Below, piece by piece: positions 1 to 47,248 of a stretch of DNA of 47,248 nucleotides. The number at the start of each line of letters is the position of its first letter. Positions within the stretch are counted from its first letter, which is position 1. This stretch comes from a virus. Its lineage: Duplodnaviria; Heunggongvirae; Uroviricota; Caudoviricetes. The stretch lies in IMG/VR virus record IMGVR_UViG_2721755657_000003; one strand, given 5' to 3'. Position numbers and translations under genes: made by a program. The notes under the pieces were generated by a model, which worked only from the letters and a program-made list of their open reading frames with translations, searched no databases and was not told the origin of the DNA.

Positions 1-585
1 CTATTCGATAATGGGTACTGTTGGCCATTCAATATCCGGTGCAGTTGTTGTATTAACACGGTTCAGCAACACCCGATACTTCTTCCAGGCTTCCAGCAAC
101 GAGGTTTCTTCCTCCGTTGCAATTTCCAGATCTGCAGCATCCTGAAGCGGCGCAATATGCTCACTGGCTACCTGCATCAGGCTGTTTTTTGTTTCTTCCG
201 CCTCCCGGATCCGGAACAGTTTTTCTGCTTCTGCATCTTTCACCCAGGCTGTGCCGTTCCACTTCTGAAACTCCCCTTCCGGCGACAACCAGGTAACATT
301 TTCCGGTAATGAGCCGAGTTCAGAAATAAATAACGCGTCGCCGGAAGCCACGTCATAAACCGTTTTACCCCGATGATCTTCAACGAGATGCCACAATGAC
401 TCATCACTGTTGAAAACAGCCACGAAACCAGCCGGAATATCTGGCGGTGCAATATCGGTACTGTTTGCTGGCAGACCTGTATGAGGCGGAATATATGCAT
501 CACCTTCACCAATAAATTCATTAGTTCCGGACAGCAGATTATAAATTTTTATGGTCCGTGGTTGTTCACTCATTCTGAATGCCAT
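1..585 (-). CDS. tfa: tail fiber assembly protein (Tfa)
   Basis: 194-aa ORF, near-identical by eye to lambda Tfa ([18 protein letters not shown]...); start overlaps the stf stop. Confidence 0.9.
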
Positions 586-3500
586 TATGCAAGCCTCACA
601 ATATAGTTAAATGCGATGTTTTTGACGGTGTTTTCCGCGTTACCAGCAGCGTTAACGGTGATGGTGTGTCCATGTGAGCCAATCGCAACCGAGTGCGTAT
701 GAGCACCAATACCGACAGTATGTGCGTGAGCACCTGCAGATGCAGCTGTGCCGCTGACACTATGAGTGTGCGCTCCTGCAGCACTTGTATTCACACTGGC
801 CGCAGACACTACCTTATGTACTGACCCATTTTGTGACCACTGGCTGACTGCTGATGCGCCTGTGACACTATGAGTATGGTTTCCGGCACTTGCGGCTGTA
901 CCGCTCACACTGTGCGTATGCGCCCCGATGTTATTCGTGGATTTAGTGCCGTAATCAAACGACGATGTGGTTTTCGTACCCAAATCCGTACTGGATGCGC
1001 TGGCGCTGTGGGTGTGCGATTTAATGCCGTCCTGTTCCTGAGACAATACGGCCCGACCACTGGCAGGTTTGCCCTTAATCGTCCAGCCACGCATATCAGG
1101 GATCACGCCTGACGGATAAGCGGCTGCAAGTTTCGGATATGCAGATTTGTCAAAAGTCTGCCCCTGCATCAGGGCATAACCAGACGGAACGGTATCTGAT
1201 GGCCACGGGATTGGTGCGCCGACTGGGTAGCTTTCTGGTGGAAGATTTTTCGAGGTATAAACTTCTGCCCAGTCTTCCTCAAAACCATAGCCATCTCTTG
1301 AGGAACGGTAGAACAGACCTCCATTTCTGTAATGTGCCTTCATCTGCAAGGTCCGGCAACTTCCGACTCCGGTATAGAAGTTAACCAGAATATAGCTGTC
1401 GCCAGAGCGGGTGACATTGTAAGCGCCTGATTCGGCATTCCATGGAACGCCCCCATCCGCATCGGCATACGTATCCGTTGCCCTTCTGGCAAAAGCAGCC
1501 ACATGCGCGGCGGTTAAAGTAATATCTTTGGAACCATCAAACTCAACACCAGAAACCAGTCTTGGCGTTTGCAGCTTTGTTGCTGTTAATGCATTACCGT
1601 TCAGACTTGCGGACAGTTTGGTTCCAATAACCAGTTCGCCGGTTGCGTTATCAATAGCAAACGGTCTTAATGTATTCCAGCCACCATAAACATCACCTTG
1701 ATTGGTAAGCAGCAGGTAAGTTTTAGCGCCATCATTACGCCATAATGCACCATACTCCCCACCTATCATTCGAATCTGATTACCACCACGCGCTACAATT
1801 TCGTCTGTGGCAAAAAGTTTTTTGCACGACAAGTTATCGTTAACGATTAACGAATGAGACTCATAAAAACCACGCCCACTCTTAAAATCAAGGATAACGT
1901 CCGCCGCGATACATTCAGTCGCTGGATTTGTTGCCCCAAACTTATAGGTCGTATCATTAACAACGAGATCAGCACCAGGTGCGGATATTGACAGGCCATC
2001 TTCGATAAACGCAAAAACAGGGAAAGCAGCGCCATCAACATAGAACACAGAGCGCAAATCATCGCCCTTATTACTCATCATTATTGAGTGGATGGCTCGT
2101 TCATTGTTTTGATATTGCCAGAACATTCCATAAGCATAACGCCCCCTGTCAGTCCAGCCACCAGGCATAACAAATCCGTTAAACTCGCAGTTATTCATCG
2201 GATCGCCTGCGGTTCGCGTTGCCGTGGTGATAATGACCCTTGATGCCAGTTCGCTTACTGAGCCAGCAGAACGCATAACAACAACAGGGTAATATTTTCC
2301 AGATGTTGCACCTGCAGGAGCGTTAACCCGCACATAACGCATACCACGCTTATCAGCAAAGTCTGTTTTACTGACCGCGTTAATGTTGTTCAGGAAGCGT
2401 CCCTTATCGGGTATATCAGCGCCGTTCTGGTCTTTCTGCAGACGTTTCTCAGCATTGTCATTGGCTGCTTTTACTGCCTTTGGCGTTGCCGCCAGCGTTT
2501 CAGACGTGCTGTTGGTCGCACTGCTGAGCTGTACTATCCCCTTTTTCGTCGTGCTCGCATCCTCAAGCGCCACGGCGGATGCAATATCCTCTGCCCGTTT
2601 TGCTGCTGTCTCGGCGCGCGTTGCCGCGGATTCCGCCGTACTTTTGCTCTGAGCTGCCGCCGTCGCACTACCAGCTGCCTCTGTCGCCTTCGTGGATGCC
2701 GTCGTGGCGCTGCCTTTCGCTGCTGATGCCTGTCTGCTCGCCTCATCTTTTGAAGCAGACGCAGATGATGCCGATGACGCCGCCGAACTGGCGGACGATG
2801 CAGCTGCCATTTTTGAGGATTCTGCACTGGTTTCCGAGGCTTTCGCGTTCGTTTCGGATGTCATCGCTGCGGATGCAGACCTCGCTGCTGCGCTGGCCTG
2901 TTCAGCGGCTTCGCCAGCCTTCGTTGTGGCTGTTGAAGCGGATGATGCGGCGCTTTCTGCCGATTTTCCGGCTGCGGTGGCACTGACTGAGGCCTGCCCG
3001 GCACTTGTTGACGCGGCACTGGCAGACGACGCAGCCGCTGTTTTTGAGCCTGCCGCAGCTGAGGCGCTCTGTCCCGCTGCCGTCTCAGAAGACCTGGCGT
3101 TCGTCTCGGACGTTTTTGCCGCCTTCGCGGAATTTCCTGCCGCTGTTGCCGAGGAGGCTGCACTACTGGCGCTCGAGGCTGCGCTCGTTTCTGATGATTT
3201 TGCCGCCTCTTTTGAAGCCGACGCATCCCGTGCTGAAGTGGCTGCTTCTGACGCTTTCGTGGTCGCGGTGGATGCAGAAGTGGCGGCTGATTGTTCTGAC
3301 GCTGCCGCATTCGTTTCTGACGTTTTCGCCGCACCGGCACTGGTGGCCGCCGCGCTTTTTGAGGACTCTGCAGCGGCAGCACTTTTTGAGGCTTCAGTGG
3401 CCTTTGTTGATGCCGTTCCTGCGCTGGAAGACGCTGACTGAGCCGACGACGCGGCCTGTCCGGCTGACGTGCTGGCTGCGCGTGCTGAGTCCGCAGCATC

Positions 3501-3944
3501 AGCCGCATGGGTTGCCGCCTCACGGGCTGATGTGCTGGCATCACTGGCTGACTTCTTCGCGGCTGCCGTGTTCTGTGCCACCGCGGACGCGTTACGCGCC
3601 ACCTCTTCCACCATCAGTTCAAAACGGCGCAGTGCCTCCGGACGGGCATCATCCTCCGTCATGGCACCGAGAAAATCATTCAGCGTACCGGGTTGAGAAT
3701 CTTCATACACGGTGATGGTCCCGGCATGTGACGGCGGGAATCCTTCCACCAACAGAATAACGCTGTACTGACCGTACTCAACGTCCATGCTGTAACGCCC
3801 GGCTTCATCCGGATTTTCTGAGGCCAGCGTGTTCACCACCACAGTGGTACTGTTACGTTTTGCTTTCAGCTGGATTGTGCAGTTCTGTACCGGTTTTCCT
3901 GTGCCGTCTTTCAGTACACCTGAAATCTTTACTGCCATATTCAC
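585..3944 (-). CDS. stf: side tail fiber protein (Stf), long form
   Basis: 1119-aa ORF; N-terminus matches lambda/Rac Stf ([28 protein letters not shown]...); long Ala/Ser-rich segment and His-rich C-terminal repeats ([15 protein letters not shown]). Confidence 0.9.
2580..3595 (-). repeat. low-complexity Ala/Ser/Thr-rich coding repeats inside stf (approximate bounds)
   Basis: Protein residues ~118-455 are almost entirely A/S/T/K/E; the DNA is GC-rich GCN-type repeats that generate spurious antisense ORFs. Confidence 0.7.
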
Positions 3945-3949
3945 CCCAC

Positions 3950-3976
3950 AAAAAAGCCCGTCTGAACCGGCGGGCT
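3950..3976 (-). terminator. intrinsic terminator downstream of lom
   Basis: Minus strand reads AGCCCG-(10-nt loop)-CGGGCT followed by TTTTT, between the lom stop and the stf start. Confidence 0.5.
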
Positions 3977-4002
3977 GTCATAACACTGTGTTACCTGGCT
4001 AA

Positions 4003-4602
4003 TCAGAATTTATAACCGACACCCACGATGAAACCGTCAGTGCGCCAGTCACCACTGCCGGAGCCTTCATAAGCAATATCAATGGCCACGGATTCGGTCG
4101 GGTTAAACTGCACGCCAGCTCCCCACGCCAGAGACGTGTTGCTGTGGCGACCGTCATCACTTCCGGTCAGCACGTCGTGCGTTTTCCCCTTGTTGTCAAT
4201 TACGCGGAGATAATCCCCGGAGAAAGTCGACACACGGCTGTAAGCCACACCCGCCATCGCATACGCGCTGAACCATTCATTCACGCGCACAGACGGCCCC
4301 GCCATTACGCTGAACCAGCGGTTACGCACGGAATCTTCATGCCAGCGGGTATCGCTGTAACGGGTAAGCTGGCGATTCTTGTCTCCTGCATAGCTGAATG
4401 ACGTCACCATTCCCAGCGTGTCCGTAAACTCATAACGATATTTCACGTTAATCCCGTTCAGATCATCGCTGCCGGAAACGTTCGTCGAGGCATGAAGATA
4501 GCCCGCGCTCAGCGTGGACTGATGTTCAGACGCCCATGCAGGCGCACCGGATACGGCCAGACAAATGGCTGCGGACAAAATGGCGGCATAAAGTTTACGC
4601 AT
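4003..4602 (-). CDS. lom: Lom outer membrane protein (Ail/Lom family)
   Basis: 199-aa ORF with signal peptide ([24 protein letters not shown]) and OMP beta-barrel character ending in F; lambda lom position downstream of J. Confidence 0.85.
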
Positions 4603-4625
4603 AATTACCTCTCGCTTTTCTGCAA

Positions 4626-4650
4626 TAAAAAAGGCGTCATTTCTGACGCC
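4626..4650 (-). terminator. intrinsic terminator downstream of J
   Basis: Minus strand GGCGTCA-GAAA-TGACGCC perfect 7-bp stem followed by TTTTTT, 20 nt after the J stop. Confidence 0.6.
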
Positions 4651-4668
4651 CGTTCTGGGTTATAAAAT

Positions 4669-8070
<3,402 letters not shown>

Positions 8071-8127
8071 TCATGCTCCATAAACGATAAAACCGCCCGG
8101 AGGCGGTTTCACATAAAACATTTTGCA

Positions 8128-8775
8128 TCAGCGACCAATCACCACAACCTGACCACCATCCCCTTCGTCTGCCGTGCTGATCTCCTGAGAAACCACGCGT
8201 GACCCCACGCGCATTTCACCGTACAGAACCGGCAGAACATTGCCCTGGGCAACCATGTTATCCAGTGAGGAGAAATAGGTGTTCTGTTTGCCGTTATCTG
8301 TACTTGCTGCCGTGGGCGTCCTGGCTTTCGGTGCCAGCATCTGCGCCACTCCGCCCAGGATCATACTGGCCCCTGCCGCATACATGCCCGATACAGCCGC
8401 GGCACCCAGCCAGCCCACAGGGTTCCACCATGACACCGCAATCAGCGCCGCCCCCAGCACCACCTGAAACACACCGCCACTTTTAGCTCCCGCCAGACGC
8501 GGCACGATGTGGATCACGGCACCATTTGCCAGCGGCTCATTCAGACGGGCAGACAATTCGGTTTCACCTGCATCACGCCCGGCAATGCGTACCTGGTACC
8601 AGCCGTCGCTCAGTTTCTGACGAAACGCCGGGATCTGCATGGCCAGCGCCCGGATGGCTTCGGACCCCGTTTTCACTCGAAGGTCGATGCGGCGGCCAAA
8701 TCGTTGTAAATCCCCGTAAAGGCAGATGCGTGCCATGCCCGGTGACGCCAGAGGGAGTGTGTGCGTCGCTGCCAT
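8128..8775 (-). CDS. I: tail assembly protein I
   Basis: 215-aa ORF; N-terminus matches lambda I (MAATHTLPLASPGMARICLYGDLQRFGRRIDLRVKTG...); overlaps the K 3' end as in lambda. Confidence 0.85.
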   Translation of the reverse strand: MAATHTLPLASPGMARICLYGDLQRFGRRIDLRVKTGSEAIRALAMQIPAFRQKLSDGWYQVRIAGRDAGETELSARLNEPLANGAVIHIVPRLAGAKSGGVFQVVLGAALIAVSWWNPVGWLGAAAVSGMYAAGASMILGGVAQMLAPKARTPTAASTDNGKQNTYFSSLDNMVAQGNVLPVLYGEMRVGSRVVSQEISTADEGDGGQVVVIGR

Positions 8776-9416
8776 TTGTCGGTGTACCTCTCTCGTTTGC
8801 TCAGTTGTTCAGGAATATGGTGCAGCAGCTCGCTGTCACCACAGTAAATGGCGGCATGATTCGGCACCGATGAACCAAAACAGCACAGCAGCACATCGCC
8901 CGGCTGCGCCGCTGACAACGGCACCTGATACAGCCCTGTGGCCTCCAGATTATCCAGATAGAGATTCTGACCGTTACGCCACCAGTCATCCCCGCGATGA
9001 AAATCCGGCATCTCAATTCCCGCCAGATGGTAAGCGTCCCGGAACAGCGTGTAACAGTCCGTTACCCCGTGCTCAAAGCGCCGCCCGGTGAGATGCGGCA
9101 CACAGCGGAATTTATGAATCGCCCCCCGGCAGACCAGCCACCACGGCAAATCACTCTGTACCTGCAGCCGCCGGTCGGCCTCACTCAGCCAGGGCAGACC
9201 ACCGGGGTGGCTGTGGACCAGCGCCACAATCTCTCCCTGCATTTTGGCCTGCAGCCAGTCCTCCGGCGACATCCGGAAATACTCCTCCGGCTCACCGGAG
9301 ATATTCACGCAGGGAAAATATCTTTCCTCCTCCGGCGTTCTCACCACGAAGCCGCACGACTCCGCTGGCGCACATCGCCGGGCGTGCGCCAGAATCGCTG
9401 ATTCTGTCTCTGTCAT
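8673..9416 (-). CDS. K: tail tip assembly protein K (JAB/MPN + NlpC/P60)
   Basis: 247-aa ORF with an HSHP JAMM-like motif and a downstream Cys/His region (VTDCYTLF...HAAIY), in lambda K position between L and I. Confidence 0.8.
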   Translation of the reverse strand: MTETESAILAHARRCAPAESCGFVVRTPEEERYFPCVNISGEPEEYFRMSPEDWLQAKMQGEIVALVHSHPGGLPWLSEADRRLQVQSDLPWWLVCRGAIHKFRCVPHLTGRRFEHGVTDCYTLFRDAYHLAGIEMPDFHRGDDWWRNGQNLYLDNLEATGLYQVPLSAAQPGDVLLCCFGSSVPNHAAIYCGDSELLHHIPEQLSKRERYTDKWQRRTHSLWRHRAWHASAFTGIYNDLAAASTFE

Positions 9417-9421
9417 GGGAT

Positions 9422-10120
9422 TTACTGCGAAAGTTTGTTAATGGAAAGGAAGCTGCCAAAGTTGCCGACATTATTGCGAAACTTACAGCCACTCAGGCAT
9501 TTGCTGCATTTATCCTTCGTGATATCGGACGTCGGCTGGTCATATTCATCCGCGACCGCCGGACCGCTATAACCGCACTCATCGCCGCGATAGGTCCAGG
9601 TGCAGGTGTTGGCCAGCATGATACGTCCCGGAAAAACAGCGCCATCCGTTTCAGTCGGCGTGGACAGTACAAAAGAGGCACTGACCGCGCTCAGTTCGCT
9701 GCACTGCTCGATGCGCCAGCGGCTGATCACCTCCTGCTCCGGATCGGCTTCGCTGTTTCCGTTGACGAAGTTCACCGCATCCAGAAAGCGGGCGTAAACC
9801 TTACGCCGGACCACCGTTCCGCCGACCAGACTCTGCAGATCTTCCGCCATCCCGGTGATCATGCCGTGCAGGTTAGAGACCGTCAGTGTCGGACGGGCAG
9901 CACTGCCCTTGCCGTTCATCTCAAATCCACTCCCCTGAATGGGATAGGCCTGATACTGCCGACTCTGCCAGGTGACAGACTCACCTTTTTCGTTCTGCTC
10001 ATTACAGAAAAAGTAGCGATCCCCGCCTACCTCGGTCAGGTCGATTTCCCAGAGCACCACGCTGGCCGACTGCTCCGCACGAATGCATTCATTCAGCGTT
10101 TCCTGTTGTATGTCCTGCAT
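9422..10120 (-). CDS. L: tail tip protein L
   Basis: 232-aa ORF, same length as lambda L with strong similarity (MQDI.QETLNEC.RAEQSASVVLWEIDLTEVGG.RYFFCNEQNEKGE...). Confidence 0.9.
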   Translation of the reverse strand: MQDIQQETLNECIRAEQSASVVLWEIDLTEVGGDRYFFCNEQNEKGESVTWQSRQYQAYPIQGSGFEMNGKGSAARPTLTVSNLHGMITGMAEDLQSLVGGTVVRRKVYARFLDAVNFVNGNSEADPEQEVISRWRIEQCSELSAVSASFVLSTPTETDGAVFPGRIMLANTCTWTYRGDECGYSGPAVADEYDQPTSDITKDKCSKCLSGCKFRNNVGNFGSFLSINKLSQ

Positions 10121-10458
10121 CAGATCACCACTTCGTCAAACTGACACGAAAAATCGGTATAGGTGATATGTTCTGTCGCTGACCACGTTCGACACACCAC
10201 TCTGATTTTTCTGTTAATACCCGGCGGGCGCCAAAAAAAAGATTTATAGCCTTCATGCCGGGCTAAAAATTTTTCAAATGAATCACGTTCATTCGCCTCA
10301 ACTTTGAAATCACAGGTGAAAACGCGCAGAGAATGATTAAGTCCATTTGGACTTCGTTGCTCATAACCATCGCCAAATCTTACAGTTTTTATCGATGGTT
10401 TATTTTCTGTTTTCATTCCATCCTCTGGTAACCAGTGAAATTCTTCCGTATTAGCCAC
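10120..10458 (-). CDS. M: tail tip assembly protein M (divergent)
   Basis: 112-aa ORF in the M position, overlapping H and L; shares the VRFGDGY.QR motif with lambda M but is otherwise divergent. Confidence 0.65.
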
Positions 10459-13400
10459 TTAACATTCCCCCATCACGTCGCATATTTAACAGATTGCCCT
10501 GCACCCGCTGATCAACCATCCCCATAAGTGCTTTTATTGCCTGAGGGCCAATCTCTCCATTCTGGCCGTCATTTTGAATAGTGATTTGGTATACAGGGGC
10601 ATAGGTAATATCTCCGCCTCCATTACCACTTTTACTATTAATAGCTCTGACACCAAGAGAACCATCGGAAGTTCGTGTTAATGGCATAATGGCTTCCGGT
10701 CCAGCCTCACCAAAAACACCAGCCCCTTTTGCAAAAGCAAAAAATTGCGGGGAATCATAAATACCGTTCGAATACGTGCTCAATGACGGAGACTCATAAA
10801 CACCGCCCTTTGCATTCGGAATAAATTTACTAATAGCACTCCCGATAGTTCCTAAAATCCCCCCAGAAGAACTGTTACTAATGCTGTCGAAAATCCCAGT
10901 AATTGAAGCCTTTAATGCTATTCGACTAAGATCCGAAATCACGGAAGTAGCGAAAGAACGAAAATTTGCCTTGCCTGTCGTGACAAAATCACCCAGCGCA
11001 TCGGTCATCCCATCAAACATCTGAGTCGTGGTTGATTTTATCTGCTCACTGATATCCTTAGTGTCATCCAGCCAGTTATTGAATCCCTGGGAGGCACCAC
11101 TAACCCAGTCTCCTGCCTGAATATCGAGCTGCTCGTTTTTCTGTCTGACAATTTCTTTTTCCCGTTCCAGAGCATCATTCAGAGCCTGCATTTTCTCTTG
11201 AAAAACATGATCTGACATTCCACGGGATTTATCTGCATAGTCACGTTCAAGTTGCAGACGCTGATTGTTATATCCATGTTCAATCCGCAGTAATTCCTGC
11301 TGGCGTTGCTGATTTTTATCGCCAACCCCATAACCAGCAATCTGAATATCATACCCCTGCTGACGATTATCAATCGAAGCCTGCAATGAATCACGCCATG
11401 CTGTTATTTCGGCGGATTCCTTGATTAGCCTGTTATTTTTTTCAATCGCAACATTTTTCTCCATCAACGTGGTTATTTCTTCCCGGTGTAAGAGAAGCGA
11501 TTTCTGATCCTGGGTTAATTTCGATGATGGTCGTGACTCTAGGTCGGCAATCCGCTGACGCCACTTAACCAGTTCCTGTTCAGAGGAACTTAATTTAACG
11601 GTCAACTCAGCTTGTGAACTTAGTAACGCATTCTGTTGATTCAGATGATCAATCATTCGTTGGGCTGCATCATCAGAATAACCTTTCGCCTTTGGTTGCT
11701 TTGGATCTTTATAACGCTCATTTATTTGAGCGATAAGATTATTATATTCTTCCTTTGAATACTGATTCTTTAGCTTTTCCAGTTTTGCAAGTTCACTAGC
11801 TCTCTGCTGCTCCCGGGTCTGATATTGTTTTGAAAAGGCATCTGCTCTCTGTCTGAGTTCAATTCCTTCCTGTTGTCGCTTGTTGTAATCGTTTATTGAT
11901 GAATTTAGTACGTCCTGAGCAATTTTTTCTGCTTGAAGTACGCCCAATTGCTGCTTTAATCGTGCCAGCCTTTTATTTTGAGCTCCGCCATCTCCAATGC
12001 CACCTAACCCGAAAACTCCGGGTCGGGTATTTTTTTCTATTTCATCAATTTGACGGAGAACATCTGAGATTTTTTGATCAAGGGAGGCCTCACGGCCAAT
12101 ATCCAGCATGGAATCCCATGCCCATTTTGCGGAGTCTGCGACAGCTTTCCATGCAGTCTCAAGATAACCAAGATTTTCTTTAATCTGGTTGGTGCGCTGG
12201 ATCATTGAGGATGAGTATTCTTCTGTCGCAATGCGGGCGGCCTCCTGCTGGTTCCCTTCATCCTGTAGCGCCTTAATCTGGTTATAAGTCGCAAGTGTCA
12301 GAAAATGGTACTGATCATTAAGTTTTGATATGGCACTGACAGGATCCTTTGCAATTTCATTGAAGTCATTAACCAGTTGTTCGGTTGATATTCCTGTTAC
12401 TTCGCTCGTTTTTACTATCGCTGTCGTCACTTGCTCCAGCGAACTGCTCGCTACCTTTCCCGAACGCACAAGCTGATTTAATACTGCCGCCGCAGCACCA
12501 GTTGTCGAATCAGCCGCATTCCCGGCACGTTGAGCTATATCGCCCAATTGCCCGCTGGTTGTCCCCAACTGATTTCCGGTAAGAATAAGAGATTTATTAA
12601 ATTCGTCCTGCTCCTGAGAGCCTTTATAGTAAGCCAGTCCTAAGACCCCAACGGCTGCTGCGGCCAGGGTAAAAGGATTAATTAATCCCAGCACATAAGA
12701 ACCTACACCTTTGATCGCCGGGCCAATCCCACCGAACATATCTTTTAGCTGGCCGCCCTGCTGCATTAACACCATAAATGGCGACTGACCAGTGGACAAC
12801 CCAACAACAATATCCGTCATTTGTGCAGGCAACATGCGCATAGCAAAAGCCGTTTGTTTTGCCGACATTCCGGTTTTGCTTAATTGTGATTGAGTAACCT
12901 CAAGCTCACTCCGCATAGCACAAAGTTTTCCAGAAAGCTCCTCATACATTTCAGGAGAAAGCATCCCCTTAGCTTTTGCTTCATTGAGCTGTTTCTGTTG
13001 TTCTACCAGACGATTAAAAGCAGTTCCGACAGGATCAAGTTGAGCAATCAGACGTTGCAAAGCAACAACCTGTTCATCATGCGCTTTTGCTGCTTCTCGC
13101 TCTGCCTGAGCCTCTCCAGTAAGCTCTCGCCGTGTTTCCTGTATTTTTCGGCTATAATTCTCAAACTGAGAACCATTTATTTTCCCGGATGCAAACGCAG
13201 CATTAAGTTCATCATGCTGTTGTTCAAGATTTCTTAGCGCCGCAGCCAGAGGGTCGATCTTGTCCAGCATTCTTTGAAAGGCCTGAGCCTGCGCTTCCTG
13301 CTGGGCGGCAGCAAGTTTTCCGGCCTTCTCGGCTTCTCTCTGCGCTTGCGCAACCCCGCTCAATTCCTCTGTGGTTTCATTAAGTTTACGGACAAGAAAT

Positions 13401-13684
13401 TCATATTCTTCTTTATCAATAAGCCCTTTATCGAAAAATTTCTTTAATTCAGAATAGCGTCGACCGACAGTATCAATTGCGGCACCAACTGGATCAATAG
13501 CTGCTTTTAATTTTGCGAGCGCGTTCTTCTCATCTTCTGTTGCCTTAGTCACTTTCCCTGCGCTATTTGCAGCAGTTTCCCCAGCCTGCGTCATTTTGAC
13601 TAATGAGGAGGTCAGATTGTCAGCATTATTTTTCGCTCCAGTGCTATCAATAATTATTGCGAGACGCGAGGTTTGCTCTGCCAT
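10451..13684 (-). CDS. tail tape measure protein (H-like)
   Basis: 1077-aa ORF between the G/T chaperones and M; coiled-coil rich with a hydrophobic central segment and Gly-rich C-terminus; N-terminal tandem ~65-aa repeats. Confidence 0.85.
12875..13505 (-). repeat. three tandem ~65-aa coding repeats in the tape-measure N-terminus (approximate bounds)
   Basis: Repeated units [19 protein letters not shown]...EAEKA / [20 protein letters not shown]...EAAKA / [20 protein letters not shown]... seen in the translation. Confidence 0.6.
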
Positions 13685-13814
13685 TTATTAAAACTCCTGA
13701 CAACAAAAAACCCACCGCGAAGTGGGTTTCAGGCGACATAATAGTAGATATAGCGATTACGAGGCCACGCAATGCTTTTCTCAAGGAGCATCATCGATTT
13801 AATTAAAGACACCA

Positions 13815-14617
13815 TCACATCTCTGTAACAGAGTGTACGTAATTAACAACTACACACTGCTCCTGAAAATACTGGTCATCCAGTGCAAAGATCACTGCTT
13901 CAAATTCATCGCGCTCAATCAATACCGGATGAGTGGCTAAATATTCATTTATCTCTGTCAGAGATAAAGGCAAAGGCACCCCAGCCATTCCAGCATAACG
14001 TCGGGCACGGGATATTACCGAATAGGCGTACAACAACTCCTTAAGCACCGGGTCTATTTCTGGTTCCGGTATCGGTGGCAACCTGAGTTTTTCTCGCTTC
14101 CATCTTGCCTTTTCCCCCCTTTCTCCCCCGAACTCCGATAACCACCGCTGGGCAGCTATGGCTTTTTTATCGTATCCTGCTTCTGCTGCTCTTTACCCTG
14201 GGCGATGCTGGCTGCTTCTGCAAGGATCTGCCAGTACAACTCTGGATTCTGCTTAAGCAGCGCGATCCCTCGTTCTGCCGTATATTCCAGTGCAACCTCA
14301 ACACCATTAACCAGTTCACCAACCCCTTTCCAGTCTTTCAGCAGATAACGAGCGGCATTATCAATGAGTAAATCATCAACAGAATCCACCTCGGAAACCT
14401 TTGAAATATCAAACTCCTTCGTTCCGACGTGCAAACTGGCATCCATTTTCTCAATGTGGCGACGGATTAATGCATTACGGGAGCGATACTGATCGTTATC
14501 GCTGCTTGCCACCAACAGTTTTAACCCGTCTACAGGTTTTAAGTCCTTCATTGGCGTAAACCAGCGTTCTCCACCAATGATAATTTTCTGATTAAGAATA
14601 AACATCCATAACCTCAT
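13815..14617 (-). CDS. tail assembly chaperone G-T fusion (programmed -1 frameshift product)
   Basis: The -1 frame is open from the slippery site to the stop at 13815 and reads ...KKAIAAQRWLSEFGGERGEKARWKREKLRLPPIPEPEIDPV...; canonical G/GT arrangement. Confidence 0.6.
14156..14617 (-). CDS. tail assembly chaperone G
   Basis: 153-aa acidic ORF immediately upstream of the tape measure gene; ends ...TIKKP at a slippery heptamer. Confidence 0.7.
   Translation of the reverse strand: MRLWMFILNQKIIIGGERWFTPMKDLKPVDGLKLLVASSDNDQYRSRNALIRRHIEKMDASLHVGTKEFDISKVSEVDSVDDLLIDNAARYLLKDWKGVGELVNGVEVALEYTAERGIALLKQNPELYWQILAEAASIAQGKEQQKQDTIKKP
14162..14168 (-). other. programmed -1 ribosomal frameshift slippery heptamer A_AAA_AAG
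   Basis: Minus strand ACC ATA AAA AAG CCA TAG: heptamer sits 1 codon before the G stop; same heptamer class as the dnaX frameshift site. Confidence 0.6.
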
Positions 14618-14665
14618 TCAATGCGTCCCCCTGTAGGGCAGTACCACAGGAGGAATAACGGAAAA

Positions 14666-15628
14666 TCAACTAATCGCCTCAGCACTGGCTTTTGCGATCA
14701 CGGCAGCCGGGGAATTTTTTTTTCTGGTTATCGTAGGTGCTTCATCTGCTGCGGTAATGCTCAATTGAACCTGGATAATGTCGCTATTACCCCCATCAGG
14801 CCATTCACCTGACACCTGAACCTTCGGGAAACTGAAAGTGTATGCACCCTCTCCATTCGAAAGCGTGAAGCTGAACGGAACTGTTTCTCCAGTCAGTGTT
14901 TTACTCCAGATTTCCCACGCGGCTTTAGACCATGAAAGCGTCACCGTACCGGACGGTGTAAAAGTAGTCGGAATATTTGCTCCTGCATAAGGCGAGCCAG
15001 TCCCGATACAACGCTGTGTCTGGAGTTTGTTATCGAACTGAATATCAAAACTGTCGATACAAAAACCGTTACCTCCGGCAACACCATTCAGGCTTACTGC
15101 TGAAACCTCCTTAAACGAATAACGTAGCTTTCCTGCACTATCCACAGGTTCGCCTTTGATAAAATTCGTATCATCGGCCTTTGATTCCCAGTCCAGTCCG
15201 GCAAAGGTTACGGTCGCTGTAATATCGCCGTCGTTAGGGATCTGCATTTTCCATGAGCCAACCTGCGCTCCTCTGACGACAGAGGCAATTCCGACATCGG
15301 ACGCATAGGTCGCTAGAGAAAATGTTATTCGCTCATTCCCCATTGTCAGAGAATCGCCTGACCATTCCGCGCCGAAACAGGATGCAAGAAAATCATCATG
15401 TTGACCCCAGCGAAATTTGGTACCAACATCACCGCCGACATCCACAGTGCCAGGCGTCGCCCCCTGAGCCATCCGGGAGCCACCAATCTCATTATTTTCG
15501 CCTTTATTCTGGGTGGGTTTTACTCCCCAGCTTGTGCGTTTTAATAAACTCCAGTCACCACTTGCTGGCGTAGTGCCTGCAACCGTCTCCCGGATAAATG
15601 CCGAGATAACCTTTGCACCTGAACTCAC
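14666..15628 (-). CDS. major tail tube protein (V-analogue with C-terminal Ig-like extension)
   Basis: 320-aa ORF directly upstream of G/GT; beta-rich, Thr/Ser/Gly-rich C-terminal part; synteny with lambda V. Confidence 0.65.
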   Translation of the reverse strand: MSSGAKVISAFIRETVAGTTPASGDWSLLKRTSWGVKPTQNKGENNEIGGSRMAQGATPGTVDVGGDVGTKFRWGQHDDFLASCFGAEWSGDSLTMGNERITFSLATYASDVGIASVVRGAQVGSWKMQIPNDGDITATVTFAGLDWESKADDTNFIKGEPVDSAGKLRYSFKEVSAVSLNGVAGGNGFCIDSFDIQFDNKLQTQRCIGTGSPYAGANIPTTFTPSGTVTLSWSKAAWEIWSKTLTGETVPFSFTLSNGEGAYTFSFPKVQVSGEWPDGGNSDIIQVQLSITAADEAPTITRKKNSPAAVIAKASAEAIS

Positions 15629-15654
15629 AGGAGCCTCCTATGTCATTAATTGCG

Positions 15655-16047
15655 CTAGAGCGCGCGATATGGAATTTGAAGATTAAGCTGGAACCAGCCA
15701 TTCTTTTCGCCAACGGCTATTGAGGAAACAGCCTGGTAACTGAGACGATCGTCATCCTGAAACTCAAACAGTTCCCGCAATTTATCGGCTGTCTCAGTAA
15801 TGAGTTTTGAACCAGAACCTGCGGGGACAAATAACTGAATAATGATTATCCCCGTGCGATAAACAACCGGCCCCGCGCCAATTTCATTAACTCCAGCCTG
15901 CCCGGGAATATTACTTAACCGCGCCCAGATTAACTTACCGGAAGGATCGAACGTTGGCCCGTTCGGATACAATACGTCTTTTCCATCAATAATCGTCTGT
16001 GCCGTCATTCTGGAAATAACCGTATTTCTGATTTCAGTAAACTTCAT
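15655..16047 (-). CDS. tail terminator protein (U-analogue)
   Basis: 130-aa ORF between the head-tail joining genes and the major tail gene; positional inference only. Confidence 0.45.
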   Translation of the reverse strand: MKFTEIRNTVISRMTAQTIIDGKDVLYPNGPTFDPSGKLIWARLSNIPGQAGVNEIGAGPVVYRTGIIIIQLFVPAGSGSKLITETADKLRELFEFQDDDRLSYQAVSSIAVGEKNGWFQLNLQIPYRAL

Positions 16048-16424
16048 TTGTAAGCCTGTAAAACACCATGAAAAGCGTTGGCATACACGCCAGTTGGCGC
16101 TTGTTGTGAATGACCGTTTTCAAGAGCCTCTGCATAAGGAAGGTTATTCTGGATATAAATAACCCCGTAATTTGCAGCTTTCGAAATAACCCCGATCCCA
16201 CGCTGAACAGCAATCGTACCGTTCGGATCCACGTTATCAGATATACCAAAATCGGGATGCTGTAACGACACCAGGTTGTTATTTCTGAAACGTCCGGTAT
16301 CAACCGGAGCAGCAATATCAATAGCAGTAAGAATCTGAATAGCGATGTAGCGAATCTTCAGCCCTACATCTTCCTCAATCATCCCGGCAAATATTGACGG
16401 TTCTATATCCCATGCCTTTGCCAT
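16044..16424 (-). CDS. tail completion / neck protein (Z-analogue)
   Basis: 126-aa ORF, overlapping stop/start with neighbours in the head-tail joining block. Confidence 0.45.
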   Translation of the reverse strand: MAKAWDIEPSIFAGMIEEDVGLKIRYIAIQILTAIDIAAPVDTGRFRNNNLVSLQHPDFGISDNVDPNGTIAVQRGIGVISKAANYGVIYIQNNLPYAEALENGHSQQAPTGVYANAFHGVLQAYK

Positions 16425-16808
16425 TTACGCTCTCCTTAACTGGATAGAGTAAACTGATGCGGAAGGATCTACACTTGCTGTAATTACCTCGTATCGTTGT
16501 AACTGCCTTGATACAGGATCATAAATCTCAATAATATGGTCGACAGCTGGTTTATCCGTAACCTCGCATACCAGAGCGGTTAATTTAAGGTCACCATGCA
16601 AAATATTAATCCCATCAATTCTGCCCAGCTTATAACGTGTCAACACGCCTCGCCCGGTATAGATTGCGGTGGATTCGCCGCCAGTTTCCGTCACAGGATC
16701 CCAGTGCCGGTGCGTAACGTAAGAACCAGAAAAATCACTCACGGCGTCCGCTAAATCCTCATCAAAAGCAGCGGCAACCTCTGACTGAATCTCTTCACGA
16801 AGCCCCAT
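16425..16808 (-). CDS. head-tail joining (head closure) protein
   Basis: 127-aa ORF in the capsid-to-tail connector block; synteny only. Confidence 0.4.
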   Translation of the reverse strand: MGLREEIQSEVAAAFDEDLADAVSDFSGSYVTHRHWDPVTETGGESTAIYTGRGVLTRYKLGRIDGINILHGDLKLTALVCEVTDKPAVDHIIEIYDPVSRQLQRYEVITASVDPSASVYSIQLRRA

Positions 16809-17203
16809 TATCCCCCCCTCACAACCCTGACTTGTGAGCGACTAAGTCCGTACGGTTTCAGCAGTGCTATCGCAAGCTGTAAATCGGGTTCAAGCAATGC
16901 AGTGCTGTTTGCTGGCAACTCAGAAAATGATTTCGATACACTGACCCCGTCAGCCGACACGGCTTTACTGATAACAACGCCAGAATCATTTTTCTGCTGA
17001 AACAACTTACCGAATGAGGCAATTCTGGCTGCATATGCTCCCGCAAGTTTTACCTCTTCAGGAATACGGGATGGGTTAATTTTCAGGTTGAAGCCATTAA
17101 GCCAGGCATTAGCCATTAAAACAGCTTTATTTTTAGCGTTCTCACTCGTCCAGGCGTTCCCAAACGCATTATCAACGTCATCACAGGTCACGTAAGTGAT
17201 CAT
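16808..17203 (-). CDS. head-tail adaptor protein
   Basis: 131-aa ORF following the capsid gene; synteny only. Confidence 0.4.
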   Translation of the reverse strand: MITYVTCDDVDNAFGNAWTSENAKNKAVLMANAWLNGFNLKINPSRIPEEVKLAGAYAARIASFGKLFQQKNDSGVVISKAVSADGVSVSKSFSELPANSTALLEPDLQLAIALLKPYGLSRSQVRVVRGG

Positions 17204-17206
17204 GTG

Positions 17207-17383
17207 TTACTCCTGAGTTTTCCAGCCCATAGCCTTCCAGTTGTCAACTTCATCAGGATGAACATTAGCGATAGTTGGTGCGCCGGGAAACATCTGATAA
17301 TCGGTCACCATAACCACTAACTCAATTTGCGTTTTTTGTGCGGCTTCACGCTGTGCTCTTTGCTCTTTAGTTAATCCGGCCAT
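17207..17383 (-). CDS. small hypothetical head-region protein (58 aa, below the ORF-track cutoff)
   Basis: Hand-translated minus-strand ORF MAGLTKEQRAQREAAQKTQIELVVMVTDYQMFPGAPTIANVHPDEVDNWKAMGWKTQE filling the gap between capsid and adaptor genes. Confidence 0.3.
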   Translation of the reverse strand: MAGLTKEQRAQREAAQKTQIELVVMVTDYQMFPGAPTIANVHPDEVDNWKAMGWKTQE

Positions 17384-17425
17384 ATGCCCCCCATTAAAAA
17401 TGGGGCCGAAGCCCCGTTTGAATGT

Positions 17426-18567
17426 TTAACCAAGAATCAGACAACCATGTGCCGGCTTCACTGATGAAACACCCCATGCCAGTCCAACTTCATAGCGCAC
17501 CTGGCGATACTGACGATACAGTGCAATCTGGAACGTAATCCCTGAAATCGGGTCCGTAACATTCATTACATCATCAGCATTATCGCCACCTTCCGGCATT
17601 GCCGGAGTACGGGATGCCAGCAGAAACGCGTTGCGATCAAACGCCATATTTGCAGTAAAGGCCCCAACAACTGTGATGGCAGTATCATCGGCCAGATCCT
17701 GACGCAGTCCGGGCGCTGCAAGAGTAATCAGATTGCTGGTCGCTGCTGCCACAACATACTGATTCGGATCACCAGCGAACGTAACAATCTGACCTGCAGA
17801 AATACTCCCCGAACCAGTATCAATGGAAATAAGAACATCGCCTTCTTTTTTCTCTCCATTCACGAGATAACCAGTTGCAGCAACCTTTGGCGCTCGTTTC
17901 ACACCTGCCGAACTGTGAATATTGAATCCCTCCAGACGCCCCAACACGCCCTCACGCAGTAGCTGTTCAGTGCCGGATTCATTCACTTTAAACAATACAG
18001 ACTGTTTTCCGCGCAAATTAGCAATGGCAGTGGAGCCAAGCACCATCTGCAGATCGGTTGTCGGTGCGCCGTTATCCTCCAGAACCTGACGAGCCAGAGC
18101 AGCATCAGAAAGATCATCTTTAACACCAAACGGCGTTGTCCCTGCGGTTCCCACGGCGCGGGAAGCACCGAAATACAACGCACCAAGATCAGCCTCAACC
18201 TCGTTTGCAAGGGCGCGAAAAGCCTGCTTGAACTGATCAGCCAGAATGGTGTTGTAAGTCCCTGAAGGGCCAAGAGCCAGTTGTTCTTCACCATTCCATT
18301 TAACCGGTGCCATTTTGGATTTAGTAATTTTTACATCAACAGTGCCAATATTTTGATCACCGGTATTCGGAGCTGACGGCCCCGGTACGATATCTTCGGT
18401 TTTCGCCTCAGGCGCAACTGGCGCGGTTACCGTCTGATCTTTTGCTGCGGCGTCAGCTTTTGCGTTTTTTGCTACCGCAGGGATAAAACCTACCTGCTCA
18501 CGGGATACAACATCCAGGGCGGTATAAATAGTCGGGATCAACCCGGTCAGGGTATTTCCAGCCATAA
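17426..18567 (-). CDS. major capsid protein
   Basis: ORF-track ORF 17426..18658 trimmed to the ATG at 18567 (MAGNTLTGLIPTIY...), which has an AAGGA RBS 8 nt upstream; 380 aa, downstream of scaffold; not lambda E-like. Confidence 0.7.
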
Positions 18568-18663
18568 TTAAATATTCCTTAAAAATTTGCGTAATTGTGA
18601 ATAGATGGAGTAATGAGCTATCCAGCCCTGACACCAGCTCCCATCCGGAAGCTGACAAATGTG

Positions 18664-19428
18664 TTAATCAACAATTGTGATACCGTCTTTCAATGCGTTT
18701 TGCTTACCTGCAACATCCAGTGCATCAAAAGCAGAGCGTTTCATCGTTTTCTGACCAACATCATGCTGTGTCGGACGGGAGCCGCCGCCATTGTTGCCAC
18801 TGGCTTTCAGGATGTAGTCTTTCTGAGGGTAATTTTCGACGAGGAACTCCAGCGCCTCATCAAACTGCGCCAGTTCGCCAGGCTTCGCGCGGGAATAAAT
18901 TTTGTTGCCGGAAGCGTCATAAGCAACGATCTTCCCTTCTTCCACTTTGAATGCCTGCCCGAAGCGGGCTTGTAATAAATCTGCCGGGATCGCAATTTTA
19001 TCGGCAATATATTTTGAACCCGCAAAACTACCGCCAATCATAGAATCGTAAAGCTGCGTCTCCAGCATCTGAGAGCGTTGCTTTTCTTCATCTAATTGCT
19101 GCTGAAAATTTTTCGTAATTTCTGCCTTAACCTGGTCAACCTGTCCCGCATCGATCAGCTTTTTCTGGTCGATTTTTGACAGCATTTCCAGTGCCTCGAT
19201 CGCCTTCTTCGGGTCTTCGATAGCGGCAAACTTAGCCAGTTTTTCCTCTGCAGCTTCTTTAGCCAGGCGATGATTTTTTGCCTCGCCATTAAGCTCTGTA
19301 ATTTTTTTTATCGCCAGCGGTGCATCGAAGCCGATTTCTTTACCATCGTCGTGCACATAAACTGGCAGGCCAGCAGTATCAATTTCTGCGTATTGTTTTC
19401 CGTTAATCTCGACCGTTTTCAGTTTCAT
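18664..19428 (-). CDS. capsid scaffolding protein
   Basis: Alpha-helical, charged ORF (MKLKTVEINGKQYAEIDTAG...) between the MuF-like and capsid genes; start moved to 19428 so the ORF does not run through the upstream terminator hairpin. Confidence 0.6.
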   Translation of the reverse strand: MKLKTVEINGKQYAEIDTAGLPVYVHDDGKEIGFDAPLAIKKITELNGEAKNHRLAKEAAEEKLAKFAAIEDPKKAIEALEMLSKIDQKKLIDAGQVDQVKAEITKNFQQQLDEEKQRSQMLETQLYDSMIGGSFAGSKYIADKIAIPADLLQARFGQAFKVEEGKIVAYDASGNKIYSRAKPGELAQFDEALEFLVENYPQKDYILKASGNNGGGSRPTQHDVGQKTMKRSAFDALDVAGKQNALKDGITIVD

Positions 19429-19485
19429 ATTAGTACCTGGTTTAAGTCTTCCGACAGTTACGCTGCTCACCATCCGGATCGCAGC

Positions 19486-19512
19486 AATAAAAAAGGCCAC
19501 CCGAAGGTAGCC
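19486..19512 (-). terminator. intrinsic terminator-like hairpin inside the late operon
   Basis: Minus strand GGCUACC-UUCG-GGUGGCC (7-bp stem, UUCG tetraloop) followed by UUUUUUAUU, between the MuF-like gene stop and the scaffold start. Confidence 0.5.
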
Positions 19513-19532
19513 TGTTGTAATAAATGATTTAT

Positions 19533-20648
19533 TTAAATCCCTGCTTTTCTGAATACCTGTGCATCACGCTCACGGAGTTGCTTCAGCGTCAGCCATTCGC
19601 CTTTATCGGTGTAAAATTCATCTGGCGACATACCGCCATCCCGAATCAGCTTTGCCCGGGTTTCCCCCACAATCTGTTTTTGTCTGGTGTAAGGCTGACG
19701 CAAAAACCATTCCCTGTAGGTTGTATCTCCGGCCACCACGCCATCCATGCTGGCCCGCTCAGCCGGGGAAATATCACGAACATCAATACCCAGTTCCTTC
19801 GCTGATTTCAGAATGAACGTTTCCGTTGAGCGGCAGCAGAAATGAATTTTTCCCGGCCCATGCAAATAAGGCACACTGTGACCTACAGGTTTATTATCCA
19901 GCGTATATTTGAGGCGATCCCTGATTCGACATTGTGGCGTAGTACGATTATCAAGCGTTGATAACCATTGCTTACCCTTAATCAAATCATTATTCGCGCT
20001 GGCAAAACTCTCACGGGCAGTAGCAGCAAGATGTCCAACCGCTGTTTTTGCAATGCTGGCCGCATTAGCCCGGCTCATCTGCAATGCACCATCCTGAAAT
20101 CCCTTGCTGACATGTCCCCGAATTTTTCTTGCGATCTGCTCATTGGTATCCCCCAGCAAAAAACCCTGACGCACCGTATTTGTTATGCGTCTGAGCCGAT
20201 CCGCCTCAAGATCCAAGGCCCACTCACTGAGCAGTCGTCCCTGGAATGGTCGCGCCATTGCAGCGGCGTAAAGTGCATCAGAAGATATACCAACCAGAGG
20301 GTGAACATCAGCAACAAAATCAGGTAGCAGAGAATCAAACAGACTTAACTGATAACCAGCCTCATAAATTGCCAGCTCGTTCAGCTCTCCGGAGAGACTG
20401 GTAAACATGCTGTTAATAGCAGCGCGGTTAACCTCTCTGACACTCGCCAGAAGTGACTCTAGGCGCGTAACGGTAAAACTACCAGGATCGAGGCTGTCCA
20501 GTGCTACCAGCAGGCGAGCTGTAAGCTCCGCATCGCTGTCATTCAGTATTTTCACCATTCTGGCAGCCACACCAGTGCTATAGCGGGATATCCAGACTGC
20601 ATGAGCAATTGATTCATCACGCAGCCGTTCATTCACGGTTTGCATCAT
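19533..20648 (-). CDS. head morphogenesis protein (phage Mu F-like minor head protein)
   Basis: 371-aa ORF immediately downstream of and overlapping the portal gene; typical portal/MuF-like/scaffold/capsid order. Confidence 0.65.
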   Translation of the reverse strand: MMQTVNERLRDESIAHAVWISRYSTGVAARMVKILNDSDAELTARLLVALDSLDPGSFTVTRLESLLASVREVNRAAINSMFTSLSGELNELAIYEAGYQLSLFDSLLPDFVADVHPLVGISSDALYAAAMARPFQGRLLSEWALDLEADRLRRITNTVRQGFLLGDTNEQIARKIRGHVSKGFQDGALQMSRANAASIAKTAVGHLAATARESFASANNDLIKGKQWLSTLDNRTTPQCRIRDRLKYTLDNKPVGHSVPYLHGPGKIHFCCRSTETFILKSAKELGIDVRDISPAERASMDGVVAGDTTYREWFLRQPYTRQKQIVGETRAKLIRDGGMSPDEFYTDKGEWLTLKQLRERDAQVFRKAGI

Positions 20649-22035
20649 TGATTTCCATCAACATTACACTCTGATTTTTTAATTCATCGATCACATCCTC
20701 TGGACGGGAATCCTGATCGATAAATTTCAACGCCTGCAACACCCGAACCGCATCAATCTGACGTATATCACCGCCCTGACGCAATGACTGAACAGCCAGC
20801 GCGGAGGATGAGTCAAACACCTGGGCAGATACATCCAGTTCAGTGCGCACATCCACATTGCCACCGCAACTCTCTCCGCTCCATTCCGCCATTATCTGGA
20901 GAATATTATCGAGGGCATCTTCGAGGGAGTTCGCCATTGTATAAAGCGGCGAGTGTTCCTGCATCCGCTCTTCATTAGTCTGATCAACAGATTTGGTGGA
21001 TGTATTTTCAGCCCGCAGAAGTTTAGCGCCGGCATGACGCATCTGATTTTCCAGCTTCTCAAGTGATGTTTCGCCAGATTCTATCGCTGCGCCACTATGT
21101 TCAACATATTCGAGGCCATTTTTTGTTCTGTCCTCAAAAATCGTAGCCGTGGATGCACCAACCGTCAGTTCTTCATTCCTGTCCAGCCCGTAGGCCACCA
21201 GCAATGGAACGCGGGCAACATGAAGAATATTGTCCTGCTCGCTCTGGCTTTGCCAGTGCTTGATATTCAGCAAGCCAAGATTAAGCAATGGCGGTGTACC
21301 ACGCATAAACCCTGTTTTCTTCGTATACAGTGTTACCAGAGGAATATCATCACGGCTGGTATTCCATGACTCATGAAGCATCCAGACAGATTCGCCATTA
21401 GTACCTTCGCTGCGTCGATAAATTTCTACTCGACGGGGCATAATATGGCGGATCTGCTCCACCTTCTTCTGCCCGAAATCATCACCATCAATAATGATGA
21501 CCTCTTTTATACGCAAATCAGTGAGAACAACTTTCCCTTTTTCAACTTTCGATTTCCATCCAATAACCTGGCGTGGATTCAGCATCGTAACGTACGGGCG
21601 ACCACCGGCCGCGTTTTCATCGGCTTTTGTCCGAATCTCGTTCATATCCGTTCGTGGATAGTCCACCAGCGCATGTGCCACACCATACTGAAATGCGAGA
21701 CTGAAAAATTGCTGCGCCCACACATCCAGTCGGCTCCCCTCCATGTCGATATTTTCTGCATATTCCCTGATTTTTTCCGGCGTTTCCTCACTCAATACTG
21801 TCGGCTCTGCAAATATGCGCCCAATATTTTGTTTGATGCTTTCTTCATACACAGGAAGTAACGTAGCCACAGACAGGCGTTTTTTATAAGCGTCTTCATC
21901 TTCATTAGGCCATTTGGGGAGATAATTTTCCCCCTGCCTGCGCATTTCAAGCGTACCGCCCATCAATGCGTCGTTAATATCCCACGCCTCCAGCATATCG
22001 TTATAGTCGAGGTTGGGTGTTGATATATCAGCCAT
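20629..22035 (-). CDS. portal protein
   Basis: 468-aa ORF directly after the large terminase gene; size and position typical of portal. Confidence 0.8.
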   Translation of the reverse strand: MADISTPNLDYNDMLEAWDINDALMGGTLEMRRQGENYLPKWPNEDEDAYKKRLSVATLLPVYEESIKQNIGRIFAEPTVLSEETPEKIREYAENIDMEGSRLDVWAQQFFSLAFQYGVAHALVDYPRTDMNEIRTKADENAAGGRPYVTMLNPRQVIGWKSKVEKGKVVLTDLRIKEVIIIDGDDFGQKKVEQIRHIMPRRVEIYRRSEGTNGESVWMLHESWNTSRDDIPLVTLYTKKTGFMRGTPPLLNLGLLNIKHWQSQSEQDNILHVARVPLLVAYGLDRNEELTVGASTATIFEDRTKNGLEYVEHSGAAIESGETSLEKLENQMRHAGAKLLRAENTSTKSVDQTNEERMQEHSPLYTMANSLEDALDNILQIMAEWSGESCGGNVDVRTELDVSAQVFDSSSALAVQSLRQGGDIRQIDAVRVLQALKFIDQDSRPEDVIDELKNQSVMLMEINDANRE

Positions 22036-22037
22036 AA

Positions 22038-23348
22038 TTAAATCCGAAGTGATGTGACTCTTCCGGTCGGTTTGACAATAGGGAATTGCTTAACGATGAA
22101 ATAACCTCCGGCATCATTCGGGTGATCATTGCCAGATTTTTTATCAGGCTCCCCCTTATCATCCCAGACCTGTTGCTCCAGAGATTCGGCATATACCGGA
22201 CAACGCTTCACATTAACTTTATAGCGACGCTCACCATTGGCATTGCAGAACATTGCATTCATTGAGTTAACGCGATCTTTTACTGGCGGGTTCGAGCTGT
22301 TCACCACAACGTTAAAACCTGCCTGCTTAAGCTGGGCTATATCCGTCGTACTTGCGTTACTTGATTTTCTGGAATCTCCGGAAGCATCTGGATAAATATA
22401 AATCTCCCTCACTTTCCGGTAATCATGCCCGTCATACAGCCAGAAGCGTTCTTTAATGAGGCGGATCATATCCGGCGTATCGTAGGCATTGATGATTTCA
22501 GTTACCGCACATGGAAGCCCCAAACGCAGCACATGGACGATTCCCGCCATCTTTCCAACGTTAAAATCCATCCCAATATAAATCGGCTCCCCTGGCTGCT
22601 CCACTTCTTCGCAATTATTCAGTTTCCGGTCAAACTGATGGTAAACAGTACCACTTGTCAGGTTAGTAAACCGTCCTAGAAGATAGGCTTTAATCAGCTC
22701 TGGAGGGTATGATTCAAGAAGTGAAGGAATGTAATCTGCTGGCAGGTTCTTTTCATTATCGAAAGTAGATGCCTGCACCAGACCATACAGTGAGGCCAGC
22801 TCTGTTTTTTCACGCACGGCTTTAACAAACTGCTCGTAGACAAATTTGAATCCTTCCGGCGTGGTTGTAACGTCAATACCGTTGCGAAGTCCATCAATCT
22901 TATAACGCATACGCGCAATTATCTTGCGCCACGCCGTTCTGGCTTTTTCCTTCGGCAAAATGTCCAGTTCATCCACCAGCGCATTACCAATTTTGAAACC
23001 GACGATCGTTTGTGGCTTCTCCATCGATCTGCAGATAGTGGTTCCCCGATACTGGCGTCCGTAATAAAAGTGAACCTCTTTATTTCCCTCATTAATTTTT
23101 ACGTTCAATCCCCAGTCAGCAGCAACTTCTTCCACTGTAGGGTAAAAAATATCGCGAATTTGGGGATACGTTGGCGCAAAATATCCCTGATTTATACCTG
23201 GATGCTCCCAAATCCCCTTGCATATGCCGCCACACCCAACCCATGTTTTGCCCGAGCCAAAACCAGCAATATAGGCTTTAAATTTATGGGGCATTGAAAG
23301 AAATCGCGCCTGAGGCACATTAAGCGTCGGAGAGATCATCTTCATCAC
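22038..23348 (-). CDS. terminase large subunit
   Basis: 436-aa ORF with N-terminal Walker A (AGFGSGKTWVG) and a C-terminal acidic nuclease-type region; overlaps the TerS end. Confidence 0.85.
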   Translation of the reverse strand: MMKMISPTLNVPQARFLSMPHKFKAYIAGFGSGKTWVGCGGICKGIWEHPGINQGYFAPTYPQIRDIFYPTVEEVAADWGLNVKINEGNKEVHFYYGRQYRGTTICRSMEKPQTIVGFKIGNALVDELDILPKEKARTAWRKIIARMRYKIDGLRNGIDVTTTPEGFKFVYEQFVKAVREKTELASLYGLVQASTFDNEKNLPADYIPSLLESYPPELIKAYLLGRFTNLTSGTVYHQFDRKLNNCEEVEQPGEPIYIGMDFNVGKMAGIVHVLRLGLPCAVTEIINAYDTPDMIRLIKERFWLYDGHDYRKVREIYIYPDASGDSRKSSNASTTDIAQLKQAGFNVVVNSSNPPVKDRVNSMNAMFCNANGERRYKVNVKRCPVYAESLEQQVWDDKGEPDKKSGNDHPNDAGGYFIVKQFPIVKPTGRVTSLRI

Positions 23349-24414
23349 TCCTTAATCTGGCATCAACCACATTAATATTGATCGCCACAGGCTGGGGATG
23401 TTCATTATCCTCCACCGTTTCGATCTCTTTGCGCAGCTTCTGGTTCTCTATTCTGCGCCGTTCAATTTCCAGTTCCTGTAGCCGCTTATCTGCACATAAT
23501 GCCCCGCCAGCAGAAAGCAAACGCAACAATTCACGCCGGGCGGCAGCCTTATCCTCCAGCAGGATCTCAACACCGTATTTTCCGAGCTTTGACCCTGCAT
23601 ATAATTGCCGCGCATCCCCATCAAGCAGTGTGGTATCAGCCATATAAAGCTGTCCTGTTCCCTCACCGCAGCACTTCGGGCAATCAGGATTGGGTATGGC
23701 GTTATCAACAAAGCCGAGGCCTCCATATTCCGGCTCGGGTTTACCATCTCTGGAGGCCTGTGCCGCAGCCTTATCGAATTCTGCAATATCACGCCACTGG
23801 TAGAGATGATTCTCGCCCCAGCAATAACGGCAGTTAACACGGCGAAATTGTGCCAACTGATTGGGGTCGGCCTGGACAATGGCCATCAACTGGCTCACCA
23901 GTAAATCCAGGTCTGCGGTATAGCGTTTCTGGTACTGATTGCGGAAGTAGCTGATAGCACGATAAACCCTGGCATTTCTAAGCATACGGCTGGCGTTGCT
24001 GTTAGCTGTCGCACCTTGCCCCTCATAACCAGCCAGTCGGTATGCCTCTGTCGGCTTTTTCCCCTGAGCAACCAACATGGCGAATTTTGCCTGCTGGTCA
24101 GAAATACCGAATTCATCGGGGCAGAACGAAATTTCTTCCGTGTCCCCCTCAATCAGGAGTGCATCGGATACAGCCTTTTTTTTCTGAGATTTTCCGTTCT
24201 GCCTTTGCGCAGTCTGCGCAGTTTTTTTTCGCGCACTTTTTTGCGCAGTTTTGCGCATTTCTTTCTGCGCATTTTTCGGAGTTTTTTTGATGTAACGACG
24301 GGCTGTTGCGTAGTTCAGTCCCCTTGCTTCACACCATGCCACCGGAGATATACCGGAGCGGGTGTATTCAGCAATATACTCCTGCTGCAACGCCCCCCAG
24401 TCCGGTCTGCTCAT
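23320..24414 (-). CDS. terminase small subunit (Terminase_2-like core with HTH N-terminus and basic low-complexity linker)
   Basis: 364-aa ORF upstream of TerL; central segment (DQQAKFAMLVAQGKKPTEAYRLAGYEG...) resembles small-terminase DNA-binding domains. Confidence 0.65.
   Translation of the reverse strand: MSRPDWGALQQEYIAEYTRSGISPVAWCEARGLNYATARRYIKKTPKNAQKEMRKTAQKSARKKTAQTAQRQNGKSQKKKAVSDALLIEGDTEEISFCPDEFGISDQQAKFAMLVAQGKKPTEAYRLAGYEGQGATANSNASRMLRNARVYRAISYFRNQYQKRYTADLDLLVSQLMAIVQADPNQLAQFRRVNCRYCWGENHLYQWRDIAEFDKAAAQASRDGKPEPEYGGLGFVDNAIPNPDCPKCCGEGTGQLYMADTTLLDGDARQLYAGSKLGKYGVEILLEDKAAARRELLRLLSAGGALCADKRLQELEIERRRIENQKLRKEIETVEDNEHPQPVAININVVDARLRSDEDDLSDA
24170..24290 (-). repeat. 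imperfect tandem TGCGCA(G)-T-run DNA repeats encoding the basic KTAQK-type linker of TerS
   Basis: Plus strand shows about six ctgcgca/ttgcgca units separated by T-runs. Confidence 0.6.
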
Positions 24415-24417
24415 CAG

Positions 24418-24669
24418 TTAGTCCTGATTTTTATCCACCCTGAGTAGTTCGCGCAGAGCAAAGGCATCCCCTTTTCTGGCAAGCTTAAACAATGCCGCTC
24501 GTAACTCGGCTTCACCTTTCGCTCTGCCCTTACGGATGGCCGCATAAAAATCTGTCATTGCTTCCCGATTTTCTTTCAGTCGGTTCAGATCAACATCCAG
24601 AACGTCAGCGATTTGTTGTGCAGTCATCCGGCACGCTGCCAGAGACTCGACTTTCGAATACGGAATCAT
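24418..24669 (-). CDS. hypothetical small protein upstream of TerS
   Basis: 83-aa ORF ending 3 nt before the TerS start; overlaps the 3' end of the 318-aa ORF, so the true start may be the internal Met at 24627. Confidence 0.4.
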   Translation of the reverse strand: MIPYSKVESLAACRMTAQQIADVLDVDLNRLKENREAMTDFYAAIRKGRAKGEAELRAALFKLARKGDAFALRELLRVDKNQD

Positions 24670-25561
24670 TTGTCACCCCCATTGATATGCAGGGTGTCTT
24701 CTTCCTGTATTTTTCGTGAAGGATTTTTACTGCAGCGTTGTTCCAGGTGACCTGATGGTGAATGCGTTTATGGCTGGCACCCATCAGTGAGATTTTTACG
24801 CACGACGGCGAATACATGACGGAGTAAAAACTTTTAACGTAGGTTCCGGAATCCAGATACAGCTCGGTCATTCCGCCGCTGTTTTTCTGCGTCTGTTTCT
24901 GCCCTAACTGGACAGCACCGATCGTCATAAACAATTCACCACAGCGACCGAGATTCGTGTACGTATTCACATCCTCGTTAATGCGCCCCATGAATGAGAA
25001 CGGTCGATCAACCGAACAGATAAAGCTGTTCATTGCCTTGCGTTTCACCCACGAAGCATGGCCGCCATTGTCACCAAGAAAATCCCCGCCCTGCGACATA
25101 GCGATGGAAAGCGCGGGTATTGATTCGTAATACGCCAGCATTTCAGAAAGGATCGCATCCAGTTTCCTTATCGGGAAATAGGCCTGGTCATAGTTGCGAT
25201 CCACCCGAAACTGGAACTCGTGATAATCATCATCGAGCTGAATGAAGTATTTACACCCGACCAGTTTTGCCAGGTCGAAACAGGCATTACGGGCGTAAAA
25301 AATTGAGCGGCGATCACCAAAATTATCGGCTTCGTCAAAACGACTGGCAATATCGGCTTTGGAAAATACCAGCACCTGTTCACCAAATTCAGCCATGTAC
25401 TGATGCCGTGTCTTATCTTCATCATCAACAACGATAAAAATTTTCCCGGTATAGCCAGCACGACGCAACGTCCGGTAAGTCAGAACTTTGTCCGGTCGCC
25501 CGTGAGTCAGAATAAAGGCGCAAAAATCATCACGCATATTCCTCCTCCTCCTCCCCGCCAT
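24605..25561 (-). CDS. hypothetical protein with acidic DxD-type motifs (possible GT-A-like nucleotide-sugar transferase fold)
   Basis: 318-aa ORF; motifs FIVVDDEDKT and FIQLDDDY followed by NEDV; function not recognisable from sequence alone. Confidence 0.45.
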   Translation of the reverse strand: MAGRRRRNMRDDFCAFILTHGRPDKVLTYRTLRRAGYTGKIFIVVDDEDKTRHQYMAEFGEQVLVFSKADIASRFDEADNFGDRRSIFYARNACFDLAKLVGCKYFIQLDDDYHEFQFRVDRNYDQAYFPIRKLDAILSEMLAYYESIPALSIAMSQGGDFLGDNGGHASWVKRKAMNSFICSVDRPFSFMGRINEDVNTYTNLGRCGELFMTIGAVQLGQKQTQKNSGGMTELYLDSGTYVKSFYSVMYSPSCVKISLMGASHKRIHHQVTWNNAAVKILHEKYRKKTPCISMGVTNDSVFESRVSGSVPDDCTTNR

Positions 25562-25630
25562 GCATGATCTCCACCATGCGCTGCGTCATTCGGACAAATC
25601 CATTTTCAATAGCCTGCTGATAATCAATGA

Positions 25631-26323
25631 TCACCAGCGCGACTCCTCGAAAAGGCACTGAATTTCAGCGGGGGCATGAGCGTAATAGTCCGCAATTCTG
25701 CTGAAATTAAACACTGTGTGACGTTCTGCCGCACACAGGAGGAATTTCTCAATATCAGGATCAAGGGACGCCGAACGTATCCGGCTGATCAGCTCCTGAG
25801 TTTTCGTATCGTCGTACAGTTCACTGATATCCGGTTTACCGCCCGACGGCTCATAAACAGGCGTATCAATTTTCGTCGTATACGGCTCCTCCTCATTTCC
25901 TGTACCGGGCAAAACATCCGTCAACAGTTCATCAATTTCTGTCGGGATGAAGCCTGTCAGGGAGACATCAAAATCAGCATTGATTAGGTCCGACAGCTCC
26001 ATCCGCAACAGATCTTCATCCCAGCCAGCATTCATCGGCAGGCGATTATCTGCCAGGCGGTACGCCTTTTTCTGCTCATCCGTCAGGCCAGACAGAACAA
26101 TGACCGGAACAGAATCCATTTTGAGCATTTCAGCCGCCATAACACGACCGTGACCCGCAATAATTTCGCCCTTTTCGTCAATCAGCACCGGATTAGTCCA
26201 GCCGAATTGCTTAATACTTTCTACCAGTTGTGCCACCTGCTCAGTACTGTGCGTCCTGGCGTTGTGCGCATACGGTGACAATTCTTGTAATGGGCGATAG
26301 ACTATCTTTAATTTCTCGCTCAT
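25631..26323 (-). CDS. ParB-like nuclease domain protein
   Basis: 230-aa ORF; N-terminal region carries the ParB/Srx-type motif (NPVLIDEKGEIIAGHGRVMAA, cf. the GxxRxxA box). Confidence 0.6.
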   Translation of the reverse strand: MSEKLKIVYRPLQELSPYAHNARTHSTEQVAQLVESIKQFGWTNPVLIDEKGEIIAGHGRVMAAEMLKMDSVPVIVLSGLTDEQKKAYRLADNRLPMNAGWDEDLLRMELSDLINADFDVSLTGFIPTEIDELLTDVLPGTGNEEEPYTTKIDTPVYEPSGGKPDISELYDDTKTQELISRIRSASLDPDIEKFLLCAAERHTVFNFSRIADYYAHAPAEIQCLFEESRW

Positions 26324-26340
26324 ACAGCCTTGCTTTATGA

Positions 26341-26375
26341 ATAAAACGCACCCCAGCAGCCAGTGCTACTGGGGG
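26341..26375 (-). terminator. intrinsic terminator-like hairpin downstream of trkG
   Basis: Minus strand CCCCAG-(12-nt loop)-CTGGGG followed by UGCGUUUUAU. Confidence 0.4.
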
Positions 26376-26460
26376 CGGAGGTGTTGCTGGTAAAGTTAGG
26401 TATTGGATCAATGAGTGAGTCAACATAATATTAAACTCACAATTATAAATCAGCCATATA

Positions 26461-27918
26461 TTAGGAGCGCCAAAAAAAACCTGAAAACAATATAATAACA
26501 GGATAAATTTCAAGGCGACCAAGAATCATAGCTATGCACATTAAATATTTTGCAATGTCATTAAGCACTCCGAATGACGATGCAGTAGCCCCAAAACCTA
26601 ATCCCATATTATTAATACATGCAGCCACTGTTGCAAATGATGTAAGAAAATCATATCCCATACCATTTAACACCAGTATAAAAAACACCGTGAAGAGAGT
26701 ATAAAGAAAAAAGAAACTCCATACAGACCTCATTACACGATCTGTAACTATCTTCCCTCCTACATTTACACTCAACAACGCTCTGGGATGAGAAAGCTGA
26801 TTTATCTCGTGTTTGCTTTGTTTGAAAAGTATAAGAAATCGAAGTGACTTAATTCCACCACAGGTTGAACCTATACATCCCCCAAAGAAACTTGACAACA
26901 GCAAAAACACTATCGTGTGCGTGGGCCAGTTTGCATAATCCTGCGTAGCTAAACCATTATCAGTGAGCATGGAGCTGGCAAGAAAAAACGAATGAATAAA
27001 ACTTCCATGCAAGTCATACATACCTATATGCCAGACCTGGAAAGAGGTAACAATGATCACCCCTAAGGCTATTAACAGAAAGAAACGAAGTTCAATATCT
27101 CTGATTAAAGGTTTTATCGTTTTTCTGCTAATAACAATATACCAAAGAGTGAAGTTGAAAGCCGATAGCAGGGAAAAAGAACCAGCCACCAGCTCAACCA
27201 AATAGTTATTAAAATATCCGATACTCTCGCTATGAGTTGAGAAACCACCAAGCGAAACTGTGGAAATCCCGTGACAAATAGCATCAAACAAAGGCATTCC
27301 TGCAAGTCTATAACAGACAATACAAGCAATACCTAATAAAGAATAAGTTATCCACAGTGTCCGTGACGTATCGGCCAGGCGGGGAGTGAGTTTGTCATCC
27401 TTAAATGGCCCCGGCATTTCTGACTGATAAAGCTTTGCACCACCAATACCCAATAATGGCAATACTGCAACCGCCAGAACAATAACTCCTAAACCACCTA
27501 TAAAATTTAACTGTGACCGATAGTACAAATATGCCCGAGGTAATGAACTAACATCATCAATTACAGTTGCTCCTGTTGTTGTTATTCCAGAAACCCCTTC
27601 AAACAGAGCATCAATGAACGTTAAATTAAGTTCTGAGTCAAACCATAAAGGGAATGCACTAATAACAGAAAACAAAATCCAAAACATTACAATTATAATA
27701 AACCCATCACGGGTACGTAATTGAATGCCAGATTTCTTAGTTGTATACCACGCTCCGCCACCAATGCAAAAAAATATAACGAAAGTTATAAAGAAAACGA
27801 ACAGGCTTTTTTCTTTATAAAACAATGCTACAACCATTGGTGGCAACATTGAAAGACTATAGAGCCAAACCAGGAACCCACACATATGAGTAACAACTCT
27901 TACATGAGATGTATTCAT
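26461..27918 (-). CDS. trkG: Trk-system potassium uptake membrane protein TrkG (prophage cargo)
   Basis: Polytopic membrane ORF, strongly AT-rich; start placed at MNTSHVRVVTHMCGF... as recalled for K-12 TrkG; same position between Rz and the ParB-like gene as in K-12 Rac. Confidence 0.85.
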   Translation of the reverse strand: MNTSHVRVVTHMCGFLVWLYSLSMLPPMVVALFYKEKSLFVFFITFVIFFCIGGGAWYTTKKSGIQLRTRDGFIIIVMFWILFSVISAFPLWFDSELNLTFIDALFEGVSGITTTGATVIDDVSSLPRAYLYYRSQLNFIGGLGVIVLAVAVLPLLGIGGAKLYQSEMPGPFKDDKLTPRLADTSRTLWITYSLLGIACIVCYRLAGMPLFDAICHGISTVSLGGFSTHSESIGYFNNYLVELVAGSFSLLSAFNFTLWYIVISRKTIKPLIRDIELRFFLLIALGVIIVTSFQVWHIGMYDLHGSFIHSFFLASSMLTDNGLATQDYANWPTHTIVFLLLSSFFGGCIGSTCGGIKSLRFLILFKQSKHEINQLSHPRALLSVNVGGKIVTDRVMRSVWSFFFLYTLFTVFFILVLNGMGYDFLTSFATVAACINNMGLGFGATASSFGVLNDIAKYLMCIAMILGRLEIYPVIILFSGFFWRS

Positions 27919-28055
27919 ATCTAAATATTCTTTCAATTATAACCACCTTGCTGCAATATTATGATTATACTGTATAAAATTTAACTCCTCTTAGATCTTA
28001 CTTCACTGTTCCTTATGAAACAATCATCAAAATGAATCATATTGTAGTTAAGATT

Positions 28056-28532
28056 TTACTTTAAACACTGTTCGGTTATGTATTGCTGAGCACCTTCAAG
28101 TTGGGCCTGCATCATTACCAGTCGTTCCCGGAGGGTGAAATAATCCCGTTCAGCGGTGTCTGCCAGTCTGGGGGAGACTGCATTATCCACGCTGGAGGTG
28201 GCGGTGGCTTCACGCACTGACTGACAGACTGCTTTGATGCGCAACCGACGACGACCAGCGGCAACATCATCACGCAGAGCATCATTTTCAGCTTTCGCAT
28301 CAGCTAACTCCTTCGTGTATTTTGCATCGAGCGCAGCAACATCACGCTGACGCATCTGCATGTCAGTAATTGCCGCGTTCGCCAGCTTCAGTTCTCTGGC
28401 ATTTTTGTCGCGCTGTTCTTTGTAGGCGATGGCGTTATCACGGTAATGATTAACACCCCATGACAGGCAGACGACGATGCAGATAACCAGAGCGGAGATA
28501 ATCGCGGTTACTCTGTTCATTGCTGACCCCAC
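28056..28532 (-). CDS. Rz: spanin inner-membrane subunit Rz (i-spanin)
   Basis: 158-aa ORF with an N-terminal TM segment and coiled-coil periplasmic domain, directly downstream of the endolysin gene. Confidence 0.85.
28115..28300 (-). CDS. Rz1: spanin outer-membrane lipoprotein Rz1 (o-spanin), embedded in Rz
   Basis: 61-aa ORF in an alternative frame wholly inside Rz; lipobox VVGC and Pro-rich mature part (PPPPPAW). Confidence 0.8.
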
Positions 28533-29014
28533 AAACAGATTTCACGCTCAATCTCACGACGAGTCATGAGACCTTTCCATTGCTTACCGCCAGCATATGT
28601 CCAGCGACGTAGCTGATCACATGCGCCTTTGATATCGCCCTGGTTTATTTTGCGAAGAAGCGTCGATGTTCTGAAATTGCCAGCACCCACGTTGTAAACG
28701 AATGAGTAAAGAGCGCCGCGCGTTGTTTCCGGTATATCGACTTTGATGTACGGGTTAATTTGTCTGGCGACCGTGGCAAGGTCTTTATTCAAGAGTGTTT
28801 TGCATTCTGCTTTGGTATACGTTTTACCGAGCATGATGTCTTTTCCTGTATGCCCGTGACATACAGTACATACACCAACAATATCTTTGTATGGTATGTA
28901 GCTGACACCTTCCAGACCATCGTTACCACTTGGGCCAGTGATTAACACTGATGCTATAGCAATTGCTCCGCCACCAATAGCAGCAGCAACGACTTTTCGT
29001 AATGATGGAGGCAT
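28517..29014 (-). CDS. R: SAR endolysin (phage 21/P1-type lysozyme)
   Basis: 165-aa ORF with a Gly/Ala-rich weakly hydrophobic N-terminal signal-anchor-release segment ([18 protein letters not shown]) followed by a lysozyme-like domain; start overlaps the holin stop. Confidence 0.85.
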
Positions 29015-29229
29015 TATTCACCTCTCGCAGCCTTGCGCTTATCTTCTTTAATCTTGAAATAAAGGTTTGTCAGGTACGTCAGTAGGCCAAATACCAGACT
29101 ACCCAGCACACCGATTGCAGCCCACTGTGACGGAGTTACTCTATCGAGCAACTGTAAAAACCAGTAGCCAGCACTGCCTGCGGAGGTGCCGTAGGCAATG
29201 CCTGTTGAAATTTTGTCCATGGATTTCAT
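29014..29229 (-). CDS. S: class II pinholin with dual-start motif (S21-like)
   Basis: ORF-track ORF trimmed to [26 protein letters not shown]...; ATG codons at 29229 and 29220 give the Met-Lys-Ser-Met dual start; two TM domains. Confidence 0.85.
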
Positions 29230-29332
29230 AGCCTCACCTCCGCACGGAACGGATGGCATAGTTATTATGTGTAGGCTTTCAGACACATCAATCAGAGCCT
29301 TAATTGATATATATGCTGGAGACGATGCAATA

Positions 29333-29355
29333 TAAAAAGCTCGCCGTAGCGAGCT
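29333..29355 (-). terminator. intrinsic terminator-like hairpin downstream of the lipoprotein cargo cassette
   Basis: Minus strand AGCUCGC-UACG-GCGAGCU (perfect 7-bp stem) followed by UUUUAUAUU; lies between lipoprotein gene 1 and the holin gene. Confidence 0.5.
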
Positions 29356-29480
29356 AATAAAATGTATTTCTCTGATATTATGTTTATTTGTATTAGCTCA
29401 GACTTGACATCACAGGTTTCGTATATAGAACATCATCAAATCTGTCAGTTTGCTATGAATGAGATATAGTAATTGAAGAG

Positions 29481-29876
29481 CTAACCTCGCATGTCAAAGC
29501 CAGATTTCTGAAAATCTCTGTAGACTTCCGGATTGTTGAAGGCCGGAAATTTGGCTTTATGAGCTGCGGACTTTATCGCTTCGCAATAGGCTTTATCACC
29601 GTTACTGGTAGATATTTTTAACGCCGTGCCATCCTGAGAGAATTCCATATGCAACCTGCATTTTTTCCCTTTCCAGTTATGCGGCTCATCAAGTTTGGCA
29701 TTAATTGCAGCTCTGATTCCCCGCGCTTGCGCCCCCCATTCATCCTGATCATCCCAGCGTCCTGAACTGCAACTACCTGTAGCAGTAGTTTTGTGGCAAT
29801 CTGAAGGGTGTAAAGGTGTGCATCCCGCAACAAAACCGACCCAAAAAGTCAACATAACGATTTTCTTTAATCCCAC
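29481..29876 (-). CDS. outer-membrane lipoprotein with divergent TolA domain III-like C-terminus
   Basis: 131-aa ORF; signal peptide plus lipobox FVAGC with Thr at +2; C-terminal half (KKCRLHMEFSQDGTALKIS...NPEVYRDFQKSGFDM) parallels the paralogue at 30027..30455. Confidence 0.6.
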   Translation of the reverse strand: MGLKKIVMLTFWVGFVAGCTPLHPSDCHKTTATGSCSSGRWDDQDEWGAQARGIRAAINAKLDEPHNWKGKKCRLHMEFSQDGTALKISTSNGDKAYCEAIKSAAHKAKFPAFNNPEVYRDFQKSGFDMRG

Positions 29877-30026
29877 TTCTTGCTCCTCAATCCATTAAAA
29901 TCTCAGCAATAGTAGTTGTTACGTCCGCCACTGGCTCAGAGCTGACTATCCGCTAAATTTAGCTCAGTGCCGTAGCTGTGTCAGAACAAACCTAAGCCGA
30001 AACCGTTTATTACAAAACAATAAATA

Positions 30027-30455
30027 TCAGGGTTTAAAATCCAGCACCCCATTTTGAAATACTTTATATACTTCCGGCGAAGGGGGGGCAGGTATATCAG
30101 CATTCTTTATCGCATTCATCGCTTCACGACATAAATCGAGGTCTCCACTTTCTCTTTTAACCTCCAGTAGAAGGCCATTCGGGGCCATATGCATTCTCAG
30201 TGTACACTCTTTTCCTGAATACTTACTCGCATCCCCGAACTGTTTTTCGATGGCGCTCTTGATTTGATGGGCATACAGACGGATATCCTCACTAACATCA
30301 GAAGTACGTTCAGATGAACTCACATACTGTGTCTCTATTGCTTTATCGGAGTAATATGATGTACGGTCATGATAATTTGTCGATACAGCATCAGTGCACC
30401 CGATAATAATCCCACTAATAATCAACGTAAGAATTGATGCGCTACGAAAACCCAT
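30027..30455 (-). CDS. outer-membrane lipoprotein with TolA C-terminal (domain III)-like domain
   Basis: 142-aa ORF; lipobox IIGC with Thr at +2; C-terminal ~85 aa match by eye the recalled E. coli TolA C-terminus (QIKSAIE..F.DAS.Y.GK.CTLR...P.G.LL......GD..LC..A..A.K.A.IP.PPS..VY.VF.N..LDFKP). Confidence 0.7.
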   Translation of the reverse strand: MGFRSASILTLIISGIIIGCTDAVSTNYHDRTSYYSDKAIETQYVSSSERTSDVSEDIRLYAHQIKSAIEKQFGDASKYSGKECTLRMHMAPNGLLLEVKRESGDLDLCREAMNAIKNADIPAPPSPEVYKVFQNGVLDFKP

Positions 30456-30484
30456 TTTTCCTCACATATGTCATATAGTAAAGG

Positions 30485-30514
30485 ATTATATATACCGTTG
30501 TTTTGGACGCTCAA
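30485..30514 (-). promoter_or_regulatory. candidate sigma70 promoter for the lipoprotein cassette
   Basis: Minus strand TTGAGC (-35), ~18-nt spacer, TATAAT (-10), then a GAGGAAAA RBS before the ATG at 30455. Confidence 0.45.
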
Positions 30515-31392
30515 ACAGCGAATCAGATCAAATAAAACGCACATTTGTTAACATTTACACAAAGTCTGCGTGGGATATTCTGAAAGAATATCCATAATGT
30601 GGAGAGAATCTATTGAAGTGCATGGTGCCGGGTGCCTCCCGGTGAACAAAATGTTCGTGATACCTGTCGGCGACAGAAAAGGTTAATGGTATCACCCCAC
30701 CGCACAGGGGGATTCACCATGCAGGAGTTTTCTTAGCAAACTCACTGCGCGCCCGGCAACTCCCAACCACATAAAATGCGGAGTTTGTGGTATTTATGCA
30801 TATAACTCGCAGGAATTATCTTAAAAAACTGATGTCGATCCGGATTAAAAAGAAGCAGGTCATCATCAGATGACTGGAAAAAAGGAAAACAAAAAATACT
30901 CATCATACAGTTTTGATTGCAGGGATGAGCCTGCTATGCACAATATGCAGAATATAAGCAAGATAAAAATATGCAGGCATATTATTTCGGATTTTGTTAT
31001 TAACACAACCTTTTTAATAATCATTTGGCATACAATAAACCAGCCCAAAAAGAACCGCCTAAACAGGCGGTTGGTTAATACAAAGGATGCTTCGTCTTTA
31101 TTATAGTAATCTGAGGCGTCGGGTGTCTTGTATCAGACAACATATTGTCCCGCTAAACAGCGAATTACAAACCACCCTGCAATGATCTCTCATCTCATTT
31201 TATATGAGTTGACGACATCAGGATAACGCATCATCAGCCCCTGCCAAGAAATATCAAAACTCCCGCCAGCAATGTGTTATCACAATATTGTAAAAAAAAC
31301 ACAGCACCGAAACTATAACTGGTCTCTGTTATAATTTGGAGCAGAAAGACCAGTTGCCCAACTAGCAGCATTCTCCCCTGCTTTCCTGACGT

Positions 31393-31420
31393 AAAAAAAA
31401 CCGCATTAAGCGGTTTTTTT
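31393..31420. terminator. bidirectional intrinsic terminator (tR'-like) downstream of the putative Q gene
   Basis: Perfect palindrome AAAAAAAACCGC-ATTAA-GCGGTTTTTTT: stem flanked by an A-run and a T-run, about 80 nt after the Q stop. Confidence 0.7.
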
Positions 31421-31500
31421 ACGATGTCCATGTCTGCAATCCGCCTCGCGATACAGCTTTGCGAAGCATAGCAAAATTGAAGCAGTTTATACGTAAGAAA

Positions 31501-32043
31501 TCAAGCCATTTTCTCAGCAAATGATTCACGCATGGGAATATATAGGGCATACTCAGCAACAGCTAACCAATTAGCAATCCGTTTTTCGCATGTGCTAAAA
31601 CACCACTCTGGGTGTGCATCATTTAGCAATTCAGCCATTTTGCGCTTAGCCATCCCCCGCCCTTCATAGCGTTGCCGGAGAATGCAAATCAATCCTGGAT
31701 GCTCTGCCAGCACCTCACTTATGACTCGATCAATACATAACGCCTCTGCATCAGTACAATGCGCCAGCCAGCTCTTTTGCTTGCCGTTGATCATCTCTCG
31801 CAAAAACGCTTCCAGCTCAGCTTTCTCTATTCCCGCTTTTTTCATTCTGCGCAGGGCTTCATTAATGGCTGTTTTCGTCAGTTTTTTGGATGCCAACAAC
31901 TGATTGAACATATTCCCTGACCTGCCACCGCCAATATACGACCAGCGCCCCCACATACGTAGTTTTCCCTGAATCCAGACACTTTCCAGCGTGGTGAGGC
32001 GAAGGTGTTCTCCGCTTTTTCCTGTATTCGTTGGGTAAATCAT
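31501..32043 (-). CDS. putative late-gene antiterminator Q (family unresolved)
   Basis: 180-aa ORF, last gene of the nin-like operon, followed by a short leader and a strong intrinsic terminator ahead of the lysis region; positional inference, no similarity to lambda Q recognised. Confidence 0.45.
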   Translation of the reverse strand: MIYPTNTGKSGEHLRLTTLESVWIQGKLRMWGRWSYIGGGRSGNMFNQLLASKKLTKTAINEALRRMKKAGIEKAELEAFLREMINGKQKSWLAHCTDAEALCIDRVISEVLAEHPGLICILRQRYEGRGMAKRKMAELLNDAHPEWCFSTCEKRIANWLAVAEYALYIPMRESFAEKMA

Positions 32044-32330
32044 AAATGACCTTTCTTTCTCCAGATTTCTTGTGTGCGAAAAACCCCTTCAGCATGCATC
32101 AGGCGCAATTCTTCTTTGGTGTAATCGCTGGTTTTTACCCGCCCGTCGATTAGATCGTGGCATGAGCTACAGGCTATCGCCGCCTGCATATCGTGTGGTT
32201 TTGTCGCTGTTCCGCACGTCCCCGCCAGCCTGTAATGCGCCAGCACAGAGGTTTCGGGATTGTGATTGCAGTAGCCAGGGATTCTGATCTGGCACATCTG
32301 GCCTTTAGCCGCTTTACGTAAATTCACCAT
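32040..32330 (-). CDS. YbcO-like nin-region protein (DUF1364, putative nuclease)
   Basis: 96-aa ORF with Cys/His pattern (MCQIRIPGYCNHNPETSVLAHYRLAGTCGTATKP...AIACSSCHDLID) resembling the DLP12 YbcO family. Confidence 0.6.
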   Translation of the reverse strand: MVNLRKAAKGQMCQIRIPGYCNHNPETSVLAHYRLAGTCGTATKPHDMQAAIACSSCHDLIDGRVKTSDYTKEELRLMHAEGVFRTQEIWRKKGHL

Positions 32331-32929
32331 TACGCAAACTCCAGTAGTTGTGCGGCCACATTTTCAACTTCCTCCTGAGAGGAGAATTTACGGAACAGAA
32401 TCCAGTTCCACAGCACATTCAGTACAGATTTATAAACCTGCTGAAACTCGACTTCGTCCATATTCGCAAAAGCGATGGATTTTGCCCGACGCCCACGGCT
32501 ACCGTCCGGATAAATATGCTCGGTGTAAAATCCGGCCTGAATGGTTACCCACTCGCGGAAAGCCTCAAACGACTTTAGCAACGCCGTATCCCGGGTTCTA
32601 CGAGTCGCAACGGTGTTAAGGTATTGCTCTGCGGCATCACTCAGGGCTGGCGTGTGTTCCCGACCAACTGATTCGCACAGGTAATCAACGAAACCAGACA
32701 GCAGTTCTCGTTCGCGAGGCGTGATCGCCCCACCGACCGGAGTCCAGTAATCGAATCCCAGTTGCAGGAGTTTGAAAAAACGCTTGTGGAATGCGTAGTT
32801 ACGCACACGCTTAAAGTCTGCGTGTATCCACTCACCTATTTTGATTTGATGCAGAAAATCGCAACTCTCCGGCGTCGCCGGGAGAAGTAAACCAGAAGAA
32901 GTTTGTTTGACCAGTTGTATATGCGCCAT
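32330..32929 (-). CDS. conserved lambdoid nin-region protein (DUF1367-like)
   Basis: 199-aa ORF translationally coupled to the ybcO-like gene; family assignment from memory, not verified. Confidence 0.5.
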   Translation of the reverse strand: MAHIQLVKQTSSGLLLPATPESCDFLHQIKIGEWIHADFKRVRNYAFHKRFFKLLQLGFDYWTPVGGAITPRERELLSGFVDYLCESVGREHTPALSDAAEQYLNTVATRRTRDTALLKSFEAFREWVTIQAGFYTEHIYPDGSRGRRAKSIAFANMDEVEFQQVYKSVLNVLWNWILFRKFSSQEEVENVAAQLLEFA

Positions 32930-33574
32930 TTCTCAATCTCTCGATGGCGCAGTGCAGCAGATGCCAGTTGTTCAGGCTGACGTATAAAGTATAAATAAAC
33001 TGGTTCCAGTGTAAAGCCCCCACCTTAATGGAATAAAGACCAAACAACAGATTGCTGGGATACAAACAACGCTTATTATTAAAAGCGGTTAAACAAATTA
33101 AATTTTAATGTTATGCAAATTTGTCAGATCACCATAATATCTCATTTGAAAACCGCTGAAATAACAGCCCTATCAGGGTTAATCATATTAAGGTGAGTAA
33201 ATATGGAAAACAACAAATCTGTACATTACGTTCCTTTTTTATCTGTAATACTTTTTGTTTTATGCTGTGCGTGGGCATTATTTTTATAAAAATATTTACA
33301 GATGAAGTAAACCCGCCAATCAGGTTAACTGTGGCTGCGTTGAGGATGCATAATACATCAGAGGTTGCGGGGATTTCTCCCCGCTGGTCCTCTTACTCCC
33401 CAAGTTCGTAAGCTGTGAAGACAGCGACCTCCGTCTGGTCGGTTCGGATTCGTACCTCGCAGAGGTCTTTCCTTGCAACCTGCACCGTCATAATAACGGT
33501 AAATGTTGAATCGTTCGTAAATTAATCTATACAGATTATTATATAGCTCTCATTACGATTTTGATTACTCTCAC

Positions 33575-33607
33575 TTAAAAATACCGAAAGATACATGATC
33601 TTTCGGT
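33575..33607 (-). terminator. intrinsic terminator of the 689-aa ATPase gene
   Basis: Minus strand ACCGAAAGAT-CATGT-ATCTTTCGGT (perfect 10-bp stem) followed by AUUUUUAA, 11 nt after the stop codon. Confidence 0.6.
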
Positions 33608-33617
33608 AAAGATTGAA

Positions 33618-35687
33618 TTACTTACATTTATTATTTAAATAGACCCTTATGTACTGATCGAGCAGTTTACCTAATTGTTTATTAACTTCGTCATGTTTTT
33701 GCGGGCTTCTCATTTTTGACAGATGCCTTTCAAGGAACTTAGAGGGTAACTTCACAACTAATTTATTATGATTATCATAAATTTCTTTTACCCACGTAAG
33801 CTCTTTATGTTTTTCTAAATTCTCTGTGTGATCTCTATTTATGATAAAAGCTATCCGCCCATAGTCTTTAAACAAATAGGAATTTACCTGTCTATATTCT
33901 GCAGCACCTAATGTTTTATAGTTTTTCACTTCAAAAACAACTTGCCGTGTCTGATAATCTGTCAGAATTCTCTTCCAAACTGGAGTGTCAGCTATATTTG
34001 TCGCTATAATATCTCTTTGCTGCAACCCATTTTTATTGGGATGCAACTCAATGTTCGTTAAATTCGTAGCAAATAGTAACTTTATAGTTTTGAGCGCCCA
34101 TGCTTCAAAATCGACAGCACCTTCAGGTCCTTCAGGTATATTATGTAGTTCTTGGAGCAACGAACCGATTCGTTGTTTCCTCTGCTCTTCGGAAACAGAG
34201 CTGACCTCAATATCATATTCATCATGAATATCATCAGCAGCATCGGGAGTCATCTCTGATTCATGAACACTTAATGCTAGCCAGTAGCATGGATGCAATA
34301 GCAATTTTGAATCTGGTGTAAATTCTTTTTCAGGTTCCTTACCGTCATGGCAAAATACATATGAAGATGACTGCTGGTTATACAACCCAATAAATCCAAC
34401 ACTGTAAAGTCGTTGAATCACCTGGATTGGCCCTTCAAAAAGAAGTAAATCCTGCATTTTCATCTTGTCAATAACGCCATTGAGATCAAGGGCATATTGT
34501 ATCTTAGATGACGCTTCAGAAACACTGTAGTAAGGTTTGCTATTAGCAAATTGCGATGTAAATATATCTAATGCAGGAAATACATTCTCATATTCTTTTA
34601 ACAAATCATTGAGTCTATTTTGTGAAATAGTATTCGCTGTTGCTTGAATGTCATCAATGACAATACGATTACGATCATGTGTGTTTGCTCGCAAGAATGC
34701 ATTATTTAACAAAACCAAAATATCTCTTGGCCTATATAGAGTCAGTTTCAATGTTTCTTTAAAACCGGTATTAGACTGTAATTCATTTGCGGTGTAAGCA
34801 TTCCACACCCTCGTGTTGTTCTCAATGGTTGAGTTAAAAGCGACCCTCATTCTATTGCATACAAGATTAAACAAGTTATATTCATCCCAATGTAATCTCA
34901 GTACTTGCCCTTCAATATTTCGAGTAAAATCAGGGTCCATTTTTGATATGGCTCGATGAATATTATCTCTAACAAATGCAAAGGCAATAACCTTTTCATT
35001 CATATTTTGTTTTATATCAATCACAGCCTGAATGAAACCATCAACTATTGCAACACCAAGATTATCCGGTGTATAGCCTTCATCAAGCCTATCAGCAAAA
35101 ATAACAAATTGATTATTTGACTTCGAAATTGCTTCTTCTATCACCTCTTCCAATAAGTCAAGTTCAAATTTATCGGATAATTCGGCTATTCTTGTAGCTG
35201 GTTTTATATTTTTGTTATCATCGAGAATAGCGTTCAATTTTTTTCTTATTTTGCTACTTATATTTTGTCTCTTCGGTCCCCAAGATAATAAATGCGACTC
35301 TACACTTTTGTAGTCAAGATCGTTTTTCATCTTGTAATGACTTGCGATCTCAGAAAGCAGCTCCATATAAATAGCATATCGCCATGCTAACTTGCTACCG
35401 GCTTTTATATGTAAGTAATTTTCACCAAATAAAGAAATAACATCCCTTAATCCAATAATTTGTTCTTCAACCGGACTAATAGTCATCACATAGGTTTTTG
35501 GCTTAGCATGCCAATGTTTGGAAAGCATATGCACCAGAGCACTTTTTCCTGTTCCTCTGCGGCCAACAATGATGCATCGATCGTAGGATTCGAGAAGAGC
35601 TTTATAATCAGTTGTTTGCCAAAATGAAGCTTCCAACATCTTTTCGTCATGTTCAGCTCGGATATCCCCAAGAATATTACCTTTCAT
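33618..35687 (-). CDS. P-loop NTPase with C-terminal PD-(D/E)xK-like nuclease motif (candidate anti-phage defence / abortive-infection protein)
   Basis: 689-aa ORF, strongly AT-rich versus flanks; Walker A GRRGTGKS (aa 42-49); Walker B-like VIFADRLDE (~aa 193-201); C-terminal QQRDIIATN...VVFEVKNYK fits D...(D/E)xK; AAGGA RBS; own terminator. Confidence 0.7.
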   Translation of the reverse strand: MKGNILGDIRAEHDEKMLEASFWQTTDYKALLESYDRCIIVGRRGTGKSALVHMLSKHWHAKPKTYVMTISPVEEQIIGLRDVISLFGENYLHIKAGSKLAWRYAIYMELLSEIASHYKMKNDLDYKSVESHLLSWGPKRQNISSKIRKKLNAILDDNKNIKPATRIAELSDKFELDLLEEVIEEAISKSNNQFVIFADRLDEGYTPDNLGVAIVDGFIQAVIDIKQNMNEKVIAFAFVRDNIHRAISKMDPDFTRNIEGQVLRLHWDEYNLFNLVCNRMRVAFNSTIENNTRVWNAYTANELQSNTGFKETLKLTLYRPRDILVLLNNAFLRANTHDRNRIVIDDIQATANTISQNRLNDLLKEYENVFPALDIFTSQFANSKPYYSVSEASSKIQYALDLNGVIDKMKMQDLLLFEGPIQVIQRLYSVGFIGLYNQQSSSYVFCHDGKEPEKEFTPDSKLLLHPCYWLALSVHESEMTPDAADDIHDEYDIEVSSVSEEQRKQRIGSLLQELHNIPEGPEGAVDFEAWALKTIKLLFATNLTNIELHPNKNGLQQRDIIATNIADTPVWKRILTDYQTRQVVFEVKNYKTLGAAEYRQVNSYLFKDYGRIAFIINRDHTENLEKHKELTWVKEIYDNHNKLVVKLPSKFLERHLSKMRSPQKHDEVNKQLGKLLDQYIRVYLNNKCK

Positions 35688-35940
35688 CCAGATTCCTTTT
35701 TAACCCATTGAGGTGACAGCACAAATAGTATCTTAACACCTGATGATTTCATCAGAACCTGATAAATAGACGTGATATAAATATGACTAAGATCACATTT
35801 CATGAAAAAATTCGACGAGTTTATATTAACTGCAGCGAATACAAATCACCGCAGTTTTCATTACCCCTATCTGAAGAACTCTGCACAACCGATCATATTG
35901 GTCACAACTGCAGCAGGATGACTCATATAATCAGGAGTAT

Positions 35941-36690
35941 TTATTTCTCCATACCTGCTGCAATAACTTTATGGACAATATCCCAGTGCTTGTTCAGCTC
36001 CCGCAGCGCGGCGCAGACTCGCTCCCACTTCTGGACATGATTCTTCGCCCTACGCAGTTCGCGGTTTGCCATATGCAGCGATGGCAAAATCAAATCATCT
36101 TCTCGCGTTGCAGTAAACGATGGCAGCGACTGCACAATGTCCGCTACAGTTTCTGTTTTAATATCTTCCTGTGTTGCATCTTTCTGTACCGGTAACGCAA
36201 CACCTGCTGGCTGAGGAAAGGCTTTAAAATCAGTTTCCGTTACCGATGCAGCTTTCGGCTCTGCTGGTAAATTATCGCCCGGTATGCAGTAACGAAATTT
36301 ACCGTTCTGGTTTACGCGAATCAGGCGTCCTTTGCTGATTGCCATTGCCAGCGTTGAAGCAACTTTGCGGGATGTTGTACCGAACAGCGTAGCCAGTTCA
36401 TCCGCCGTTTGTGGTCCGCGTTGTTCAATCGTCGCGGTTAAATCGCACTCTGAGATTTTCACTACAGTTGCCGTGGTGGTTTCTTCCGGCAGTTCTGCCT
36501 GCATTGGCTGTTCCTGCTGAACGTTGTTATCAGCCACACGCCAGGTGTACGCGCTTTTATCAACGAAACCAGCTTTTTTCAGTTCCCATAGTTCGTTCAG
36601 CACTGCTTCACGACTGATATCAAGTCGCGCAGCAAGTTCTATGGATGTGGCTTTTCCCATTGCTTTCAGTGCGTCAAAAACAGTCTCCAT
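35941..36690 (-). CDS. DUF1627-like protein with tandem winged-helix regions (ydaW-like)
   Basis: ORF-track ORF trimmed to [23 protein letters not shown]... (GGGAGAAAA RBS 8 nt upstream, avoids overlap with ydaV); two HTH-like segments. Confidence 0.55.
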
Positions 36691-36712
36691 TAAATTTTTC
36701 TCCCGGTAAAAA

Positions 36713-37459
36713 TTACTTCGCAATTCCTGGCTGGACGACATTCGGACGCCAGCTCTCCCAGTTGAAATTCACCCATCGCCCGCCGTTCATGGTCATGCGA
36801 TCCATAATCCGCTCGCCAAGCAATGTTTTCATGGCCTCATAGTTCAGGTTTGTCAGCATCCCCACGCTGCGCATCGACGCTGTCCGGCGATCAACAATCT
36901 GGTGCAGTACCACCTGCTCGTTTTTCGTCTCGCGCTGAATGCCAATTTCATCAAGAACCAGCAGATCCACTTCGCACAGTTCCCGCAAAAATTTTTCGCC
37001 TGACTGCCCGTCGTCATAGCTGGCGTGCAGGGCACTCATAACATCAGCCACGGTAACCACAATCACTGTCTGACCGTCTTTCAGCAGGCGATTCCCGATA
37101 GCTGCCGCTAAGTGGTTCTTCCCGGTACCAGGTTTTCCGCTGAACGCAAAATTTGTACACCCGGTCATCAGTTCATCAGCGATGGATTTCGCCTGACTCA
37201 ACGCGTATCGCTGCCCTTCGTTCTGCACCTGGTAATTCGAAAACGAGCATTTGCGGTGCAATGGCTGGATGCCAGAGCGATTCAGAATTTTTTCCACCCG
37301 CAACTGACGATTCTGACGGTTGATCTCCTCACAACGTTTCTGGCCTTCGGAAAGTTGCCACTCGCGCCACTCCGCTACCGTCTTGAATGGCGCGGTTACA
37401 TGTGACGGGGCCAGTCTGCGGATACGTTCAAGAACGTCGCCTGTCGCAATATTTTTCAT
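36713..37459 (-). CDS. ydaV: DnaC-like helicase loader (IstB-type ATPase)
   Basis: 248-aa ORF with Walker [12 protein letters not shown] and Walker B LLVLDEIG; follows the O-like gene. Confidence 0.85.
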
Positions 37460-37465
37460 GGTCAG

Positions 37466-38254
37466 TTACCCCCTGAAGCCTGGCGGGATCGCACTATCCG
37501 GTAACGAGACGGTGTTAACCTGTCGGAGTAACGTCTCAGGTCGAACACCTTTCGGCGCGAACAAGCCCTGGTATTCGTTGGCGATGCTGTGTCGAATCAC
37601 CTGCTCAGGTGAAAAACCCTGCTGGCGGAATTTTTCCAGCTCCCGTATCGCCCCGTTAGCGCCCTGCTCCGTTCGAATCGGTTTTCGCAATGCCTGCCTG
37701 AACTGAACCCACTCATGCCAGAGTGTTTCCGGCAACCAGTCAGGCAGCTCGATAGCCTCCGGTTCGAATTTTTTAGACGCTCGTTTTTGGCGAGGGGGAT
37801 TTAGGGGGAGATAAGTATTTATATCTTCCTCTTTCTCTTCCTCTGGTAACGCTTTTTGATCCGTTTTTGTAACGCTGGCAGCGTTACCTTTTCGTTTCAG
37901 TTCTCGTATTTTTGTTACTCTCTCGTTTGTAACCGCCCGTTTTTTAGAGCTTTTCCCGTTATGGCGCTCAAAGTTAGGAAGCGACAACACACCATTAGTT
38001 TCGACCAGCCATCCAACCTGAATTAACGCATCAGCAAAACCAGCCATAAAAGTGATGCGATCTATTGCACTTTTTGTAACGCCGCGAGCGTTACACTCTG
38101 CGTTACCGTCTATCATTTGTTGATCCGCCCATGCCCAGAAGCGAATGACTTTCCCTAATGCGGCATCTGGATCAATATTCAGAATCTCAGCAAGCCTGAA
38201 TATTTCCGGCTTATCCGGCGTAATAACTTCGAGCTTTATCCAGTTTGAAGCCAT
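37466..38254 (-). CDS. ydaU: replication initiation protein (O-like)
   Basis: 262-aa ORF between ydaT and the DnaC-like gene; basic central linker; Rac synteny. Confidence 0.75.
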   Translation of the reverse strand: MASNWIKLEVITPDKPEIFRLAEILNIDPDAALGKVIRFWAWADQQMIDGNAECNARGVTKSAIDRITFMAGFADALIQVGWLVETNGVLSLPNFERHNGKSSKKRAVTNERVTKIRELKRKGNAASVTKTDQKALPEEEKEEDINTYLPLNPPRQKRASKKFEPEAIELPDWLPETLWHEWVQFRQALRKPIRTEQGANGAIRELEKFRQQGFSPEQVIRHSIANEYQGLFAPKGVRPETLLRQVNTVSLPDSAIPPGFRG

Positions 38255-38331
38255 TTGTTTTCACCTTGTAACGCTCGCAGCGTTACATTTAACTGATACC
38301 GAACAAAACAGTTCGGTACGATTAATTTCAA

Positions 38332-38754
38332 TCAATGCACTACGACAGAATCGCTAGGAGAACCGCCGCCGCTGAAATGTGCTTTACGGTAAACGGCCTG
38401 GACTGCATCATCATGCGCATCAATTGCCGTACTCAGTGCATCCTGTGCCGCCAGTAATGCACGGCGTTCCAGGGTATCGAAGATGCAGAGTCGGTGACGC
38501 AGCTCGCGAGGAAGAATTGCCAGAACCGCAGGGATCAGTTTCTGAATTTTTTCCCTTTGCGCATTCGTTTCACCTTTCAACCAACGATGATAGATATTCT
38601 GCTGATTGTTCCAGTCCTTGCCTGGTACCAGGGGCAATTCGCCGCCCCCCTGGCGCAGATATTCTTCAGTAATTGCGTTAGCGACCCACGCCTGCCCTTT
38701 TTCGGCTGCCAGGGCTAACAACACTGATTCGATGTGCTCATGCTTGATTTTCAT
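38332..38754 (-). CDS. ydaT: YdaT (RacR-repressed toxic protein, CII-position gene)
   Basis: 140-aa ORF (MKIKHEHIESVLLALAAEKGQAWV...) immediately downstream of the cro-like ydaS. Confidence 0.75.
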   Translation of the reverse strand: MKIKHEHIESVLLALAAEKGQAWVANAITEEYLRQGGGELPLVPGKDWNNQQNIYHRWLKGETNAQREKIQKLIPAVLAILPRELRHRLCIFDTLERRALLAAQDALSTAIDAHDDAVQAVYRKAHFSGGGSPSDSVVVH

Positions 38755-39005
38755 GAATCAACTCCCATCAGCTTTTTCGTAGTAGTTTTATTTCTGCCAA
38801 TAGTTAAAATTGCATCGGCAGAAAATAATCCGTTTGATGCATGAGCGATTTTTTCAGCGTAATTTGTTTCGCCGGTATATTCTGTGCGAGGCAATTTTCC
38901 GTTATCCATCCATTTGTAGATTGCTCTTTGGCTGACACCACAAACGTCGGCCACAACAGAAACGCGAACAGTTTTGATTACATCTTCAAGTGTTTTCTGG
39001 TTCAT
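38751..39005 (-). CDS. ydaS: Cro-like HTH protein YdaS
   Basis: ORF-track ORF trimmed to MNQKTLEDVIKTVRVSVVADVCGVSQRAIYKWMDNGKLP... with a GAGGGTG RBS; HTH motif; divergent from racR. Confidence 0.75.
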   Translation of the reverse strand: MNQKTLEDVIKTVRVSVVADVCGVSQRAIYKWMDNGKLPRTEYTGETNYAEKIAHASNGLFSADAILTIGRNKTTTKKLMGVDS

Positions 39006-39084
39006 ATCACCCTCACAATGTGAACTTTGAGTACATGCTATAACAGAACTGACAGTACATTCAAGAGCGAATATCATTGAACTT

Positions 39085-39504
39085 ATGGTTCATGAAGATA
39101 AAGCGCGTAAAGAGTTCGCCAGTAGGCTTGCGCTAGCCTGTGAAAACGCTGGTTATGAACAACATGGAAGGCAGGCAGAAATTGCCCGTCGAATGAAATT
39201 AACACCAAAAGCGGTTAGCAAATGGTTTAATGGTGAAACAATTCCTCGCCGAGAGAAATTAAGGGAATTAGCAACACTCATTGGAACAACACCAACCTAT
39301 CTTTTGGGAGAGGATACAGAAGAAAGTGGACAGATACGTTTCTATCAGGAGTTAAATCCAAGACAAAAAATCATCATTGACCTTCTGGACGAGCTCCCTG
39401 ACAGTGAGACAGATGAACTTTTAAAAACTCTTGAGGAGAAAAAACAGAAGTACAATGCAATTTACGAAGAGTTAGCACGAAAGAAAAAACAAAAAGCCTC
39501 TTAA
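39085..39504 (+). CDS. racR: prophage repressor RacR (XRE-family HTH)
   Basis: 139-aa ORF with HTH (ARRMKLTPKAVSKWFNGETIPRREKLRELATLIG), divergent from ydaS/ydaT across an ~80-bp operator region. Confidence 0.7.
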   Translation: MVHEDKARKEFASRLALACENAGYEQHGRQAEIARRMKLTPKAVSKWFNGETIPRREKLRELATLIGTTPTYLLGEDTEESGQIRFYQELNPRQKIIIDLLDELPDSETDELLKTLEEKKQKYNAIYEELARKKKQKAS

Positions 39505-39791
39505 ACCAGCATAAATCCGGTAGCGTCCCCCTCCGGGTTTGTGCTTCACTTTATCCCGTCTCATTTTTTTATACATAAAATGTACTTAAAGTACTTTACA
39601 ATGATGAACACAAAGTACATTATATACCTACCAACCCACCCCGCCCCACAGAACGCCGGGCAATACTTCGAGTTACCAGGCAGTGGTCAGGGGTTAAGTA
39701 GCCAGCCCGAGGCGTATGAACATGACGGCGGGATTCAAATTTTGCAGTGCAGCAGTTAGTTCCGCCACCCGGCGTTAAGGGGATAGATAAG

Positions 39792-39926
39792 ATGGTGCAT
39801 TACGAAGTAGTTCAGTATTTGATGGATTGTTGCGGTATCACTTACAACCAGGCTGTGCAGGCTTTACGCAGCAACGACTGGGATCTCTGGCAGGCAGAAG
39901 TCGCTATACGTAGCAACAAGATGTGA
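39792..39926 (+). CDS. small early protein (44 aa; Rac ydaG/ydaF-like)
   Basis: Hand-translated MVHYEVVQYLMDCCGITYNQAVQALRSNDWDLWQAEVAIRSNKM; below the ORF-track cutoff; position matches the small Rac genes between racR and sieB. Confidence 0.4.
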   Translation: MVHYEVVQYLMDCCGITYNQAVQALRSNDWDLWQAEVAIRSNKM

Positions 39927-39936
39927 GATTCGCAAA

Positions 39937-40092
39937 ATGCAAAAAATCGACCTCGGCAACAACGAATCCCTGGTGTGCGGCGTGTTCCCCAACCAGGATG
40001 GAACGTTCACTGCCATGACGTATACCAAAAGCAAAACATTTAAAACCGAAACTGGTGCGCGCCGATGGTTGGAGAAGCACACAGTAAGCTAA
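39937..40092 (+). CDS. small early protein (51 aa; Rac ydaF/ydaG-like)
   Basis: Hand-translated MQKIDLGNNESLVCGVFPNQDGTFTAMTYTKSKTFKTETGARRWLEKHTVS; below the ORF-track cutoff. Confidence 0.4.
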   Translation: MQKIDLGNNESLVCGVFPNQDGTFTAMTYTKSKTFKTETGARRWLEKHTVS

Positions 40093-40577
40093 CGATTAAA
40101 ACGTCTACTCCTGCTGTTCCAGAATAACTTCATAAAATGGGAGTATTTTTCGGTGACGAGATAATAAGAACAGTTTGCGCTATCACTCTGATGTTGAATG
40201 ATGCCCTTCCGTTCTAATTTTTTCATAACCGGGTTACGGCAAGGAGAAGTGATAATAAGATTTCCTGTTTTAAGGAAATCTTTAAATACAGCGATTTCTT
40301 TCTCAGATAAACGAAGCAATACTCGTTGCTCTGGTAGTAATGAATAATGCTTTTGAATATGCGCTCGCAATCTTGAGAAGGAAATGGCGACCACGAAAGA
40401 AAAGGCAAAAACGATAATCTGAAAGAGCCAAGGTATTTCAGTATAAGCATTGAATGCGACAGTAAACTCTTTCGGTATCAGCCAGAGAGTGAGACCAAAA
40501 ATGATAATCGTATACATAAGTCTTTCGAGTGGCTCGTTAGCAAAAAATTTCAACAATGGAGTAAATACATCCAACAT
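40089..40577 (-). CDS. sieB: superinfection exclusion protein B
   Basis: ORF-track ORF trimmed to MLDVFTPLLKFFANEPLERLMYTIIIFGLTLWLIPKEF... (162 aa, membrane protein), as recalled for Rac SieB. Confidence 0.8.
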   Translation of the reverse strand: MLDVFTPLLKFFANEPLERLMYTIIIFGLTLWLIPKEFTVAFNAYTEIPWLFQIIVFAFSFVVAISFSRLRAHIQKHYSLLPEQRVLLRLSEKEIAVFKDFLKTGNLIITSPCRNPVMKKLERKGIIQHQSDSANCSYYLVTEKYSHFMKLFWNSRSRRFNR

Positions 40578-40795
40578 ATCAATAACTCTCAACTGTAAGG
40601 GTATTGAAATGTTAACACAAGCTCTCGCTGTAGGGGTATAGCCGAGACCACCGAAGCCCGGAGGTGGTGAAATAAAACCGGGCACAACACGAAGGCGCAT
40701 TTCCGATATCCATAAAGAGTCGGTCTTGTCTGTTAAATTTAAATGGTGGGAGTGCGCCTCCGGTTGTAAATAACGACATTGCTGTGTGTAGTCCT

Positions 40796-40843
40796 GGCGG
40801 CATCAGTTTTTTTCTTGAAGTTCGGCTGATGTCCGCCCTTTTT
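40796..40843 (+). terminator. terminator-like hairpin upstream of kilR in the leftward early operon
   Basis: GGCGGCATCAG-(19-nt loop)-CTGATG(T)CCGCC followed by CTTTTT on the plus strand. Confidence 0.4.
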
Positions 40844-41018
40844 AAAGTGAATTTTGTGATGCGGTGAATGCGGCTAAGCGCACGTGGCACAGTTAAAAGT
40901 CATGTTAGTCCTTATTGGTTTGGGTGGGAAAGCCGACTGTAATTGTTAACTGGTTGCAGTCACCTGGAGGCACCAGGCACCGCATCAACAAAGTTCATTT
41001 GTAAAAATGGAGATAATT

Positions 41019-41240
41019 ATGATTGCACATCACTTCGGAACTGATGAAATACCACGTCAGTGTGTGACTCCTGGCGATTATGTTCTTCATGAAGGCCGGA
41101 CATATATTGCCTCGGCAAACAATATTAAAAAGCGAAAACTATATATTCGTAACCTGACCACAAAAACATGCATTACTGACCGCATGATTAAAGTCTTCCT
41201 CGGTCGTGATGGTTTACCTGTAAAGGCGGAGTCATGGTGA
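41019..41240 (+). CDS. kilR: cell-division inhibitor KilR
   Basis: 73-aa protein [49 protein letters not shown]... as recalled for Rac KilR. Confidence 0.85.
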
Positions 41241-41410
41241 TGACTAAGAAAATAAAATGTGCTTACCACCTTTGCAAAAAAGACGTTGAAGAAAGCAAAG
41301 CTATTGAAAGAATGCTTCACTTCATGCACGGGATTTTATCAAAAGACGAACCGAGAAAATATTGCAGTGAAGCTTGTGCCGAAAAAGACCAGATGGCACA
41401 TGAACTTTAA
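41240..41410 (+). CDS. ydaE: small Cys-rich (zinc-binding type) protein YdaE
   Basis: Hand-translated 56-aa [59 protein letters not shown] overlapping the kilR stop. Confidence 0.5.
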   Translation: MTKKIKCAYHLCKKDVEESKAIERMLHFMHGILSKDEPRKYCSEACAEKDQMAHEL

Positions 41411-41484
41411 TTAATTGACTATTCGAAACTGAATTTATGCCAGAAATGGCAGGTATTCGCTCAACCTTAATTAAGGAGAAAAAC

Positions 41485-41760
41485 ATGATTACCAATTATG
41501 AAGCCACTGTTGTAACTACCGATGACATTGTTCACGAGGTGAATCTGGAAGGAAAGCGCATTGGCTACGTAATTAAAACAGAAAATAAAGAAACCCCATT
41601 CACTGTGGTTGATATCGATGGTTCATCAGGCAACGTAAAAACACTTGATGAAGGTGTCAAAAAAATGTGCCTGGTGCATATCGGAAAGAATCTGCCCACA
41701 GAAAAAAAAGCCGAATTTCTGGCAACTCTAATTGCAATGAAATTAAAAGGTGAAATCTGA
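41485..41760 (+). CDS. racC: RacC protein
   Basis: 91-aa protein MITNYEATVVTTDDIVHEVNLEGKRIGYVIKTENKETPF..., immediately upstream of recE. Confidence 0.8.
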   Translation: MITNYEATVVTTDDIVHEVNLEGKRIGYVIKTENKETPFTVVDIDGSSGNVKTLDEGVKKMCLVHIGKNLPTEKKAEFLATLIAMKLKGEI

Positions 41761-41861
41761 AAGAAATAGCCTGCGTATGACGCAGGCTATGAACAGTGTG
41801 TATCCGGCAAGATCATTCACTGAACAAAACGAATTTTAATCTGAGTTGAGGTTAAAAAACA

Positions 41862-44462
41862 ATGAGCACAAAACCACTCTTCCTGTTACGGAAAGCGAAA
41901 AAATCATCCGGTGAACCTGACGTCGTCCTGTGGGCAAGCAACGATTTTGAATCGACCTGTGCCACTCTGGACTACCTGATCGTTAAGTCAGGTAAAAAAC
42001 TGAGCAGCTATTTTAAAGCTGTTGCCACGAATTTTCCTGTCGTTAATGACCTGCCCGCTGAAGGTGAGATCGATTTTACCTGGAGTGAACGCTATCAACT
42101 CAGCAAAGACTCCATGACATGGGAACTAAAACCGGGAGCAGCACCAGACAACGCTCACTATCAAGGCAATACCAACGTCAACGGCGAAGACATGACTGAG
42201 ATTGAGGAGAATATGCTACTCCCAATTTCTGGCCAGGAACTGCCCATTCGTTGGCTTGCTCAACACGGCAGCGAAAAACCGGTAACGCACGTTTCACGCG
42301 ACGGACTCCAGGCATTACACATTGCTCGGGCTGAAGAACTACCGGCTGTTACTGCCCTGGCTGTTTCCCACAAAACCAGCCTGCTCGACCCGCTGGAAAT
42401 TCGCGAACTCCACAAACTGGTTCGTGACACTGACAAAGTTTTCCCTAATCCTGGTAATTCAAACCTGGGACTGATAACTGCTTTTTTCGAAGCATACCTG
42501 AACGCTGACTACACCGATCGAGGACTGCTGACAAAAGAGTGGATGAAGGGTAATCGTGTTTCACACATCACTCGCACGGCTTCCGGTGCTAATGCTGGCG
42601 GCGGAAACCTCACCGATCGCGGCGAAGGTTTCGTACACGATCTGACGTCACTGGCGCGCGACGTAGCCACTGGCGTACTGGCCCGTTCAATGGATCTGGA
42701 CATCTATAACCTTCATCCGGCACACGCTAAACGCATTGAGGAAATTATCGCTGAAAATAAACCGCCCTTTTCTGTTTTCCGCGACAAATTCATCACCATG
42801 CCTGGCGGGCTGGATTATTCCCGCGCCATCGTGGTTGCGTCCGTAAAAGAAGCACCAATTGGGATCGAGGTCATCCCCGCGCACGTCACTGAATATCTGA
42901 ACAAAGTACTGACTGAAACCGATCATGCCAACCCTGATCCGGAAATCGTGGATATTGCCTGCGGTCGCTCCTCTGCCCCGATGCCGCAGCGAGTAACAGA
43001 AGAAGGAAAACAGGATGATGAAGAAAAACCGCAACCATCTGGAACAACGGCAGTTGAACAGGGAGAGGCTGAAACAATGGAACAGGACGCAACTGAACAT
43101 CATCAGGACACGCAGCCGCTGGATGCTCAGTCACAGGTAAATTCTGTTGATGCGAAATATCAGGAACTGCGGGCAGAACTCCATGAAGCCCGGAAAAACA
43201 TTCCATCAAAAAATCCTGTCGATGCCGATAAATTGCTTGCTGCATCACGTGGTGAATTTGTTGACGGAATTAGCGACCCGAACGATCCGAAATGGGTAAA
43301 GGGGATCCAGACTCGCGATTGTGTGTACCAGAACCAGCCAGAAACGGAAAAAACCAGCCCGGATATGAATCAACCTGAGCCAGTAGTGCAACAGGAACCG
43401 GAAATAGCCTGCAATGCCTGCGGCCAGACTGGCGGGGATAACTGCCCTGACTGTGGTGCGGTGATGGGCGACGCAACATACCAGGAAACATTCGATGAAG
43501 AGAGTCAGGTTGAAGCTAAGGAAAATGATCCGGAGGAAATGGAAGGCGCTGAACATCCGCACAATGAGAATGCTGGCAGCGATCCGCATCGCGATTGCAG
43601 TGATGAAACTGGCGAAGTCGCAGATCCCGTAATCGTAGAAGACATAGAGCCAGGTATTTATTACGGAATTTCGAATGAGAATTACCACGCGGGTCCCGGT
43701 ATCAGTAAGTCTCAGCTCGATGACATTGCTGATACTCCGGCACTATATTTGTGGCGTAAAAATGCCCCCGTGGACACCACAAAGACAAAAACGCTCGATT
43801 TAGGAACTGCTTTCCACTGCCGGGTACTTGAACAGGAAGAATTCAGTAACCGCTTTATCGTAGCACCTGAATTTAACCGCCGTACAAACGCCGGAAAAGA
43901 AGAAGAGAAAGCGTTTCTGATGGAATGCGCAAGCACAGGAAAAACGGTTATCACTGCGGAAGAAGGCCGGAAAATTGAACTCATGTATCAAAGCGTTATG
44001 GCTTTGCCGCTGGGGCAATGGCTTGTTGAAAGCGCCGGACACGCTGAATCATCAATTTACTGGGAAGATCCTGAAACAGGAATTTTGTGTCGGTGCCGTC
44101 CGGACAAAATTATCCCTGAATTTCACTGGATCATGGACGTGAAAACTACGGCGGATATTCAACGATTCAAAACCGCTTATTACGACTACCGCTATCACGT
44201 TCAGGATGCATTCTACAGTGACGGTTATGAAGCACAGTTTGGAGTGCAGCCAACTTTCGTTTTTCTGGTTGCCAGCACAACTATTGAATGCGGACGTTAT
44301 CCGGTTGAAATTTTCATGATGGGCGAAGAAGCAAAACTGGCAGGTCAACAGGAATATCACCGCAATCTGCGAACCCTGTCTGACTGCCTGAATACCGATG
44401 AATGGCCAGCTATTAAGACATTATCACTGCCCCGCTGGGCTAAGGAATATGCAAATGACTAA
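41862..44462 (+). CDS. recE: exodeoxyribonuclease VIII (RecE), full length
   Basis: 866-aa ORF, same length as K-12 RecE, with the C-terminal nuclease domain; stop overlaps the recT start. Confidence 0.95.
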
Positions 44463-45264
44463 GCAACCACCAATCGCAAAAGCCGATCTGCAAAAAACTC
44501 AGGGAAACCGTGCACCAGCAGCAGTTAAAAATAGCGACGTGATTAGTTTTATTAACCAGCCATCAATGAAAGAGCAACTGGCAGCAGCTCTTCCACGCCA
44601 TATGACGGCTGAACGTATGATCCGTATCGCCACCACAGAAATTCGTAAAGTTCCGGCGTTAGGAAACTGTGACACTATGAGTTTTGTCAGTGCGATCGTA
44701 CAGTGTTCACAGCTCGGACTTGAGCCAGGTAGCGCCCTCGGTCATGCATATTTACTGCCTTTTGGTAATAAAAACGAAAAGAGCGGTAAAAAGAACGTTC
44801 AGCTAATCATTGGCTATCGCGGCATGATTGATCTGGCTCGCCGTTCTGGTCAAATCGCCAGCCTGTCAGCCCGTGTTGTCCGTGAAGGTGACGAGTTTAG
44901 CTTCGAATTTGGCCTTGATGAAAAGTTAATACACCGCCCGGGAGAAAACGAAGATGCCCCGGTTACCCACGTCTATGCTGTCGCAAGACTGAAAGACGGA
45001 GGTACTCAGTTTGAAGTTATGACGCGCAAACAGATTGAGCTGGTGCGCAGCCTGAGTAAAGCTGGTAATAACGGGCCGTGGGTAACTCACTGGGAAGAAA
45101 TGGCAAAGAAAACGGCTATTCGTCGCCTGTTCAAATATCTGCCCGTATCAATTGAGATCCAGCGTGCAGTATCAATGGATGAAAAGGAACCACTGACAAT
45201 CGATCCTGCAGATTCCTCTGTATTAACCGGGGAATACAGTGTAATCGATAATTCAGAGGAATAA
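44455..45264 (+). CDS. recT: recombinase RecT (single-strand annealing protein)
   Basis: ORF-track ORF trimmed to [23 protein letters not shown]... (269 aa); ATG overlaps the recE stop. Confidence 0.95.
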
Positions 45265-45323
45265 TTCAGCCTGGCGGTGTAATGCACCGCCAACTTGAAA
45301 TATTTTTTATGAGAAAAATTATG

Positions 45324-45515
45324 AGATATGACAATGTTAAACCATGTCCATTTTGTGGTTGTCCATCAGTAACGGTGAAAGCCATTTCAGGATATTACCG
45401 AGCGAAGTGTAACGGATGCGAATCCCGAACCGGTTATGGTGGAAGTGAAAAAGAAGCACTCGAAAGATGGAATAAACGAACCACTGGAAATAATAATGGA
45501 GGTGTTCATGTATAA
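45324..45515 (+). CDS. ralR: RalR (Lar) restriction-alleviation protein / type I toxin
   Basis: 64-aa Cys-rich protein MRYDNVKPCPFCGCPSVTVKAISGYYRAKCNGCESRTGYGG...; start chosen as recalled for K-12. Confidence 0.8.
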   Translation, partial: RYDNVKPCPFCGCPSVTVKAISGYYRAKCNGCESRTGYGGSEKEALERWNKRTTGNNNGGVHV

Positions 45516-45717
45516 AATTACCGCCACTATTGAAAAGGAAGGTGGCACTTCTACTAACTGGACAAGATATTCAAAATCTAAACTAACGAAATCAGAATGC
45601 GAAAAAATGCTCTCAGGTAAAAAAGAAGCAGGCGTTTCCAGAGAGCAGAAAGTAAAACTGATAAATTTTAATTGCGAGAAACTTCAGTCCTCGAGAATTG
45701 CATTGTATTCAAATTAA
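45508..45717 (+). CDS. ydaC: YdaC
   Basis: 69-aa ORF MYKITATIEKEGGTSTNWTRYSKSKLTKSECEK... overlapping the ralR stop. Confidence 0.65.
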   Translation: MYKITATIEKEGGTSTNWTRYSKSKLTKSECEKMLSGKKEAGVSREQKVKLINFNCEKLQSSRIALYSN

Positions 45718-45795
45718 AACTTCATAGCTGATTATTAATAATCAACATCGGGCGTCAATTTCAGTCTAACATTGGCGCCTGCCAGAGGTGATGCG

Positions 45796-46011
45796 ATGGC
45801 ACAAGTAATCTTTAATGAAGAGTGGATGGTTGAATACGGCCTGATGCTTCGCACTGGTCTGGGGGCCAGACAAATTGAAGCATACCGCCAGAACTGTTGG
45901 GTGGAGGGCTTCCACTTCAAACGAGTATCTCCTTTAGGTAAGCCAGACAGCAAACGAGGGATTATCTGGTACAACTATCCAAAGATAAATCAGTTTATCA
46001 AAGACTCATGA
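45796..46011 (+). CDS. xisR: excisionase (XisR/YdaQ)
   Basis: 71-aa [47 protein letters not shown]... immediately upstream of the integrase. Confidence 0.8.
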
Positions 46012-46012
46012 T

Positions 46013-47248
46013 ATGTCTAAATTACCAACAGGTGTCGAGATTAGAGGTAGATACATTCGCATCTGGTTCATGTTTCGAGGAAAACGATGTCGGGAAACAT
46101 TAAAAGGCTGGGAGATTACAAACAGTAATATTAAAAAGGCCGGAAATTTAAGATCGCTGATAGTTCATGAAATAAACTCCGGTGAATTTGAGTATTTAAG
46201 ACGTTTTCCCCAGTCCAGCACTGGGGCAAAAATGGTGACAACGAGAGTCATAAAAACGTTCGGAGAGCTTTGTGATATCTGGACAAAAATTAAAGAGACA
46301 GAGTTAACAACAAACACAATGAAGAAAACGAAATCACAATTAAAAACACTCAGAATAATAATTTGTGAAAGTACCCCGATATCACATATTCGTTATAGCG
46401 ATATCTTAAACTACCGGAATGAACTGCTGCATGGAGAAACGCTTTACCTGGATAATCCAAGATCCAACAAAAAAGGAAGAACCGTGCGCACAGTTGATAA
46501 CTATATCGCCCTGCTCTGTTCGCTGTTGCGTTTTGCGTATCAGTCGGGATTTATATCAACCAAACCATTTGAAGGAGTAAAAAAATTACAGCGAAACAGA
46601 ATAAAGCCTGATCCGTTATCTAAAACAGAATTCAATGCATTAATGGAAAGTGAAAAAGGACAGAGCCAGAACTTGTGGAAATTTGCCGTTTACTCAGGAC
46701 TTCGTCACGGGGAACTGGCAGCTCTGGCGTGGGAGGATGTGGATCTCGAAAAGGGAATAGTGAATGTCAGAAGAAACCTGACGATACTTGATATGTTCGG
46801 TCCCCCAAAAACAAATGCCGGGATCCGAACAGTAACACTACTGCAGCCTGCTCTTGAAGCACTGAAGGAGCAATACAAACTGACCGGGCATCATCGCAAA
46901 AGCGAAATCACCTTTTATCATCGGGAGTACGGCAGAACCGAAAAGCAAAAACTGCATTTTGTTTTCATGCCCAGGGTGTGTAACGGAAAACAAAAACCTT
47001 ATTACTCGGTAAGCAGTTTGGGGGCAAGGTGGAATGCAGCAGTAAAACGTGCTGGTATTCGCCGCCGTAATCCGTACCATACGCGGCATACTTTTGCCTG
47101 CTGGCTGTTGACGGCAGGAGCGAACCCGGCATTTATAGCCAGCCAAATGGGGCATGAAACTGCGCAGATGGTGTATGAAATTTACGGTATGTGGATTGAT
47201 GACATGAACGACGAACAGATAGCCATGTTGAATGCGCGGTTATCGTAG
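46013..47248 (+). CDS. intR: tyrosine integrase (Rac IntR-type)
   Basis: 411-aa ORF MSKLPTGVEIRGRYIRIWFMFRGKRCRETLKGW...; C-terminal catalytic region (HTRHTFACWLL...VYEIYG). Confidence 0.95.
   Translation: MSKLPTGVEIRGRYIRIWFMFRGKRCRETLKGWEITNSNIKKAGNLRSLIVHEINSGEFEYLRRFPQSSTGAKMVTTRVIKTFGELCDIWTKIKETELTTNTMKKTKSQLKTLRIIICESTPISHIRYSDILNYRNELLHGETLYLDNPRSNKKGRTVRTVDNYIALLCSLLRFAYQSGFISTKPFEGVKKLQRNRIKPDPLSKTEFNALMESEKGQSQNLWKFAVYSGLRHGELAALAWEDVDLEKGIVNVRRNLTILDMFGPPKTNAGIRTVTLLQPALEALKEQYKLTGHHRKSEITFYHREYGRTEKQKLHFVFMPRVCNGKQKPYYSVSSLGARWNAAVKRAGIRRRNPYHTRHTFACWLLTAGANPAFIASQMGHETAQMVYEIYGMWIDDMNDEQIAMLNARLS

What the first reader, a model, noticed from the sequence alone, without database searches (positions are those of the whole stretch)
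24418..26323. Uncharacterised trio between lysis and terminase: ParB-like nuclease-domain protein, 318-aa DxD-motif protein and 83-aa protein
The ParB/Srx-type protein (AGHGRVMAA box) and the 318-aa protein with acidic DDEDK/DDD/NED motifs sit just upstream of TerS, where packaging-associated nucleases or DNA-modification functions are often found. The 318-aa protein is not recognisable as a methyltransferase or PAPS reductase. A GT-A-like fold would suggest sugar transfer to DNA or envelope, but that is only a guess. K-12 Rac keeps remnants at the equivalent position (ynaK/ydaY as I recall), so the block is conserved but functionally undescribed.
Basis: partly seen in the sequence, partly recalled or inferred. 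Interest (0 to 1): 0.45.

Follow-up and report, generated by a model that had tools for sequence, protein, structure and literature searches.

The report
Phage sugar-transferase with ParB-like partner
Just upstream of the DNA-packaging genes, this Rac-type E. coli prophage carries a sugar-transferring enzyme of a family known to decorate phage DNA, next to a dedicated ParB-like helper; the pair is widespread in tailed viruses, but what it puts sugar on is unknown, because these phages lack the enzymes that normally make the attachment point.

Summary
The three ORFs exist as described. It is not a trio. The conserved unit is a pair: ParB-like protein then TAGT. A partner lies beside the TAGT gene in 163 of 164 diverse loci with room to judge, once as a single fused protein. 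The pair sits upstream of at least four large-terminase families in bacteria and archaea. The 83-aa ORF is a small-terminase-like accessory found only in Enterobacterales. The most conserved part of the partner is not its ParB nucleotide-binding domain. It is a disordered Y[TS]xK[IV]xxPxYE[PI] linker plus a helical C-terminal domain that has no Pfam model. In this window a private 1-nt deletion (25640/25641) removes the most conserved helix, so the module is probably inactive here. No TET/JBP dioxygenase, hydroxymethylase or cytosine methylase was found in this prophage, and none is annotated in phage c5. Best reading: a late-expressed, partner-dependent DNA glycosyltransferase, analogous to the ParB-dependent thymine dioxygenases reported in 2026, with an unknown acceptor. 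This is a new variant of a known kind, of moderate to high interest. The trio region occurs at 80% coverage or more in 866 of 5426 complete E. coli genomes, and K-12 has lost it.

The parts
25631..26323 (-). ParB-like partner gene (ynaK, full-length type), truncated here to 230 aa by a frameshift. It has a ParB/Srx nucleotide-binding domain (aa 1-135, box II reads GHGR instead of GERR), a disordered linker with the conserved motif Y148-T-x-K-I-x-x-P155-x-Y157-E-P, and the start of a helical C-terminal domain.
25640..25641 (-). Site of a 1-nt deletion (GAGTC-GCG versus GAGTCGGCG). It shifts the frame at codon ~228 and removes the most conserved helix of the partner (SALVIIDxxxAIxNG). It is either a private mutation or a sequencing error.
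   Evidence: (0 of 85 related loci share it; 65 are intact)
25530..25658 (-). Orphan 42-aa ORF that encodes the displaced C-terminal tail of the ParB-like protein (ALVIIDYQQAIENGFVRMTQRMVEIMHGGEEEEEYA). Its GGAGG-rich poly-Glu codons lie immediately upstream of the glycosyltransferase ATG and resemble a ribosome-binding site (my reading of the sequence). Its stop overlaps that ATG (ATGCGTGA).
24605..25561 (-). TAGT-family GT-A glycosyltransferase. The likely true start is 25537 (310 aa). It has R22, the D110-D111-D112 motif, E196-D197 and H268-H269. The last ~22 aa are an E. coli-specific, low-confidence extension that overlaps the next gene.
   Evidence: PF20691, 6e-35; phrog_842, 1.5e-103
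24418..24669 (-). 83-aa small-terminase-like accessory protein. It belongs to the packaging module, not to the glycosyltransferase pair.
   Evidence: (phrog_309 TerS, 8e-23)
23320..24414 (-). Terminase small subunit (context: the pair sits directly upstream of the packaging genes).
26351..26374 (-). Terminator-like GC-rich hairpin followed by a T-run, between the trkG stop and the ParB-like start. It suggests the pair is expressed from the antiterminated late transcript and not from the trkG moron in lysogens.

Best explanation
The finding is a two-gene module, not a trio. One gene is a TAGT-family GT-A glycosyltransferase. The other is a dedicated, very acidic ParB-like partner made of a ParB nucleotide-binding domain, a disordered Y[TS]xK[IV]xxPxYE[PI] linker and a helical C-terminal domain. 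In intact copies the two genes overlap by 8 nt, which suggests translational coupling. They lie in the late operon directly upstream of the terminase genes. Shown: family membership, GT-A fold, conserved catalytic motifs, near-obligate pairing, a natural fusion, the position upstream of terminase, and no identifiable enzyme for making hydroxymethyl-pyrimidines. Inferred: the partner binds and switches on or targets the glycosyltransferase, as ParB-like proteins do for phage thymine dioxygenases acting on double-stranded DNA. The enzyme would then transfer a sugar from a nucleotide-sugar donor onto replicated phage DNA before packaging. The most plausible purpose is to blunt host nucleases. The acceptor atom is unknown. 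The 83-aa protein is a small-terminase accessory. In this window the partner has lost its most conserved helix to a 1-nt deletion, so this copy is probably inactive unless that deletion is a sequencing error.
For: TAGT membership: 121.5 bits against a cutoff of 27.5. AF2 model, pLDDT 77, with a GT-A fold; the best viral structural matches are TAGT proteins, TM 0.72-0.84. R22, DDD110-112, D197 and H269 are invariant and E196 and H268 nearly invariant in 50 homologues. This matches the R...DDD...ED[Y/F] active-site signature reported for DNA-modifying phage GT-A enzymes (bioRxiv 10.1101/2023.12.21.572611). Characterised TAGTs act on DNA: the T2/T6 beta-glucosyl-HMC alpha-glucosyltransferase (PMC13216743). 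Pairing: of 169 diverse loci, 149 have the partner directly upstream and usually overlapping. Counting the fusion L116, loci with an inserted gene and loci with the partner downstream, 163 of the 164 loci with room to judge have a partner beside the TAGT gene; in the remaining one (L166) a C-terminal-domain-only ORF lies about 4 kb upstream. The reverse look-up from the partner domain also lands next to TAGT. The partner's N-domain matches the ParB domain fused to type II DNA methyltransferases, 1.2e-38. Precedent: ParB-like proteins with a nucleotide-binding domain, linker and C-terminal domain but no DNA-binding domain are obligate activators of phage thymine dioxygenase on dsDNA (PMC13229309). 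TAGT identity of 42-64% across Proteobacteria, Firmicutes, Bacteroidota, Actinobacteria and a haloarchaeal virus argues for a universal substrate. The capsid and terminase types differ between hosts of the pair, which argues against a specific virion-protein substrate. Some cassettes carry a second GT-A, an epimerase, a cytidylyltransferase, a radical SAM enzyme or a methyltransferase-like gene, as DNA hypermodification clusters do. A terminator-like hairpin after trkG points to late-only expression.
Against: Every characterised TAGT needs a hydroxyl acceptor. No TET/JBP dioxygenase, thymidylate-synthase-like hydroxymethylase or C5-methylase was found in this prophage. None is annotated in phage c5, and no unassigned c5 ORF exceeds 209 aa. 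Neither family reached the displayed tally among 150 upstream neighbour ORFs, which lists only families with at least 2 hits and may not list all of those. The authors of the GT survey regard such orphan GTs as less obviously DNA-modifying. The partner is strongly acidic (pI 4.5, net charge -26), which is unusual for a DNA clamp. Its ParB domain is absent in at least 15 loci. The catalytic Glu of box II is replaced by His or Asn. I found no report of glycosylated DNA in lambdoid or Rac-type phages.
Confidence: 0.5

Rival explanations
1. Protein glycosylation. The TAGT enzyme O-glycosylates a protein. The most likely target would be its own partner, on one of the two invariant tyrosines (Y148, Y157) or the Thr/Ser of the disordered linker, in the manner of glycogenin, PaTox or GREB1. 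The modified partner would then be the active species.
For: In 151 diverse partners the only residues conserved at 85% or more outside the C-terminal domain are Y148, P155 and Y157. They lie in a segment that AF2 predicts as disordered. Stand-alone linker-plus-C-terminal-domain proteins suffice in at least 15 loci. GREB1, a TAGT-domain protein, is reported to O-GlcNAcylate a protein (PMC7968844). Glycogenin is among the PDB fold matches. No DNA acceptor is evident.
Against: A conserved linear motif is just as well explained as a docking peptide. All phage TAGTs characterised so far act on DNA. There is no obvious benefit to a phage from a self-glycosylated acidic protein. The ParB domain subfamily is the one fused to DNA methyltransferases.
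Confidence: 0.18
2. The enzyme still needs hydroxymethyl-pyrimidines, which it does not make itself. It would act on 5hmC/5hmU or glucosyl-5hmC DNA that comes from elsewhere, such as a co-infecting T-even-like phage or a dioxygenase encoded far away. It would serve as an exclusion or interference function, or opportunistically.
For: The known acceptors of the family are 5hmC, 5hmU and glucosyl-5hmC. The bioRxiv authors raise prophage GTs acting on invading phage DNA as a possibility. Many phage dioxygenases escape the Pfam TET_JBP model.
Against: Complete genomes with the pair show no candidate enzyme: none found in this prophage, none annotated or large enough in phage c5. A terminator-like hairpin and the late-operon position argue against expression in lysogens. 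The pair is also present in virulent-type phages (c5, Vibrio pv27) and in a haloarchaeal virus, where T-even-like competitors are not expected. T-even-type TAGTs are only 23-25% identical and lack the partner.
Confidence: 0.1
3. Small-molecule or RNA glycosylation. The enzyme would glycosylate a ribose hydroxyl of a nucleotide, a signalling molecule or an RNA, for example to inactivate a host defence signal. The ParB nucleotide-binding domain would serve as the nucleotide-binding subunit.
For: The ParB fold binds varied NTPs (PMC12704722). The acidic partner does not look like a DNA binder. A sugar or ribitol hydroxyl is a more natural GT-A acceptor than a canonical base; TarP is the best PDB match of related phage GT-As. 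Some cassettes include a cytidylyltransferase.
Against: There is no precedent in this family. The fixed position at the head of the packaging genes and late timing fit poorly with countering early-acting immune signals. The ParB domain is dispensable in about 10% of loci.
Confidence: 0.08
4. Packaging function. The ParB-like protein would be a nuclease or a pac/cos-recognition factor working with terminase. The glycosyltransferase would be a passenger.
For: The first large ORF downstream of the pair is a terminase large subunit in most of 144 loci. In Nocardia phage NTR1 and L. delbrueckii c5 the pair lies at the genome end, beside cos or TerL. The Pfam domain was historically called 'ParB-like nuclease'.
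Against: The pair accompanies at least four unrelated TerL families and different TerS types, so no specific interaction is conserved. This prophage has its own TerS and a TerS-like 83-aa protein. The strongest conservation is in the glycosyltransferase and in the partner's C-terminal domain, not in the ParB fold. Vibrio phage pv27 has the pair next to a helicase, not a terminase.
Confidence: 0.05

Closest known systems
T2/T6 beta-glucosyl-HMC alpha-glucosyltransferase (the T-even member of Pfam TAGT, PF20691)
   Same: Same Pfam family, GT-A fold and DxD motif. PHROG 842 carries this name.
   Different: Only 23-25% identity to T4-like Aeromonas phage homologues. T-even enzymes extend a glucose already attached to 5hmC. 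They depend on dCMP hydroxymethylase and alpha-GT, neither of which was identified here. They have no ParB-like partner.
Metagenomic phage C5-methyltransferase / 5mYOX (TET) / GT-A hypermodification clusters (PMC8256090; bioRxiv 10.1101/2023.12.21.572611)
   Same: Post-replicative phage GT-A enzymes with the R...DDD...ED[Y/F] signature, often near terminase and ParB-like genes.
   Different: Those clusters make their own 5hmC or 5hmU acceptor. The Rac-type cassette has no identifiable methylase, dioxygenase or hydroxymethylase. That survey sets such orphan GTs aside as of unclear function.
ParB-dependent phage thymine dioxygenases (5mYOX176/ParB176; PMC13229309, 2026)
   Same: A phage ParB-like protein with a nucleotide-binding domain, disordered linker and C-terminal domain, no DNA-binding domain, encoded next to a DNA-modifying enzyme and needed for its activity on dsDNA. 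The predicted architecture of the partner here is the same.
   Different: The client enzyme here is a glycosyltransferase, not a dioxygenase. Sequence relatedness of the two C-terminal domains could not be tested because no ParB176 sequence was available. Here the C-terminal domain alone suffices in some lineages, whereas ParB176 needs both domains.
Kinetoplastid base-J glucosyltransferase (JGT) and human GREB1
   Same: Members of the TAGT superfamily. PGAP names the E. coli protein 'GREB1-related'. Phage GT-A models match T. cruzi JGT structurally.
   Different: JGT needs JBP-made 5hmU. GREB1 is reported to glycosylate a protein. Neither has a ParB-like partner.
ParB-domain / DNA N6-N4 methyltransferase fusions of prophages
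   Same: The N-domain of the partner matches these at 1.2e-38 (PADLOC MTase_II) and 6e-51 (phrog_498). [quoted passage not shown]
   Different: Here the ParB domain is joined to a family-specific C-terminal domain. The enzyme is a separate polypeptide, apart from one natural fusion, L116. It is a sugar transferase, not a methyl transferase.
DpdB/DpdA (7-deazaguanine DNA modification) and IbrB/IbrA (ParB-like plus PAPS-reductase-like) pairs. These are recalled from my own knowledge and were not tested here.
   Same: A ParB-like protein encoded next to, and working with, an enzyme that acts on or near DNA.
   Different: Different client enzymes. No sequence comparison was made here.

Membership tests
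TAGT (TET-associated glycosyltransferase, Pfam PF20691) | Match to the family profile above the curated cutoff | tested here: met
   121.5 bits against a cutoff of 27.5, E=6.1e-35, profile positions 4-205 of 205. phrog_842 at 1.5e-103.
TAGT (TET-associated glycosyltransferase, Pfam PF20691) | GT-A fold with a DxD metal/nucleotide-sugar motif and the R...DDD...ED[Y/F] signature | tested here: met
   AF2 pLDDT 77. The best PDB matches are SpsA and other GT-A enzymes (E 2e-5 to 1e-3). Viral TAGT models match with TM 0.72-0.84. R22, D110-D112 and D197 are invariant and E196 nearly invariant; Val replaces Tyr/Phe after ED.
TAGT (TET-associated glycosyltransferase, Pfam PF20691) | Genomic association with an enzyme that makes a hydroxymethyl-pyrimidine (TET/JBP dioxygenase or thymidylate-synthase-like hydroxymethylase) | tested here: not met
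   None found in the whole prophage. None annotated in phage c5. Neither family appears in the displayed tally for 150 upstream neighbour ORFs from 64 non-redundant loci. This is a contextual feature, not one required by the Pfam definition.
TAGT (TET-associated glycosyltransferase, Pfam PF20691) | Transfer of a sugar to a DNA base | not testable with these tools
   Needs nucleoside LC-MS or in vitro assays.
Canonical partition ParB (ParABS, CTPase clamp) | ParB/Srx N-terminal fold | tested here: met
   Pfam ParB_N 29.6 bits against 26.3. Foldseek to B. subtilis and M. xanthus ParB, Noc and KorB at E 2e-6 to 1e-5.
Canonical partition ParB (ParABS, CTPase clamp) | GERR box II with the catalytic Glu, a central HTH DNA-binding domain, and a ParA partner | tested here: not met
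   Box II is GHGR, or G[HN]xR across homologues. TIGR00180 scores 38.4 bits against a cutoff of 58.45. No HTH domain was detected, and the protein has pI 4.5. No ParA is annotated in the prophage.
ParB-like activators of phage DNA-modifying enzymes (5mYOX-associated ParB, PMC13229309) | Nucleotide-binding domain, unstructured linker and C-terminal domain, with no DNA-binding domain | tested here: met
   AF2 model of intact homologue P0122: nucleotide-binding domain 1-135, disordered 136-161, helical C-terminal domain 166-258. Compare the description.
ParB-like activators of phage DNA-modifying enzymes (5mYOX-associated ParB, PMC13229309) | Encoded next to, and specific for, a cognate DNA-modifying enzyme | tested here: inconclusive
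   Adjacency to TAGT is near-universal and includes one fusion. However, the client is a glycosyltransferase, not a dioxygenase, and whether it modifies DNA is not shown.
ParB-like activators of phage DNA-modifying enzymes (5mYOX-associated ParB, PMC13229309) | Required for the enzyme's activity on dsDNA | not testable with these tools
   Needs co-expression or in vitro reconstitution.
Terminase small subunit (for the 83-aa ORF) | Similarity to TerS profiles and a position directly upstream of TerS/TerL | tested here: inconclusive
   phrog_309 TerS at 8e-23, but only over profile positions 145-218 of 319. 35% identity to Pasteurella phage Pmp13 TerS. Weak HMM hit to phi jlb1 TerS. No Pfam hit. 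A full 364-aa TerS follows it.

The most novel reading that the evidence does not exclude
The Rac-type TAGT, with its linker-plus-C-terminal-domain partner, glycosylates canonical DNA that has not been hydroxymethylated first. That would be a DNA modification chemistry not yet described. It would be carried by prophages in a sizeable fraction of E. coli genomes and by tailed viruses of many bacterial phyla and of haloarchaea. An equally novel alternative is a self-glycosylating tyrosine-linked partner protein.
Probability: 0.2. Interest if true: 0.9.

Novelty: new variant of a known kind. Interest (0 to 1): 0.55.

Why it matters
DNA-glycosylating phage enzymes are known only downstream of enzymes that first install a hydroxymethyl group. 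Surveys in 2023-2026 report that a large share of phage TAGT/GT-A genes are 'solitary' and leave their function open: 288 of 753 GT-encoding phages in one, and about 65% of roughly 25,000 GT-containing contigs in another. This analysis suggests that, for the subfamily sampled here, 'solitary' is misleading. Every sampled locus has a specific partner domain that has no Pfam model, and the pair sits at the head of the packaging genes across very different viruses.

The pair occurs in a Rac-type prophage of E. coli, and closely related inducible phages have been sequenced. K-12 has deleted it, which may explain why it was never studied. The question 'what does an orphan phage DNA-type glycosyltransferase modify?' therefore becomes directly testable in the easiest genetic system available. 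If the target is unmodified DNA, that would add a new class of epigenetic or anti-restriction mark. If it is a protein, it would redefine what this enzyme family does in viruses.

Tried and rejected
- The idea that the three ORFs form one functional trio is rejected. The 83-aa ORF occurs only in Enterobacterales loci with a Terminase_2 TerS, and it resembles TerS.
- ydaY as the K-12 remnant of the 318-aa gene is rejected. PGAP places ydaY in the tail module.
- A hidden dioxygenase or hydroxymethylase in the window was not found. Pfam scans of the unassigned ORFs gave DUF1627, DUF1367, DUF1133, TolA_C, SieB, Mu_F and DUF6651. One 262-aa protein beside the DnaC-like gene had no hit.
- NCBIfam and PADLOC gave nothing for the glycosyltransferase or the 83-aa protein, so there is no link to a catalogued defence system.
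- The first viral-contig scan returned only near-identical E. coli prophages. I re-ran it with a Lactobacillus phage sequence placed first to get diversity.
- The Iyer et al. 2013 paper that defined TAGT is not held in the library.
- A literature search on HHTV-2 was uninformative.
- No ParB176 sequence was available for comparison.
- The afdb50 fold library was unavailable.
- Glycosylation of DNA 3'-OH ends was considered and dropped. It would block ligation of the cohesive ends of the cos phages that carry the pair.
- A programmed frameshift in the ParB-like gene was considered and dropped, because 65 of 85 related loci are simply in frame.
Full report
**Observation**

The window is an apparently complete Rac-type lambdoid prophage of E. 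coli. It runs from tail fibres at the left to recET, xis and int at the right, and the late genes are on the minus strand.

The order in the region of interest is:
- holin (29014-29286), lysozyme (28517-29014) and Rz/Rz1;
- the low-GC moron trkG (26461-27936);
- the ParB-like ORF (25631-26323, 230 aa);
- the 318-aa ORF (24605-25561);
- the 83-aa ORF (24418-24669);
- TerS (23320-24414), TerL (22038-23348) and portal.

**What the 318-aa protein is**

It matches Pfam PF20691, the TET-associated glycosyltransferase family (TAGT), at E=6.1e-35. The score is 121.5 bits against a curated cutoff of 27.5. It also matches PHROG 842, named 'beta-glucosyl-HMC-alpha-glucosyltransferase', at 1.5e-103. PGAP names it 'GREB1-related protein' in some genomes.

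An AlphaFold2 model built on 50 homologues has mean pLDDT 77 and shows a GT-A fold:
- The best PDB matches are SpsA and other GT-A enzymes.
- The best viral matches are TAGT-domain proteins with TM 0.72-0.84. A T-even-type beta-glucosyl-HMC alpha-glucosyltransferase also matches, at E=1.3e-5.

R22, D110-D111-D112, D197 and H269 are invariant, and E196 and H268 nearly so. This agrees with the R...DDD...ED[Y/F] active-site signature described for DNA-modifying phage GT-A enzymes (bioRxiv 10.1101/2023.12.21.572611).

Homologues start at MRDDF, so the true start is probably 25537 (310 aa). Most homologues are 285-290 aa long. The last ~22 residues of the E. coli protein are a low-confidence extension that overlaps the next gene.

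**What the ParB-like protein is, and its defect here**

The N-terminal 135 residues are a ParB/Srx fold:
- Pfam ParB_N is above its cutoff.
- Foldseek matches ParB, Noc, KorB and PadC at about 1e-5 to 1e-6.
- The domain matches the ParB module fused to type II DNA methyltransferases at 1.2e-38.
- Box II reads GHGR where canonical CTPase ParBs have GERR.

Homologues are 259-266 aa and overlap the glycosyltransferase start. The window ORF stops at 230 aa. DNA alignment with phage vB_EcoS-666R9 shows a single-base deletion in the window, GAGTC-GCG against GAGTCGGCG. The E. coli EC93 copy is annotated as an intact 264-aa protein. The deletion lies at window 25640/25641. Restoring one G recreates the 264-aa protein, which ends in EEEEEYA and whose stop overlaps the glycosyltransferase start (ATGCGTGA). 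None of 85 related E. coli or Shigella loci shares the deletion, and 65 have the intact string. It is therefore a private mutation or a sequencing error.

**The real unit is a pair**

I collected 169 diverse loci that encode a relative of the glycosyltransferase (42-64% identity):
- IMG/VR viral contigs;
- GTDB genomes from Proteobacteria, Bacteroidota, Firmicutes, Verrucomicrobia, Planctomycetes, Actinobacteria and an archaeon;
- contigs from the protein collection;
- GenBank phages: Lactobacillus phi jlb1, Haloarcula virus HHTV-2 and Nocardia NTR1.

I searched these with local HMMs. The results were:
- 149 loci have a ParB-like ORF immediately upstream on the same strand, usually overlapping.
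- NTR1 is also adjacent once the ORF start is corrected.
- One locus (L116) encodes a single 522-aa fusion of partner and glycosyltransferase.
- Nine loci have a second, divergent TAGT-like GT-A gene inserted between the two (L103, L130, L131, L133, L134, L169, L225, L227, L238).
- One locus (L232) has a methyltransferase-like gene inserted there.
- L095 and L096 have the partner directly downstream.
- In L166 a C-terminal-domain-only ORF lies about 4 kb upstream, so it is not adjacent.
- Five loci are cut at the contig edge.

So 163 of the 164 loci with room to judge have a partner beside the TAGT gene.

The reverse test also holds. A search of 1.84 billion representatives with the partner's linker plus C-terminal domain found 1188 clusters, 1001 of them at E of 1e-10 or better. 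The members I sampled lie next to a TAGT gene.

T4-like TAGTs such as that of Aeromonas phage Aeh1 are only 23-25% identical and have no such partner.

**What is conserved in the partner**

In 151 non-identical partners, every position conserved at 85% or more lies in one of two places:
- A linker that AlphaFold predicts as disordered. The conserved residues are Y148, P155 and Y157, in the motif Y[TS]xK[IV]xxPxYE[PI].
- The helical C-terminal domain, spanning K174 to G242. A211, Y214, E226, D234 and A238 are invariant.

No position in the ParB nucleotide-binding domain reaches 85%. At least 15 loci encode a stand-alone 125-150-aa linker-plus-C-terminal-domain protein with no ParB domain. Vibrio phage pv27 is one of them. 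The C-terminal domain has no Pfam model.

The window's frameshift removes the helix SALVIIDxxxAIxNG, which contains D234 and A238. The module is therefore likely inactive in this copy.

The partner is strongly acidic: pI 4.5, net charge -26, and a median pI of 4.5 over 113 homologues. The glycosyltransferase is basic, with a median pI of 8.8.

**Position and expression**

The first ORF of 350 aa or more downstream of the pair was examined in 144 loci. By Pfam it is mostly a terminase large subunit:
- Terminase_6N, 70;
- Terminase_3, 53;
- TerL_ATPase, 13;
- GpA_ATPase, 6;
- a long Terminase_2 TerS, 6.

Counts of related families can overlap. The median gap is a few hundred bases, which is enough for a TerS gene.

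In L. delbrueckii phage c5 the order is cos, ParB-like, TAGT, two small ORFs, then TerL. Capsid types also differ among hosts of the pair: P22-like here, HK97-like in L002 and lambda gpE-like in L004.

In the window, a 10-bp GC-rich hairpin followed by a T-run lies between trkG and the ParB-like gene (26351-26374). The pair should therefore be read only from the antiterminated late transcript.

**The 83-aa ORF**

Its N-terminus (MIPYSKVESLAACRM) is conserved in Pantoea, which supports the start at 24669. It matches part of a TerS PHROG. It has 35% identity to the TerS of Pasteurella phage Pmp13 and gives a weak HMM hit to the phi jlb1 TerS. It occurs only in Enterobacterales loci with the Terminase_2-type TerS. 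It belongs to the packaging module, not to the pair.

**The missing acceptor**

All characterised TAGTs transfer sugar to a hydroxyl group:
- 5hmC in the methylase/TET/GT clusters;
- glucosyl-5hmC in T2 and T6;
- 5hmU for JGT;
- Ser/Thr for GREB1.

PGAP annotation of the near-identical EC93 prophage shows no dioxygenase, hydroxymethylase or DNA methylase, and Pfam scans of the window's unassigned ORFs agree. The complete 31.8-kb genome of phage c5 has none annotated, and no unassigned ORF there exceeds 209 aa. Among 150 upstream ORFs of 220 aa or more from 64 non-redundant loci, the recurrent families are replication and recombination genes. N6_N4 methylase appears 3 times, C5 methylase twice and PAPS reductase twice. 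TET_JBP and thymidylate synthase are not in the displayed tally. That tally lists only 25 of 96 families, so rare hits cannot be excluded.

Some cassettes carry extra genes typical of glycan or hypermodification pathways:
- a second GT-A;
- an NAD-dependent epimerase;
- a radical SAM enzyme;
- a cytidylyltransferase.

**Mechanism proposed**

A 2026 study showed that phage ParB-like proteins activate a thymine dioxygenase specifically on dsDNA. Those proteins have a nucleotide-binding domain, a disordered linker and a C-terminal domain, but no DNA-binding domain. Both folded domains are required, while the NTP-binding residues are surprisingly dispensable (PMC13229309). The partner here has the same predicted architecture.

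By analogy, I propose that the partner binds the glycosyltransferase through its linker and C-terminal domain and licenses it to act on replicated phage DNA late in infection, before packaging.

- Shown: the family, the fold, the catalytic motifs, the near-obligate pairing, the fusion, the position and the absence of a precursor enzyme.
- Inferred: physical interaction, DNA as the substrate, and the protective role.
- Main counter-evidence: no known acceptor on canonical DNA, and the partner's acidity.

Rival readings are protein glycosylation on the partner's invariant tyrosines, action on foreign hydroxymethylated DNA, nucleotide or RNA glycosylation, and a packaging role. They are weighed in the structured fields.

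**Comparison with what is known**

The gene is a bona fide TAGT member by profile, fold and motifs. It fails the contextual feature that names the family, namely association with TET/JBP.

The partner has the ParB fold but is not a partition ParB:
- TIGR00180 scores below its cutoff.
- It has no HTH domain.
- No ParA is annotated in the prophage.
- Box II is altered.

Earlier work mentions ParB-like neighbours of phage GTs only in passing. It treats GTs without a dioxygenase or ThyS as functionally open. The broad survey of the ParB-CTPase fold does not mention glycosyltransferases. I found no experimental work on this pair.

K-12 retains only an 87-aa ynaK fragment. A 2026 screen still calls it uncharacterised, although its overexpression raised the MICs of six antibiotics (PMC12924614).

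**Verdict**

The biologically interesting unit is a widespread two-gene module of TAGT and a ParB-like partner with an undescribed partner domain and an unknown acceptor. It is a new variant of known kinds: phage DNA glycosyltransferases and ParB-dependent DNA-modifying enzymes. This particular copy appears damaged by a frameshift. Interest is moderate to high, because the puzzle is general and becomes testable in E. coli.

Noticed in passing
window 25640-25641 (minus strand, ParB-like gene): A private 1-nt deletion truncates the ParB-like protein from 264 to 230 aa. It removes the most conserved helix of the family. None of 85 related E. coli or Shigella loci has it.
   Followed up: yes
window 24605-24669: The E. 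coli glycosyltransferase runs about 22 codons past the point where homologues stop, and overlaps the 83-aa ORF by 65 nt. The PGAP start for the 83-aa ORF (69 aa) ignores a conserved N-terminus (MIPYSKVESLAACRM).
   Followed up: partly
window 26461-27936 and 26351-26374: trkG is a low-GC moron (GC 0.33-0.41 against about 0.49 in the flanks) inserted between the lysis genes and the ParB-like gene. It is followed by its own strong terminator-like hairpin.
   Followed up: partly
window 33618-35687 (minus strand): A 689-aa P-loop/STAND-like ATPase (PGAP: 'Sll1717 family'). It has weak Pfam hits to ORC-CDC6-like and nSTAND3, and PADLOC hits to candidate defence proteins PDC-M36A (3e-11) and PDC-M28C. 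It may be a prophage-borne defence gene.
   Followed up: no
window 29481-29876 and 30027-30455 (minus strand): Two separate small proteins with TolA C-terminal domains are encoded just upstream of the holin gene. Such phage-borne TolA-like domains could interfere with Tol-dependent entry of other phages or colicins (my speculation).
   Followed up: no
window ~14156-14515 (minus strand): The gene that PGAP calls ydaY lies between the tail-tube and tape-measure genes, where tail assembly chaperones usually sit. It is unrelated to the block under study.
   Followed up: partly
L116:7287-8855: A natural single-polypeptide fusion (522 aa) of the ParB-like partner and the TAGT glycosyltransferase, in a viral metagenome contig.
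   Followed up: partly
L103, L130, L131, L133, L134, L169, L225, L227, L238 (between partner and TAGT); L254:1262-2230; L257:1396-1794; L232:5883-6719: Some cassettes contain extra genes: a second divergent TAGT-like GT-A, a radical SAM enzyme, a CTP_transf_like cytidylyltransferase, or a SAM-methyltransferase-like protein. This suggests that some lineages build or decorate a longer glycan.
   Followed up: partly
L258:3370-4671 (protein P0265): A 433-aa partner with two tandem ParB nucleotide-binding domains before the conserved C-terminal domain, followed by a TAGT gene.
   Followed up: no
E. coli K-12 ynaK (literature, PMC12924614): Overexpressing the truncated K-12 YnaK fragment raised the MICs of six antibiotics in a 2026 genome-wide screen. 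The authors call the gene uncharacterised.
   Followed up: no
window 37466-38254 (minus strand): A 262-aa protein next to the DnaC-like ydaV gene has no Pfam hit at E of 0.01 or better. From its position it is probably the replication initiator.
   Followed up: no

Follow-up and report, generated by a model that had tools for sequence, protein, structure and literature searches.

Small accessory lipoproteins, often encoded beside lysis genes, are known to alter the response of the envelope to phages, colicins and serum, as is the case for Llp of phage T5, Cor of phi80, N15 and HK022, lambda Bor or plasmid Iss, and TraT of the F plasmid. Llp and Cor mask the outer-membrane receptor FhuA, and both shield the cell from a colicin in addition to phages. 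Group A colicins and filamentous phages enter through the Tol-Pal system, which is also a pillar of outer-membrane stability. For this system the precedent comes from the laboratory: extra or g3p-occupied domain III of TolA (TolA-III) leads to tolerance to group A colicins and Ff phages. Exclusion mediated by g3p was reportedly described by Boeke, Model and Zinder in 1982, and periplasmic soluble TolA-III is said to have made E. coli colicin-tolerant and leaky in the 1993 work of Levengood-Freyermuth, Click and Webster (J Bacteriol 175:222).

The window analysed here, a stretch of 47,248 nucleotides in which the host element is a Rac-type E. coli prophage, holds two genes, A and B, which likewise encode small predicted lipoproteins that ride as accessory genes on temperate phages or conjugative plasmids. 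Their products have no sequence or fold relationship to any of these families. In contrast to Llp and Cor, they would imitate a hub domain of the periplasm and thereby absorb the invader's translocation epitope. While the laboratory precedents rely on artificial over-expression or on the filamentous phage's own protein, with a leaky tol phenotype, A and B are natural, diverged, predicted to be lipid-tethered, and found on lambdoid prophages, plasmids and chromosomes. The features of the locus are the following.

31501..32043, minus strand: Q-like late regulator (DUF1133 and weak Phage_antitermQ similarity), upstream of the cassette
31129..31100, minus strand: candidate late promoter (pR'-like), downstream of the Q-like gene
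31072..31053, minus strand: tR'-like terminator, downstream of the Q-like gene
30566..30752, minus strand: STnc100-family sRNA homologue (Rfam RF02076, 86.6 bits against a gathering threshold of 47, full length)
30485..30514, minus strand: sigma-70-like promoter candidate (TTGAGC, 18 nt spacer, TATAAT; 10/12 consensus matches)
30027..30455, minus strand: gene A, 142 aa lipoprotein precursor (ORF listing)
29481..29876, minus strand: gene B, 131 aa lipoprotein precursor with a GTG start (ORF listing)
29328..29355, minus strand: intrinsic terminator after gene B (7-bp GC-rich stem at 29355..29338, 4-nt loop, T-run)
29014..29229, minus strand: holin of the phage-21 type, essD-like, with an MKSM dual start (PF04971, E 4.5e-35; essD in PGAP), within the shared block
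29013..30646, no strand assigned: mosaic block of holin, B, A, promoter-like site and about 130 nt upstream, 99-100% identical across prophages

A and B lie outside any tol-pal operon (ybgC-tolQRA-tolB-pal-cpoB), in the slot from the Q-like gene to the holin, and the pinholin, lysozyme and Rz/Rz1 genes are found downstream of the cassette. A first-pass annotation had placed two lipoprotein genes in a cargo slot between Q and holin, and the Q-like gene, the terminator and the pinholin are indeed all in place around them. The STnc100 homologue sits between the tR'-like terminator and the promoter-like site of the cassette, and the block edge at 30646 falls inside this sRNA. In lambdoid phages the Q-to-S slot carries the stx1/stx2 cargo (with tRNAs and nanS-p) at the same position as the A-variants described below, and late read-through is to be expected. 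The stx cargo yields a secreted toxin, whereas A and B are predicted envelope lipoproteins with their own promoter-like site and terminator in the window.

The C-terminal ~88 residues of A and of B are a genuine TolA domain III, with a similarity far beyond chance. In Pfam, PF06519 (cut-off 25) matches A with 82.6 bits (aa 49-140, E 2e-23) and B with 54.6 bits (aa 44-125, E 1.3e-14). A phmmer search against the PDB retrieved the E. coli TolA-III structures 1S62, 3QDP, 2X9A and 1TOL with E 5e-28 for A and E. coli TolA-III structures with E 5e-9 for B, which is about 31% identical to TolA-III. Residues 55-142 of A align gap-free and end to end to E. coli TolA 334-421 at ~59% identity, sharing the C-terminus LDFKP. 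The AF2 models of both domains reach pLDDT >90, and Foldseek superposed the predicted model of A on 2X9A_B (TM 0.96, rmsd 0.6 Å) and that of B on 3QDP (TM 0.92, rmsd 1.1 Å). A and B share with TolA-III (E. coli TolA 325-421) the fold alpha1-beta1-beta2-alpha2-alpha3-beta3 and the predicted disulfide, and the pair of cysteines (TolA C363 and C388) is invariant in 21-22 family members across the alignments, which points to a folded periplasmic domain. Likeness to TolA domain III, originally noticed from the sequence alone, is upheld by profile search, alignment and structure prediction alike. The description of A and B as paralogous holds in a broad sense: the two are 29% identical to each other (E 2e-18), A is nearer to host TolA (59%), and B stands on a long isolated branch of an NJ tree of the 100-residue domain, which is poorly resolved and serves for nearest neighbours only.

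What surrounds the domain differs from TolA proper. TolA has an inner-membrane anchor (domain I), while A and B have a cleavable lipoprotein signal peptide and a predicted lipid anchor in the opposite membrane, and the periplasm-spanning domain II is absent from both. Accordingly, the match of the NF007065 profile is restricted to its last ~95 model positions (107.8 for A and 53.7 for B, cut-off 213), and with neither domain I nor domain II the two proteins cannot be energised by TolQR and the proton-motive force. A alone passes the laxer TIGR02794 cut-off (75.6 vs 59.45), which explains its PGAP name 'tolA'; this RefSeq/PGAP name is misleading and an over-annotation. RefSeq already names both genes by domain.

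Gene A encodes a signal peptide, MGFRSASILTLIISGIIIG, followed by C20-T21 (lipobox IIG/C20, then C-T-D), a disordered linker (aa 21-51) and the TolA-III domain (aa 52-142). From its GTG start, gene B encodes the signal peptide MGLKKIVMLTFWVGFVAG, followed by C19-T20 (lipobox VAG/C19, then C-T-P), an invariant Cys-rich N-terminal motif (aa 19-48, with C27, C36, W41 and W47) and a divergent TolA-III domain (aa 45-131); the PGAP start lies 7 codons later and loses the Lys-Lys n-region, so that the GTG start yields the better signal peptide. Both lipoboxes fit the pattern [LVI][ASTVI][GAS]C and carry Thr at +2, as the first-pass annotation had read them, and in homologues this residue is T, A, G or S, never Asp. 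Outer-membrane localisation of A and B is predicted from the lipobox and its non-Asp +2 residue. In a scan of 1.84 billion proteins, 44/69 short TolA-III proteins have a lipobox with a non-Asp +2 residue, and there are many further lipoprotein-plus-TolA-III lineages, including chromosomal ones at ordinary loci. A 'short TolA' from Tatumella (P0319) turned out to be a split real tolA and was discarded.

Among 80 IMG/VR loci, around half show breakpoints of the block at 29013/29027 and at 30646, with differing Q and endolysin flanks, and mEp460_ev081 carries the block beside another Q and other lysis genes. The cassette and the holin are inherited as one unit across otherwise different phage backbones. 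The cassette is found in 774/5426 complete E. coli genomes, 99-100% conserved, while A/B are carried by 1/50,697 phage records. In Stx-like prophages, A-variants occupy the stx slot by themselves and replace stxAB between tRNA-Ile/tRNA-Arg and nanS-p. B is part of the plasmid backbone downstream of nikB on about 590-600 I-complex plasmids, and further copies lie on pO157 and, at sites unrelated to each other, in the chromosomes of ~30 Enterobacterales species; across 33 chromosomal loci, no neighbour gene of B is conserved between genera. The view of the pair as a phage cargo cassette is thus borne out by slot and block, but it is too narrow for B, which is also borne by plasmids, pO157 and chromosomes and hence not phage-specific. 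A copy of the TolA hub domain with a predicted outer-membrane anchor thus occurs in ~1 in 6 complete genomes of E. coli; hundreds of conjugative plasmids, the O157 virulence plasmid and numerous chromosomes of Enterobacterales carry one as well.

These comparisons bear on whether the genes are captured tolA fragments without function, carried along with the holin module. Such a reading could draw on the PGAP name of A, on a C-terminus exactly that of TolA and on the many truncated copies in databases. However, signal peptides, lipoboxes and ribosome-binding sites are complete in both genes; at dS 0.3-1.1, dN/dS is 0.04-0.12 for the phage, plasmid and chromosomal copies of B, indicating strong purifying selection, and ~0.3 for A; the A-variants preserve the lipobox despite ~50% divergence of signal peptide and linker; and the cassette is conserved across all 774 genomes. 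No TolA donor nearer to A than E. coli TolA was found among 1.84 billion representative proteins, so A is not a recent capture. The selection analysis already disfavours inert leftovers, which we consider very improbable.

Existing resources are consistent with the earlier statement that the pair has no characterised function. Full-text literature searches, including by accession number, returned no functional study of the A/B proteins; PADLOC gave 0 matches for A and B and has no model for such proteins; and the only PHROGs match is phrog_5772, annotated 'unknown function'. Pfam, PHROGs and NCBIfam showed no similarity to the Llp, Cor, Bor or TraT families, and Pfam and NCBIfam matched only TolA/TonB C-terminal domains. 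Among mentions in the literature, a 'TolA' of EC958 is the real tolA and irrelevant; a remark on EDL933_2012 is confused, since the entry bears the label 'tail fiber protein' and may be a holin to which RAST gave a wrong name, as happened in mEp460_ev081; other 'TolA' list entries are unexplained. No weight was given to any of these mentions.

Our main reading, to which we tentatively give a probability of about 0.4, is that A and B are outer-membrane-tethered TolA-III mimics that intercept strand-augmentation ligands (group A colicins, g3p). For localisation, ligand binding, expression and phenotype, we infer the following scheme. Lol would sort A and B to the inner leaflet of the outer membrane, leaving a TolA-III copy on a ~30-residue tether in the outer periplasm, where it would compete with real TolA for ligands that bind by beta-strand augmentation: the colicin N T-domain, g3p-N1 of Ff/If1-type filamentous phages and the TolB N-terminus at beta3, and the colicin A T-domain at beta2. 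As the epitopes of incoming colicins and phages emerge at the outer membrane, even a modestly expressed decoy could trap them first. In a lysogen, transcription of A and B would start at the cassette promoter and end at the terminator ahead of the holin, with additional read-through from pR' after induction. The outcome would be tolerance to Tol-dependent bacteriocins, exclusion of filamentous phages, or both, as a lysogenic-conversion or exclusion trait.

The pili of I-complex plasmids are the receptor of the filamentous phage If1. The presence of B in the backbone of these conjugative plasmids fits the decoy reading, given this role of their pili, and PDB 2X9A, among the A/B matches, is the structure of If1 g3p bound to TolA-III. 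As for CpoB, its reported binding site is domain II of TolA, not domain III. The first-pass annotation had TolA-III bound by Pal, TolB and CpoB, which stands for TolB and was too generous for the other two; for Pal, a contact with TolA-III was not seen with purified proteins (review PMC7391070). The beta3 site with D418 and K420 is common to TolB, ColN and g3p, and D418P and K420P in TolA abolish binding of all three (PMC4339652). The ColA site lies on beta2 and comprises L375-P380, K368, K379 and K396 (PMC3365938). A retains both strand-augmentation edges when compared to 1S62, 3QDP, 1TOL and 2X9A: beta3 changes from NAPLDFKP in TolA to NGVLDFKP with no added prolines and with D418 and K420 in place, and the beta2 ColA site is mostly kept (LLxxK plus K379 and K396). 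At the level of residues, the decoy idea is compatible with this pattern. In B, beta3 reads KSGFDMRG, again with no added prolines; D418 is retained, K420 is replaced by Arg, and all three ColA-contact lysines are lost. ColN binds TolA-III at 1 µM vs 40 µM for TolB (PMC4339652), and the TolA-TolB affinity spans 40-250 µM. With invading epitopes bound at ~1 µM and TolB at 40-200 µM, a modestly expressed decoy would trap the former while barely disturbing the TolA-TolB cycle.

The layout in the window would also fit a decoy, being moron-like: a promoter-like site opens the cassette, and a strong terminator separates it from the holin. The site at 30514..30485 is among the two best promoter-like sites in 2.8 kb, a scan in which such sites are frequent by chance (12 found vs 7.0 +/- 2.6 expected), and the terminator hairpin has a dG of -13 kcal/mol (z -3.18) and is matched in stability by 1/200 shuffles. 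Both genes have a Shine-Dalgarno motif (GAGGA for A and GAGGAG for B). Promoter-like site and terminator thus flank the cassette as had been proposed, the former as a chance-prone consensus match, a point that counts against the decoy. No promoter is common to the window and the A-variants or B copies, homology beginning at the ribosome-binding site or the CDS. The stx-slot A-variants have a weak promoter-like site only and no terminator, so late, induction-dependent expression has to be weighed beside lysogenic conversion; in these variants expression may be largely confined to the time after induction, at which exclusion is of less consequence. Other points against a decoy are the missing PADLOC model together with the single record in 50,697, the cost that a TolB-binding decoy could bring, and the invariant Cys/Trp N-terminal motif of B, which a simple decoy leaves unexplained. 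On the other side, occurrence on three kinds of mobile or accessory carriers with no conserved neighbour is what one would expect of a protective gene that works by itself and targets conserved machinery of the host. As B is not phage-specific, is under purifying selection and has lost the ColA lysines, a colicin decoy evolved by phages fits A better. The extreme conservation of B, together with these losses and a beta3 sharing D418 only, suggests a single conserved partner and not an arms race against varied colicins or phages.

TolB could be such a partner. Tethered TolA-III would then bind the conserved 'TolA box' at the N-terminus of TolB, at the outer membrane, and damp the TolA-driven removal of TolB from Pal, thereby tuning outer-membrane stability and vesiculation, and strong expression from the late operon upon induction would weaken the outer membrane and aid lysis or release. 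We regard Tol-Pal modulation, the chief alternative to the decoy, as rather unlikely, although several observations speak for it. The purifying selection on B across genera and its want of conserved neighbours fit a host partner such as TolB, and the TolB-site residues D418 and K420(R) are retained. The cassette forms part of the late transcription unit and shares its inheritance with the holin, and the stx-slot A-variants have no convincing promoter of their own. Besides, periplasmic TolA-III causes a leaky tol phenotype. Modulating TolB-Pal or TolB-TolA contacts could regulate vesicle production (review PMC7391070). Against this, the weak TolA-TolB affinity would demand strong expression, and carriers would pay for a constitutive tol-like defect, whereas B is stably maintained even where lysis genes are absent, on plasmids and chromosomes. 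The promoter-terminator pair isolates the cassette from the holin, which fits expression in the lysogen better than a role in lysis, and the outer membrane is already handled by the spanins Rz/Rz1. If TolB-Pal tuning were true, Tol-Pal would gain its first known accessory regulator.

Another alternative is a neofunctionalised domain with a different ligand, in which the TolA/TonB-like fold, and in B also the invariant N-terminal Cys/Trp motif, would be reused for another envelope task. This task might be linked to conjugation, might confer resistance to serum or bile in the manner of Bor/Iss/TraT, or might consist in masking an outer-membrane receptor from the periplasmic side like T5 Llp/Cor. 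For B, the low identity to TolA-III and long isolated branch agree with this, as do its N-terminal 29 mature residues, which are as constrained as the fold, and its position directly 3' of the relaxase gene nikB on ~590 plasmids, where it has no promoter-like site of its own. The many separate chromosomal lipoprotein-plus-TolA-III lineages at ordinary loci also agree. Nonetheless, A, at 59% identity and with both docking strands kept, is so near TolA-III that a wholly new ligand is not the most economical reading; no Llp/Cor/Bor/TraT similarity emerged from Pfam, PHROGs or NCBIfam; and no conserved partner gene was found at the 33 chromosomal B loci. We judge a new ligand improbable.

Returning to the decoy, a broader form of it, which we hold doubtful, would make lipid-tethered TolA-III mimics a widespread but unrecognised 'translocon-decoy' immunity of prophages, I-complex plasmids, pO157 and chromosomal islets, guarding Enterobacterales against Tol-dependent bacteriocins and pilus-specific filamentous phages. 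In it, A as the close TolA mimic would catch ColA/ColN/g3p-type epitopes, while B, with its diverged TolA-III and an invariant Trp/acidic N-terminal motif that loosely resembles the colicin TolB box DG(S/T)GWSSE, would clamp TolB so that TolB-dependent colicins are not energised. If the decoy reading is true, it represents a new protection logic, in which a host import handle is mimicked instead of a surface receptor being masked, and it would bear on strain differences in colicin and bacteriocin sensitivity, on plasmid-specific phage therapy and on vesicle production.

The cassette, two minus-strand lipoprotein genes (A and B) with a promoter-like site and a terminator, lies among the following late-region features.

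31129..31100, minus strand: pR'-like site after the Q-like gene
31072..31053, minus strand: tR'-like terminator after the Q-like gene
30566..30752, minus strand: full-length homologue of the STnc100-family sRNA (Rfam RF02076, 86.6 bits)
30514..30485, minus strand: sigma-70-like promoter candidate, consensus match TTGAGC-18-TATAAT
30027..30455, minus strand: gene A, ORF of 142 aa, lipobox IIG|C20 with Thr at +2
29481..29876, minus strand: gene B, ORF of 131 aa with a GTG start, lipobox VAG|C19 with Thr at +2
29355..29338, minus strand: terminator, GC-rich hairpin with a T-run (dG -13 kcal/mol, z -3.2)
29014..29229, minus strand: phage-21-type holin, downstream of the cassette

The first-pass annotation had placed the two genes between the Q terminator and the holin, as the tR'-like terminator upstream and the holin downstream bear out, and the lipoboxes with Thr at +2 that it had described are present in both proteins. 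Each N terminus runs from a short basic n-region through a hydrophobic core to the lipobox, and good Shine-Dalgarno sequences, read from the window, precede both genes. The cassette had also been credited with its own promoter and terminator; the terminator is convincing, while the promoter is plausible but short of demonstrated, since in the AT-rich stretch around the cassette 12 promoter-like sites were found against 7.0 +/- 2.6 expected by chance.

The proposed likeness of both C-terminal parts to TolA domain III (TolA-III) was confirmed by alignment and structure prediction. The TolA C-terminal family PF06519 matches A with 82.6 bits and B with 54.6 bits (cut-off 25). Against TolA sequences from the PDB, A 55–142 aligns without gaps to E. 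coli TolA 334–421 through the common C terminus LDFKP (E 5e-28), and B 50–129 aligns with an E of 5e-9. AF2 models have pLDDT >90 over A 52–140 and B 45–131, with the TolA-III order alpha1-beta1-beta2-alpha2-alpha3-beta3 and the first 38–49 residues disordered; in Foldseek, the A model matches 2X9A_B (TM 0.96, 0.6 A, 59% identity) and the B model 3QDP (TM 0.92, 1.1 A, 31% identity). Both cysteines that form the disulfide in TolA-III are conserved without exception in the family alignments.

A and B are nevertheless not TolA. By domain they fall in PF06519, but they lack every other defining TolA feature, having neither membrane anchor nor domain II and being encoded outside any tol operon. Both score under the NF007065 cut-off, and A passes only the laxer TIGR02794 (75.6 vs 59.45 bits) through its C-terminal domain alone, which is why PGAP/RefSeq labels it 'tolA: cell envelope integrity protein TolA'. 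Such over-annotation could mislead comparisons of pangenomes or of the 'serum resistome'. Identity between A and B is 29%. In a tree of TolA-III domains, E. coli TolA-III is the closest relative of A beyond A's own family, whereas B occupies a long branch by itself; thus, the pair did not arise by recent tandem duplication.

Ligands dock on TolA-III by strand augmentation at two edges. On beta3 the TolB N terminus docks parallel and g3p-N1 and colicin N (ColN) antiparallel, and either D418P or K420P alone abolishes binding of ColN, g3p and TolB (PMC4339652, PMC7391070, PMC7066135). Colicin A (ColA) docks on beta2 via L375-P380 together with K368, K379 and K396 (PMC3365938). Affinities are about 1 uM for ColN and 40–250 uM for TolB (PMC4339652, PMC7066135). 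In the ungapped alignment, A keeps D418 and K420 in beta3 (NGVLDFKP vs TolA NAPLDFKP) and K379 and K396 in beta2 (LLEVKR vs LLDIKP), with K368 replaced by His; judged by these residues, A is a close surface mimic of TolA-III on both edges. In B, beta3 (KSGFDMRG) retains D418, has Arg for K420 and contains no prolines, while the three ColA-contact lysines around beta2 (ALKIST) are replaced by Glu, Ser and His, so that the beta3 edge could still be available for docking but the ColA site would not.

A and B are lipobox proteins with secretion signals and a TolA-III fold; both are under selection, and mobile and accessory DNA carries them. Lol sorting of lipoproteins follows the +2 rule, by which we infer that both reach the outer membrane. 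A tether of ~30 residues would keep the TolA-III domain within a few nanometres of that membrane, where it could not be energised and would compete with TolA for strand-augmentation ligands. Invaders bind TolA-III more tightly than TolB does, as the ColN and TolB affinities indicate, and first emerge at the outer membrane, so a tethered decoy could capture them while hardly disturbing the cycle of TolA and TolB. We consider such competition the best-supported function, at a probability of roughly 0.4. It fits the colicin tolerance that extra periplasmic TolA-III reportedly caused (Levengood-Freyermuth, 1993) and the finding that B belongs to the backbone of plasmids with pili that serve as receptors for the filamentous phage If1.

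The pattern of B does not fit a simple decoy story. By the Nei-Gojobori method, mature B from phage, plasmid, the O157 virulence plasmid pO157, Citrobacter, Serratia and Enterobacter has a dN/dS of 0.04–0.12 at dS 0.5–1.1; for A and its variants from the stx slot of Stx-like prophages the ratio is ~0.3. By these values neither protein is a decaying fragment, and their being inert remnants is effectively excluded. The 29 N-terminal residues of mature B (19–48; 29733..29822), C-x-PLHPS-x-C-HKTTATGS-C-SSGRWDDQDEW, are predicted by AF2 to be disordered, yet are as constrained as the fold and near-invariant from E. coli phage to the Serratia chromosome (dN 0.03–0.09 at dS >0.8). They include two extra cysteines and a Trp/acidic motif. 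The partner of B is probably something conserved. Another reading, applicable above all to B with its invariant motif, is a different ligand altogether, which we regard as improbable. The motif resembles the colicin TolB box, DG(S/T)GWSSE..W (PMC2821528), only loosely, with different spacing and without Asp-Gly, a likeness that may serve as a lead but not as evidence.

The 1.5-kb cassette region (>=99% identity, >=80% coverage) occurs in 774 of 5426 complete E. coli genomes, and gene A in 888. Of 80 prophage contigs in IMG/VR whose A gene is identical, about half share only the segment 29013/29027..30646 (holin, B, A, promoter and ~130 nt) with differing Q and endolysin sides; the remaining loci are collinear with the window. 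The breakpoint at 30646 falls inside the STnc100 homologue, which lies downstream of the tR'-like terminator and upstream of the cassette promoter. Across 50,697 GenBank phage records, searched also by tblastn, mEp460_ev081 (LR597641.1; L001) was the only one with either gene; it carries both, and there the block follows a different Q and precedes different lysis genes. The cassette is prophage cargo, rare in isolated phages. From its name, mEp460_ev081 is a laboratory-evolved isolate, and its record annotates the holin as 'Phage tail fiber protein'.

The A-variants, 66–74% identical to A in amino acids with diverged signal peptides and linkers but a kept lipobox, occur alone in Stx-like, stx-negative prophages at the exact stxAB position (prophage loci L014 5001-5429 and L015 5001-5429), in the order Q, tRNA-Ile, tRNA-Arg, tolA-like gene, nanS-p esterase, DUF1378, DUF826, holin. 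The DNA upstream of them bears no relation to the window promoter region and holds only a weak promoter-like site and no terminator. The lack of a convincing promoter there, the late-operon position of the cassette and the conservation of B would suit the main rival of the decoy, in which the domains bind the conserved TolB N terminus and tune TolB-Pal, with effects on vesiculation, outer-membrane remodelling or help with lysis; we consider it unlikely, though less so than a different ligand, since TolB binds weakly, a cost is to be expected and carriage is stable even where lysis genes are absent.

B is not phage-specific. A ~88% identical gene (L012 7001-7432; L013 7004-7435) is present on >600 plasmids, and complete E. 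coli genomes contain it at 525 plasmid places. On IncI1/B/O-typed (I-complex) plasmids it immediately follows the relaxase gene nikB on the 3' side, and in ~590 plasmids the two are contiguous; on pO157 it adjoins a truncated nikB. The nikB-adjacent copies showed no promoter-like site of their own, so plasmid B may be co-transcribed with nikAB. Chromosomal copies, 65–89% identical, occur in about 30 species representatives at unrelated, non-phage loci, in genera including Enterobacter, Leclercia, Lelliottia, Klebsiella, Raoultella, Citrobacter, Pluralibacter, Pantoea, Kluyvera, Yokenella, Serratia and Rouxiella, with no neighbour gene conserved across genera. Homology between phage and plasmid B is limited to the ORF and ribosome-binding site. 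Besides, phmmer with A against 1.84 billion representative proteins gave 333 matches; the best 150 of these include 69 proteins of 100–175 aa, 44 of them with a lipobox and none of the 44 with Asp at +2. In Serratia and Gibbsiella the examples are single chromosomal genes of an ordinary kind. The 'lipoprotein + TolA-III' architecture therefore marks a broad class, named by domain and functionally undescribed.

By role, A and B are most like Llp, Cor, Bor/Iss and TraT, lipoproteins that phages and plasmids encode for exclusion or conversion, to which Pfam, NCBIfam, PHROGs and PADLOC revealed no sequence similarity. RefSeq already records the genes and their domain; in the literature searched we found no discussion of architecture, spread or decoy logic. 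The predictions are precise and would cost little to test.

At ttcA, the window comprises a full-length prophage of the Rac family, with intR, xisR, ralR/RalA, recET, kilR, sieB, ydaSTUV and trkG. Profile matches identify DUF1367, YbcO and DUF1133 proteins upstream of the cassette, the last in the Q position with weak Phage_antitermQ similarity. Downstream of the holin follow a lysozyme, perhaps of signal-anchor-release type from its hydrophobic N terminus, Rz with embedded Rz1, and trkG. Between trkG and the small terminase, 24605..26323 (minus strand) encodes a TET-associated glycosyltransferase (PF20691, E 6e-35) and a ParB/Srx-like protein and may be a DNA-modification module. A 689-aa ORF (33618..35687, minus strand) with weak P-loop, STAND and ORC-CDC6-like matches lies in a variable region between replication and nin-like genes, where E. 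coli SE11 carries DUF262 and TPR proteins and IS3; this may be an anti-phage defence hotspot. Two further Rfam matches exceed the gathering score: RalA, antitoxin sRNA of the RalR toxin (45514..45692, minus strand, 224 bits), which confirms the Rac lineage, and the IS009 sRNA (44..242, minus strand, 227 bits) near the tail-fibre end.
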